64,000 nucleotides of DNA from Lama glama. Its lineage: Eukaryota. This document shows, in pieces, positions 1 through 64,000 of this stretch. How positions within the stretch are numbered: the first letter of the stretch is position 1; every line of letters starts with the position of its first letter. The notes under the pieces were generated by a model that did not search any database, had not been told where the DNA came from, and worked only from the letters and a program-made list of their open reading frames with translations. The stretch is from NCBI GenBank assembly GCA_028534125.1, contig CM052846.1:682001-746000 (forward strand), written 5' to 3'. Position numbers and translations under genes: made by a program.

Positions 1-37
1 ATCGACCACCTAGGCTTTCTGCAGAGATAAGCATCTC

Positions 38-210
38 ATTCACCTGTAACAGAAGTCACGGAGCGCCTGCTGTGTGCCGCATGCTGACAGGGCCACAGCG
101 GTGAGTAAAATCAGGTCTCAGAACCTCTAGGCTTTGGAGTCTAGAGATGAAGACAATAGAGACAGTACGCAGTTAGCACCGAGTCCGCAGTGCTGATGCA
201 GACGCAAAAC
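38..210 (-). mobile_element. L2 LINE 3' end fragment
   Basis: gagcgcctgctgtgtgcc...cagcggtgagtaaaa...ggagtctagag resembles the reverse complement of the L2 3' terminus (GAGCGCCTACTATGTGCC...ACAGCGGTGAACAA...CTTACAGTCTAG). Confidence 0.6.
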
Positions 211-737
211 GGGGCCCGAGGAGGGAGGAGCAGTGACAGCCGGGGCTGCCGCCGCACAGCTTTGCGGTCCAGGCTCCATCTGATGCGGGGCTGACGTCAA
301 AACAGCAGAGGTGGCGTGGACACCGGTCCTGGGAGCCGCCAGCCAGTCACCGGGACCCGAGCGGAGCAGAGACAGTCGGGTGAGGGGACGTGCCGAGGGG
401 ACGCCGAGTGCCAGGCCGCAGGGGTTTCATTTTATTTATTAAACACTGGGGCAACTTTTGTGGTTTAGATTAGTGAAGTTGTTTGGTCAGAAAAACATGT
501 TGAGAAAATTATTCTTTTGGTAGAAGACACGAAGAATTGGGAGAGATGTGAAGCCAGAGAGAAGCAGTAATTTTGGTGGTGACTACTGATGCCTGAGAAG
601 GCGCCGTGGGACTGCTCCATCATGTCAGCCGCTCGGTGTGGTCTGCACCACTGCTATTTCGCTGAATTGCTCTAAGAAAGGCAGAGTGTGGGCTCTGACC
701 CACCAAGGCCAGGCTCTCAAACACCAGGAACTTGGCA

Positions 738-1210
738 TAGTGATGGGAACAGCCTGACGGTCGAGGTGGTGACAGTGAGAGACCAGGGAAGACAGAAGAG
801 GCAGAGATGGTGCAGGAGGGTTGGGTCAGGTTTGGCGACAGCTCAGATTTAGGGGATAAAGGAAAGATGGAGTGTTTATCCACATTTTCATCCTGGACGA
901 TTCTAGAAGCAGCATATTGTTAAGGAAATTAGGGGGACAAAATTGTAAGGAGGGGGAGAGGGTAATTCTAGCCTCAGGTGTGCAGAGTTTCAGGTGAGAG
1001 TGGATGGAGGTGGTGGTCATGCTAATGGTTGAGGAGTTTATCCTCCTCCAGGAGCAAAAGCAGGTTTCAGCTCTCGGCAGGGAGCGCCCAGCTGCAGCGC
1101 CCAGGAGGCAGGGACGTTTGGGGCCCCCGAGAGACGTGTGGAGTCGTGGTGTAGAAGTGACGGTTATGGAGCACAGAGTCGTAGGAAATGAGGAGAGTGG
1201 AAGAGAGCTG
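738..1210 (-). mobile_element. Degraded L2 LINE internal fragment
   Basis: Purine-rich tract gaggtggtgacagtgagag...caggtttggcgacagctcagatttagggg resembles antisense L2 (GGTGGTGGCAGTGGAGATGG...ACAGGACTTGGTGAT). Confidence 0.5.
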
Positions 1211-3980
1211 GGCGTCCTCGTCCAGAGTGGACCCAGGGACCCACGGGGAGAAAGGCTGTGTCGTCCTCAGCACCTGCATACCTGCTTGATCCAGCTCTGC
1301 ACACAGAGGATCTGGTCCGAAGGTCGAGGGAGAACAAGAGAAAGAGAGAAAGCACGTGTGTGTTTTGTAGGGCTGGGTCCAGAGGCAGGAGTGGAGGGTG
1401 CCAGTCGAGACGTGTGTGGTGGACGCGCGACTCCAGGGAAAGTTCAACCAGGACGGGGACCGTCCTTCCCTTCCTCCCTGCCTCCCTCCACCTCCTGCAG
1501 TGACACTTCACACTGTCTCCTCAGACTCACGCTGTTTCCTCCTTTCCTTCGTCTTGCTGAGACGTCCAGTCACCTCAGGAAAACCACACTTGCTCCCCTT
1601 AATCTCCATCTGCAGGGAAAACGTAAAAGACTGACCGGGACTGGCCTGGGGACAAGCCTTAGCCCGGCACCCACTCCTGGAAAACCCAAGCCCGGCATTC
1701 GGGTGGGAAAGCAGGGCAGCAGCAGCCCCCCGCCCACTGCCTCTGCGAGACCAGACGCTCCCGTGGAAGGGCCAGCTCACCCGCCCCACGTCTCCCCAGC
1801 AGGCACCCGTTTCAGAGTGTCGGCACCCAAATGGAAGCGCTTTTTCACGTCTCTGTGCTCAGCAGGCACCTCTGTAGTGCTCTTTCCCGCCAGCCCACAG
1901 TCCAGCTTCACCGCGTGCTGACCATCGAGTGCCCGGTGACTGCACCTGCCCGGGGGAGGCAGCACAGAGCCTCGGCCTCGTTAGGTCGGCGGAGGGTTCC
2001 GTTACTCACTGCGTTTGGAGCCTTTGGACAGGACGTGGCGCACGGTCCGCCCTGTGTGGGTGTCGCTGCTGGTGAGTCAAGTGAGGAAGGTATGATGCAG
2101 TTTCTACCCTCAACGAACTTTCAAAGAAGGGAGATTAATTTAGTTCATTGTTTTCTCATGTTGCTTAATTATTAGTGTAGCAGGACTACATGAGAGTCTT
2201 TCAGTAATATTAAGGGTTAAAATTATTTTTGTCATCCAGGGGAGAACCCTGACAATCCCTAACAGCCCAAGTCCACACTGTGCTCCGTACAATCAGCAAA
2301 CAAATTCCTACGAGAGGCGTCCTTCCGTAAGTTGGGGAACCCTCCACGTACGTAACATTCAGAGGCTGTTCCTTTGACCAGAGAGGAGACGCTTAGGTCG
2401 TGGTGACACTCTGTGAGTTTCTAAATGGGAAGAGACTTCCTCCCAGTGGAACAGCCCCAGAAATGGTGCAGAGCCCAGCAGAGGCAAGTGCGTCACAGGA
2501 GCATCTCCAGGAGCGCCGTCGCGGGGGACCTCTGGGCTTCCCTCTAGGGCGTGGCTTTGGAGCCTTACAGCCTGTAGCACCTGCTGGGGTCGGGGGAGCG
2601 GTGTTCCCCCACCCATGGGAGGAGAGTCTTTCTTTCAGGCACGAATAGGATGCCGTGATCCAGGTTGAGGAGGAAGAATGGTGACGGAAGGCACATTGTA
2701 TACCGTGGAGTCACAAGCAGGGAACTGAGCAGATGGTCCTACTTGTCAGATGAAGAGACTTGATTTTGAGAGGTTAGGGAGCACTCTGCAAATCAGAAGC
2801 AAGTCCTAGCCGTCCGGGCCACCACAGAGGATCTGTGCTGCGGGGGCCAGGGTCAGGGGGGCGCAGACAGGAGGCTGCCAGGATCCCCCCCCACAGCTAC
2901 CTTCCCTGCACAGAGGCACCCCCACTTTCTCACAAAGGACTCTTACAACGAACCTGTTTTAACTTCACGTGTGTGTAATTTTCTGTTTGCAAACCTCTCT
3001 AGACTGTTCCCACTTTCTCTGGAGGTCGATCTTCCTGGCAAACTTAAGAGCTTCTGATGTTGCTAGGAGGTGCAATTTACTGCTGAAGTGTGAGACGTCG
3101 CCCCAAATGGAAAGGGGAGGAACATGACGTGAACACACACGCGGGCCTTTTTCCCAGGAGGAGAGAGAATGTTAAGTCGCAAGGAGCCTCACTGCAGACC
3201 GGGCCGTGGGCCTGCTTCGTGGGCCCTTGGCATTCAGAGAAGGTTCCCAAAGCAACGTGACCTGGAAGCAGGGGTATGTGAGCTCAGGGTCAGGAACCCG
3301 GCAGACACGGCCAGCACGACGCGCCTGCGCCCGAGCACCGAGCCGGTGGGAGGCCCCTGGAACTCCCTGACCCGCCTTTCACTCATTGGTCAACCCTCCT
3401 TGTTTAAAACACACGAAAAAGCGAAAACATGTCAGCACATTTAATAGTAAAAATACAGAATTATTGTTCTTCTTTGTGCCTGAGTAGAATTCCAGAATTA
3501 TGTAGGCCTCGATTTTAAACAGTTAAAAAAATAAATGAGTCAACAGAATAAGAACACTGTTTATCCCAAAGAAACTCCTTTTCCTCCCAGAAGTGCGAGC
3601 GCCTTTTCCAGGCAGGACAGTCCATCAGACGTGACCTCATCAGGAAAAGCCAAGAATGAGAAACATTTTCAAAGAGAGGCTCAGCTAAACGCTCTATAAA
3701 AATATTCCTCTCTCCCTCTTTCTTTTTCTGGGGGGACATTTCCACAAAAAAAGCTTCCTGTTGTTAAATGGGCCCTGAACCAGTGATGACAAAATCATCC
3801 TTTACATTAACGGTGCTTTTGGCCTTTTGGGTCCTGGAAATAGGCAGGTTTTTTGAGGGCTTCCGTCCTAATTGTTTTCCCAAAATAGTTCACCTTTTTA
3901 GAGGCAGGTTTCTGATGACCATTTTCTTTCACTGAGAAATGATATCCCCTAAAACACTCTCACAAGTTGCCAACCTCTGC

Positions 3981-4031
3981 ACCACACACACACGTGCGCA
4001 CACACATGCACACACACGCACACGCACACAC
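3981..4031. repeat. Imperfect (CA)n microsatellite
   Basis: accacacacacacgtgcgcacacacatgcacacacacgcacacgcacacac. Confidence 0.85.
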
Positions 4032-4289
4032 AGTGCGACGTTTTCCTTAACTGACACCTAAAGCCCACACATTCCAGGTCCTGCAAAGTCCAGCCACACC
4101 CTAGATTTCCAATGTGTCTTCCAGTGTGGCCCCAACCCCTCCCTCCTTCCTTCTCTCTCCCTCCCTCTCCCCTGAGAGCGCCTTCTTCCAGACCGCATGC
4201 CCCTTCCTGGGGTCCGGTCCCTCCACCTCCATCGCCTGAAAGCCAACCCTGCCCCGAGGAGGCAGCGCTATTGCTAGTGCTGGAAGATT

Positions 4290-5360
4290 CCGCGCTGCCG
4301 TCCACCCCTCGTGTGCCGCGGGGCCTTCCGTGACCACCTGGACCTGCAGTGCGGGGGAGGCGCTCACACACGCCCCACCGCGGGCCCGCTCAGGCCGCCA
4401 GCCCTGTCTGAGGTGGGCTTGGGTGTGGCCGTCGGGGCTGGAACCTCCCGTCCAGCGCGTTCTCCCCTTCCTGCCGCCCTCCTCCCGCCCAGCACCGCGT
4501 CCCACATCACCCTCCGCCCTCGCCCTGCCTCGCCTCCTCGCAGGAGCCCCCTTCCTGGGTAGAAAGGGGACGGGGCGCTGATTCTTGTCCCCACTCCCGC
4601 TCGGCCTGACACCGCCTCCCGAGCTGCAGGCGCCGGCAGTGAGGCCCTCCCGCCAGGTGGGGAGACGCGCAGGTCTTCTGAGTAGATACGGGTGGGGAGC
4701 GAACGATCAGAAGGGGCCTGCGAGGGGGCAGTGGTGCTTCCCGGCCAGCACCGCTGCCGGCCCGCCGCGGAGCTCTCCAGCGGCCGTGCCTGGCGCGCTG
4801 CCGTCTGGGTGACCGCGCTCGCTTACCTCTGTTTCTCTTGCTGCTGGAAGACAACTTGTTCCTCGTGTGATTTTCCCAAAGAAAACAAGGAAGGCTGCTT
4901 TGGGTGTCGTGTTGGTGGAGGTGTCAGGGCGGGTGAGGCAGCGGAGCAGAAAAGGACACCGAGGACCGGGAAGGGGACACAGCCCTGCCCTGCGTCCTCG
5001 CGGGGCCCTGAGCACCGCAGCCTCAGGTTCTGCGTCCGTATTTTGGGAATCTTATTCTCTTCCCTAAATGGTTGCAAGAATCACACAGGACAGGGCAGGT
5101 GATCTGAAACACAGAACATTCAGCGGGACAGGGGCCACCTGAGCAGAGCCCTGCGGCGGGAGAGGAAACCCTCCTTCCGTCCGCAAGCTGAGCCCGGTCT
5201 CTCCCAACCCTTAGGAGAGAGCGTCTCTGGGAGGCCGAGGGAAGACAGCGCGATGCTGCGGAAGGAGAACAGGGGCCACGGGGCTGGCGCCTGGTCACCC
5301 AGCCGCTGACCCGCCGGCTGCCTGTTAGCGTAGGGCCGCTGTGTCCGCCCCCAGCCCCCC
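4290..5360. promoter_or_regulatory. CpG island / candidate promoter
   Basis: Very high GC and CpG density, GC-box-like motifs (cctcccgccc, ccctccgccc) and no recognisable repeats. It contains a minus-strand splice donor at 4821-4826. Confidence 0.6.
4827..4900 (-). other. Candidate exon 3' end (possible first exon) with strong donor GAG|gtaagc; upstream boundary uncertain
   Basis: Plus-strand gcttacctc at 4821-4829 reads GAG|GTAAGC on the minus strand. It sits in an AT-richer patch inside the CpG island. Confidence 0.4.
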
Positions 5361-6862
5361 ACCAGCAGGCAGGTGTAAAAGCACTTCAGCAGTGATTGGT
5401 CATTACTGACGCTGTTGAGAGGTCAGGGGAGACGGGCCGGGCCTGGAGCAGCCACTGGTCACGCGTCCTGGGTGCTCTTCTTCAACTGCGAGGACTCCAG
5501 CCGCAGCAAGTCAGCCTCGCCTGTGAGAGCCAGCCCTTCTCGAGCACTTCTTCCAGAAGTTTCCTTCTGGTGATTGTGCGGTTCTGCCTTCTTCCCGTGA
5601 TTCTAAAGTGAGCCCGAGGCTGTTGTTAATAGAGGAAGAGAATTGGTTAGTTTTGGGTGAAATGTGCAGCAAAACAATGCGCCAGAAAGAAGGCGGGTCT
5701 GGAAACAGAACAAAAAGACAAACAAAACTCCAGAAAGCACAGGTGGAAGAAGGGAACTGTCACTGAGCCCCTCGCTGCTGTTCCCTGCCCCGTCCTCGCG
5801 TGGGGGGCCCTCCCGGCTGAGGGACGTCGGGCTCGGGCGGAAGAGCCCCGGCCGAGCTGGTAGCAGGACGCCTTCTCAGCTCCCGTGGCCTCGGAGAGGG
5901 TCACACACGGCTCCCAGCGGAGCAAAGAAGGCAGAGGACCAGGGCTGCGGCAGACGTGTCAGGACAGAGCTTACGGGCTGGCGAGCAGAGCCGGAGAGAG
6001 GGCGGGAGTGAGTCTCCAGGAGGGACCGTCGGCCGCCCTCTCCCAGCCCCGCACCTCCACTTCTCTGACGACCAACAGCACGGGAGGCCAGTGCAGCCCC
6101 AGCCGCCCGGGACTCCCAGGGGGGCCTCCCTGGAGGACGGCGGCGGCTCACCACTGAAGAGCCCCCTCTGTTATTTGATGTGGATTTCGTTTCCGGGACT
6201 CTCGAGGTGGCCGTGGCCCCTGTCCCTGGGCTCGTCTGCAGGCGGGCAGTAAGGCAGGCTGTGCGGTGCCGGCTGTGTGAGCAGGAGAGGGGCGTGGGGA
6301 CCCGCAGGAGGGCCGTGAAAGGCCCGGGGAGCCTTCCTAATAGCTGAGTGGACAAGGCTGATAACGGGGTATCTTTTTATTGGCCCAACAGACAAGTCAC
6401 AGTGCACAAGCCTGCGGGCGGCTGCGGTGATTCGCGTTGGTACGATTCAGGCTGCGGCTTCCACTCCACGGCGGGGATGATCCAGGCGCGTGTATTATCA
6501 CAGGCGGCTGGAAGGGCTGCGAGCTATCTCGCCTTCTGCGCGTGCATATTCATCAGCGGTTAGTAAGGTGCTTTGTCCCTGGCGGTGTTGGATGCTTCAC
6601 AGCGAATCACGAACAACTCGAACAGCTTCATACACACGTCTTACTGATGCGGAAAGTCACTGTGGCCCAGGCGTGCTTGCTCTTTCTTTCTTTTCTGAAT
6701 GAGAGAGTTCTGCTTTACTTAGGATTCTGCAGAAAGCCTCGTAACCTTTTCAGTGATGCAGGGGTCTTGTGGACGGGAGAGGGCTGCTGTCAGCCCCCCT
6801 CAGAAGCTGACTGTCCAGTTGAAGAGAAAATGGGTGGATAGATGTTTAAAGAAACAGTCTGG

Positions 6863-7094
6863 GGAAGGGATAAACCGGGAGTTCGAGATTTGCAGATAGT
6901 AACTACTAAATATAAAATAGATAAACAAGTTTATACTGTACAGCACAGGGAACTATATTCAATATCTTGTAGTAGCCTATAATGAAAAAGACTATGGAAA
7001 CAAATATCCGTGTGTATACGCATGCCTGAAACATGATGCTGCGCACCAGAAATGGACACATTGCAACCGACTATACCTCAGTTAAGAAAGAGAG
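6863..7094 (+). mobile_element. 5'-truncated cetartiodactyl/camelid-type L1 3' end with TSD
   Basis: L1 3'UTR (ctgtacagcacagggaactatattcaatatcttgtag...ccgactatacctcag). Flanked by aaagaaacagtctgg (6848-6862) and aaagacatagtctgg (7095-7109), 13/15 identical, at a TTT|AAAG endonuclease-type site. Confidence 0.9.
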
Positions 7095-7944
7095 AAAGAC
7101 ATAGTCTGGAGCAGGAGCTCCTCTGTTGCTGCCCTCAAGGGGAACAGAAGAGGGGCCACCGCATTGCCCTGGGGCAGCAGAAGGGGAAACTGTCCCCCAG
7201 GGTACCCGCCAGCCCTTGTAGAAAGGGGCATTGTGGGAACCCGCTGTCCGTGGCGAGGCAGAGGGCCAGAGGGGAAACTGAATGGTCAGCAGCCCGAAGC
7301 TGAGTGAAGGGCTCCGTGAAGTCCGGGAGGGAAGACGCGAGAGGACAGGAGGAGACAAAAATGTTCAGCAGCTGACAGTGAGGGAACGCGGGGCTAAAAA
7401 CAAAGGAGGCGAGGCAGCTTTTCCTGTCTGGGGACGGGGAGAAATGGGATCAGTTAGAAGCCAATTATCTCTGATTGCACAATCAGGACCCGGCTTCCAA
7501 ACCCGGCTGCAGCCCCACCACCCCCAGGGCCGAGGCCACCTGAGGATGATGTCAGAGCTGGGAGCTGGCACCTGTGAGAGGACTTCAGCCCTGATTAGCA
7601 CAGGCGGCATTTGGGGGCCGTCTGAGTCCTAACAAAGCTGAGAACTTCCTGGCGGTGCCTGGCCTCCTTGGCCAGCAGAATATCAATTTCTGAGTTGTCA
7701 GCCGCCAAACAACCTGAAATAAACTTTCTGATATCCCTGGCTTTTGCTCTCAGCCCTCAAGGAGCGTCCTCAAAAGTGCCAGCCCTAAATCCACCAGCCC
7801 CGCTACCCCCCACATCGCTGCCCCGAGCACCTAGGTGTCTAGTCTGCGTGAGGCCAGCTCTGTCCTCCACGTGTAACCAAGTGCAAATCCCGCGGGGCTG
7901 CTTCAGGGTCTGTTTTTGGTTTTGCCTTCTGTTTTATTTTGTTT

Positions 7945-10490
7945 ACACTTTTATTGAGATATAACTGACATACAATAGACCTCCCATACTTAAAGGGCAC
8001 AATTTGAGAAGTCACACCAAGTACGTACACCCACCAAGCCATCACCACCAGGATAATGACCGTAGGACCCCACAAGCTTTGGCAGCTCCCTTTGTAATCT
8101 CCTTCTGGACCCTCGGGAACCAATGACTACTTTATGCTTGTAATATCTTTTTTTCTTTTTTTTTTTTTGCAATTTATTGCTAGAATTTTATCTGGTTGTT
8201 ACAAGATCTGCAAGGGTATATACATTTACAATTGTAATGTCTTTCTTATAAATGGAGTCATGGAGTGTGTACTCTCTTTTGTTCTGTCTTCTTTCATTTA
8301 TCATAATTATTTTGAGATTCAGCCAAATGTGTCTATCAATAAGCCATTCCTTTTATTACCAAACGGTATCTCATTGCAGGGACGCACAACACCTGGGTCA
8401 CCCATCCACCTGTGGATCAATATTTGGGTTGCTTCCAGTTTGGGGATATTGAAAATAAAGTTGAGGTGAACATTTGTGTACAGGTCTTTATAAACACATA
8501 CCTTCATTTCTCTCGGGTAAATACCTAGGCCAGTAGCTGGATCATCTGATATCCAGGTGTGTGTTTCACTGGTTAAGAAACGGACAAACTGTGTTGTGCC
8601 GTTTTCCATCCCACCAGCAGGGCAGGAGCGTTCCGGTTCCTCCGTATCCTGTAGACACAAAAACAGCCGGTGTCTCCGATTTTAGCCGTGTGAGTAGGTG
8701 TTCGTGGCTTCTCACGGCGGCTCTGACTTGCATTTCCGCCCTGGTGACTGGTGCTGTTGGGCAGGCGTGCTCGTGCGCCATCAGTGTGTCTTCTTTGGTG
8801 AAGTGGTTTTCAAATCTTTTGCCAATTTTTAAATTGCGTTGTTTGTTTTCTTACAGTTGAATTATGGGAGTTTGTCTATATTCTAGACGTGAATCCTTTA
8901 GTGACCATATGATATTTGAAAATACTTTTCTGCCAGTTTTTGTTGCCTTTTCATTCCCTGAACAGTGTCTGTCAAGGAGCAGCTTTTAATTATAATTAAG
9001 TCCAGTTTATCCATTTCTCCCTTATGGATCCTTCTTAAAGGTTTATAGCCTTAGGTTCTGTGTTTAGATCTAGAACGCAGTTTAATTTTGGTGCGGGCTG
9101 CGCGACATGGTTTGAAGTCCCCTGTTCTGCGGAAGGACATGCAGTGTCTTCAGCACCACTTGTTGAAGAGCGTTCTTCCTCCAGGAGTTGCCTTCGCACA
9201 GAACCCACTTGTCCGTGTACATGTGGGCCTCTCTCTTCTGTTCCGCGGACACGCTTCTCCGTCTTTACGCCAAGTCCACACTGCCGAGGTGGCGGTGGCT
9301 CTGCGATAGTCTTGGAATTAGGTGGTGTTAGCTCTCTATGTTTGTCCTCCTTTCTCAGACTTCCTTGGCTGTGTGTGGACTTGCCTTTCCATGTGAACTT
9401 TAAAACCAGTTTGTCAATTTCTACTTAAAAGAAAAAAAAACCTAGCAGGATTTTCACTGCGAGTGCATGGAATCCATAGACCAGTCTGGGGAGAATTGCC
9501 ATCTCTGACGTATTCTGGCGCTGCGTTTGACTTACAAGTTGAGTTGGGAATGTCCTCTCCTGTTCAAATTTCTGGAGAAAGCATTTGTGTGGAATTGGTA
9601 TTACTTCTTTGTTAAATACTCGATGCATTTTACCACGGAGGTCATCTGGGACTGGACTGTGGAAACATTTTTAACTGAAACTTCAGTTTCTTTAACAAAT
9701 ATATTCAGATTTTCTGCTTCTTCATGAGCACCCTGTGATGGTTTGTGTCTTAGAGGATGTTTTTCCACTTAAGGTGTCGGTTTTATCAGCATAAACGTGT
9801 TAATATCTCCCTATTACCCTTTAACCGTCTGTAGACTCTGCAGTGACGTGACTTCTTACGTTACAGGCCATCTCCCGCTCTCTCTCTCTCTGTTTTTTCC
9901 TCGTCAGTTTGGACTTGATCCTTCGGGGTCTTGCTTTTAAATTGTTAGGGAGAGCTGGAGTCCCGCCTTGCCTACGTTCTTCTGTGTCCTCTGCCCGCTC
10001 TCCCGTGGGTCCGGGCTCTTCCAGCCTGGAGGCGGGAGCAGACGCTCTTCCTGGCGCGGTGTGCCGCCCCTGCTGGCCTCTCTGAGTCAGTCTCCCCCGC
10101 CGCGGGTCCCTTACACGCACGGTCTGCTCAGCGCTCAGCCAGGAGCCCGGGGAGCTCTGCGGCCCCCGGGCATCCCCTCTCCGTGTAGCGAGCCCTCTCC
10201 TCTCCAGTTCTCTGTTCTGCAAACGAGCTGCTGTGGTCTCCCCAAACCCTCGACTTCTCTTCAACTCAGACAGGCCTGAAGGCTCCGTCAGCTTCCGCAG
10301 CCTGGATACTCTGAGGCAACAAACGGCAGGGGTTAGAGTCTTTGTTCTCCATCTCTCCTGGGTCACTGTCTCTCGTTCCCCGGGGCCGGGGGCCACGGAA
10401 ATCATCGTTCCGTATGTTCTGTCTGCTTTTGGTTGTTTCAGTCAAGGGGGCAGAACTGGTCCCTGGGAGTCCACTGTGGCTGAGGGGAAG
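7945..10490 (-). mobile_element. Old L1 (L1MC/L1MB-like), internally deleted, with 3' end, ORF2 pieces and 5'-end-like sequence
   Basis: 3' end tttattgagatataactgacatacaata. ORF2 remnants ttcatttctctcgggtaaatacctagg and ccagtctggggagaattgccatct. The 9930-10490 segment resembles L1M 5' ends. Confidence 0.8.
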
Positions 10491-11507
10491 CCCTCTGATG
10501 CGGAGAAGGCCGCCAGGGCCCTGGGGAGGGAGGCGGGCTGCGCCTCTTCATGCTGCTTGGCTGCACATTTCCACCCCCCGGCCCTCCTGAGAGCGCTCCC
10601 TCTCCTGGGTCCATGAGAAGCTGTTCCGGAGATACAGATTCTCCCAGGAGCTGTGTGGGTGGACCTGGGACCGGCGTCCTTCCCACCCTGGGGTTCAGAG
10701 TCAGTCGGCAGAGAGCCGGGCCGGGACGTCCGCCCGGAAGCCGAGCTGTGCGGGGGCTCGCCCTCTGACTCCCCTCCTCCTGAGGCTCCTCCCTCCCTGT
10801 GTTCTCCTCACCGCAGGGGCCCCCGCGTTGGGAGAGCCCACTTGATGGAGCAGAGAGCTTAGTGCAGAGAACCACACAGAAAACTTGACTTTGAAAGGAG
10901 CAAAGGGAACGTTCTCTAGGAAGAGTTCCCTTCCTTTGCTCTCTGCCACTTTTTATGTTTGAAGGGGCTGGAGAGGCTGAGAAAGGCATCTGCCAGATCC
11001 TTCAGGCTGAGTCTGCAAGGCCAGAGCGCGGGCGACTGCAAGAGCAGCAGTAAATGCGGGTTCCGCCTCCGCAGGGGCGGCTGGTGGCTCAGGCACCAGC
11101 GGGGGGCCCCTGACGCCCCTTACTAATTCCTTCCCGCCCTCGGTTCTGGCCGTGCCTCTGCGTGCTGCAGTGGCTGTGAGACGCTGGGGACAAATGAACG
11201 GCAGAATCTGGCATAAAAGAAAGTGGCAGGAGTTGGGGCAGAAATGAGTTTGTGGAGTTTCTAGAAAAATTCAAGGGGAATTAGTTCTTTTGTGCTGATA
11301 GGGACTGGCAGTTATTCACACTCCAGAAACAGCACATCCGAGGACTCACAGTGTCCCCGAGTCTGCAGCAAAGTCCATAGGCGCCCCTGTCTCCCCCGGC
11401 CCCGAGGGCCCAGTCTGGGGGCCTCTCCCTCTGGTGCTGAATTAGGTGCCGGTCCGTGATGCTCACACGGAGCCTGGGTTTCTGCACCTCCACGTCTGGC
11501 TGCTGCT

Positions 11508-11535
11508 GTTGTTTTGTTTTGTTTTGTTTTGTTTT
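11508..11535. repeat. (GTTTT)n microsatellite
   Basis: gttgttttgttttgttttgttttgtttt. Confidence 0.9.
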
Positions 11536-14500
11536 CTCTCAAATAGGTCTTAAGTGTTATGCAGACAGCAATTGTCTTGTTCGGCCATATCCCTGCTATG
11601 AGCACAAGCCTGCACGTTGCAGATAATTGGTTACTGTGTCTTAACTAAGTGAATTTTGACTCATTCAGAGGAAGTACGACTCTGTGACGTGGGCAGAGGG
11701 CCTGTGACTATCATCATGTGACAGGTCATGCAGAAAAGGCCCAAACGGTTGGATCTCGAAACCTTAGAGTAAAAACGTTTTAAAGTACTAGGGATTTTGA
11801 AGAATGTTCACTGTGGGACGTGCCAAGACCCCTCTAAGCTTAGAAGTACAAGAAGACTGATCAAAAGAGGGAAAGAAGCACATCTAAGGACAGCTCAGCG
11901 TTTCCCTTCTTCCCGAGTTTCACGGACACTGTCGTGTTCTTGGGAGAATCTGACATTCTTGGGAGGTGGGAAAGGACATGCCCGTAGGGTCGGGAGCCCT
12001 GTGGAGACGTGGAAGCCGCCACAAAGCCACCCCGAAGTCCGGACACTGTTCTGCCAGAGCGCTGGGTTCCAAAGAACAGTGTCTTTCGTTACCTGCTACC
12101 CGCTGAGACCCTCTCTTGTTTAAAGATAATTTTGCATCTTTTCTGTTTCCACCTTCTGTGAGCCTCCTGCGTGTGCATATGGTCCCCCCGGCTCTGAATC
12201 CAGGAGGGAGCCAGGCCTCCTCGTCCCGGTTCCTCCCTTTAACTGGGTGACCCCTTGGGCGGGTTCCTCGGTGTAGACACGAAGGAGGCACGTCGCCTGC
12301 AGCAGAGTGGCTGGCTCTGCAGGACTGGGGGCGAGCTTCAAAGGGGATTGCGACTCTAAGGCTCTCATTGCTAAAAAATATTATAAAGGAAAGGAGCAAA
12401 ATGCAACACTCCTTGATTTTACATGCAGGTACCTGAGTATTTGTCCTCTGAATGTAGTTCACATACAACCTTGGGGCGGTGTGAGGCCGACAGCACAGAC
12501 GCCTCGCGGAGTTGGTGTAAGTTCGGGATGAAACATGGAGACACAGCTGGCACAGTGTGCGGTGTTGGGGCCGGGGCCGGGCGGGGGAGACAGAAAGTCT
12601 GAGTGGTGACGCTGAGGTGGGACGGCTCTGACCCATGAGCCATAGGAGAGCTCGGGGCAGGGGCCACCTCACGTAGGGACGACGGAGGCCCCGTGGGTTC
12701 TTAGTGTCTGTGCGACACCCCGTGCAGGAGCGAGCATCAGGCTCCCTGGGTGGGGAGCTCTCGTCGCACACCCTGAACGTTGAGAAGGAAGCCGCCCCCA
12801 GCTGTCCTCTGGCAACCAGGGACGTGACCGTGGGTGCCAGCTCCCATCCCCAGAGGCTGCCGGCACGACCGAGGGCTCCGACTGCCGGGCGCTTCTGCTC
12901 TTACTTGCGTCAGTTCCCGGCACACGGGGCTCAGGCAGAGATGCGTGCCTGGGACGCCCAGGTGTGTGCAGCCGTGTGGCGGCTCCCAGTGGGGGTCTGT
13001 GGGGAAGACTGTGCTCCATGGTCTGTCCTGGCTCGTGTGCGAGGCCAGGTCCGCAGGACTTGGACGCGAGGATCGGTCAGGTCTTCATGCTGCCGGTGAG
13101 CAGACTGCAGGCAAGGTTACTGTTGTGCGGGAGATGCTGGGGAGGGGAGTGGCGTGAGGACAGAGGTGAGGGGAGCGTCTCAGGCCCCCGAGCAGGAGCA
13201 GAAAGGGCTCCACAGAGGCGCATGTGCCCGCCGGGGCTGCAGGAGGTGGGGGGGTGACACTGAGGGTGACAGCTCAGTCCCAGGGCCACCATGCCGCCTG
13301 CTGGGTCAGCGGTGGGGCTCTGTGATTGGAACGGGGACCTTCGCCCGCTGGGGATGCTCAGCAAATGTCAGTCTTTAATGAGATTCCCGCTCTGTCGAGG
13401 GCCTCTTGTGAAGTGTGCGCCTCTCACAGCGGGGCGCCGGCTGCAGGTTCCATCACCTGCCACCCTGGGACAGGTGCGCCGAACCCGCCGTGCAGCAGGG
13501 AAGGCGCAGAGAGGCCCCGGGCCCCGGGGTGGGCTGCCGGACCCTGGGCCTCCTGTTGGGCTGGCCCTTGCGTCTGCTGAGAGCTTTGCAGAGAGCCCAG
13601 GGGTGGGGCTGCTGGGCTGAGAGCCAGCTGTAAATGCCCAACTGCTTAACCTCTCCCTTCAGGAAACGCTGCACTTTAAGAGAATCAGAGAACACATGGC
13701 TTCCTTCAAAGTCTTTTTTATTCCTAGAGGGTGACTCAAGCCCTGGGGAGAAACGGAAGGATTCTCCCCCTCATTTGCACTCTTCCCTTTGAATCCCCTT
13801 CCCTCGGAGACCTTAAGCCTTCGGGTTGCCCACCTGCAGAGCAGAGATAGGGCCACTCTCTGTGCCTTGAAGGCCTGGGAGCCGTTGCGGGCATCCCTGT
13901 TGAGGGGCAGGCGCCAAACTGAGCGCCTTGGACGCGGGCCCTCTGAGCCCACCTCACCTTGGGACCCGGCCCTGCCCTCTCCTGGCAGAGACCCCTCAGC
14001 AAAGCCCATCCCACATCTCAGTTTTGTTTTCGGAAACCTCGGAGGAGGTAGCAAGGCTGATGTCGATGACATTCGTATGCAGAGTAATTATAATAATGCA
14101 CTAATTAATACCCACAGCCCCGGAAAGCACCAGGGTGCTGGCTCTAAATGAAAAGCCACACAGAGAGAAGCAGGAGGGCCGTCACGCAGGTCGAGGTGAC
14201 CTTTTGGCATATGGCGACTCCGGGGTTGGGTGCGCGGTTTCTAAAGAACTCTCCAAGATCCCATCCATCTGGCCCCCCGCGCTGCTCCTCCAAGCCTGCC
14301 GCGCTGACCAGATGGCCCCTGATCAAGCAGCTTCAGAGGGGGAGGCAGGGCGCCCGTCCAGAGCAGCTCGCCGTCCAAGGAGGCTGCTGCCCTTGGTGGA
14401 GCACAGAGCTCACTTCAGTCTGAAAAACGGAAAATTTATTTTTGTTTTGGTTTGGTTTGGTTTCCGTGTGTGTATGTGTTGTTGTTTCCACTCGGGCAAA

Positions 14501-16859
14501 GGCGAAGAAGATCGCCCAGCAAATACACGTCTGAGTAAAACACAGAAAGATCCTTGATAAACAAGCATGCAGCCTGCAGCATGAGGATTTCTCCACCCGG
14601 GTCTCTGTGTGTTTAATATTCATGATCTTTCTGAGATCTTTCAAAGCCTGCAGAATACAAGGGTATTGCAAGGGCAGGAATCATCTGTCACCCAAACGAG
14701 CCGGCTGACCCAAAACCATATACTCAGTAGAGCATCTGGAGCTGAGGGGGTTTCTCACTGCATGATGTCATAGGAGAAGGTTCTTCAAGCCCGTGTCCTT
14801 GGCGTTGTCACGGTGAGCACGCTGTCTGAGAGGAAACGGCTTCCACGGCTTGGAATATTTTTTTCCAGGTCACCTCTTAGGCAGGAGTCCGGGAGAAACA
14901 TCTTTTCTGCTTGAAGAAGCCTCTGAGAAAACTGCAGAGCATCTTCTTTACAGTACTTTTGATGCACTTTGCTAGTGATTTCCAAATGAAAAGAGGGCCT
15001 AACTACCTCACGGGGGAGAGAGCAGCTGGAAAATGGGAGAGGAGCGTGCTGGTCAGTGCTTAGAAAGCCACAGCGGTGCGGGCGGGCCTCCGCCAGGCCG
15101 TCGCGGAGACAGACGCTGGATTTGCAGCCTACCTCTGGAAGCGGGTCTGTTGGACGTCCTAGTTGGGCTCCTTTGAGCTGTGCCTGGGAGATGCCAGAAT
15201 CGTCTGAAAAATAGCAGGGGGCGGGTTGGGTGAATCAAGGCTGCCTCGGGCTAGGTGAGGAGGAGGGTGGGGGAGGGAAGGTCCACGTGGACTAAAACCC
15301 TATTCTGATGGGCTCTCTGGCTCCCACGTCCCCTGAGAACCACCGACCAGCTACGCTCAACGCGCAGGAATGTGCTCGACCTAGAAAGCCAACAGAAAGT
15401 GAGCCCCAGAAGCGCAGGGGTCGCAGTGCTGGTGTCTCGGAGCTGGAGACGCTAACCCCAAGTCAGGGTTCCCGTCCCTGAGCTGTTACTGACAAGCAGG
15501 AAGACATTGCAAGGCCCATGTGCATAAACACAGACCCAGAGATGTGGTCCTGCTGGCTGAGTGCACAACACAGGGCTCTGAGGGGGGCCGAGCCTGCACC
15601 CCCGGGCCTTGCTCTGGGGGCCCCTGCCCAGCGTGCTCCTCCCAGGCTTGGCCGGAGTCACCGGCCGCTCTTCCAGAGCCGCGGGCTCAGTGGTGCTAGA
15701 CATTGCCTGAGCTGATGCTGATAAAAACTTGCCAGGCCATGGTGTGATGTGATATTTATACGCCCAGTCGGCCTCTGAAAAAGGGATCATCTAAGGAAGG
15801 AGCTGTTTAGAGCCTCGCGCTGAGTTCCGGGCCTCCCCCGGCCTCCAGGCTAACGCTGCCCCTCATCGCCAAACGCTGCTACCACAGTACTTGGCGTAGA
15901 AACAGGACCAGCCGTTTGCTGGGGGACAGGCGCTCGCTGGGCCGCGTCCACGCCCGCTCTGTGCAGGAGGGCACGCTGCTGCTTTCCTGGTCGCTGGCGT
16001 GCGCTTTGCAGGGAAGACAGGAGCGGCCCGCCGGGTGGCGCCGCCGTCAGCCTCCTCCTGCACCCCCACCTCACTTCTCCAGCCCCAAAGCTGCTTGTAG
16101 GCGAGTGCGAGTCCTGTGTTTGAAACTGAGTGGACTGGGGACGCAGACCCGTGTTCTGAGGAGATAAAATTGCATTTCACGTGAGAAGGGAGTGTCTTGT
16201 GAAGACAGGTGGCCATGAAGGCATCTTCCAAGAGCCCACTTCTCGCCCCCCCAACGCCCCCTGATTCCCAGCCCCTTTGATCCTCGCCCCCGAGCTGGTC
16301 TCTCTCCGCTCCGTCTCTGCAAGGGGCGGCCCCTCCAGTCTCCTCTCCCCACTTCCAGCAGGGCTGCTGGGTAAACGCCTGTAAGAGAACCCCTGAGGCG
16401 GTGGAGCCTGGCGCGTTTCTCTCACCGCTGAGCAGGCTCGGTGCTGCTGCTCCAGCCCTGGACCCTGAGGCCTGGAAGGGGAGACGTTTTCTCAGAGGAG
16501 CCTCCCTTCCGCCTCGATGACGGGAGCCAAGCCTGGGACGCAGGCACCTCCTGGATGGGTCAGATGTGGTGTCCGGGAAGAGCGGGCGTCCAGGATCAAA
16601 GGCAGACACCACGTCACCCTTCCAGAGGCGTATTCAAGGCCGTCATTGGTTGTAATCCAGCATTGTCCCCTGAGTCACCGATAGCGAACAAGGGGGCTGG
16701 GACTCGGACCACCATGTGATTCTTCCTGAGTGTCTTTACCTGCTGGGGAAGCGTCGCAACGGTGCAGGCTCCTTGCTGACGTGGATGGGTCCAGGGCCGA
16801 GGTAAAGGGGCTGCAGGATGAAGGAATGAAGCCCAAGGCACTTTCATGGGCCACACGAG

Positions 16860-18560
16860 AAAAAAGGACTCCAAAAACAATGGGGACATTTAAAATGATA
16901 CAGGAGCCCGTTTGAAGGGACTCCCATTAGACGATCTAGGACAATTTGAGCATCAATTTTTTTAAAAAAAGTATTTAACAGATTATAACAGAAATAATAG
17001 ATTATAATTCATAAATAAAGTCAATGAGTCTGTATGGAATTAAACAGATGAATGAATCACTGAATCCATGTCTGAATGAGTGGAAAAGCCTCTCTCACAG
17101 TCTAATTCCAGCTAATACAGAATAAAAGAAGAGCCTTCACCCCAAGGTTCACAGTGACACTATTTACAGTAACTAAGGTATGGAAGCACCCCAGGTGTCC
17201 ACCGACAGGTGACCGGATAAAGATGATGTGTGTGTACACAGTGGAATACGACTCAGCCGTAAGAAGGAAATGCTACCATTTGCAGCAATGTGAAGGGACC
17301 TAGAGGTTACTTTGATTAGTGAAATGTCAGGGAAAGACAATACTGTGTAATATCACTGATTTGTGGAATCTAAACAATAAAACAAACAAATATATATGCA
17401 AATTAGAAACAGATTCACAGATGTGGAAAGCATAGTAGTGGGCACCAGTGGGGAGAGGGAGGGCGGAGGGGCGAGAGGAGGTGCAGATTTTAGGTATAAA
17501 ATAAATAATCAGCAAGGACGTATTGTACCGCACAGGCAAATAATAGCCATTATTTTGTAATAACTTTTAATGAAGTATAACCTCTAAAAACACCGAGTCA
17601 CTCTGCTGTATACCTGAAACTGATACAATACTGTAAAGCAACTATGCTTCAATAAAAGTTGAAATAAATACAGCCAGGAGAAAGTCAAAACAAACAAAGG
17701 AGAAACTGGAACATCAGCATTTCGCAGCCACCCCACTAATGATTGGTGCGGGCGGTGCTCGTCGGTGGGCGCTCAAACGAGCAGATGAATGATGAGGAAC
17801 AGGATATGTACGTGGGTTTAAAGCATCTTCCCGCAGATTACTTACGAATCACAAAGAGAACAGAACAGTAACTTGGCGTAATGGAAACCTGCCGGGCCGC
17901 ACCTTAACCGAGGAGCCAAGCGGTGAAGGTCTCCAGGAACGAGCCAGGCCCGCACCTCACATCCCTCCCGCTGAGGTGCGCCGAGCGGGTGTGGGGTCAC
18001 GGCCCCGCACGTATGTGCTCCCGCCCCACAGCGTCACCTGCATGCAAAGCGAGGACACACCCAGCATGGGAGCCGCTCTGCGAGTGAACTGGCCCCTGTC
18101 TGAACAACCGCTAAGGTCCGGAAGAAGGCAAGCTTGAGGAATGGTTCCAGACCACGGCAGACCAACGGCCCTTGATAGTGGAGTGTGCTGAATTTTTGTA
18201 GACTGGCTCCCGAACCTGGAGGTAGGAAGCCACAGGGTATTATTGAAAAAACGGATTAAATTTGCTTTTAAAGCACAAGATCGTAGTACTAGGTTAACGC
18301 TCACGTTTTGATTTTGAAAATCGTGCTGCGGTTAAGCAAAGAACATTCCCAATTTTAGGAAGCAAATGCCGAAGCATTTTAGGGGCAAATGGGCACAGTA
18401 GCTCAAATTTATCCTCAATTAATTAGAATAGAAGAAAGTAATGTGTGAACACAAATGGGAAAATTAAGCAAAATGTTGGATGAATCTGGGTAAATGCAGG
18501 TGGGAGGCTTTGTAACATTTTTCTCTAAATTAAGCTTCTCTAAAAGTACACTTAAAAATA
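16860..18560 (+). mobile_element. L1MC3/L1MC4-like 3' region, split by a younger L1
   Basis: aaatgatacaggagcc...gaagggactcccatt...ggacaatttgagcatc, resuming at ~17700 with gatgaggaacaggatatgtac...catcttcccgcagattactt...caccttaacc. Confidence 0.75.
17136..17670 (+). mobile_element. Younger cetartiodactyl-type L1 (ORF2 end + 3'UTR) nested in L1MC
   Basis: tatggaagcaccccaggtgtcc...gtggaatacgactcagcc...tagccattattttgtaataac...tatacctgaaact...caataaaa. Confidence 0.85.
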
Positions 18561-19199
18561 TGGCAGTACTGTGACAATGTGGCTAAACGTGGCTCCCCTA
18601 GTTTTTGGCCTTAGGGGTCTGGTTTCATCTTTGATTTTCAGTGGGAAATGGAGTATTTCTTGAAGTGATGCAGAGGAATGAGCTTCTTACGTCTCAGGCT
18701 TACACGTGCACATTTAAAAAGCTCCGCCCACTTTTTACCGCCAGAGACCTCGGGTAGCCCTGCGCTCCTCTCGGGATGGGGCAGAGCAGGAACTCTGGGC
18801 GTTGGACACCAATCTCGGGGCGGTCGCCTTCTCAGGCACCCTCAGTTGCCTGCAACCCCTTACTCTAGGCTGGATCCGCCGGGGGCTCAGAGCAGGCACT
18901 GGCGGGCACTGCTGCCGGCCAGGCAGGGTTGTGTCTGCCCGCCCAGCCCTGTAACTGCCCGGCAGTGAGCTTTCACTGTCTCAGACAAAGGTAGTAATTT
19001 CAGTCGTGACCAGAGTCAGGACAGCATGTGACCTTGCTGGGTGGCCTCAGACCCGGGCTGTAGATGGAGCAGCTGCAAAGAAGCAGGCAGCAGGTCCGGA
19101 CGCACTTGTCAGTGCTCGGCCCCACCCAGCCGCACACAAACAGTCTGTCGCCGGAGGTGAGCGGGTGCCCTCCACGATCCAGACTCTGAAGAAAGTCAA

Positions 19200-19510
19200 G
19201 TCCAAAGCACGGGGCCTGACCCAGGGAACAGAACGGGGGTGGCAGTGAATGTAACAAGTATGGAAAGATTCTGGATTCATCTCGAAGGCAGAGCCAGCAG
19301 GAGTCGCTATTATGGATGGGGATTGGGGTGTGAGAAAACAGAGACACCAGCACCCCCAAGATTTTGGTTGGAGCAACGAGAAAGATCCTGTTGCCACTTC
19401 CTGAGGTTCGGGAGTGCGTGCCGGGGGGCGGGGTTCAGCTGGGGCACCTGTCACACCCGCGAGTCCAGGTGAGCTGTGCAGGGAGCAGCTCCCGCTGGAG
19501 GTGTCACTGG
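19200..19510 (-). mobile_element. L2a fragment
   Basis: gattctggattcatctcgaaggcagagccagcagga...ggggtgtgaga...caagattttggttggagcaac resembles antisense L2a. Confidence 0.75.
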
Positions 19511-21270
19511 GCCAACTGGAGTAAGTCTGTCCCGTGAGTTCTCAGTGAACAACACTAAGTAAGTCATGTGGAAATTCTTCAGCATCTGTCAGGTGTTCTT
19601 TTTCATCTGATGGAAGCAGAGCTTACATAGACCATCTTGTGTGTCGTGGTCTCTTCCCCAGCATGGGTCCAAATTCCCACCAGCGTTACAACTTGATCTA
19701 AGATGCTCACTGCTTTTTATAAAAATGAATATTTTAGAGAGGGGACAACGCATTGTTTAGTTTTATGCTGATGAGGGAAGAGTCCAGTGTGCCTGAAGCT
19801 CAGAGGTGGGGCTCTGAACTGGCTAATGACATTCACGCTCCAGGACAAGAGTCACAAATGCTTCTTATTTGCGGTGGTGCAACAGAAACACCAGGATCTT
19901 TCTTTGGGGCCGGTTCACGCTTTGCCCTTAGTCATTAGTAAGATGGCCTTCTCCGTCAGGAGAACAGGGAGTCGGTCAGTTGCTGTCGGCATCAGGCCTT
20001 GGCCTCGGTTCGGACTTCCTGTACCTTCTTGAGCTATGCTATTGCGAAAAGAGCCGTGAACCGTGAGTCAGAACACCTGGGTTTACGTCCTGGCTCTGCA
20101 TGGCCTTGGAGCTTCACTTCCTTGGGTCGGATGCAATCTGTCCCTGAGTGGTTCTGAAAGAATTCAGTGATGACGCGCAGAGAACAAGAGCAGTTCTGCT
20201 GTCTCCTCTCCTTCTTCCTTGGTCCTCCCTCTCCTGCTCAGTGTCAGAATCCTCAGGTCTAAAACCATCCTCTAGGCAAGTAAGAGAGAATGTGACCAGC
20301 GGGTTGATTTTTTAAGTCTTTTAATGAATTGCATTTGCTGAAAAGTCTCCATTCCGCTTAATGGGTGATCCCAAGGTGGGAAAAAAAAAAAAGACAAAGT
20401 GGCAAAACGGATTCAAAATCAGGCAACTGGAAGAGCCGTCGAAGAAATTTTTATACCCATCCAGTTTAGCTCCGGGCAGACAGCGCCAAACAGCGCCTGC
20501 TGTGCGTGGTGCCTGGGTGCAGACTCAGCACTGCCACTGGGCTTTCAACGCGGTTTAAAATGCATTTGGTACGTTTTCCATTTAGCTGGGAGATCTGGAA
20601 GATGAAGGGGCATATGTGTTCCGTTATCGCAGACAGGCTGCACGTGGGGATTGTAAATCCCAGGACCTGCCCAGGTCTGGCAAGGAGGGAGGGAAGGCGT
20701 ATGTCCCAGCGTCTTTCCTCAGGGGCTGCTGGCCGAGGCAGACACAGTGACGTCCCTGAAAGGGCAGGGGCTGACAGTTCTCTGTTCCTCCTGTCCTTCA
20801 CTCACCTGCCCTTGGCCCTCCTAGACGCTCACCCTGCTCCCGAGATGCCGGTGCAGGATGCCCGCTGCAGAGAAGGGGCGGGAGGCGGTGCTGAGCCGCG
20901 TGTGGTGGCGGGGCAGGATGCACCCCGCCGGGACTCGCTCAAGCTGGGGACGTTGATCCATCAAAGATACATGAGGCAAAGAGCCCTCCGCTCAGGCCTG
21001 CTCTCAAGAGATCTTTTATTCTAAGAAACTCAGTCTCCTTTTTCCCGCCGAGAAAACAAAATGTCTGAAAGAGCGGTCTCTTTGCCCACGTCTGGAAAAC
21101 TGTTTGCAGATTGTCTGATTTGGGGAAAAAAACAAGACTGATTCCGTGGTATTTTTTTTTCTTAATCTTGCTCATTATGAACTACCCTCTTGTCTGTCGT
21201 ACTGTCAGCATCATAGTAACTGCTTTCTAAGGCCAACGTTCATTTCTGTGTATTTACACTCAACTTTGTT

Positions 21271-21442
21271 TCTTTTAAGAATTTTTGTTTCCTTTTTTTT
21301 TTTTTGGCCCAAAGTCAATGACCTAGAATGTAAAGAGGTCTGAGACCTATTCAAAAATTTTAAAAAGTACAAAGAATAATTTTTTTAAAAGATTGGAATG
21401 AAACCAAACCCCTAAGATTCATATAAAGCAGAAATAGCTTTG
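21271..21442 (+). repeat. Donor copy of a 172-bp local duplication
   Basis: Identical to 23429-23603 except for 3 substitutions and poly-T length (13 vs 16). Confidence 0.95.
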
Positions 21443-22479
21443 TCTCCCAGCTGCCCATCACCTTATCAAAACCGGGGTGAGAGAAGTTCATAGATGCATT
21501 ATTTGAATGTGACTTACAAGCCTGGCAATCTGTTTCCTAGGAACCCGCGTGCAGGTGGCTGAGCAGGATGATTTCCCCCGCCCAGCGTCTGTGGGTCCAC
21601 AGCAACGTCTTAAGAAAAGACATAATATCCTTCACTCCTGCCCTTGAGTGACAGCTGATGAGAAATAGAGTCCCAGACACCGGTGGCTGGCGGTGCGGGC
21701 CTCCCCCACGCGTCTCCCAGGTTATTAACAGCCGTCAGTCCCAGGTGGGGGTCTCATCAAGTATCAGCGTGTTTTCCTAAGAGGGGACGGGCCCAATATC
21801 GCCTGTGAAGGATTAGCCCTTCCCTCACCCCAAGAAAAACAGAACTGAAAACAGAAGGAGACCCTTTCCCGGCCCTGGGGGTGCTTTGTGGGAGCCCCGT
21901 CAGCGGAGGAGAGGGGTCACCCAGGCACAGTGCTTGCCCAGGCAGGCGGTGCCCCCTGGGTTTAAAGGCAGCCCCAGAGGGACGGATGACGAGGACCCAC
22001 CTGGGTGAAGCCCGTCCCTCCTGGGCGTTGGATGTGCCCCGGCCGCGTGGGAGCTGGCGTGGGAGAAAGACGAGCACAGGGACACGTGCCGAGAGACCGC
22101 TGGGGGGGCCGGGGGCGTGCGCTCCAGGAAAGCCCTGCTCCCCAGCCACAAGGCAGAGACAGGGATGGATATTTGCCCAGGGACACTGAGCTTCCATCCG
22201 AGCCACAGGGAAGGGACGCCAGCTCCCGTGCCAGGGCGCGTGGCTTGTTTTCGGCCATTGCACTGCACGTGGCACAGCAGTGTTCTGCGGGGGTTCCTGC
22301 ACATGTGTGCTGTTTCCTCACCCACGACCCGGAACGAGGCTCAGCGGTCTCTTTCCTGCAGAGCACAGACTGACCGAGGGAGGAGGACTGTACTCCTCAC
22401 CCTTGACCCGGAGACCAGATCCCCGGGCTGGGCCGTGACGTAGCTCCTTACTTTGGGGCTGTCCCAAACCCTTTATGTG

Positions 22480-22600
22480 TGTCATCTCAGTTCCTCCTGC
22501 CAACAGACACGCAGGGGGGTGTTGTCATGACGGTTCCCACCTCCCAGATGAGGAACCTGAGGGTTTGGGAAGTCAGATAACTGCCTGACAGCGTGAAGGC
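22480..22600 (-). mobile_element. MIR SINE fragment
   Basis: cccacctcccagatgaggaacctgagggtttgggaagtcagataactgcc resembles the antisense MIR core. Confidence 0.7.
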
Positions 22601-23294
22601 GATGACGGCACAGCCCCAGACCCCCCGGCCGGCGTCTGTGCTCCACGCCTCCCTGCCCCTAGCGCCGAGCCTCACTGGCAGCACCCCAGGGAGACGCTCT
22701 TGCACGGCCGGGTGCCCACCTGACTCAGAGCCGGGAGCGGGGTGTCAGGGAAAGAGAAAGAACCCTACAGATGATCAGAGCCGGAAGCTACTACCTTTGA
22801 GGTCAAAGTCACCGTCACATTTAATGGAGGAAGAGGAATCTGGGCCCAGGATGGAGAAGACATAGGTTGTTCCAGATCACGTGACAAACTTGTTCAGAGT
22901 CCGACCTCCTGACTTTCAGGCCCTTCTCGAAACACTGCACTGCCTTCCTTGCACGGCAACCCAGTTTATGCCTCAAGAAGAATGTGGCATCACCCACAGG
23001 GCCTGTCACCTCTGTTTCGTGCTCGGAGCCTGAGTGACCCGACGAGGTGCAGAGCTCACGGTGTGGCAGCGCCGGGCGGGGGCAAAGCACCGGTCACGCC
23101 TTTTCTGAGCCTGGTGGGTATGAGGCTTCCTTGCTGTCACGCGGGCATGGTCACAGATCCTCACTGCTGAGGACACACATTATCCTAAGCTTTCTGCTCA
23201 GTGGAGGATGTGCGCTCCAGAACCCGAAACGCAAAATTTACCTTTCTTAATCCCGTCCTTGTCTGTTGGCCTTGTGTTGCCTTAATGGGCCAGC

Positions 23295-23642
23295 CAGGGT
23301 TTTCAGCTTCAGCACCACTGGCGTTTAGACTGAGTGACTCTCTCCAGTGTGGCCTGTCCTGTGCCTGGTGGGAAGTTATTAGCTGCCCGGCCCCTGCTCA
23401 CTAGATGCCAATAGAAGCCCCGCCCGAGTCTTTTAAGAATTTTTGTTTCCTTTTTTTTTTTTTTTTGGCCCAAAGTCAGTGACCTAGAATGTAAAGAGGT
23501 CTGAGACCTATTCAAAAATTTTAAAAAGTACAAAGAATAATTTTTTTAAAAGATTGGAATGGAACCAAACCCCTAAGATTCATATAAAGAAGAAATAGCT
23601 TTGAGTTGTGTCGGGCACGCTGCTCCTGGTTGAGAACCGCTG
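23295..23642 (-). mobile_element. MER20 (hAT-Charlie) DNA transposon interrupted by a 175-bp insertion
   Basis: Termini cagggttttcagc and ggttgagaaccgctg. Internal ctgtcctgtgc...cactagatgccaatag...agttgtg matches the MER20 reverse complement. Confidence 0.85.
23429..23603 (+). repeat. Inserted copy of 21271-21442 within MER20
   Basis: Near-identical direct copy. gagt is present at both junctions (23426-23429 and 23603-23606). Confidence 0.95.
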
Positions 23643-24530
23643 GGCTGGAGGCTTCCCGAGAGTGAGCACCGGGCATCCTGTCGCTCTCTGTCCCCGTCTC
23701 ACTTCCTTCGGTTCTGAAACAGAAGGGCTGGGTGACGTGAACACTGACGTAGCTTGCTCTCTCAGATACGGTGTCATGTCTCCTCCTCTCGGTCTGGTCT
23801 TCCCCTGCTCGGCGATGCTGTGTGACAGGGACAAGTCAGGGATGCGTCCTGGGCACCGCCGAGGGGGCCTTTTTACCAGGTGTGCTAAGTGAAGGGCCCC
23901 CTGGGCACAGATGCTGCCGGAAAGACTCCGCAAAGCCTTTTCCCCGCCTGGGTGATTCGTAGGAGGAGTTCCACTGCGTATTTAACACATAGTTTCAACC
24001 ACTGTGTAGAAGTGCCGGCTTCGATAGCGTGAGAGATATGAGGATTAATTAAGTACGGTCTCTGTCTCAAGGGGTCTGAAAATCCACTGAAGGTGCCACA
24101 TTCGTATTCAATCCACAGAAGAGAGTAAATGCAGATCTGAGGAGAGCCTGGCAGGCGCTCAGGGTAGACTCATTACGGAAGAGCCAGGCCCACGGGTGAA
24201 GTGACTTCTCACCGGGACACCGGCGTTTCGGCTTTGCCCCCTGGACGGCCCTGGTGCAGAGAGTTCCGACCCGGCCGTGGGGCAGCAGCCTGCAGGGCCC
24301 TTCCTCTGTCTTCCTTGAGGTGTGCTAGGCTGTTGGCTGCAATTTTAGTAGGAAGGATTAAATTTTCATTCTGAATTCTTGGACGAAAGTCTGACAATAG
24401 CCCATCAAGTCAATGTGCAGCCAGATGTCTGTGTGCCTTTAGTCTTACAACTTAGTGATGTATGTCCACCTGGAAGAATTAACAACCTTCTAAAGACTAG
24501 GTCTGGAAAGAGAGGTGCGTGTTAACTCAC

Positions 24531-24911
24531 AGCAAATCCGCCTCTTGGCTCAACCTGAAAATGTACCTTGACGCTGATCAGCAAATGCGTAGCAGCCTTT
24601 TCTCCGAAACTAAAAGACAAAGGAGGAAAGTATTTTTCAAGGCTTATTTCCTTGTTAATATACTTCTGTCTTGATCTGAAGTGAACCCTCTCCTGCCATA
24701 AACAAGGATAATTTGGCTGCTGTGCTTTGGAGCACCCTGAACCTTTTCCTCCAACAGCCTTGATGAGCGTGCGAGGTGCTGTGCTGCATACCAATGGCCA
24801 CGCCGAGCCTGGAAGGGAGGTAGGCAACCCAGCCCACGCCATCTGTGGTCTCCGCTAGATTTGTGGCATGTCTCCCTGAGCTGAAGCAAACCTCCCTCTG
24901 TCTCGAGTACA
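24531..24911 (-). other. Candidate 381-nt exon, probably non-coding
   Basis: Minus-strand acceptor ctttatttttttatttctgattctcag|TGTAC and donor GCT|gtgagt. No frame is open across the whole exon. Confidence 0.35.
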
Positions 24912-26789
24912 CTGAGAATCAGAAATAAAAAAATAAAGACAAGTAGGCAAACATTAAAATGAGTTGTTACAGAACATTTGTGTAGATTCCAATCTTCTGT
25001 GTCAAGAGAGCATCGTTGTGCTATAATGGCGTCTTTCCCTGAAAGCTCTCCATGCAGTTAGCCGTAAATAAGCAGCCAGGGAAAGACATGGTGAGATGAA
25101 AATGGAAACTGAGTCACTGGGAATCTCCGTGATCTTCAGACGGAGTGTCTGTGACTGTGAGGAGGGACAGGTGAGCATGAACGATGAGCAAGACGAGTTC
25201 GCACCACCGGGTCGCTGTCTTGTCCGTGTCAACGGAAAGCCTCTCCCTGGTTGGCTGACAGGTTGTCTCGATAAGCAGGTTCTGGCCAGAAGTGCTCATT
25301 TGTGACGAGACGTCCCTCACAGTCTGTGTCAGGAGCTCCCGAAACGCCGACGAGGGCGGTGGCAGCTGTGTGATTCAGTGAGGGCGTCCGGGCTGTCTGA
25401 AAAGCAATATCTCGGCTTCTGTCCGGGCGATTTCGAAGGGCTCTCTCCCTCCCCTTTATCAGAGAGCAGCAGCTTTAAATGCAGACGGATCCCCTCTAAC
25501 ACAAATGCAGGCGGAGGTCTTCAATCCTTGCGAGTTCCGGTGAATGATCTCCTTGTACGTGCCTTGGCGTACCTGTCTAAACTTGGAGCCGTTCGTGTGC
25601 CAGGGACATTCCAAGCCTGGTCACAGTGCCACCCGGGGAGAGGCGTCCTTCACAGCCCTTCCCTCCAGTGGAGACAAGAAGCCTGTCCGAGGTGACAGAG
25701 AGTTCTCGGTCCTGAGCCAAGCGTGACTCGCGTGGAGACCCTGGCCCGACTTCCCCCCATTTCCAAGGGGGGTGCTGGAGACTGGGCCATATCACGGGGT
25801 TGTATTGCCTACTGAGTCCCAGGTAGCTGTTCCTGGGAGAGTCTCCTCTCCAGGGCAGGGGAGAAAGACCCATCTCCTTCCCCGGCGAGGAGGGTGGTCC
25901 GTGGGCTCTTCCACGTTGCGCGAGCTCTGGAGGGAGGAGGGAGGGACGGAGACGGAGAGGGAGAGTGGCGACTGCCTCTGAAGTGGAGCCATGCATTTGC
26001 ACTTATGTTTAGGGAGCGCATATTTACTTTTTGGTTCTGTCTCCCCCTCCCCCGGCCCCAGCAGCTGACTTCGACATGTGCTCCATTGTCTGGTCCTGGG
26101 TCTGTCGCCTGTGCTTGCGCTTTGCTATTTGAAGTATCATTAGTTGCTTCCTCATCCTGGCTTTGCCATCATCCCATTTGCCATCTGGATGGAGCACATT
26201 GCTGTTAGCGCTGCCGCCCCACATACACAATTATGTAGTTCCTTCCACTGCTGGGGGGTGGGGGGCGGGTTCGTTATTTCTTTAGGAAACAAGGATGTGA
26301 TATGCATAAAAGCTTTCACTTCGATTTTACCCTCTAAGGCGTTTGATAAACCCTTTGAGACTATTTCTAGTTGCCGTCATCATTTCTTGCAGAAATGTTT
26401 CTGCGTGGCGCTTTGCAGGCTGCGACAGAGTTTTCTAAATGGGCGTGATGCTTGCCTTCTTGAAACCCGCATCTCAAATGGATGGTCCAAGCACATGCTG
26501 GTAATGATGCCCACTGCACAAAACATCTTTGTCTCCAGTGAGCTTTTGTCTGGAGTAAATTGGTAAAATTATTGTTCAATTGGTATAAGAGAATATAGGT
26601 GCTATTTAGCAATTGGAGCGAACATTCGAATGGGGAGATAGGAATCTAAGACGTTAAAATCATTTAGATTGGCCAGACCCATGTGGATCTAGAAAAAATA
26701 TTACACTATTTGAAAAGAGCGTCATTGAACATGTTGATTTTTCCACAAAAAATGATTCCTTTTCTATTTAGACCCAATCAATAACTTCA

Positions 26790-27378
26790 GTTGCCCTGGC
26801 TAAAAATCTCCAAATCCTCTTTGAGTCTTTCCTCTTTGTCTTCTACTAAATCAAATCTGGCATCAAGTCTTAATATTTTCATTCAGAGTATGTCTTAGCA
26901 GACATATTCTTTTCATCTCTATTTTGGACCTGTTTCTGAATTTCGGCAGCTGTCTCGGGAGATCTCCTTACCTTGGGTTTCTGTTCATTTCAATCCGTCT
27001 GCCCATGGACACCAAACAGTGGCTCTGACACGCAAATGTCATCATTGGTTATACAGACCCCAGCCTTCCTTTGCTTCCTGGGCCTGGAAACCCCCTCCTT
27101 GTACCATCCAATGATGCACGTCGTGTTTATGCTTCATGACCTCTTTGATGAAGCCCTCAGCAACTACACTTGGTCTGAATGAAACTTTCTCCCCCTTGAC
27201 TTGTGCTTCTTATCTGCACCATACATAGTTTCATAGTTAATAGCTTTCTTAATTATTTCAGGTGTGCATTTGCCCCTCTATGTTAGCTCCAGGTCTTATA
27301 TTTAATTAATATTTAGCACCTCACCAGGCATAAAGTTGATTGACCATGCATAGTAGGTGGACAGTGAATCTTTGATTG
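26790..27378 (+). mobile_element. Highly degraded L2 fragments
   Basis: Pyrimidine-rich L2-like body ending catagtaggtggacagtgaatctttgattg, similar to the L2 3' end. Confidence 0.45.
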
Positions 27379-30300
27379 TTTTTCCAGGCATATCTCTAAA
27401 CCATACATTTTGAGGGTATATAGAAAATTCTCAATGTGCCCAACAAACTACTATACATCTATAGCATATAATTTGCTCAAAATTGTTTTGGCCTATTAAT
27501 ATTTTGCTTTCCGCGACATCTTGGGTTAGCTGGCATTAATGGCTGAGTTCTGACTGAGAGTGACCTTTCTAGGAAAATTATGCCCACAGTTCCTGGTTTT
27601 GATTTGGACCTTTAATATTTTTCTCTATACCTTGGTTGTGAACCATGATCCATTTAATTAAAATCCACTTTTAGGTACAAAAGGAATCAACAATCTGAAG
27701 GAAAGTGAAATGTCACGTTCTTCGGCCCTCTCCCTTGAGTGTTCTGAATGTCTTCTTGAAGCATCTACTGAAGGCATTTATAGGGCCTTTTCACCAGAAA
27801 TAAAACCTAACACCAGCTGAGTCAGAATTGAGATTAATTCAAATCTTGGACTTGTTTTAATTTCAGTGTTTTTCTATCTTAGCAGCACTATAAGAGCATG
27901 TTTTAATTACCATATGCATCTAGGATGTATACTTTCCAAAGCATAGAGAATATCAAACCACCACCAAATGGACAATGCCCAAGAAAATGGAAAGCATTGC
28001 TAAAGAACTTTTTTCCAGAAACATCCTCCTTTTGCCAGGATCCTATGAGGTTAGGGTAAGCTTGCTCTAAGTAGGTAAACATTTGGATGTGCTGGAGAAC
28101 TGGGCTGTGAGCTCCTCCAGATCTGTGGCTCTCCGGCAGCCCCAGCCCCAGCCTAAGGAAGGGAAGGGGGAGGAATTTATGATGACTCTTCAGTACCTTG
28201 GACAGCTCCTGCTGCCCGCCTGCCATGGAAAAGCTTCATCAACAGATTGCTAATTTCCCTCCTTTCTCCCTGAATAGCATTATGCCTTCTGGCAAGAAGC
28301 AGTGTGTTGCATCTATCCCGAGATCTCACCTGTGGACACGTGAAGCTGCCTAATGGCTTCCTGCTTCTTGCCCCACTGGGCTGCGGCTGAGCAGGGAGGC
28401 AGAGCTGCCCAAGTTGCTAATTGCCTCAGCCTGTAACTCTTGAATGATGAAAAAGATTAAAAGGGAAGGAAAACAGCTATTATATCTCTTTCTTGAAAAA
28501 ACTTGCACTGCGAAATGCTCATTAACATCATTAGTGTTCCATTAACCTCTAGCCAGACAAATAAGCTGGAGGTAATTTCAGAGCATGGGGAGAGAGAAGG
28601 AGGGAAAAAAAGGAATTTAAAAATTATCTGGGTGTAGATGACGTTTTCCAGCTACCTCGATCGAACAGTTGGGCAGCCAACAACTTTACTTACTTTAATG
28701 CCAGCCTGGTACTGGAGTGAAACCAGAACCCTGGCTGCTAGGAAGGGCTGTAGGTAATAGCAAGTGGGGAGACTCATTGATTGGGACAAAATGAAATTCA
28801 TTTTAACACAACACGTGAAATCTCGCAAAGGAACACTGTGTGATACAATACGAGCTTTAAAAATGTCTACCCCAAAATTATGTTCCATTGTATGAACAAA
28901 AGGGCTTTCTCACCTTGTAATTTTTCCCCGTCAAATTTTGTTTGATTCTAATCCACACCTCCCTACCTGGCTCTCCTCCTTTGGTCTCCGCTTTCACAAA
29001 GTCGGCGGCAAATCTGGAAGCTGAATGCAAAGCATTGTCAAGGCGATTAGTCTTTAGGTTTCCTGGTGTAGAGAGGGTGATTTGTAGGTGGAGACACATC
29101 CTGGATTTCGTTCGTGACTCAGTCTCAAAATACGAGGTGGGTTTTGGTGATCTGGTTTCCCCTCCTGTGAGAAGAGGCTGCTTTAAGTTTTCTCAGGTGT
29201 TCTGGTGACATGCAGCAGATGTGTAAAGTTTGATCAAAGTAGAATAAGCAGTGAAACTAAGTTTCACAAATATCTAAGAGAAGACTAAACAAATACGTAA
29301 GTTAAAGAGACTATCTCAAAACAGGAATCCCCAGATCACTGTTTGAATAAAGTGGCATTGTGGCTTATCATTCATTTTAGATAGAGTAATAATTTTCATT
29401 ATGCCCTTGTTTTTGTATCCAAGAGCAAGAGGCCATGACAGTGATTAAGGCACCTTCACAGAGACACTTCCCCACTAGCCACCGACCATTCTTTCTCCTG
29501 CTCCCAGGAGAGAGGGTGCTGGCTCTCTCTTCTCCTGCTCCATAACCCAGGGTCATAAACCTGTCTCATTTAGAGAGATTTCAGAGTTCCCGTCTGTAGG
29601 GACGTTAGCCTCAGAGAGTCAAACCAAAGTCAGCTTAGTCATAGAGAACGTACTTCTCTGTGCATTTGAGTCTTTCTCATGCTCCGAACAATTCTCTCAG
29701 CTTTGATGGAGTGGTTTAACCTTTCTGATTATAATTCAAGGCCACTGCATCAGTAGTTACAGACTAAATCTTTTTCATTCACATGAAAGATAAATTTTCT
29801 CCCCTCCACTGGGTCTGGGAAGTAAACTTTGAACTCATCTCTGCCTTCAGAGACTCAGGGAAGGTCGGAAGCATAAATAGACACACTTCCCTGAATTCCC
29901 CTTGTAGCCATTGGGCCCTTCCTTCCGCTCCGCATGTGTTCACGCGTTTTCCCCCTCCCTAAAACGAGCCTACTCATTGTTAGGCATCTTGCAAGACTAA
30001 TGACATCAACACAGCGAACCCACCCTGGCTGCTGCCTGCAACCCAGTTCTGAGATGATCTCACTTCTCTCTGCCTTCTTACGTCCCACGCTCTTTCTTCT
30101 GCCTGGTTCCTCTGGCCGGAGACAGAGGTGCAGTTCAAGAAGCATTTCCATTAAAAAAATAATAATCCTCTTAGTCTCAGAAAATCAGGCCAAGAGGACT
30201 GTTTTATGGGAATCTGTGGCTAGAAAACATCTTGCTCGTCCGAGGAGGGGACGCATGGCCCTCATTTTGTACTGATTTAGCACGGCGCTGCCGGCCCCGC

Positions 30301-31751
30301 TGGGACAGCTAGTGGAGCAGCGTGCCGGTTTGAACCCTGACACACCGCGCACGTGGATCTCCAGTATCTATGACGCCGTTGATTTCCCCTTGGGAACACA
30401 TGAAAGGATGCCTTGGTGTCCGTCCATGCATGCATAATTGAACTTTGTGTTTACTGACGCCAGCAGCCAGGCGAAGGCAGATTTGCACAAACCCGGTGGT
30501 GCGGGGCGCCTAGGTAAAAACGCAGTGTGGCCTCCCGATAGTCTCTTTACATTCGTGTTTTCCTGAAGTCTCCTTCCCAAGCTCAAACATCTGCTAAATA
30601 GATGCTTCAAGACCCTGCTGTTGCTAACTCGTTTCCAGCATCTCAGGAGAACTTCGAGGCAGGTGTTTGAGTGTGTATGTAAGCATATAGCTCATTCCAG
30701 ACATTGATCCCCTAATATGTTGTCATTTTGCACCATCGTGCTCTCTCCTGCTATTTGAGCAAACAAGGAATCGTCCTTGGCTCTTGTGATTTGAGCGTCC
30801 ATCCAGAACTTCATTACTAACAAGATAAACAACTAGAAAAATGCTTCTGAGAAACTGGCATTTCTAGAAGCCCCCACAATGCTACGTGTCGTCTGCTGTG
30901 GGCCATCGAGATGAAGGCGTTACAAGGGCCGGCAGGTGGGAGTGATTCGCGGAGGCTGGTGAAGGTGCCTTGAGCTCTTTGGGGCAACTGTCACCTGATG
31001 TTGATGGTGACTTGAAAGTGACACCTGAACACTTGCGCCTAGTTTTGTGGGTTTTCATTCCGGAGTTTTCAGCATCCTAAACTTTGTCTCGTACGTTCGG
31101 CCTGTAAGCAAGCTGACTTTAGAAAGCCAAGTGTGTTTATTGTTGCCTGAGTGCTCTGTGCTCAGCCTTGTCCTCTGACGATCTTCCGTGATGGGAACAG
31201 GCACCACTTCTGCGTTGAATGAAGCTTTGATCTGAGCACCTCGGAGGCGCGCGGGTGCTCACCACACCCGTCCGCGGAGGCACTTGTAGCAGCACCTGTT
31301 TTTTCTCAGAAACAGTTTACGCCAGATCCAGATGAGTAGAATAACGTTTTTCTGAACAGAATAAACCTAGTGCTCAGACGCCCCGGGGCTCCCGACTTCC
31401 AGCACTCAGACCCCACCTGCAGCCACTGCGCCTCTCCCTCCACCCGTATTCTTGACTTTGACTTAATTTTATGTTTCCTGTAAGAGAAAAATTAAGGTTT
31501 GTCTATTCTGGTTTTCTTAAGTGAATTGAATTGAATTTGCTGAAGTGAATGCAGAGAAGGCATTGCCTTGGGTCCTTTCAACAGCGCTTTCAAGAACTCT
31601 AATGGCTGCTGTTCAGAAAGTGAAGTTAGCAGGTCCCTAACTTTGGCAAAAGACCCCGCTCAACATGAGTCTGCTGCTTTCCTGGAAGTAACCTCTCTGC
31701 TCCAGTAAATCTGTATTTTTAAAGCTAGATTTAATGCAAGCAAAATAGTCC

Positions 31752-31905
31752 TTGGATTTTGAGATCAAATTGGATTTGAATTCAGGTCCCATCATTTTCT
31801 AGGAATAATAACAATCTCCTAGGTCATTGTGAGAATTATACAAGATTCGAATTGTAAACTGTCTAAGATTGTGCTGGACATGTGACTGGTGATTAATAAG
31901 TTATG
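31752..31905 (+). mobile_element. MIR SINE fragment
   Basis: ggatttgaattcaggtccc...ataataacaatctcctaggtcattgtgagaatt. Confidence 0.65.
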
Positions 31906-31927
31906 TTCAGTAGGGTTAGCATGCATT

Positions 31928-32580
31928 TGTCAAAGATTTTTGGTGGCAAGTTACAGAATCCAATTCAAACTAGCTTAGAAAACTTGTGATATTTATTGGA
32001 AGAACGCTTGATACACCAGACTGTGGGGTAAGAAGGGCACTGGAGACTCAGGTGCTGTTACCCGAACTCATCTCTCCCTCCCTCCCTGCAACTCTCTCCA
32101 TCTCTCTCCATCTCTCCATCTCTCTCATCTCTCCATGTCTCTTCATCTCTCCATCTCTCTCCATCTTCTCTCCTTCCTCTCTCCATCTCTCCATCTCTCC
32201 ATCTCTCTATCTCTCTTCATCTCGCTCCCTGCCTCTCTCTTCCTCGCTCTTGTGCCCTTGTTCTCTCACCTTGTCTTTCCTTTATTACTTCCCATGTGTT
32301 GTTTTTTTTTTTTAATTTTGTGCACTGACCTCCTCCACATGGAAAGAACATGACAGTTGAGAGCTCAAGCTTTATTTCGTGACTGACTCACATTCTCTGT
32401 GAGTCTCAGTCCTAGAGTTTCAGGGACAGTTTCCGTGTTGTCCTGAGCCAGTTACCCGTGGCCAGGTGGCAGGGCGGTGGAGCACGCACAGGGACACAGA
32501 CCCGACCGTACACTGAAGGCCCCTCCCAGAAAGAGGAGGATTGCTGTTGGATGGCACCTGCCGAGGATTATCCATTATAA
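31928..32580 (-). mobile_element. MLT1K/L-like MaLR solo LTR
   Basis: ggtggcaagttacagaatccaattcaaactagctta...atttattgg resembles the reverse complement of the MLT1K 3' end; ends ccattata. Confidence 0.65.
32069..32245. repeat. Polypyrimidine (CTCTCCAT)n-like low-complexity repeat
   Basis: catctctccatctctccatctctctcatctctccat... almost all pyrimidines on the + strand. Confidence 0.9.
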
Positions 32581-32689
32581 TGATTTTACAATCTGTGCCT
32601 ATAGAAATAGCAAAATTAAATCCCTGTCCTCAAATTACTGAAAGTTATGTGTTGAGAGCTAATTCTGAGAGAGGTGAAAAGGTGAAACT

Positions 32690-32774
32690 ACAAAGGTGCT
32701 TCTAACCGTGAGGCGAAGAGGAAGGCAGGGAGGGTCGTGACTCACGTGGGACACGAGCTGAATGTTGAAAGATG

Positions 32775-32811
<37 letters not shown>

Positions 32812-33400
32812 GCTTGTGAGCACACGCAACTGTGCAAGGAAGGAGTGCTGGGGTGAGGCATTCCAGGCAAAAAGAGCTTCATTTGTAAAAAGTACAGAAA
32901 CGTGGGGAATCTGCAGGAGTCCTGGCAGTTTACACGCTGTTTATAAGGCCTGCTAGGCCCTGTGGACACAAAAGAGTCTTGGCCTGAAGAGCCGGGAGGG
33001 TGCACACTGTGAAGTGCCGTTCCTGAGTGCGATGGGGCTGCACAATGGGTGACGGAGGGCGGGACCCGCTCAAGGGTCTCAGCTCGGGGGAAGGCACGGT
33101 CGGGTCTGCTGTTTGGAGAGACCCTTCTGGGAGTGTGCGGAGCAGGTCAGGGGGAAGCAGGCAGAGCACCGAGGGTTAACGTGGGTGAAGTGTAATGAGA
33201 CTCTGAATTCTGACAGGTGGTTCCGGAGACGGTAATGAGGCAGGAGAGATGAGGCTTGTGGACAAGACTTCGGGAGAAGAAGCAACATGAGGCGCGGGCA
33301 CGGGAGGCAGGGGCCAGGACACGGGGACGAGACCCGCATTTAGGAGGGGAAGACGTGGTGCTCATACTCGGGCACGTGGGGTCCGGGGTGTCTGTGTGGC
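32690..33400 (-). mobile_element. L2 fragment containing a (GT)16 tract
   Basis: gagctgaatgttgaaagatgag...ggcattccaggcaaaaagagc...tgtttggagagacccttctgg resembles antisense L2. Confidence 0.6.
32778..32809. repeat. (GT)16 microsatellite
   Basis: Perfect dinucleotide run. Confidence 0.97.
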
Positions 33401-33673
33401 ACGGCTCAGCCCGGCCGCCCCGCTCGCTCCCCTGCGGTGGGCGTCACGACTCCCCCCCTCCTTCAGACTTGCCGTGGGGACCTGCACAGACCCTCCGCCT
33501 CTGACTGCGCCGCCCCTTCCCCTGTTTCTCACCATGTCAGGTGCAACTCGTCCCCGAACTGCAGTTTGATAATTACTTCCTCTGAAATTCTCCCTTGTGC
33601 CTCCGTATCCTGTGGTGTGATGGCCACAGGTACCTCTTCTTTTTAAGCTGATCACAGTTATAATTTCAGATTT

Positions 33674-34003
33674 TGTTAAAGAGGGAAATTCACCAGATGC
33701 TGTTGGAAACAGCAAGGAAGACCTGACTTAAGGTGATCGCACGGGGGTCAAGGCCGTTGGAACAGACAGACTGAGCGCGGCTCTAAACAGAGCGGGGCCA
33801 AGTCGGGGCTCGCAGCCACTGGGCAGGTGGGGGGCGGGTGGAGGGTCCCTGAGAGCAGCTTGATCAGCTGTCGGTGTGGGGGGTCCTTCCAGCTGGCTTC
33901 ACGGGACGCGTTGCTAAAACTGCACTTAGCAGGTCAAGGGCGGGGCCAAGCACGAGGCTCAGAGGAGCCCGACTACGTTCTGGTCAAAAGGGGGTCCTTG
34001 CCC
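33674..34003 (-). mobile_element. ERV1 solo LTR, MER31/MER67-like
   Basis: tgttaaagagggaaattc...acagcaaggaagac...ttgctaaaactgcacttagcagg...gagcccgactacgttctggtcaa resembles antisense MER31-class LTR. Confidence 0.65.
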
Positions 34004-35519
34004 GTTCGTGTGGGTGATTTTTGGTGATTATTGGACCCCCCCCCCAGAACGTGAACTCCGTCAGCGTGGAGAGCGGCGTGGGCTCAGGAAACATCTGTTA
34101 TTAAACCATGGAACCTGATATCAGATTTGGGGTCTTCATCAAACTTTCTGTCGCAATGTTTTCTGCTTTCATGTCCTTCCCCAGTGTCTCTGTCCAACCA
34201 TGAGCCCCTGGGCTCTTCCAGGGGCTGCTTGAGTCCCCCTTGTCAACAGAGCCTTCGCCGATAGCGTCCATTCCAGTTTTCCTGAACTTCAGCAAGTAGC
34301 TGTTTCTACTTTGTTGCTCAGGCACTTAATCACATTCTTCCTTACTTCTTAGTGGATTCCACAGGGTCACAACTAGGGGGCGTGTCCGTGGAGAGCGAGA
34401 CGCTCACGAGAGCCTGGCGTTTGCCGTCAGCACAGAGCGTGTTGCTTTCACTGGTGGTGATCCAGTCTCCGAATGAGCACCTGATCCATTAATTAGTACA
34501 GTGAACGCTCAGCCCTAAGGAGGTTTAGAATCAATAAAGAGCGTAGGATGATCCTTATCATTTTGCATAATAAATAGTACAGCTTCTCTGTGTAGGGGAG
34601 TAAAATTCCCTTCACAGAGTTTACCTTGGGAGGTGACACCACTGTTGTGAAAACACACTCACTGTGCGGACGTGCTGAGCGCCCTCCTCGGGCGTGACGC
34701 CCGCCGGCTGGACACATTCCAGGTGCCTTCTCTCTGTGCCTGTCACCTGGCAGCAATGGCCGCAGCAGCCAATTGGTCCTACGCGCTTCCTGTTCTCGGG
34801 AAGCATGGCTCAAGATCCGCTGTTTATATATTTTTGGCGCTTACCCTTCAAAATTTAATTGGCCGAGATCCAAAAGTTCTATATCGTGGGTCAGATAATT
34901 CCATTACTTCATGATGTATTTGGCAATCACTCCGTATTAGCAGGTTCACCCAGAAGCCACATTACTTAATATCAGCCTTTTTATGGGAACTTCCAGAGAC
35001 TTTTTTCCATTACTGTGATGGATGATTGCTATCGCTCGCTTTGAAATTTTTCTGGTATAAGATGACAGCTGTCCTGCTGTACGTATTCAAACACGGGGAC
35101 TTGCTCTCCTGTTATTCCTGTTTTGAAAGCGTTGCCAACGGGACCCTTCACTAAACGGCGGCCGGAGCGTCTGGATCGTGCTGGGGAGGCGCGTAGACCA
35201 CCCGCATTCCAGGTGTTCGCCAGAAACGCATCCTGTCCTCTTCCGTTGTTCCGCTCTCACTATAAGTCCAAGTGCAGGAAGAGCTGTTTACCCCGGGGGT
35301 AATGCATCCAGCACTCGACATACACTGAGACAGCGTCACGCTCTAGCTTGGGGTCAAATCGTCTGGCAGTCACCCGCGTGGTGCTATTACCTGGTCCAGT
35401 GTGAGCCGTCGGCGAGGGAGAGGGTGCTAGCGGCGGCTGTCCCCACGGAAGGGCACCGCTGAGGCAGGTGTCCGCCGCGGGCTACAGCCTTCAGGGTGTT
35501 TCCGCACTCCCGCCTTCCG

Positions 35520-35672
35520 GCCGCTTGGTGTTGCGTGTGTGACACTGCGACCTGCCCTCGTGTGGAAGAGGGAGCTGTGGCCTGTAGAGACTGCGCACTT
35601 AGCTGAGGTAACCGAGTGAGAGGTAAGGGTGGACCCCCAGCCGGGTCCGCGTGGCTTCAGAGCCTGCGCCCT
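35520..35672 (-). mobile_element. MIR fragment
   Basis: gaagagggagctgtggcctgtagagactgcgcacttagctgaggtaacc...gtggcttcagagcctgcgccctt. Confidence 0.55.
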
Positions 35673-36009
35673 TGGGAGCTGGTGAAGGGCCGTGGGGCTT
35701 TCTGAGGGCGTCAGGACTGAGGCGAGCTGGGGCTCCCCGCGGAGTGGACTCACTTTTGCTCCATCGACGACTCGCCTGGAGGACGGGAGGGCACTTTCCT
35801 CCTAGGCGGCCGGCCGGGCCGGACTCTCTTCCCATCGGTCGCACCCAGGTGAGGCTGGGCAATGTGCAGTTTTGTACTTTCTCCACAGTTGTGTTTTGTT
35901 TCTCGCTCCTGCCTTCCCTGCGTGCACGTTTTCTTATATATTACCTTTATTGTGCCGTGTCATGGATACTTTTACAGGCTGTGGCAAACCTGCTTTGATG
36001 AGTATGGTC

Positions 36010-36130
36010 TACACCATCGCCTAACAACCCCGTAAGGTGAGTCCTAGCTGTGCAGGTGAGAACCCGAGTCCGCAGAGTGCAAGCTGCTCGCACGAGGTAG
36101 CCCAGCCAGCAAGTGTGGGCGAGGGCTCGT
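36010..36130 (-). mobile_element. MIR fragment
   Basis: aacaaccccgtaaggtgag...gcaggtgagaacccgagtccgcagag...aggtagcccagccagcaagtg. Confidence 0.55.
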
Positions 36131-36224
36131 GGCGTCCGCTGCCAAACCCGGTCCTCCTTTGCGGTGTTAGCAGCTGGAAGCCTTTCCCGGGCGCTGTTCT
36201 CTGGTAAACTGGGGCCTGACGTGT

Positions 36225-36500
36225 AGTCCCAGAGGCTCATAAAAGTCATTTTTAAAAGGCCTGCAGGCAAATAGGTCGGCCAAACTGTGGATCACATGTA
36301 TCTCTCTCAGGGACCTGCAGTAAATGAGCATTTGAACTCTCCGTGAAACCCCGCAGCAAATAAAGCTATTAAACAAATTTATAAACCTGGTGTTTTATAA
36401 ATTTATTTGGCCCAGAACATTCGTTTTCTTTTCATTTAAAATACCTAGTAACACCTCCCTGAAAATTGGCTATTTTAAAAAGCATGGCTTGGAAAATGTT
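36225..36500 (-). mobile_element. MER103C-like hAT-Charlie element
   Basis: caaataggtcggccaaactg...aatttatttggcccagaac...acctagtaacacctc...cttggaaaatgttg. Confidence 0.55.
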
Positions 36501-39039
36501 GGAAAATGAAATAAAAATGTCAAAACAGAAATCCAGGGAGCGGCTAAACGTTAGCCTGAGCGCTCTGCTAACCAGCGCGTGACCTTCCTCCATCACTCAC
36601 CCTCCTCGGGTCCTAAGTTCATCCTGGGTTAAATTACGAGTTTGACCCCGACGCCCTCCGCTCCTCTCCGTGCTGGCGTCTGGGATGTCTGACTGAGTGC
36701 AACCCCGTTTCGGGCGGGTTTGAGTGCACACGGAGGCGCGAGGGCCAGTGTAGAGGAAGCCCGGAGACAGCAAGGACTCAGCTCACGGAGACCCCTCGGG
36801 GCAGCGCTTCAGCCGCCGAGGGCGAAGAAGAGGCCTGCCGGAGCCCAGCTACGGGGCCGGGGAGCCGGGGCAGCGCAGAGCCCCCTTCTCCCGAACGAAG
36901 GCGGAAGCACGGGTCTTTGTGCAGAGTTCGCAGCTGCCAGGAGGCGATGGAGTAAAGAGGAAGATACTTATCAGACCATAAACTGACTTTTTATTGCAAA
37001 CTGGGAGTTGAACTTATCTGCATTTCTTTTCCTGTTTATAATATTCTCTAAGTTGTGGGGACCTCAGAGTTCGGAAAATAAGAGACATGAAAAAGTTGAT
37101 GTCCCTTGCAAAATTAAAAAAAATCACATTTTATGTTAGGTTTTAAAAACAGAGGAACAATATCTACACCTGGAACTGAGAACGTGGTTTGACTGTAGTA
37201 TCTCTGTTCAAGTAGCTTCTACTAATTCCAGATTTAGAACATGGAAACGTGTTCATAGAAACCATCGGAGCAAGGCAGGTGGAGGAAGGCATCTGGGAAA
37301 TCTTAAAGCTACACTTGAACGATCACCTTTGGATCTGCAGACTTGAAATACTAGTTATGAAAAGCCTTTCTGTAGCACTGGTCTGCACCGTCTTCTCAGA
37401 CGTGCGGACGGGCATCATTCACTGTGCTGCTTTCTCCGAGGACGGACTAAGGACGGGAGAGGATCCAGCAGCAGCAGGAAGGAGCTGAGCCAGACGTCAC
37501 ATGAACCCACAGGTTCATCAGCCCTGTCCCCAGGAGGCCTTGATTGCAGCGCATTTGACGTGTGCGCGGTCGCCTGGATCCAGGCAGGGCCCAGGGAGGC
37601 TCTCTTGATTTCTGGTTCCCTCCTGGAATCCCTGTTTAGGTCTGTGCCGAAATCCCAGCAGTGGCCTGCGGTGCGTGTAGACCTCTGACACGGCGGCCCG
37701 TTCCCCGTGAGGCTCTGCACCACATCGGGCTCCCTCCTCTCGGCGTCCGCCGCGGGTGCTCTGGGGCTTTGTCGCGCGCGTGTGTAAACGGAGCCAAGTC
37801 GGCTGGCGCTGCCTTACGAGTTAGGTGCCAGCTGCGGTTCGTCCCACCGAATGGACTGGGGGCCCTTCCAAACCAGCTTAAACCAGAGGATGTCTGCTTT
37901 CGGGCTGGGAATGGAGGGATCACAAAGATACAGGGAACACCGCCCCGACCTCACGGAGCGGAGGGTCAGTGGGCAGCCTGGGCACGACGCAGCTGGTGAG
38001 AACACGGAGAAGCCCGGAGCGTGGGTGGTGCAGAGAGAGGCAGGCGCTGGGTGTGGGGGTGACGAGCGAGAGCTTCCTGCAGGCGGATTAGCAGCCCTAC
38101 TGTGCGGCACACCAGCACGTAGTAGGTGCTCGTGAAATGCATCTCGTTGCATCAACAACTGAAGAGATGAATATATTTTGCAGGCAACTGCATGAGGGAT
38201 TTAAAAGGAGGAACAAACCCAAGCATTCAATAGCAAGTCTGTTTAGCTGGCCTTTGCATGAAGGGAGGTGAAGGGGATAAACCTGGAAAAGTGGGCGGAA
38301 ACAAGCTATCTGAGGCTTGATGGTGTAAACTATATTCTGAGGTCGTGATAACAAAGGTGGACTTTGAGCAGAGAAGTGACAGATGGAGGCTTTGACGTCA
38401 CTATTTTTATGTCATGACTCCTCATTCAATCTGTATCGCGTGGTAGGTGATCACCGACACCTGAGTTACCGTTTGAATTCTAGCCAAAAATGGCAACGTT
38501 TTAAGTGGGAAATATGGGAGTCACGTTTCTGAAGACTGCTGTTGGAAGAGGCAGCCTCGCCCTCACCGTGAGGGACGCTGTGCAGGCCAGTGAGGCTCAG
38601 CCAGAGCGCTGGGGCCAGGACCCGGCCTCCTGCTTCCGGGCCGAGCATCGTGCCCCCGACCACCTTTGCCCTGTGGTCCTTGCACGGTGGTGTCCCACAC
38701 GCCCCCACGTGGGCTTCCCCGCAGAGCCTAATCTCCTTCGATTCCATTTCAAAGAACGGGAGGCCTCAAGTCTTCAAGCTCAGACACTCTGCAGAGAGTC
38801 CTGGGTCAATATTTGCCTCCCAGGTATGAAGTTCCCTGTGTCTAAGCTGAGTCTTTCAGCGGAAGCTGAGACCAATTTATGGGAAACCGAAACTTGAATT
38901 TGAAAATGGACCTTCATCAAATTTTAATTATGCATCTTAAAGCATCGAGTTTGGTGAGAGTGATGAGACTCCAAGGCGGGGAGGCTGCCGAGTGCCTGGG
39001 GCGTGCTGGTCAGCGTGCGAGGGTCTGGGGTGGGGGCGG

Positions 39040-39222
39040 CGCCTGGAGCGGAACCGGTCTGGCGTGAGTCCTGGTTCTGCCACTTCCCAGCTGCCGCTTC
39101 TTAGACGAGCCATTCCCCTGAGTTAGCCGCGTTCCTTGTCTATAAAACGAGACTCATAAAATAATAAATAATGAAATAACAAAACCCACTCTCCAGGTCT
39201 CTTCTGCGGTTGCACGCAACGT
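39040..39222 (+). mobile_element. MIR SINE
   Basis: gagtcctggttctgccacttcccagctg...ttccttgtctataaaacgag. Confidence 0.7.
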
Positions 39223-39690
39223 GGAATCCGGTCTTCCTGCCAGTTAAAAATAGCCAAGACAGGTCTCTGCTCTCAAAGAATTTGCCGTCTAGTTAGGGAG
39301 CCGAGGCAGGAGCATGAAAAAGTTAATTAGTGACAAAAGATTAAAATAACAGTTCCAGACAACAATAGAGAAGATGTCACAGGGCTGTATAAGATTAATT
39401 GCCAAATGAGTTCTTTCCACAATAGGAGTTCAAAGAAAGGGGAAGTCGTCTGCCGTTGGGAAGTCTCCCAGGTTCACCGTCAGCCCCGTACGCGGGGAGC
39501 CTTCCCGCTCCCACGGCACGTCCGCCCGGACTCTCCCCGCCCAGCCGGGCCCCAGCCTCCCCCGAGAGCATCTGGCACGCGACCTGGGGCCCCTTAGTGG
39601 GGTTCACGCTCTCACCCCCCAACATCAAGGGCGTGTGCGAGCTAATCTCCTCCAGGACACCGTGAGCATGAGACGCCTGTTCGTCAGCGG

Positions 39691-40010
39691 TGCGTCGCCG
39701 GGTCATTTCTGACTGCAAGTGGCAAAGGTGCAGCCGAAGCCAATCCAGCTTTGGAAAATGTGGATTTGTTGGCTCAGTGGTGGTGGCTCCTGCCTCCAGG
39801 CACCCCGGGTCCCTGGGGCCAGGTGGCCTCGCCAGGACTCTGTGTCTCTCCATCCCTTTGATCTGCTCTCCTCACGGAAGGGGGGTCTCTGCACGAGGCA
39901 GAGAGGCCTCAGTTCCCCCATCACAACGGCCAGAACCCCAGGCAGTGAGCGATTCCCCGGCCTCAGGAGCAGTCCCTCCCAGGACCGTGTGGCTGGCTGA
40001 GGGGGACGTG
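39691..40010 (-). mobile_element. MLT1K-like MaLR LTR fragment
   Basis: gactgcaagtggcaaa...gatttgttggctca...ccaggactctgtgtctctccatccc. Confidence 0.55.
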
Positions 40011-42014
40011 CACGTGACGGTGCCTTCAGGACCCTGGGGGGGGTCCCCACGGCTGGCAAGACAGCAGTGCGTGTCCAGTTCCTGGTGAATCCGAAGCCTG
40101 TATGTTTTCTGTATCAAGGGACAGAGAGGGACGTTTCCAAAGAGACTTGTGGTTTAACGCCTGTGCCTAAAACTCACTGTACGTGTGAGTGTGCATGTGA
40201 CGTGGGAGTGTGCGGTGTGTGTGCCCGTGTGCACGCATGTGTAGAGCACACGCGTCTGTTATGAGTGAGTGTGCATGCGTGTGTATGGTGAGTGGGCGTG
40301 TAGCAGGTGGGGAGGGGCGGGGGAGCCCAGCCCTGGTGGGGAACGTTCCCCCGACACAGACTCACCTCAGGCTTCTCCGTCCTAAAGGGAAAGACGCCAT
40401 AAACGCATGGAGTCCTTTCTCCTCCATCTCTGACCCCTGCGCTGTCGTGAGGAGATGCTGAGCTTGATGTGCCGGCACCAGGAGAGGCCTCTGGCGGGTG
40501 GGAACAGGGCTGGGCCGCGGTGAAGGGGGGCCGGAGGGCGCAGGGAGGCCCCCGCCCAGGCCCCCCGCCCTGTGCCCCCACCTTGGGCGGCTGCTTGACT
40601 GGCGCACGGGTGCCCGTCCAGGCCGGGCTGTCCTTAAACTCCTCGCTCATGGCCGTGTTCCTCTCCGGCTGGGGCTCTTGTTGCTGCAGTGGGAGCCTGG
40701 TCCAAGGCGGGTGTGAAGAACAAGGAGCCACAGGGGTGCCAGGGCAGGGAGCGCGGGCACGCGGGGGCCGGCAGGGCCCATGTGGGGCTGCAGTGGCCCC
40801 GGCAGCCAGTGATGGGCTGATGAGGGCCCATCACAGGGAGGTGTCGCAGGTGTGAAGCAGCCCCCCCGCCCCCACTCTGCGTCCTCACGTTTGGCTGGAA
40901 GTGGGCGACTGAGGCGGTGGTGAGGGACTGTGCAGACGACCGCGGGTGGGAGGGGGGGTCCTCCCCCCAGGGGAGGGGCGGCAGGCAGGAGGCCCCGGGC
41001 TGTGTGGGCCACAGCCTGAAGCGCGGCCCCAGGTGGTGAGCGGGGGCTGGGGAGTCGTGGGCCCTGCGCATCGCCGGCGCCTCCCGGGACGGCAGACGGA
41101 GAAGTAGCCCCCAGCTGCCCCCCACCCCCACCGAGGGCTGTCCTCCTGGCCAGGGGGAACCTTCCCCTTCTGGGGGGGGTCCAGAGTGCAGGTGCAGGCC
41201 TCCCTTGGAGGCGGGAGCTGAACCGTTGTCCAGGTTTGGGGGGCAGGCTGTCCCCTCCCCCGGCCTGCCCAGGAAGCACTGTGCTGGGCCTGGGCTCCAG
41301 GGCCAACCAGGTGTGACCCTGGGATGTGCAGGCGCTCTCGGCAGAGGAGTGAGCTCCAACAAGAAACTGGGCGCAGCACACAGCAGTGAGGCTCGGGGGA
41401 GGGGCCCGAGCTGCTCCCTGGGGGCCCTGGGGGCCTCCTGGGGGACGTGGCACCCCAGTCGAGGTGGAGGATGGGCCGCAGAACCTTCCAGCGGGGGGGA
41501 AGGTGGCTACAGACGCAGAGGACGGGAGGCTGATGAGAGGTGGGCTCAGGCCGAGGGCGAGCGGGCGTGCAGTGGGTCCCCGGCCCTGGGTGTGTGGGGT
41601 GCGGGGACGGCCCGTGGCACAAGCCTCTTGCCTGCTGGTCGGCACCACTGACATAGATGCCGCAGGGACCCGTGGCCCCCACACTCCCAGCCCCGCTTGG
41701 GGCAAGAGGGCAGCTCCGACAGGACCCCGCGCAGGGGTGCCTTCGGGTCTTTTCACAGTTGACCTGGGAGGTGGGACAGACGCTGCCCCCATCACCCCGG
41801 GAGGAGGGGGAGACACCCAAGCCCGCGCGAGCCGTGTGTCGCCCCTGCCCTCCCCACAAGGTATGGACCACACCAGCTGCAGATGCTCCAGGGAGCTCAT
41901 TACAGCCAAGGGTCTCGGACCCACAGGAGCAGAGCCCCATGGGGGGGTGTGCACCTCAGCGTGTGGGGGGCATCGCCCCACGGCCCTGCTTTTGTCGATC
42001 AAAGGTCAGCTTGC

Positions 42015-42062
42015 CTGTCCGGCTGTCCGGCTGTCTGGCTGTCCGGCTGTCTGCCTGTCCGG
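42015..42062. repeat. 8-bp tandem repeat (CTGTCCGG)x6
   Basis: ctgtccgg ctgtccgg ctgtctgg ctgtccgg ctgtctgc ctgtccgg. Confidence 0.92.
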
Positions 42063-43479
42063 TGGGGGTGCTGCAGCTCTGCCTGCAGACTGGCCAGTGG
42101 GTCTGGCGTGGAGGGTGGGTGAGTGAGGACCCCCTTCACGGCCGGGGTGGGTTCTCTCCCCCGGCATCCGTGGGCTCCGGCACCTCTCACGTCGAATTCA
42201 TTCTATGAAACTGCGCTGCCAGCACGGCTGACGGTCACAAGGCATCCCTCGGGGTGGTTCGCTGAGGGGAGGGAGAGCCGCCCTCGGGCCTCTTGGAGGG
42301 GCCGCCCCGTTCGCCCCCGACGTCTTCAAGGAGCGCAGGTATCTCCTGCAGCCGACTGAGGGGGAGGACGTGGGAGGTGCCTGGGGCCCCGGCCATCTCC
42401 TAGTTCATTCCCAGCGGAGGTGGCGGTGACCGCATTTAGATCACACGGTGACCTGGTACCAGAGGGGAGATGTGACCCGGGCTGTCCGTCCAGGGACCCT
42501 GTGGTCCGCGTGGCACAGTGCCATCCCTTCCCCGGCCGGCCCCTTAACAGGTTCCCCAGGACAAGCCTGGAGTACTCCAGGCAGAATTTTAAAGGGAATT
42601 TAAATTATTTTAAAAGAAATCAGATTGGAGACCACAAGTAGAATCCACTAACATTAAAAATTAATGGTGGGGAATGATCTTAAGTGCCATGGACCCCAGC
42701 TGCCCATCAGAAAGGCGGACCCCTGTCCAGCTCCTGCGTGGTCGGCCTTGAGCACCACCAGGGAAAGGGAGGCGGCCGTGCCGTGACCCAGCCCTGTGGT
42801 CAGCTCTGACGGTCACTCCTTCCTCCCTCAGCTTCCACCGGCACAAAGTGTGCATCTGCAGTGACCTGCCAACAGCAGATGCCTTCGTGGGCGGGACAGC
42901 AGCTCGGGAGAACGGGGGGGGGGGCAGGCGGGGACCGTGCTGGGCAAGCAGGACACTGGGGTCGTGGGGGGGAGGACAGGGCATGTCTGAGGGACCCGGG
43001 AGGCAGGGCCACCCGAAAGAGGCCATCTCTCTGGACTTCTCTGACACCTGCCCTGAATGATGGTGTGCGTGTGCTTCGTGTTTCTCTAGCTGAGTGACAG
43101 CCTGGACTGAGGGATGTGGGGCGCTGTGGGGGGTCAGCTCCAGTTTCTGCTCTGATGCTCAGTTTGAAGGGACCGCAGGGTGTTTAAAATCCACAGGCAG
43201 GGAGCGCCCTCTTGTGTCCGCGCAGCACCAGTGCAGGTGGGTGAGAGGAGCAGGGCCCAGGGACCCGGGGCAGGTTAGACTGGAGGTGACTTCAAGGGCT
43301 GCCTGCCTCCTCCTCTGCGCGGAGCAGACAAGGGGCCGGGCAGGGAGGGGAGACTCTCAGCTTTCAAACCTGCTGCCTTTCACCAGCTCCTGCTTTGCTC
43401 AGGAGCAGGGAGTCACTCTCACACCCTCCTCCTGCCGGATTATCCCTGCGGTGTGCGCCGGCCCCTCCGGTCCCCGCAC

Positions 43480-44500
43480 CCCTCCCTCCGTGTCCTTCCA
43501 TCTCGCTCCGCACTCGGTCGCTGCTCCCAGGCAGTGGGTCTCGTCCCCGCTCCGGTCACGTGTCTAGTGTGACGTGTTGCGGACATGTGGCTGCTGTCAG
43601 TTTCTGTAAGCGATGCTGTCTGGTACCTCGCTGTTCTGTCTGCCTCCCGGCCCCGGGGGGCTGAGCTTGGGCACGCTGCCCTGTGTGCACTGAGTCCACA
43701 GCTTCTCATCCTGCCGTGTCTCCACCTGTGTGTCTGCCACCTGTGGCCTCGCCGTCACCCAGCTGACAGGGGCCCTGTACCTTGAGCGTTTCCGGTCGCC
43801 TTCACTACAACAGCGCTGCGGGGGGTGTCCCTGCAGACGCCCTGTAAGGACACGTTCATGACCGGGGGCTGATACATACCCAGAAGTAAAAATGCGGGTC
43901 ACCAGACTAGTAAATTACATGCCTTACTTGGTCGACCGGGTGCTACCAGATCCTGCCAGGTGAGGGCTGCATGAGGCCCTCACACCTCCCGTTCCCCTGC
44001 GACGCTTCACGCTGCCCAGCTGCCCAGTCTTTGCCGGGCAATTATGTGGAAAGTGACTTTATTTCACCTTATCGTCGTTTTAATCTGTATTGATTTGATC
44101 ACCAATGAGATAAGACTCTCTTCTGGTGGCTGACGGCCGTTTGAGTTTCATCCTTAAATTGTCGGCTTGTGTCTTTCAGCCCATATTCTAGTAAGAGTCT
44201 CTTCTTTATCTTAACGGCCTGAAGGATCTCTTCGTGGAAACATAGCATTTTCCCCCGGTGCTTTACACACTGCAAGCATCTTCTCCCCGTAAGTCAGCTG
44301 CTTTTAAACCATGTACCGCGTTTCCTTCATTGAGCAGAAAGTCTTAATTCTGACAAACTCAGAGTCATCATTTTCCCTTGTGCTCTTTGCCTTTGAAGTT
44401 ATTTATAGAAACTCAGAAATCCTCCCCAGTCCTAGTTCAGAAGAGCTTGCTCTGACATTCCCTGTATTGATTCTGTCATTTCACGTTTCACATTTCCTTT
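43480..44500 (-). mobile_element. Very old L1 (L1ME-like) fragment
   Basis: catacccagaagtaaaaatgcgggtca, gttttaatctgtattgatttgatcaccaatgag and ttgagcagaaagtcttaattctga resemble antisense L1 ORF2/3' sequence. Confidence 0.6.
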
Positions 44501-44564
44501 TCTCAGTTGTACAGAATCAAGCTTTGCAAATGACGTTAGGCAGGCATCATGCTTTATTTTGCTT

Positions 44565-44610
44565 TTTTAAAAACATTTTTATCGACTTATAGTAATTTTA
44601 CAGTGCTGTG
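44565..44610 (-). mobile_element. Ultra-short (46 bp) camelid-type L1 3' terminus with perfect 10-bp TSD
   Basis: aacatttttatcgacttatagtaattttacagtgctgtg flanked by tattttgctt at 44555-44564 and 44611-44620. Confidence 0.75.
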
Positions 44611-45321
44611 TATTTTGCTTCTGACTGCAAACTGCTCTCTCCCTGCCGCTCACTTACACAAGGTACCCCACCGAGCTCCCGGGGCACGTGGGGGCAGCTC
44701 GGCAGAGCTCGGGCCTCATTCCATGTGCTCAGCGTCCCAAGTCTGGGAACAATTGGAGCACCTTTCCCCGGACATCCCCGGTTTTCCCGACACCCTGGCA
44801 GGCATGGGGCTTTTAGAAGCTCACCGGGCGGCAGGAGAAGCTTGGAAGGTGGCCGTGTTGGGCTTCCTTCATGTCAACTAGGGGACCCTGGACTCGGACA
44901 GAAACTGTCTCTGGGTGCTCTGGGTGTCCTTACGTAAACCAGTGACCCTGTCTGTTGTAGAATTCCCTCAAGGAAAAGGCCGAAACCACCTGCTGTAGGT
45001 AGATTAACAGGGACGCGCAAAGTGAGTTACGTGCATTACCCCAGTCCCCCAGCGACCATCACTAAGTCACTGACTGATCACCAAGTGTTTCCCCACACTG
45101 TCTTGTAAATGTTGTGCCACTAGCAGTTCATCAGAGCTGGCAGAAGAATTGGAATCCCCTTTGCTTGGACTTCACCTGCTTGGAGAGAGGAGACCTGGGT
45201 GAAGTTTGTGTCAGAATGCCAGTGGTTACTAGTGGAGCCAGGGGATAGGTTTCATTAGCTCTCATGCAGCCTGAGGACTGAGAGCCACTTAGCGCCTCTG
45301 AACCCCAGTATCTTTGTGACA

Positions 45322-45438
45322 GTAATGGCGGCTATGATGGTGGTGGTGATGATGGTGGTGATGGTGGTGGTAATGACAATGGTGATGGTGATGATGGTAA
45401 AGATGATGATTGGTGGTGATGGTGGTGATGATGGTGGC
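45322..45438. repeat. (GGT/GAT)n trinucleotide low-complexity repeat
   Basis: gatggtggtggtgatgatggtggtgatggtggtgg... Confidence 0.9.
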
Positions 45439-45664
45439 ATCCTGCATTCTTACATGATTTTATAAGGGTGATCCTTTGAAGGTGACAGCTTTGGAGGTCG
45501 ACATAGCACGGGGAAGTGGAAAGAGAATAATTCATCTCAGAAATGACCCTTTACTCAAAAAAATGACCTGAGTCATTTAGATAGAAGTATTTTTGGAATT
45601 GGGGAGGGGGTAGCAAATTATGTGGAAAAGTAAATTGTAATTAGAGGTAGCTAATTGTTTGCTA

Positions 45665-45935
45665 AATACACACATGTATTGACCTGAAGGGATATCTATG
45701 TAATATTAAGTACAGTGTAAAATACTACATATTCCATTAACCTGTCTGTAAAAAAAAGGTAAGTGCACAGGTTTTATATACGAAAGAATAAATTATGGAA
45801 GAATACACACCGTATTTTTAAAATTCTAAAAATTAATGGCATAGGTCGGAAGAGGCAGACACTGGATTTTACATTAAGTGTCTTATATTTTTCAAGACAC
45901 TTCGGTGAACATGCATAGTTTTATAAATCAAGTAA
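45665..45935 (+). mobile_element. L1ME-type 3' end fragment
   Basis: atgtattgacctgaagggatatctatgtaatattaagt...tggaagaatacacacc...aacatgcatagttttataaatca. Confidence 0.55.
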
Positions 45936-47649
45936 CTGAAGAAACAGGAGAAGAAACTGCAGGCTGACTGCTGTCAGCTCTTCCAGGTTCCCCGAGGGCC
46001 TTGTCTTTGAGAGGGCCCAGCTCTCTCCAAGGCAGAGGGTGCCCCAGACACGGGGGGGTGGGGTGGGGGGGCGCGTCCATGTGTCCGGGGCTGGTCCTAA
46101 CTGAAGAGCCTCCCCGTCCGGGCCACGTGCTCAGAGTCCCCAGGCAGATGGGCCACGCCTTCTTCACGGGCCAGGTGAGAGGCAACGCTGACAACAACGC
46201 GGTCCGTGTGTGCAGCCTGGGGTGTGGTCTCCCGCACAGCTCACCACTGCCCCACACCTGTCTCCTAGTCCCTCCAGCGGGGAGAACGCCATCCCCCCTT
46301 CAGAGGCGCAGGGAGGGGTTTCGCCTGTTACACAGCCTCGTCCCCGCCTGTGTCTCTACGAAGGCGAAGGCTCTGCGTTCCGAGCGACCTAGTGTCAAGC
46401 TCCGTCTCTGGAGAAGCGTGGCCTCCTTCTGACCCAGTCATGAAAGGCTGGTGAGCATGACGGCAGATTCCCAAACCAGGCCTGACGCTGTCACAGAAGC
46501 ACTGATCCTACAGTCACCTCTGACGTCTGTCAGTGCCAACGTGGCGTCCTCGCTGCTGCTTTAAGAGAGAGAGGCCACCCTCGCTCTGTCTGACGACACA
46601 CAGCTGAGGCTGGCGGGAAGCGGGGCGCTTGAGGGTTCACATCCAGACCCCTCGCTGCTCTCTTCCCTCTGCTCCTGGCTCCATCCTGAGCTGCTTGCTG
46701 TAGACACGCCCTCCTCACCAGCCAAGGATGCCCGAGAGGAAGGGGGTGCTGGGCGCCCCGGGGCGGCCGGGTTCTGTGTGCGGGTGCGCGCATCCGGACC
46801 CTGCGTTGACAGCTTTTGAAATGGGCGGAAAGACGCCCCGCTCTCCAGCCGTGCCAGCGGTTCAAGGCTGAGCAGCTTGTCTCGCAGAGGGACTGGGTGA
46901 AGATGAGTGACCGCGGGCAGGGCCAGGTGCATTGCTGCTCACAGTTTTGTAAGATAAATGAGCAAATTAGATTAGCAGCAGCTGGAGTGTCCCATCCCTC
47001 AGCGTCTGGGGACCAGTCCAGTCTCGCCAGCTCCATCGGGGCCCCTGGGGGGGGCGGGCCAGCGACTGGGTGTCATCTGCTCCACCCAGCTCTCAGCTCC
47101 CGTCTTCCTGCGGCTGGGCTAGAACTCGCCTAAGGTCCAGGGATGCAAGTCTGTGCACGCGCCCCGTCAGGCGAAGGCCTTCAGCGTTCTTCTCCACCTA
47201 AAAGGGAGCTGGAAGCCCAGGATGTGTCATAACAAAGCAACACGAGCCCCCGGCACTCCGGGCCGCCCAGCCGTCAGCCCCCTGCCAGCCCCGGAGGAAT
47301 CCGGCCTCTGAGCCGGGTTCCCAGTGTCACTCCAGCAGGGTGCACAGCCCCTCAGGGAGCCCCTGGGCTGGACGTCAGGGAAGCCAAGCAGCTCTTTACG
47401 CGGTAGTCGTGGGAAAATGAAAGATTACCACTTGAGACGAATTCTAGAAAGCACAGATGTTTCCAGGAGATTTGCATGTTGAGAGAAAGAACTGCGGGAT
47501 AACTTGGTCCGAGTGGCCCCAGGGGCCTCTGAGGGTGGAGCAAGCTACCCTGGCAGACGGTGGGTGAGACTTGCATTCCTGGAGTTACTGGCGTCCGGGG
47601 CTCGGAGGGTGGGTTACTGTGTGGGAACGTCCGCCTTAGATCAGGAATT

Positions 47650-47773
47650 TAAGGCTAAGTCAAAGCGGTTTTGAATCCTGGCCGTGCTGCGCACGGTCCT
47701 GTGACCTTGGCCACTTTTCGAGGCCTGTTCCTTTGCTCGTGAAGCAGACGCGGTGAGTCCTCGCTCTCCCCGC
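47650..47773 (+). mobile_element. MIR fragment abutting the gap
   Basis: ttgaatcctggccgtgc...ctgtgaccttggcca. Confidence 0.6.
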
Positions 47774-48273
47774 NNNNNNNNNNNNNNNNNNNNNNNNNNN
47801 NNNNNNNNNNNNNNNNNNNNNNNNNNNNNNNNNNNNNNNNNNNNNNNNNNNNNNNNNNNNNNNNNNNNNNNNNNNNNNNNNNNNNNNNNNNNNNNNNNNN
47901 NNNNNNNNNNNNNNNNNNNNNNNNNNNNNNNNNNNNNNNNNNNNNNNNNNNNNNNNNNNNNNNNNNNNNNNNNNNNNNNNNNNNNNNNNNNNNNNNNNNN
48001 NNNNNNNNNNNNNNNNNNNNNNNNNNNNNNNNNNNNNNNNNNNNNNNNNNNNNNNNNNNNNNNNNNNNNNNNNNNNNNNNNNNNNNNNNNNNNNNNNNNN
48101 NNNNNNNNNNNNNNNNNNNNNNNNNNNNNNNNNNNNNNNNNNNNNNNNNNNNNNNNNNNNNNNNNNNNNNNNNNNNNNNNNNNNNNNNNNNNNNNNNNNN
48201 NNNNNNNNNNNNNNNNNNNNNNNNNNNNNNNNNNNNNNNNNNNNNNNNNNNNNNNNNNNNNNNNNNNNNNNNN
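47774..48273. other. Assembly gap (exactly 500 N)
   Basis: Run of N. Confidence 0.99.
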
Positions 48274-49137
48274 CACCTGGCTCCTCCGCCCCAGGGCTTG
48301 GCAGGTGCCTGCGGGAACCTTCCAGGCACTCAGACATTAGCCTGCGTGGGAGGCAGGTGACGAGGTCGGTGCCACCGGCAGGTGCGGACGTGGACGTGGA
48401 CGTGGAGGACGTTCCTTCCCCTCCACGCAGGGGAAGCGCAGGTGCGCGACGCAGCTCTCTAAAGCCTCTGTGGGCCTGAGCTCTCCTGTCCCCAGCGTAG
48501 GTCTGCGGACGGACTTGAGGTCTCTGCTCTTGGTCAGCCGTTCCCCTGTCCACGGTTCCCTCTTCCCGGCCATTCCACAAACGGCCCGTCTTTGCACAGG
48601 GTCTGTCCCCGGCTCTGCTCTTCCAGCTGGGTCGCTGCACCAGAATCTCTGCTAAGTCAGTCGCCCGCACCCTTGTCCCAAGAGCCCAAGGTTTGTTGAG
48701 GGAGAGGATGTGTCAGCGGAGGGTCGCCCGAGGGAGACATATCAGGTTGCTCAGCGCTCGGGACCCTGTCCCCTCCGCAGACCAGCTGTGCTCAGAGGTC
48801 GCTCTTGTCGGATGTACAGGGGACTGCGCTCTCATCGGTGATAGCATGGTGGCTCCCAAACCCAGCGTGCTGTACATTTGTTTCCCTGGCTCATCCGGCC
48901 GTCCCTGGAGGCAGGGGTGAGTGTGACAGCCCACAGGTGTATCTCAGGACAAGCTCCTCCTGCTGCGATATACCATGTCGGCTCCTCTGTCTCCCCTCTC
49001 TGAACACCTCTGCCCCTCCCCCAGACCCACAGGGGCGCCTGCCGCCATTTCCTGTGAGTTATTGTACGTGTTGAGTCTCCCATTTAGTTTCCTTAAATAA
49101 AGTTCTTCAATAGCACTTTGAGTGATTATCATAGTAA

Positions 49138-49290
49138 GATTTTTAAATTAAAGTAGAATTCACATACCATAGAATTCATCATTTTGAAGTGTGTCACTCA
49201 GTAACTTTTAGCATCTTCACAAGGCCGTCCAGCGTCAGCATTAGTGAGTTCTAGGATGCTTTGTCACTATTTAAGAAACCTTTGCCATGA
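49138..49290 (-). mobile_element. L1MB-like 3' end fragment
   Basis: aattcacataccatagaattcatcattttgaagtgtgtcactcagtaacttttagcatcttcaca. Confidence 0.75.
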
Positions 49291-49463
49291 ATATTCACAT
49301 CCCCCCACATGCATGCACGCACACACACGTGCACACACACGGACACACACCAGCAGGTTCTTGTCTCCCCGCCGCTTCCCTTTGTTCCCTATTCCCGTCT
49401 GAGTCCCGTGGGCCGGTGCAGAAAGCTCTTTTAGGAACAGAGTGACTGGGCACACGGGACTGT

Positions 49464-49575
49464 CCTGGATGCACAATCTTGACCTCACCACGCCCCAGCT
49501 CTGTGACTTTGGACAAGTGTTTTGTCCTTTCTGAGCCTGTTTCCCGTTTATCACATGAGAGGACTGGGCCACATC
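49464..49575 (+). mobile_element. MIR fragment
   Basis: cagctctgtgactttggacaagtg...ctttctgagcctgtttccc. Confidence 0.7.
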
Positions 49576-51184
49576 GGGGAGATTCAGTCTTGGATTTGCA
49601 GGATCTTAGAAATAGAAGATTTGCAGGAGGCCCATGAGTGCTAACTCTAACATTTTGAATGCATGTTTGATTGGTGCGTTTTTCCGGGGAACAGTCCAAA
49701 CACTTAGTAAAACTGTAAAAGCGTCTGGCTTCCTTTCATCACTTGAGAAATGAACGCTTGACCAGCGGGCACGGCGACCGAGCACCTGCTCCAGCTCTGG
49801 CGTCCCCACTGCTGCCCCTGGTTCACTCGCGTTCCGGGGCGATGTGCCCACGTGCCGCTGCAGGTAGCAGGGACACACGGAGGCGTGCTGACTCCCGGGC
49901 CAGCGATTTTCCGTTACGCCCCTGTGATTGCTTGGAAAGAATGTGTGTTTTGGAGTCAGAAGGGTCTTCAAGTCTCATCACACCCCTAGACATGCAGCTC
50001 GTGCTTGCTGCTTGAGACAACAGGAGGGCTCGGAAAACGGGTCCCCGGAGTAGTAAACACTCAACAAATCGCATTTTTATCCTCATCCCACGTGTGAGAC
50101 GGGGTCACGGCTGAGACTTTTACAAAATACACAGCACAAATATTAATATTTATATACGCATAGAATTTTTTCTGGCCGCGTGGATTGCCCGGATGTCTGA
50201 GCCCGACACCGGGCTCCTGGGAGCGCAGCGGATCCCTCGTTGTCCCGGTCACCTCCCGGCTTGGCGGGGCTCAGCCCTCCCCTCCGGGGGGGGGTCTGAG
50301 GGCTGTGGACATGCTCCTGCCTTAGAGCCTCACGCACGTCGACTTGGCAGATTCTGTTTTTGCAGAGGAAGCACATTTCTGCACGTTGACAAACGTTCCC
50401 TGTCGTGCGGCTCTTTGAGCAGGTGCACCGCACCCCAGTCTCTCTCCTTCGCTCCCGTTGCAGGGGAACGTCCACGTTCATCCTGAGCGCTGGAAGGAGC
50501 CCGGTTCCCTGGGGAGGGCGAGTGCTGCATCTCAGGAGGTGGGCGGCTGTTTGCGAAAACTCACGGAAGCCCAGGGCAGGGCCTCCCTGCCCACCTCCTG
50601 GTCTTGACAGAGTTGGGAAAGCCAGCCACCGTCCACCCTCAGCCCAGGTGCCCTCGGCGTCACCCCTGGCCTGGTTTCCGTCCTTGTACGTTGGGCTGGC
50701 CGCCCTGCGCTGACCACCCAGCTGGCAGGAGCCCAGGCAGCGGGAGGGAGATCATTGCGACATTAGCTTAGACACAACCTAATTATAAAGGAAACTGCTG
50801 CTCAACAACAGGGTTCGTGCCTCCAAACCAGCTGAGCATGGCCCCCCTTGGGAATTAACCACCGGCGCGTTCCCTCCGTGGTGTTTGACAGCTGAGTGGA
50901 CAGCGGGTGTAGCCGTGTCCTGTCGTCCTCACACTCAAGGACCTTGGGATGGCTTCTCCTCACCCACGTCCCCAGCTGGAGCCCGGAGTCCCCTCCCTCC
51001 CGCGGGGAGCCGGGCAGAGGCTGTGAAATCTTGAGCCTAAACGCACCAGTGGAGAGAACTTAGGAACCAGCAGAAGCAGGGCCACGGGGTTCCGGGAGCT
51101 TTAGACACACAGGGACAAGCAGAGAAGCACAGAAAATTGACACTGAAAGTTGCCTGTTTGAAAGACACAGGGCCCCTGCGTGCC

Positions 51185-51432
51185 GCAGAGCTAATCGTTA
51201 TGCAAATTTATGCTAATAAGCCGTGCCTCGCGTGTTGTCGAGAAGCTGCCTTTTCCAGTTAACACGGCTGTAATGAGAGGTAAATCTGTAATGCAGATGC
51301 CGGAGGCGATGGATCCTAAATCACTTCATGGTGTAAAGGACTCTCTCTGGCCCCACCCGGACACAAGTGTCAATTTAAATTAGTTTTTGCTTTGCATATT
51401 TATTGAAGCTTTATTTATTGTTAATATGCACT
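51185..51432. promoter_or_regulatory. Candidate enhancer with POU octamer cluster
   Basis: ATGCAAAT (51200-51207), ATGCTAAT (51210-51217), TTTGCATAT (51391-51399) and TAATATGCA (51422-51430) in a repeat-free AT-rich patch. Confidence 0.5.
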
Positions 51433-54400
51433 CAGGACACCAACTAAAAAGAGCCCAGACTTGTTAGAGTGGGATTTCGCGGAGCCGGGTTGGGGTCTGT
51501 GCACCCGTGGAGGGTGGGGCTTTCCTCTCCTCCCCGCTGCCCGCGTCGGCGTGGACGGTGTCAGCGCCGCTCCAGGGTCTCCGGCCGGTCGGGCTCTGCA
51601 GGGAGAGGGCAGTTCTGCGGTGACAGTCCTTGTCGCCTCTGCTTCGAGCGTGAGCCCACCCCGGGCTGCGGAAGCCCCCTCCTGCCGCACCAGCTGTCCC
51701 CCGGGGGAGCCACACACACCCTCACAACGAGTGAGCTTCTGGCTCTGGTTCTGGTTCTGGTTCTATCCCTGTGTCTAAAAACAAAGCGCTTGCTCTGTGC
51801 CAGGGTGTGACGCCCGGCGCCTCACTCGTGCCGTCGCTCACTCGCAGTAGCTGTTAGTCTGCTGTCTTTACGCTGTTTGGGGATCGGGAGACTGAGGCTC
51901 CGTGGGCCTCAGGGCCCCGCCCGCAGTGGCCCACCTGCTGCGCACGGCAAACAGAGCCAAGTGTGTGTTGATGAGCCTCCAGAGCGCACGTGCCTTCCAT
52001 CGCTCCGCTCTGTTCTCTAGCTAATACTGCAGCAAATTGGAGTTTTACGGTCTAAGAAGTTGGATTTGATGATCTCAAAAGTTCTCTGATCCCTCCGGCT
52101 CCAAGTTATCTTGTTCTTTGATGTCCTAAGTGATCATCTCCTGAATCTGATTAACGCCCTTTGTCTGTGACAGTGAACAGGTGACTTGGGTCGGGGGTCC
52201 TGCCTGTCTGCCCACCTCTTCAGTCACTGTGGGTTCGTTCGAGGGCACCTGCCCTCAGCTGTTCGGTCTGATGCCGGCGTGGAAAACGGGTCCGTAAAGA
52301 CTCTGGGCTCGCTAAACACGGGATGTGGGTCAGACGCGTTCACTCACGTGTACACAGACACAGGGCTTGCCGCAATGTCCGTCAACAAGCACCCCGGGAC
52401 TCGGGTGTCGGGCACCTAAGTTTCCCCATTAGCGCAACTCCTTTGAGTCGCGTTATCCTGCGGCCCCTCTGCGAACACGTAAGTCCACGTGCCGTGGGGC
52501 ACTGCAGACGGCCTGGGCCGTGCACTCGTCAGGTACCAGGGGCTAATAGGGGCGCGCCGAGAGGGGAGGGGCCCAGGATTAGATGAAGGAGTGGGCCGAG
52601 AAATGGCTTTGTTTGTGCATTTGGACAGAGAGGAAGACTGCCGCCATCCGTCCCCGATATGTGAGTACAAATCCTACTAAGGCGGCTTTGTTGGGGGGGT
52701 TCAGGTCTACAGGGGAAGCATTCATTTCGTGGCAACTACCCGAGCAGGGCTCAGGGGACCCCTCAGCTCGCGCCCACCGGCCCAGGGCCGAGCCCGGCCC
52801 CCGCAGGCCTGGAGCCCTGACGCCCCCCTGGCAGCACGGTGCTTTGGCTTCAGGAACATTGCTAGGCTGTCGTGCTGTCTGGCTTCCAAACACAGCCTGT
52901 CAGCGTCAGTGTTTGATACTTTAATATAAATAAGCTTATCAGATCAACTTGAGTTGTGACAGTGTGCTGAGAAAAGGCTTAAAAAGGTGTATTATTTCAC
53001 GTTTAGAAAGGAAATCTTTTTAATGAAAAGCAGTGGACGATACAGGGAAGGGAGCAGGGAGGTCCCCCGCTCCACCCCCGGCGCTGCCCGGCTCCCAGCC
53101 CCCACCCCATGCCCCGCGCCGGAGGGGTGGGATTTGTACCCACACACCGGAAATGTTCTCCCAGGGAGAGCAGAGTCTGAACGCAGGATGGACGGCGCCT
53201 TGCCCTGGACACGGGCGGGCCTTGGGGTGAGGCCCACGGGGCTCAGGGACGGCCTGCAGGTCCCTGGGGGGAGAGGCCGGGGGACCGCGGGGCGGGACAG
53301 TGGCCGAGGCGGTGGGAGGCTCGGGTGCCACGTCGCCGTTTTGCACTGGGCACGTTGGCCCAGGAGCGGGTTCACACAACTGACTCAAACCCTCCTCCTC
53401 TCCGGGGCTTCCTTTACTCCCCGGAGAAAGATGAAGTCAGACCAGCGCGGCTCCGCGGCTCCCTTCGGCCGGCGGTTTGTTCCACTGGAAAAAGTAGCTG
53501 AAGCTCTGCTGGCCCTGAGTCCTTCCAAGAGTTCAGCCGGAGTCAAGCGTGTGAGCTCCCAGATTCGAGAGTTCCTCCTTCCAAACCCTGGGGAGCCCCC
53601 CGAGACACGTGAGAATCGGGGGCCGTTGAAGAAACAGGAGCAGGGATTAACTTGCAAGAGGAAGACTGGAACCTGGGTCCAGACGGCCCTCTTCAGGTCC
53701 AAGGTCACCCTGAACTGCTGTGCGTCCCCCGGCAGAAGGCAGCGGCTTCACCTCGCTGAGCCTCAGATCCCTGGGGAACGGCCCCAGTCGCACGTGCTTC
53801 CGACGACTGCTGAGAGGCTGGGCGACTGTGTGTCTGTGGCCACGCCTGCGGTTTCTAAAGCGCTTGATCCCGTGAATGAGCAACCGGTAGAGTGAGAGCT
53901 GCTTCCTTAGAGACCAGCGTGGTCACTTCTTAGTAGTCGTTTTGTTCTACTTGGCTCGGTGGTGTCACTTCGCAGGTAACTTTCATCCGTGTCGCCTCGG
54001 CGCACCTGTACGAGGGGCTGGGCGTACGCAGAGCCCGGGGCGGCAGCCTCCGCCGACGGACCGCGGCCCGGGTGTCCCGACGGCTTGCACGAGGGTCCAC
54101 GGGGACTCCTTTTCGCCTCTTCCCAAGCGGGAGCCCAGGACTGGACTTAGCCTGTCGGCGTGGAAACACTGCAGGTCGCAAAGCAGGGACTCTGAGCTTG
54201 GTTCCCTGGACCGACAAGGAGCTCGGTCCAGTCTCAGGCTCTCCGGGCTGGGGACGTCTTCTGTGAAAGGGTGGTGGGGCCGGACCTGGCCTCTCCTAAA
54301 GGCTCTTCTCAGCTCCATAGGCTGCTCTTCTGCGTCCAAAGAACGTTTCTGCCGTTTGGGAGGTGGTTTAGGGACCCCGTTTGCTGGCTGGTCGTAGGGT

Positions 54401-57400
54401 TGGGTTCCGTCCAGGGGCACGGCCGCTGGTGCGAGTGGAGGGGGGGCAAGTGGGCCCTCCGCCCATCACTCACCTGCGCAAGGTCCCTCCTGGGTGGGCA
54501 GGGGCGCACACAGAGCTGCTGGCCCAACAGCGCTCCGAGGGAACAGGGCACCAGGCCCCTCTGGTCCTTGTGCCCACACAGGACGGCTCTTCCTGCCAGC
54601 GGGTAAAGAGCAAGTTAAGCTGGGGAGAGAGGATGCAGCCACAGGAGGGAGCGCACAGACGAGGCGAGCGCCCCACTGCGAGTCAAGGGAGGTCAGGAGA
54701 GGCTTGATCTAGGACCTGGAGGGTGAGGGGTTTAGGTGGTTGGAGAGGACAGAGGAGGATGCTCTGGGCAAAGCAGCACAGCTGTGAGCACAGCCGGAGG
54801 CAGGAGGGGGCTCGGCACGGCTGAGCCCGGGCGTCCTGGGCCTGGCGACCAAGGCAGGGTCTGGGCTTCAGCCCCGCAGTCGTCCATATCTGTCCTTGTG
54901 CATCAACGCAAAGCCCCCGTCCACGCCGAGGGGGCGTCCAGGGAGAGGCTGGCAGGTGGCTTTGGGAAGCCAGCTCTCGGTCTGGAGAGACAGCAGACGA
55001 GGGCCAGGCTGTCAGGGACCACCCCCGTGGTCAGGTGCACTCACGTGCCCGTTGGAGCCGGGCTGGGCCCCTGTGCTCAGAGAGGAACCGTAGCACCGTC
55101 CTGCACAGGAGAGACGGCGTCCCACACGCACAACTCGTTCTCAGCATCGCCGCACACTCTGGGCCCTCGGGGCTGCGGGCACACCTGGGGAGCGTCCATC
55201 TCGGGAAGGAGGTCCAGTTGGCAGGTCCATGCCCTGGGACACGGGCGTGGGGTGGGGGTGCACTGGTGACATCGCAGCCCCCTCTTTAATTCCGCTTCTC
55301 CAGCTGACCTGGTGAACCTCGCGGGGGTCGCACACACGGCTTAGAAGTGCGGTTTCCCGGCTGTCCTGTCTGAGGCTTGAGTTAAGCCTCCTGGCCCAGG
55401 GCTCAGCACGGGGCCACCTTCTCCCACAGCAGACCCCGCCTCGGGGGGCCTCACACCGGCTCCCGCGCACCCCCCCTTCCAGGTGTGACGCCAGGTGTGC
55501 CCATCCCTGGGGCCTCTCCCCACCTCGGACCCCTGGAGACCCCTCCTCCCCCCAGTTTAGCGTTTCTCCTGTCCTTCCCACCGCGGGACACACCTCATAC
55601 GTCAGGTGGGGTCTCGGCGATCCGCTGCCTCGGAGACGGAGCGCAGGCTCCACCGCAGAGGTCGGCGCCTGTTGTTCAGTGTTGTTTGGCACACGGCAGG
55701 CTTCTGAGAAGTGTTTTTGGAGTAAATCAATAACTAAAACCTTCCCACACACGCCACCGACTCCACGTCCGGCATCGTGGTCACGGGGCAGGTGAGCTCC
55801 CGGCCCTGCCTGCGCGGGTCTGCAGTCTGCAGGCTCTTCTCACCCCCCCCACCCCCCGGGGCCGCTCACCTGCTGTCCGCAAAGGACCAGCCTGGGAGCC
55901 GGTCCCAGGGCAGCCAGACTGGGGGCCTCCCATGGCCACACGGGGCCCCCGGGAGACACGGGCTCTGCTCGGATCCAGCCTGCAGCCTCTCTCCCGGTTG
56001 GGCTCGGCCCTCCGTCCGTCTGCAGCCACAGGCCACGCAGCCCCTAAGGGCTTCTCCTCCTGCGGGGAGGGCCATGCACAGGGCGCCTCCGCCGCGGAGC
56101 CTGCGGGCGAGGTGCAGTGCCAGCAACTGCCCACCAGGTGGAGGCAGAGCTCCATGAATGAGCGAGACGGGTGGCCCCAGCATCACTCCTGCCGCCACTT
56201 TCATTTCAGGGCCCTGCTTTCCTGGTCCCCGTCCCGGGTCCCCTCCACCCCTCCCTGGGATGTCTCATCCCTCCCCAGCCTCCTCCACTGCTTTGCATCA
56301 GGGCCACTTCCTCCCTCTGCCGCAGGCCCCCTCCCTGCAAACGGCCCAGGTAGGAGGGGCTTTGGGGACGGCACCCACTCGGGAGACGGCACCGAGCACA
56401 GACCAGACTGGGCGTCACCTTCACACCCACTCCTGGGAAATGTGCTCTAAACCTTTCCTGAGCGCCCCTTCCTGCGGCCAAAGACACCGGTGCCCCCGTT
56501 CCACTGGGCTCCCTCAAAGGTTCCACTGAAATTCTCGAATTTCCTGATTCCCACCCCCCTCTTCCATTTTACCTTCTTGTGTCATTTGTGAACGGGCCTA
56601 AACGTGCAGGAAGGGAAAAAGAAAAGGAAGGGAATCGAGGGCCCCGCGAGTGGTACTTGCGGGGAAGTCTGGGGGCGGGAGGGAGGGGCGGGAAGGTTCC
56701 CCCTGCACAGCACGTTGAATAATTTACGGAGAACCTCTCCCTTCCAGCCAAGGTGGTCGAGATGAGAGGATAAATCTTCACAAGAATAATCTTTCCAAAA
56801 CCAAGCTCCTCGTCCTCGGATCCTTTGATGTATGAGTGTCAGAGTGGGCAGGACAGGCGGTGAAATACGCGGGAGCCGCCCGCGGAGGGAAGGGCGGCGC
56901 GGAGGGGACCTCAGCGCTGACATCAGGGCGCAGTTGCAGGACGGGAGGCGGCTGTGTCGAAGGCGATTTTGTCCCGTGAGGCTGCTTCCCTCCTGCCTCC
57001 AGGACGCACCCCACCCCCGCCAGGTGTGACACCCCACATCCACAGTGGGTTCCTCCCTGTGGCCGCCCGTTTTGCCGACTGCATAGAAGTTGAACCCTCT
57101 GGACACTGCCAACAATTCCAGCTCCCTGGCTTTTTGGAGACTTAATCAGACAATTTTAAACAGAGAAGAAATTAATATAGAGAGGACTATTTTTTTGCAG
57201 AAGATCAACCAAAGAGGTCAGCCCAAGTGTGACTGCTCCCTCCTCCTGCTCCTCGGCCTTCATCTCTCTTACACACACCTTGAGGGAACTCAGCCACAGC
57301 GAAAGCTACGTGGTGGCCCAACGGACCTTGTGGGGGAGGCCTGGCTTGGGAAAGGCAGCCTCTGCAGCCCCCGGGGCAGGGGTCCCACTGCGAATGCGAG

Positions 57401-57906
57401 CTTGGACGCAGACGGCGTTTGGCAGGAGCCCCGGCTCCGCAGGCAGCCGGTCCAGTCCTTCTCAACAAGCATTAAGCGATGGACGGTTGTGGGCAGGTGT
57501 GGGGCCTGAAGGGGTGTGCTTTTATCACATTATCAGCATCCTTCACGTGAGCTCGGCGTCTTGAATGGGGGGCTTCCTCCCGGAAGGGTACCTGCCTTTC
57601 TCACCTGGTGGCTTCTTTCAAGCTGCACCATCATCTGTGCAGGTGTCTCATCATCCCGAGTGCCTGGGACCCGGGAGGCTAAGGGAGGATCGGCCGCCTC
57701 CTCCCTGCCGCACCTGGCCCTCTCCCCGCATCTGCCTCCATCCTCCATCCTCAGGACTGACGTGCGTGCGTGGAGCAGACAGGTCTGAGCGCGAGGCTGC
57801 AGGCAGGGACTAAGCTCCGTTTCAGGAGTGGAGGAGAGCGCCTTCGACGTGTGGCTGCAACAGTTCATTTCTTCTGTGTAGTGAGTGTAGACATCTTGCC
57901 GTTTTA

Positions 57907-59649
57907 TTTTCACTTTTTTTTCCATGAAATAATTATCACAATGAATTTAGTGAATATCCATCATCTGATAGAGATACGTAATTAAAGAAAGAGAAAAAGG
58001 AGTTTTTGTGCACATGAGGAGAACTCAGGATTTACTTTTTTAACAACACAGAGCAAACAGTTGTGTTTATCATGTTAGTCACGCTGTGCGTGACGCCCCT
58101 CGTGCTCACATTACACCTGCAAGTGCGCACCTTGCGACCACCTTCATCAGTTCCCGCTTCCCCTGCCTCCCACCTCTGGTAACCGCAGATCTCGTCTCTT
58201 TTGCTATGAGTTTGTCTGTTTGTTTGCTTTGAAGCATGATTGCCCTGCAGCACTACGTTAGTTCCTGTTACTCAATGTAGTGACTCGACAGCTGTGTTCA
58301 TTTCAAAGCGATCACCAGGGTCCGTCCAGTTATGATCCGTCACCACACAGAGATGTCACATAGCCATTGGCTGTGTTCGCCACACTGTGCATTTCACACC
58401 TGTGACTCGTGGATTTTGTAGCTGGGGGTCTGTGCCCTTGATCCGCCTCACCTGTTTCCTTCCTGCCTCTCCCTCCTCCCTCTGGCAACCACTTGTCTGT
58501 GCTCTGTCTGTAACTCTGTTTCTGTTTTGTTGTTTGTTTGCTGTGTTTTTAGACTCCAACGTATAGGTGAGGTCATACAGTGCCTGTCTTTCTTGGGCTG
58601 GCTTGCTTCATTTGGCATAATACCCTCCAGGGCCATCCATGTTGTTGTAAATGGCAAATGTCACTCTTTTTCATGGCTGAGTAGTATTCCATTGTGTAAT
58701 ACACCACATGTCGTCTCTGGCTGTTCACCTATTGATGGGCACTTGGGTTGCTTTCATATCTTAGCTTTTGGAAATGATGCTGATCCACGGAGCTGTCTCC
58801 TCACCTCCGCCCAGTTTCAGGGCATCAGGGGCCCCGGGGGCTCACCTGCCCCCTGCCCCCAACTTGTCAGCAGCCACCGCATCTTCCAAAGGGAACATAG
58901 GGGTACATGCATCTTTGCTAATTAGTGTTTTTGTTTTATCGGGAAAAATAACCAGAAGTGGAGTTGCTGGATCCTATGGTAGTTCTACGTTTAATCTTTT
59001 GAGGACTCTCCATGCGGTTTTCCGTAGCGGCTGCACCAGTTTACATTCCCACCAAAGCGCAAGCGGGTTTTTCCCCTACATCCTCGCCAGCAGTCACGTG
59101 TTGTCCTTTTGCTGGTAGCCGCTCCGACAGCCACGCGGTGGCATCTTCACTGTGCTTTTCATTTGCGTTTCCCTGATGATGCTGAGCATCTTGTCCCGAG
59201 CTCGTGGGCCATTTGTGTGTCTTTTTTGGTGAAACGTCTGTTCAGAGTCTCTGTCCATTTCTAAATCAGGCGGTTTGGTTGTCTGATGTTGAGTTGCATG
59301 AGCTCTTTGTGTATTTTGGATACTAACCCTTCATCAGATACGCCGTTTGCAAGTATCTTGTCCCATCCCGTAGGTGGCCTTTTCGTTCTAGGGGTGGTCT
59401 CCTTCTCTGTACAAAAGTGTGTTAGCGTCATTAGGGCCCGTTGGTTTGGTTTTGCTTTTGTTTCCCTTGCCTGAGGAGACAGAGCCAAAAAAAAATATTG
59501 TTAAGACCAGAGTCAAAGAGCGTCCTGCCTTTGCTTCCGTCTTGAAGTTTTATGGTTTCAGGTCTAAGATTTAAGTCCTTAATCCCTCTTGAATTTATTT
59601 TTGTTCGAGATGTGAGAAAGGAGTCCATTCTGATTCTTTTGCATGTAGG
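57907..59649 (-). mobile_element. 5'-truncated laurasiatherian-type L1 (ORF2 3' part + 3'UTR), interrupted by a 104-bp insertion
   Basis: ggctgagtagtattccattgtg, gttgctggatcctatggtagttct and tttcccttgcctgaggagacaga. Probable TSD tgccgtttta (57897-57906) / tgacgtttta (59650-59659). Confidence 0.9.
58785..58888 (+). repeat. Inserted copy of 60073-60180 within L1
   Basis: ccacggagctgtctcctcacctccg...cagcagccaccgcatcttcca, roughly 85% identical by eye to 60073-60180. Confidence 0.92.
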
Positions 59650-60072
59650 TGACGTTTTAGTAACGTTAAAGATAAACCAAGAGAGAAGATGTAAAACGAA
59701 CAAAACAAAAAGCCAAAAAACAAACACCATTTTAAACGGTGCTGGAAAAATCGGAGCCCTACGTGTTTTCACTTTTAACGTTTAAAGTGCTTGGGCTGCG
59801 GGTCAGGTCCCAGCTATCCGCTCAACTTGTGCAGACTTGTGGCTGTCCCGCGGCACCCCGGGAGGCGGCAGAAGCGCAGAAAGATGCCCAGACAGGGGAG
59901 GGGTTGTCCCTCTGTGAGGCAGGTAACCTGTGATGCGGGGCATCCCTCTCAAGGGGGCTGGGCTGGGAGGGGACCAGCTTCTTTCTGCTGACGAGGGGAG
60001 GGCCAGGACTTGTGCCCAAGCAGAAGTGGGGGCACCAAGAGGTTCCCTAAGTCACCCCGGGCACCGCGTGCC

Positions 60073-60180
60073 CCACGGAGCCGTCTCCTCACCTCCGTCC
60101 GGTTTCAGGGCATCAGGAGTCCCGGGGGCCCACCTGCCCCCCCAACCCCCCTGCCTCATCAGCAGCCACCGCGTCTTCCA
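60073..60180 (+). repeat. Donor copy of the 104/108-bp local duplication
   Basis: ccacggagccgtctcctcacctccg...cagcagccaccgcgtcttcca in unique sequence next to a CpG island. Confidence 0.92.
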
Positions 60181-60254
60181 CACTCGGTCAGGCTCCTCCC
60201 CGGTCGGGAGCGCTCTCCGTCTCCTCTCGGAGAAGCTTCTGCTGAGCCTTTAAC

Positions 60255-60680
60255 CCTCGTGCCGTGCGTCACTGGGCCCCAGGGCCTGCTCTCCCCCGAC
60301 CGCCTCGGCGTCAGGCGCCCCCGTGCGTCTGACGACTTCAGCCGGGCTACGCTTGACACTGCGCATCAGCGGTGACGGCCCGCGCAGGGGCACCGCGCAG
60401 CCTGGCTCGGCCAGCGGCCACGCGCGGGGGGGCGTCTGCTGGGGCAGCCGCGCCCGCTCCCCGCACACGCGCCGCGCCGGGCCGGCCAGGAGGCCGACAG
60501 TGGACCAGAGGGACACTCGTCTCCCGGGATGCGTCACGAGGGAGACGGGCGCGCGGTGGTGGGGGCGTCGCCGCTCACTAGTCTGGGCGCCGCAGACGTT
60601 TGGAACAGTGCCCTGTGCCGGACAGGAGCGGGGTGAGGGCGCCGTCACTGTGCCCTTGTGGGCCCGGGGCCCCGCAGAGC
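60255..60680. promoter_or_regulatory. Small CpG island
   Basis: Dense CpG (cacgcgccgcgccggccggcc, gggcgcgcggtgg) with no recognisable repeat. Confidence 0.6.
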
Positions 60681-61629
60681 CCAGTGGACCTGGAGGAAGA
60701 GTGAGTGATGGGGGACTGTTCCGAGATGCGGGCAGCGTTCAGGAAGCAGGTGGCAGGTGGCGGAGGCTGATGCGGGCGGCAGCTTTAGAAGAGGAGCTAG
60801 GCAGCGGGGCTCCCAGTCCTCAGTATCCCCCCTCTCCTGCCGGGGCCCCCACCTGCCAGGCCACCTGGAAGCAGGTGTGTCTGCAGGTCGGTCTGCAGGG
60901 CACAGAGCAGGTCAGAAAGGGCGGAGGGGGGCACTGAGAGTCTAGAGCAGAGTCACCAGCCCACGTGGTAAAGCGAGTTAGCATCAGGTCTGGCCCTCAG
61001 CCTTGCATAATTCCGACTCAGACTCCATGCCGACTCATGGTCTACACTGCCCTGTCTGGTGATGGAGTTTGTGCGAGGGAATTCCCTTAGGTCTGGGGCC
61101 AAGAACTTGGTGTACGATTGTGGCTACCTGCGTGCAGGGTGCAGAACCAGGATCACGTAAAATTAAAGGCAGAGGGCAAAAGAGCATGGAACCTCATGTC
61201 CCCCTGCCACTGGAGGGGTTGTCAGTCTGTTTTAGGAAGAAAACAGTGTCCACCAGTGAGATTTCACACTCACTGTGCCACAAACAACAATTAAAGATTC
61301 ACGTAGCATCGTCTGAGTCCTGAGCACGCCTGAGGGCTTGGCGGGGATCCAGTGTGATCAGAATCAGGTTGGCTTAATCAGGTAATGATGTCTTGGATGT
61401 AGGGTTAAGTCCACTTAAACTGGGTGTAAAGGAACAGCGCCCCACTGTAAGTGCAGACGTCTTCCCCAGACGATTCATATTTCGAGGAACCCCTAAAATT
61501 ACAAGTTAATGTCATGGTAGACTTGCTCTTTAATGTGTCCTGGTTCACCTCCACCTTCACAGAAAGAGGCATTCTCTCCACTCCTAGAGGCTCACTGACT
61601 CGGGGAGATTCGGCACTGAGCCGGCTTAC

Positions 61630-61724
61630 CCCGTCGATTTCCGATTCCTGGAGACTTAGGACTGCGTTGACCGGCACGTTTATGCAGCTGATCATCCTGT
61701 AGTCACATGAGCTGTGCCTTTTGC
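61630..61724 (-). other. Candidate 95-nt internal exon
   Basis: Acceptor tatctcgtgtcttaatag|GC and donor GGG|gtaagc. An upstream donor CAG|gtgagt at 61846/61845 gives a 121-nt intron. Confidence 0.35.
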
Positions 61725-62197
61725 CTATTAAGACACGAGATAGTCTATGAAGTTACAATCAGTTTTATGTCAGGTGTTCAAGAATGACCACGTGGTTTTT
61801 TAGTAGACGTCAAATACAGCATGAAACTATTAATAACTCACTCACCTGCCAACATTTCCACCCCACAATCCATAAGAGCTGAGTTTATCGAGTAGCTTGA
61901 AGGCCAAGGTTTTAAAAATTATTCATTCATTTACAACAAAGGCAGCCTGTCCGGGGGGTGGCCACCACTCGGAAGTATGTTCCTCAACTCCAGTTTCCTA
62001 GAGCCGAGGAAGGAGATGGTGGACTCCGAGGTGTGAGGAGGAGAGAGAAAACGCAGATGGTCCCTGGGGGCTGCCGACAGCTCAGAACCGCCCTCGCTGG
62101 TCCTTCAGATCCAGGCCCATCTCTCATCTGTGCCCTGGGAGGGCAGCAGGCAGCCGGCGAGCTTAAAAAAGAATTCAGTGACTGAAAAAACACAAAA

Positions 62198-62327
62198 GCA
62201 CGGGGTCCTGGCTCACTCCCCAGCACCTCCATTAAAAAATAAAATGAAACAAACAAATAAATAAACCCAGTTACGAATCCCACCAATAAAAATTTTTTTA
62301 AAAAATTTCTTAAATAAAGAAAATAAG
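62198..62327 (+). mobile_element. 5'-truncated camelid vic-1-like tRNA-derived SINE
   Basis: gcacggggtcctggctcactccccagcacctcc (degenerate B box) followed by A-rich tail and aataaataaacccagttac, resembling the camelid SINE. Confidence 0.75.
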
Positions 62328-62339
62328 GCAGAAGCGAGG

Positions 62340-63450
62340 GGGTGAACGGGGGAGGGAAAGTGGCATCTCCGGGCGGCGTGGCCGGGCGAGACCTCTCTGC
62401 GGAGGTGGCGTTGCAGTGGAGACACACAGACGAGGGGCCAGCCTCGCGCAGGGGAAGGAGAGCGGTGCTCCCGGCAGAGGGAAACGCAGGAAGCGGTGCG
62501 CTGCGTGAGGGCCTGTGCGTGGGCACCAGGTGTGACCAGGGCCACCGGGGAGGGTGGGTGCAGGTGACGGTCGGAGCAGCATGGACACGCCCGTGGGACA
62601 GGGTGATGTCGGGATTTCATCAAGGCGCCACGGGAAGCCCCTGGAGGCTTTGAGGCGGCGGAGGTGCGACCTGACCTGTCCGGCTAGGGGGCAGATGTGA
62701 CCCTGGTGGGGGGCCTGTGGGCGGCAGTGACATAGCCGTGTGCTGGGCTGCAGGTGGAAGGGGCGGAGCCGGTGAGACAATCAGACGCAGGAGGAATTAA
62801 GTTAGAGGCCGCACCTGCGGATGGACTGGATGTGGCCCCGAGGAGGAGAGGGACCCAGGGTGGTGTTTGGGGTTTGTCTCAAGAGACTGAGAGTGACCAT
62901 TGCCGTCCACCTGGAGGAGCTCCGGGAGGAGAAGCGGGTTTCAGTCCGGAGCAGGAGGCGTTGCCGCGTCGGCTTTGTCCGTTGGGGGCTCTGTTAGCCG
63001 TCGGGGCGACCCTGTCGGGGGATGGGGAGGTCTAGGAACCGGCCCCGGGGAGAGGCTGGGACCAGAGGCCCACGTTTCAGAGCCACGGGTGGGTGAATGC
63101 TTTCCCGGCCGTGGATTAAGCGGGGAGACCCCAGAGCGGGTGCGGAGGGATGGACCTTCTTGGAGGAAGAGCCGGTGGAGACCAAGAGGGAAGGCGGAAG
63201 GCCGGCCAAGGGAGGAATCGGCTTCAGGAGAAAGGCCACACCACCGTGACGGACGGACGGGGCAGGACAGTGGCAGGGGGCGTAATCACCGTCTTTGGCC
63301 TGACGCAGCGCCCCAGCGACCTTGACAGGAGCGACGCCAGCAGCACAATGGGAGCAGAGCTGACGGGAGTCGCGGGCCAACAAGTGGAAAGTGCGAACCA
63401 GAGTGTACGTGCTTCTTTAAGAAGAGTTGTACTGTGGAGCAGAGCAGCGG
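62340..63450 (-). mobile_element. Long L2a relic, strongly GC-shifted
   Basis: gacctctctgcggaggtggcgttg, cccggcagagggaa, gggaagcccctggaggctttgag, ggatggactggatgtgg and gcgaccttgacaggagc occur collinearly with antisense L2. Confidence 0.7.
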
Positions 63451-63567
63451 ACCAGGGCCGTGGGCGGGTTGGGGTGGCGTGGGGAGGGCGTGGCGCCCAG
63501 GGAGGGTCTTCACGTTTCCGGTGGTGACTGTGATCACAGCCAGCATCTTCACCGTCACAGTGACCAC

Positions 63568-63760
63568 CACTTACTGAGGTTTAACACGGGCCAGGTTCTG
63601 TGCCGAGCACTTTCCACGCGGACTCTTGTTGCTTCTTTTGGCAAATCCGTGGAGGCTCTGCAGTTGTTGTCAGTTTAGAGGTGCGAGAAGAGAGGAACCA
63701 GGCCCTGAATCTGGTGATAGAACTCAGTCTAACCTAGATGTGTCCAATGCTAAACCAGAG
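63568..63760 (-). mobile_element. MIR fragment
   Basis: cacttactgagg...gccaggttctgtgccgagcacttt. Confidence 0.6.
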
Positions 63761-63832
63761 TCAGTGTCTCAAACACAGTGGATCGGTGTGGCCCCTCTAA
63801 GTGACCAGCTGAGGAAGAGTGAAGTTCTCAAC

Positions 63833-64000
63833 TGTACTTAGTTAAGACCTGCTTTTGTTTGCAAGGAATAGAATCCCAACTCAAACTGACTTACGCACAG
63901 AAAAGTGAGAGCATTTAATGCACGTATCTCAAAAATCCAGAAGTAGATCTGACTTCAGGTACAGCAGGATCCAGGGGCTCAAGCTGGGTGACCAGGTTAG
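63833..64000 (-). mobile_element. MLT1J/K-like MaLR LTR (runs off window)
   Basis: tgtacttagttaag...ttgcaaggaatagaatcccaactcaaactgactta...gacttcaggtacagcaggatccaggggctcaa. Confidence 0.8.

Follow-up and report, generated by a model that had tools for sequence, protein, structure and literature searches.

A 172-nt segment copied from nearby DNA into an old dispersed element of the llama genome: a probable repair-mediated duplication

The window, the whole stretch of 64,000 nucleotides of Lama glama DNA that was analysed, contains two direct copies of a short segment, one of which lies within the remains of a dispersed element (Table 1). The copies are 2158 nt apart from start to start, with 1986 nt between them, and they match each other with an E value of 8e-78 in a self-BLAST of the window. 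The coordinates given for them in the preliminary description, 21271-21442 and 23429-23603 in direct orientation, proved exact, and alignment bore out its further statement that they differ by three substitutions and in the length of their poly-T run. The substitutions (A at 21318 against G at 23479, A at 21401 against G at 23562, and C at 21429 against A at 23590) give a divergence of 1.9% between the copies, and none of the three lies at a CpG.

Table 1. Features of the duplicated segment and of the element that it interrupts (positions in the window)
Feature	Position	Strand	Remarks
Donor (template) segment	21271..21442	+	172 nt; 27% G+C (surroundings 40-59%); without CpG; T-run of 13 at 21293-21305
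Host element, left part	23295..23429		element positions 1-138 of 214; ~26% diverged from the family majority
Target duplication, left copy	23426..23429	+	GAGT at most, AG at least; last T is also the donor's first base
Acceptor copy	23429..23603	+	175 nt; same orientation as the donor; 3 substitutions; T-run of 16 at 23451-23466
Target duplication, right copy	23603..23606	+	GAGT; first G is also the donor's last base
Host element, 9-nt piece	23604..23612		element positions 136-144; 8 of 9 letters are those of the family
Site of 39-nt gap in host element	23612..23613		element positions 145-183 missing
Host element, right end with terminal inverted repeat	23613..23642		element positions 184-214

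A search of the same genome with 133 nt of the segment returned two matches from two candidates, the donor and the copy; as the search skips very common words, a copy number of two is in principle a lower bound. With a 651-nt query one extra match was obtained. This 39-nt match, 92% identical to the donor's left end, is of low complexity, takes in 10 nt that lie outside the duplication and has no extension, and it was rejected as a third copy. Comparison with the genome and within the window also showed that the donor flanks were not duplicated along with the 172-nt segment. The preliminary description had allowed that the segment might be a multi-copy mobile element. Only two copies were found in the genome, no terminal inverted repeat was found in the insert and it has no tail, and this reading was discarded. 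Within the donor, 21398-21416 forms a 19-nt inverted match (95%) with 18610-18628, 2.8 kb upstream, which may be due to chance or may be a small inverted templated piece.

The element split by the copy is presumably MER20. Its family was recovered with a query consisting of one genomic relative of the DNA left of the copy, which gave 40 scored matches of 1131 candidates. Alignment and a profile of 20 copies from the same genome yielded a dispersed 214-nt majority element with inverted ends, whose copies are 73-83% alike. The host is thus a short, dispersed, non-coding and old element with terminal inverted repeats; MER20 is listed among the DNA transposons in PMC5753468. The profile matched the left part of the host at 23291-23424 (E 5.8e-19), and 33 of 129 columns in this part depart from the family majority. 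The right end alone was a weak match in the profile search (E 0.4); the right remnant as a whole, 23604-23642, outscored 5000 of 5000 random 39-mers of the window. The 8 nt flanking the element on either side are not identical, so that its own target duplication is unrecognisable. The insertion falls at element positions 136-138, where the paralogs are continuous, in agreement with the earlier claim that the copy splits the element, and the roughly 40 bp said to be lacking to the right of the insert turned out to be 39 nt, starting 9 nt from it.

The donor is unrelated to the host family: in two comparisons, 276 and 34 of 500 shuffles scored equally well. When gap extension was made nearly free, bits of the insert could be aligned to the missing middle of the element. 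This was dismissed as overfitting: shuffled sequences do as well as the donor, and a gap of at least 100 was opened in no more than 4 of 20 such alignments.

Nineteen public runs from 8 studies each hold 0.91-0.95 of the window's words, and there is therefore no distant relative among them. Contigs of four of these runs, one for each of the organism labels A-D and from 3 studies, were compared with the window. The same four contigs were found around the repeat in every run: one containing the left flank up to the repeat start, a repeat contig of 130-131 nt, an intervening contig of 2088 nt that begins at 21371 and extends into the beginning of the copy, and a right contig that begins at 23532 and crosses the right junction, covering 72 letters on the shorter side. 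These values agree with those calculated (130, 2088 and 23532) for a repeat that carries these substitutions and is truly present twice. In all four runs the letters at 21401, 21429, 23562 and 23590 are those of the window, the copy-specific letters at 23562 and 23590 are joined to the right flank, and the contigs show no gap relative to the window at the 39-nt gap site, so that this gap is common to all of them. At the left junction the coverage is 30 letters on one side, one below the bridging rule. None of the four runs listed a joint that would mark an empty allele or the loss of the 2.16 kb between the copies, in contigs that drop rare variants.

Because all four runs show the graph of a two-copy repeat, the insert is neither a misassembly nor a new private variant: it is real and inherited. 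Misassembly had been named in the preliminary description as a point to be checked with long reads; both copies are supported here by short-read contigs, not by long reads, and the assembly itself may have been built from one of the four runs. The genome is fragmented (1,072,352 contigs), and the collapsed repeat contig has a depth 1.0-1.2 times that of the contig between the copies, below the 1.57 predicted from 57 shared of 100 words, although depth is no measure of copy number and a long T-run lies in this stretch. Such an artefact would have to place both junction neighbourhoods in the contigs of four runs from 3 studies and to create copies that differ at three sites, and we regard its probability as negligible. 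Two further observations were made on these contigs. Position 22900 is C in all four runs and T in the window, a variant or an error private to the assembly. In each run one other contig matches both 21011-21031 and 23989-24007, on opposite strands and with the matches about 11 letters apart, which suggests that these are remnants of another family of inverted-repeat elements.

All 20 host paralogs are continuous at the insertion site, with no insertion as long as 15 nt in any of them. In the window, 175 nt separate element positions 1-138 from positions 136-214, both in the same orientation. The left part of the host has diverged from its family by about 26%, against 1.9% between donor and copy, and the element is therefore much older than the duplication. 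Since the downstream copy interrupts an old dispersed element and the donor is unrelated to the family of that element, sequence comparison establishes that copying ran from the upstream donor to the downstream acceptor, and the copy inside the element is the derived one, as had been proposed. The pre-insertion sequence is given here by the host-family majority, from which the host copy itself is about 26% diverged; comparison with a family consensus is the fallback used by Pace et al., and by that comparison the element was uninterrupted before insertion. No empty allele was found among the contigs of the four public runs compared, out of the 19. One metagenome contig with an exact pattern match was considered as an outgroup allele and rejected as a chance hit, since it shares only 23 nt with the window.

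The host family carries the motif GAGT once, and the window has it on both sides of the insert. Because a 4-nt duplication and both 1-nt overlaps with the donor would use the same letters, the target duplication is best given as 2 nt (AG) to 4 nt, according to how the two shared letters are assigned. The AG cannot be supplied by the donor flanks. When donor positions were drawn at random from the window 100,000 times, 6.4% of them gave overlaps of 1 nt at both ends; the overlaps observed are at chance level and therefore, taken alone, no evidence of microhomology. The preliminary description had reported GAGT at both junctions together with 1-nt overlaps: the letters are as it stated, but the two features cannot both be counted in full.

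Gaps of at least 30 nt are absent from the 20 host paralogs, and gaps of 17-19 nt occur in three of them. By rough arithmetic, an unrelated gap would lie this close to the insert in 1-3% of cases. Despite this estimate we put the odds that the 39-nt gap arose in the same event as the insert at about even, because selecting the paralogs by score gives an advantage to copies without gaps, and because the host copy is strongly diverged. The 9-nt piece left of the gap (23604-23612) shares seven of nine letters with the donor's end region at 21436-21444, 7 nt upstream of the junction. A likeness of this order has a null frequency of 3.8% at the right end (20,000 draws, with the length chosen after looking) and of 71% at the left end, and is probably due to chance. 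It was not counted, because the length was post hoc and because pairing at that place would have left only a single version of the two.

Insertions that interrupt a transposon and match a single donor at another place were described as repair-mediated duplications (RDs) by Pace, Sen, Batzer and Feschotte in 2009 (PMC2671141). In human they counted 824 proximal RDs, with a donor under 5 kb away, a mean length of 162 bp and a peak in distance at about 1.2 kb; 753 of 1136 RDs lay under 3 kb from the donor. The cow genome yielded 202 and that of the dog 192. Of the 39 proximal junctions inspected there, all lacked a poly(A/T) tail and 6 showed a target duplication. The present insert is of at least 50 bp (175 nt, near that mean) and lies between same-orientation parts of one transposon. 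Its sequence occurs at exactly one other genomic site (two matches from two candidates), whose flanks were not duplicated and whose distance, 1986 nt between the copies, falls within the range from 50 bp to 5 kb. It has no added poly(A/T) tail, and it is not a nested transposon, a retrogene or an L1 transduction. Short target duplications and deletions at the acceptor are also described for RDs, which are found in non-primate mammals, although camelids are not among the genomes that PMC2671141 describes as surveyed. In its structure the locus is thus a new RD, an ordinary scar of a class that has long been known. The 172-nt locus itself was not found in print, in literature searched on the class, the rival mechanisms, camelid dates and MER20 rather than on the locus.

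Two details of the junctions differ from the RDs of PMC2671141 and count against the proposal made below. Exact microhomology is 1 nt per end, which is below the 2-9 nt reported there and which chance alone gives with the frequency stated above; and the 39-nt gap exceeds the junction deletions of 1-15 nt and is set 9 nt off the junction without touching it. Pace et al. also required the transposon parts on either side of an insert to lie within 30 consensus positions of each other, a detection filter rather than a biological trait. The parts overlap here by 3 positions if the 9-nt piece is counted, and are otherwise 46 positions apart. Doublets (Thomas et al. 2004, via PMC2671141) are similar in being short, local two-copy duplications that have been proposed to come from imperfect break repair. 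They differ in that the surveys cited in that paper concern near-identical pieces under 100 bp, for which it gives no polarity.

We propose, with a probability of about 0.82, that a single germline repair event copied nearby DNA into the host element, that is, that the locus is a repair-mediated duplication in the mechanistic sense also. The two copies, the direction, the 2-4 nt duplication, the 39-nt gap and the presence in four runs are observed, and from them we infer the following course. A 3′ end within the element, with its last base at 23428 or 23429, would have paired 2.16 kb upstream with little or no homology, on the same chromatid, the sister or the homologue, and would have been extended by about 172 nt. 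The extended end would then have been released and have re-entered the element 2-4 nt short of the place where it had left, giving the short duplication. One more slip in the same event probably produced the 39-nt gap 9 nt further on, the alternative being an independent deletion. Drift would finally have carried the allele to fixation or to a high frequency, and its evolution over roughly 4-6 My would have been neutral. Pace et al. explain RDs by a synthesis-dependent strand annealing (SDSA) model (PMC2671141). The product here would fit strand invasion from a double-strand break as well as a switch at a stalled fork. The suggestion in the preliminary description of germline break repair from a nearby template is supported; the choice between a synthesis-dependent route and template switching cannot be read from the junction.

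Insertion by polymerase theta bears some resemblance to this course. Its templated insertions (TINS, PMC7165422) are primed with little or no microhomology, use A+T-rich templates and involve several rounds of synthesis. The first-round tracts described there are rarely longer than 10 bp and come from the flanks of the break, against 172 nt from 2 kb away here, so that TINS could explain no more than the 9-nt piece and the gap.

An RNA template would leave much the same trace as the DNA template that we favour, since an unspliced RNA has the same sequence. A nascent local transcript would in that case have been reverse-transcribed into a nearby break without L1 endonuclease, in the manner of class 2 TSIs. 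Class 2 TSIPs (Onozawa and Aplan 2016, PMC5110952) are patches of similar size at presumed breaks, lacking poly(A), long target duplications and an L1 site, and range from 73 to 414 bp with a median of 191. The inserts described there came from distant regions, not from nearby DNA as the 2.16 kb here would require, and they are polymorphic, whereas an empty allele was seen here in none of four runs, whose contigs drop rare variants. Nor did Pfam and Rfam matches point to a gene or transcript in the window, which is a weak negative confined to sequence matches; we consider an RNA-templated patch unlikely. Retroposition of the minus strand driven by L1 and primed near its internal A-run is highly improbable. 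The last 35 nt of the minus strand of the insert are indeed A-rich with an A13 run, but this run is already present in the donor, 22 nt inside its end. The insert has no added tail, no AATAAA or ATTAAA on either strand and no TTTT/A-like L1 site at either junction, and its target duplication is 2-4 nt only, which sustains the earlier argument against L1 from the lack of a terminal poly-A and a long target duplication. The three marks that define class 1 TSIPs, a target duplication of retroposon size, poly(A) after a signal and a TTTT/A target (PMC5110952), were accordingly not found.

Meiotic cut-and-paste would dispense with copying. Two close SPO11 cuts would free a fragment that was ligated into a SPO11 break 2.2 kb away, fill-in of 2-nt overhangs would yield the AG duplication, and the 39-nt gap would be a microdeletion at the same hotspot. 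Inserts of this kind are germline in origin (10.1101/2020.06.23.168138, 10.64898/2026.02.11.705388), and those of the first study measure 15-349 bp, have 0-2 nt of microhomology and arise from cuts with 2-nt 5′ overhangs, which agrees with the smallest reading of the duplication here; the region is also G+C- and CpG-rich (observed/expected 0.53-0.63). Both papers describe donors at other hotspots and inserts within double-cut deletions, the local ones being inverted. According to the second the cuts lie no closer than about 21 bp, against the retained piece of 9 nt here, and most of the data come from ATM- or MRE11-deficient mice. We find this reading quite unlikely, with the overhang and microdeletion taken together with it. 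If it were true, the locus would preserve a trace of meiotic cut-and-paste from a wild lineage, and part of the mammalian RDs would be captures of meiotic fragments rather than copying events. Two events could also lead to this arrangement, with both copies in direct orientation: a tandem duplication of about 2.16 kb from the donor start to the element followed by a deletion that spared only the first 172 nt. One deletion end would have to fall within 4 nt of the duplication junction among some 2000 possible places, which makes this course very unlikely; tandem duplication and deletion in a single event would be the repair-mediated copying of our proposal under another name.

At the rate applied in PMC2671141, 2.2e-9 per site and year, 3 substitutions in 159 sites would date the duplication to 4.3 My (95% range 0.9-12.5). 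A rate of 1.5e-9, close to the 1.4e-9 implied by PMC7331169, would give 6.3 My (1.3-18.4). A rough age of 4-6 My, with a range of about 1-18, is suggested by these counts. The split between Lama and Vicugna is placed at 2-3 Mya, with much hybridisation, in PMC7331169. If the four run labels correspond to the four South American camelid species, the event would predate that split. The description of the event as relatively recent thus holds only on a scale of millions of years, all four runs carrying the insert with two of the three substitutions in place.

No Pfam match above the cut-off was found among 23 long open frames (one match fell under it), nor among 131 exon candidates out of the 195 obtained with a crude splice-site score, and Rfam gave no match in the 64,000 bases of the window. 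The locus may still contain an intron or short exons. Nothing in the sequence points to a function of the insert, which would appear to have none that is known. The window includes a run of 500 N at 47774-48273, and the long open frames across this run are artefacts.

On its own the locus means little, as mammalian genomes carry hundreds of such scars inside transposons alone, by the counts of PMC2671141. It does provide a clean, polarised presence/absence character, which could mark a clade, and its junction, with a step back of 2-4 nt and a skip of 39 nt, would add one data point to the question whether local duplications in the germline arise through more than one slip. As a direct repeat, the 172-nt segment might also permit deletion of the intervening 2.16 kb; such an allele was seen in none of the four runs.

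A second and older local duplication is present in the same window. About 105 nt at 58785-58888 derive from 60073-60180 on the same strand, some 1.2 kb away. These copies are 83% identical and G+C-rich, have two occurrences in the genome, and differ from the pair described above in that the donor lies downstream. The acceptor is an A+T-rich relic (about 58506-58994) that we take to be L1-like; a related relic has approximately 14 nt at the place where the window has about 120. A second RD-like case within 64 kb thus indicates that the class is common.
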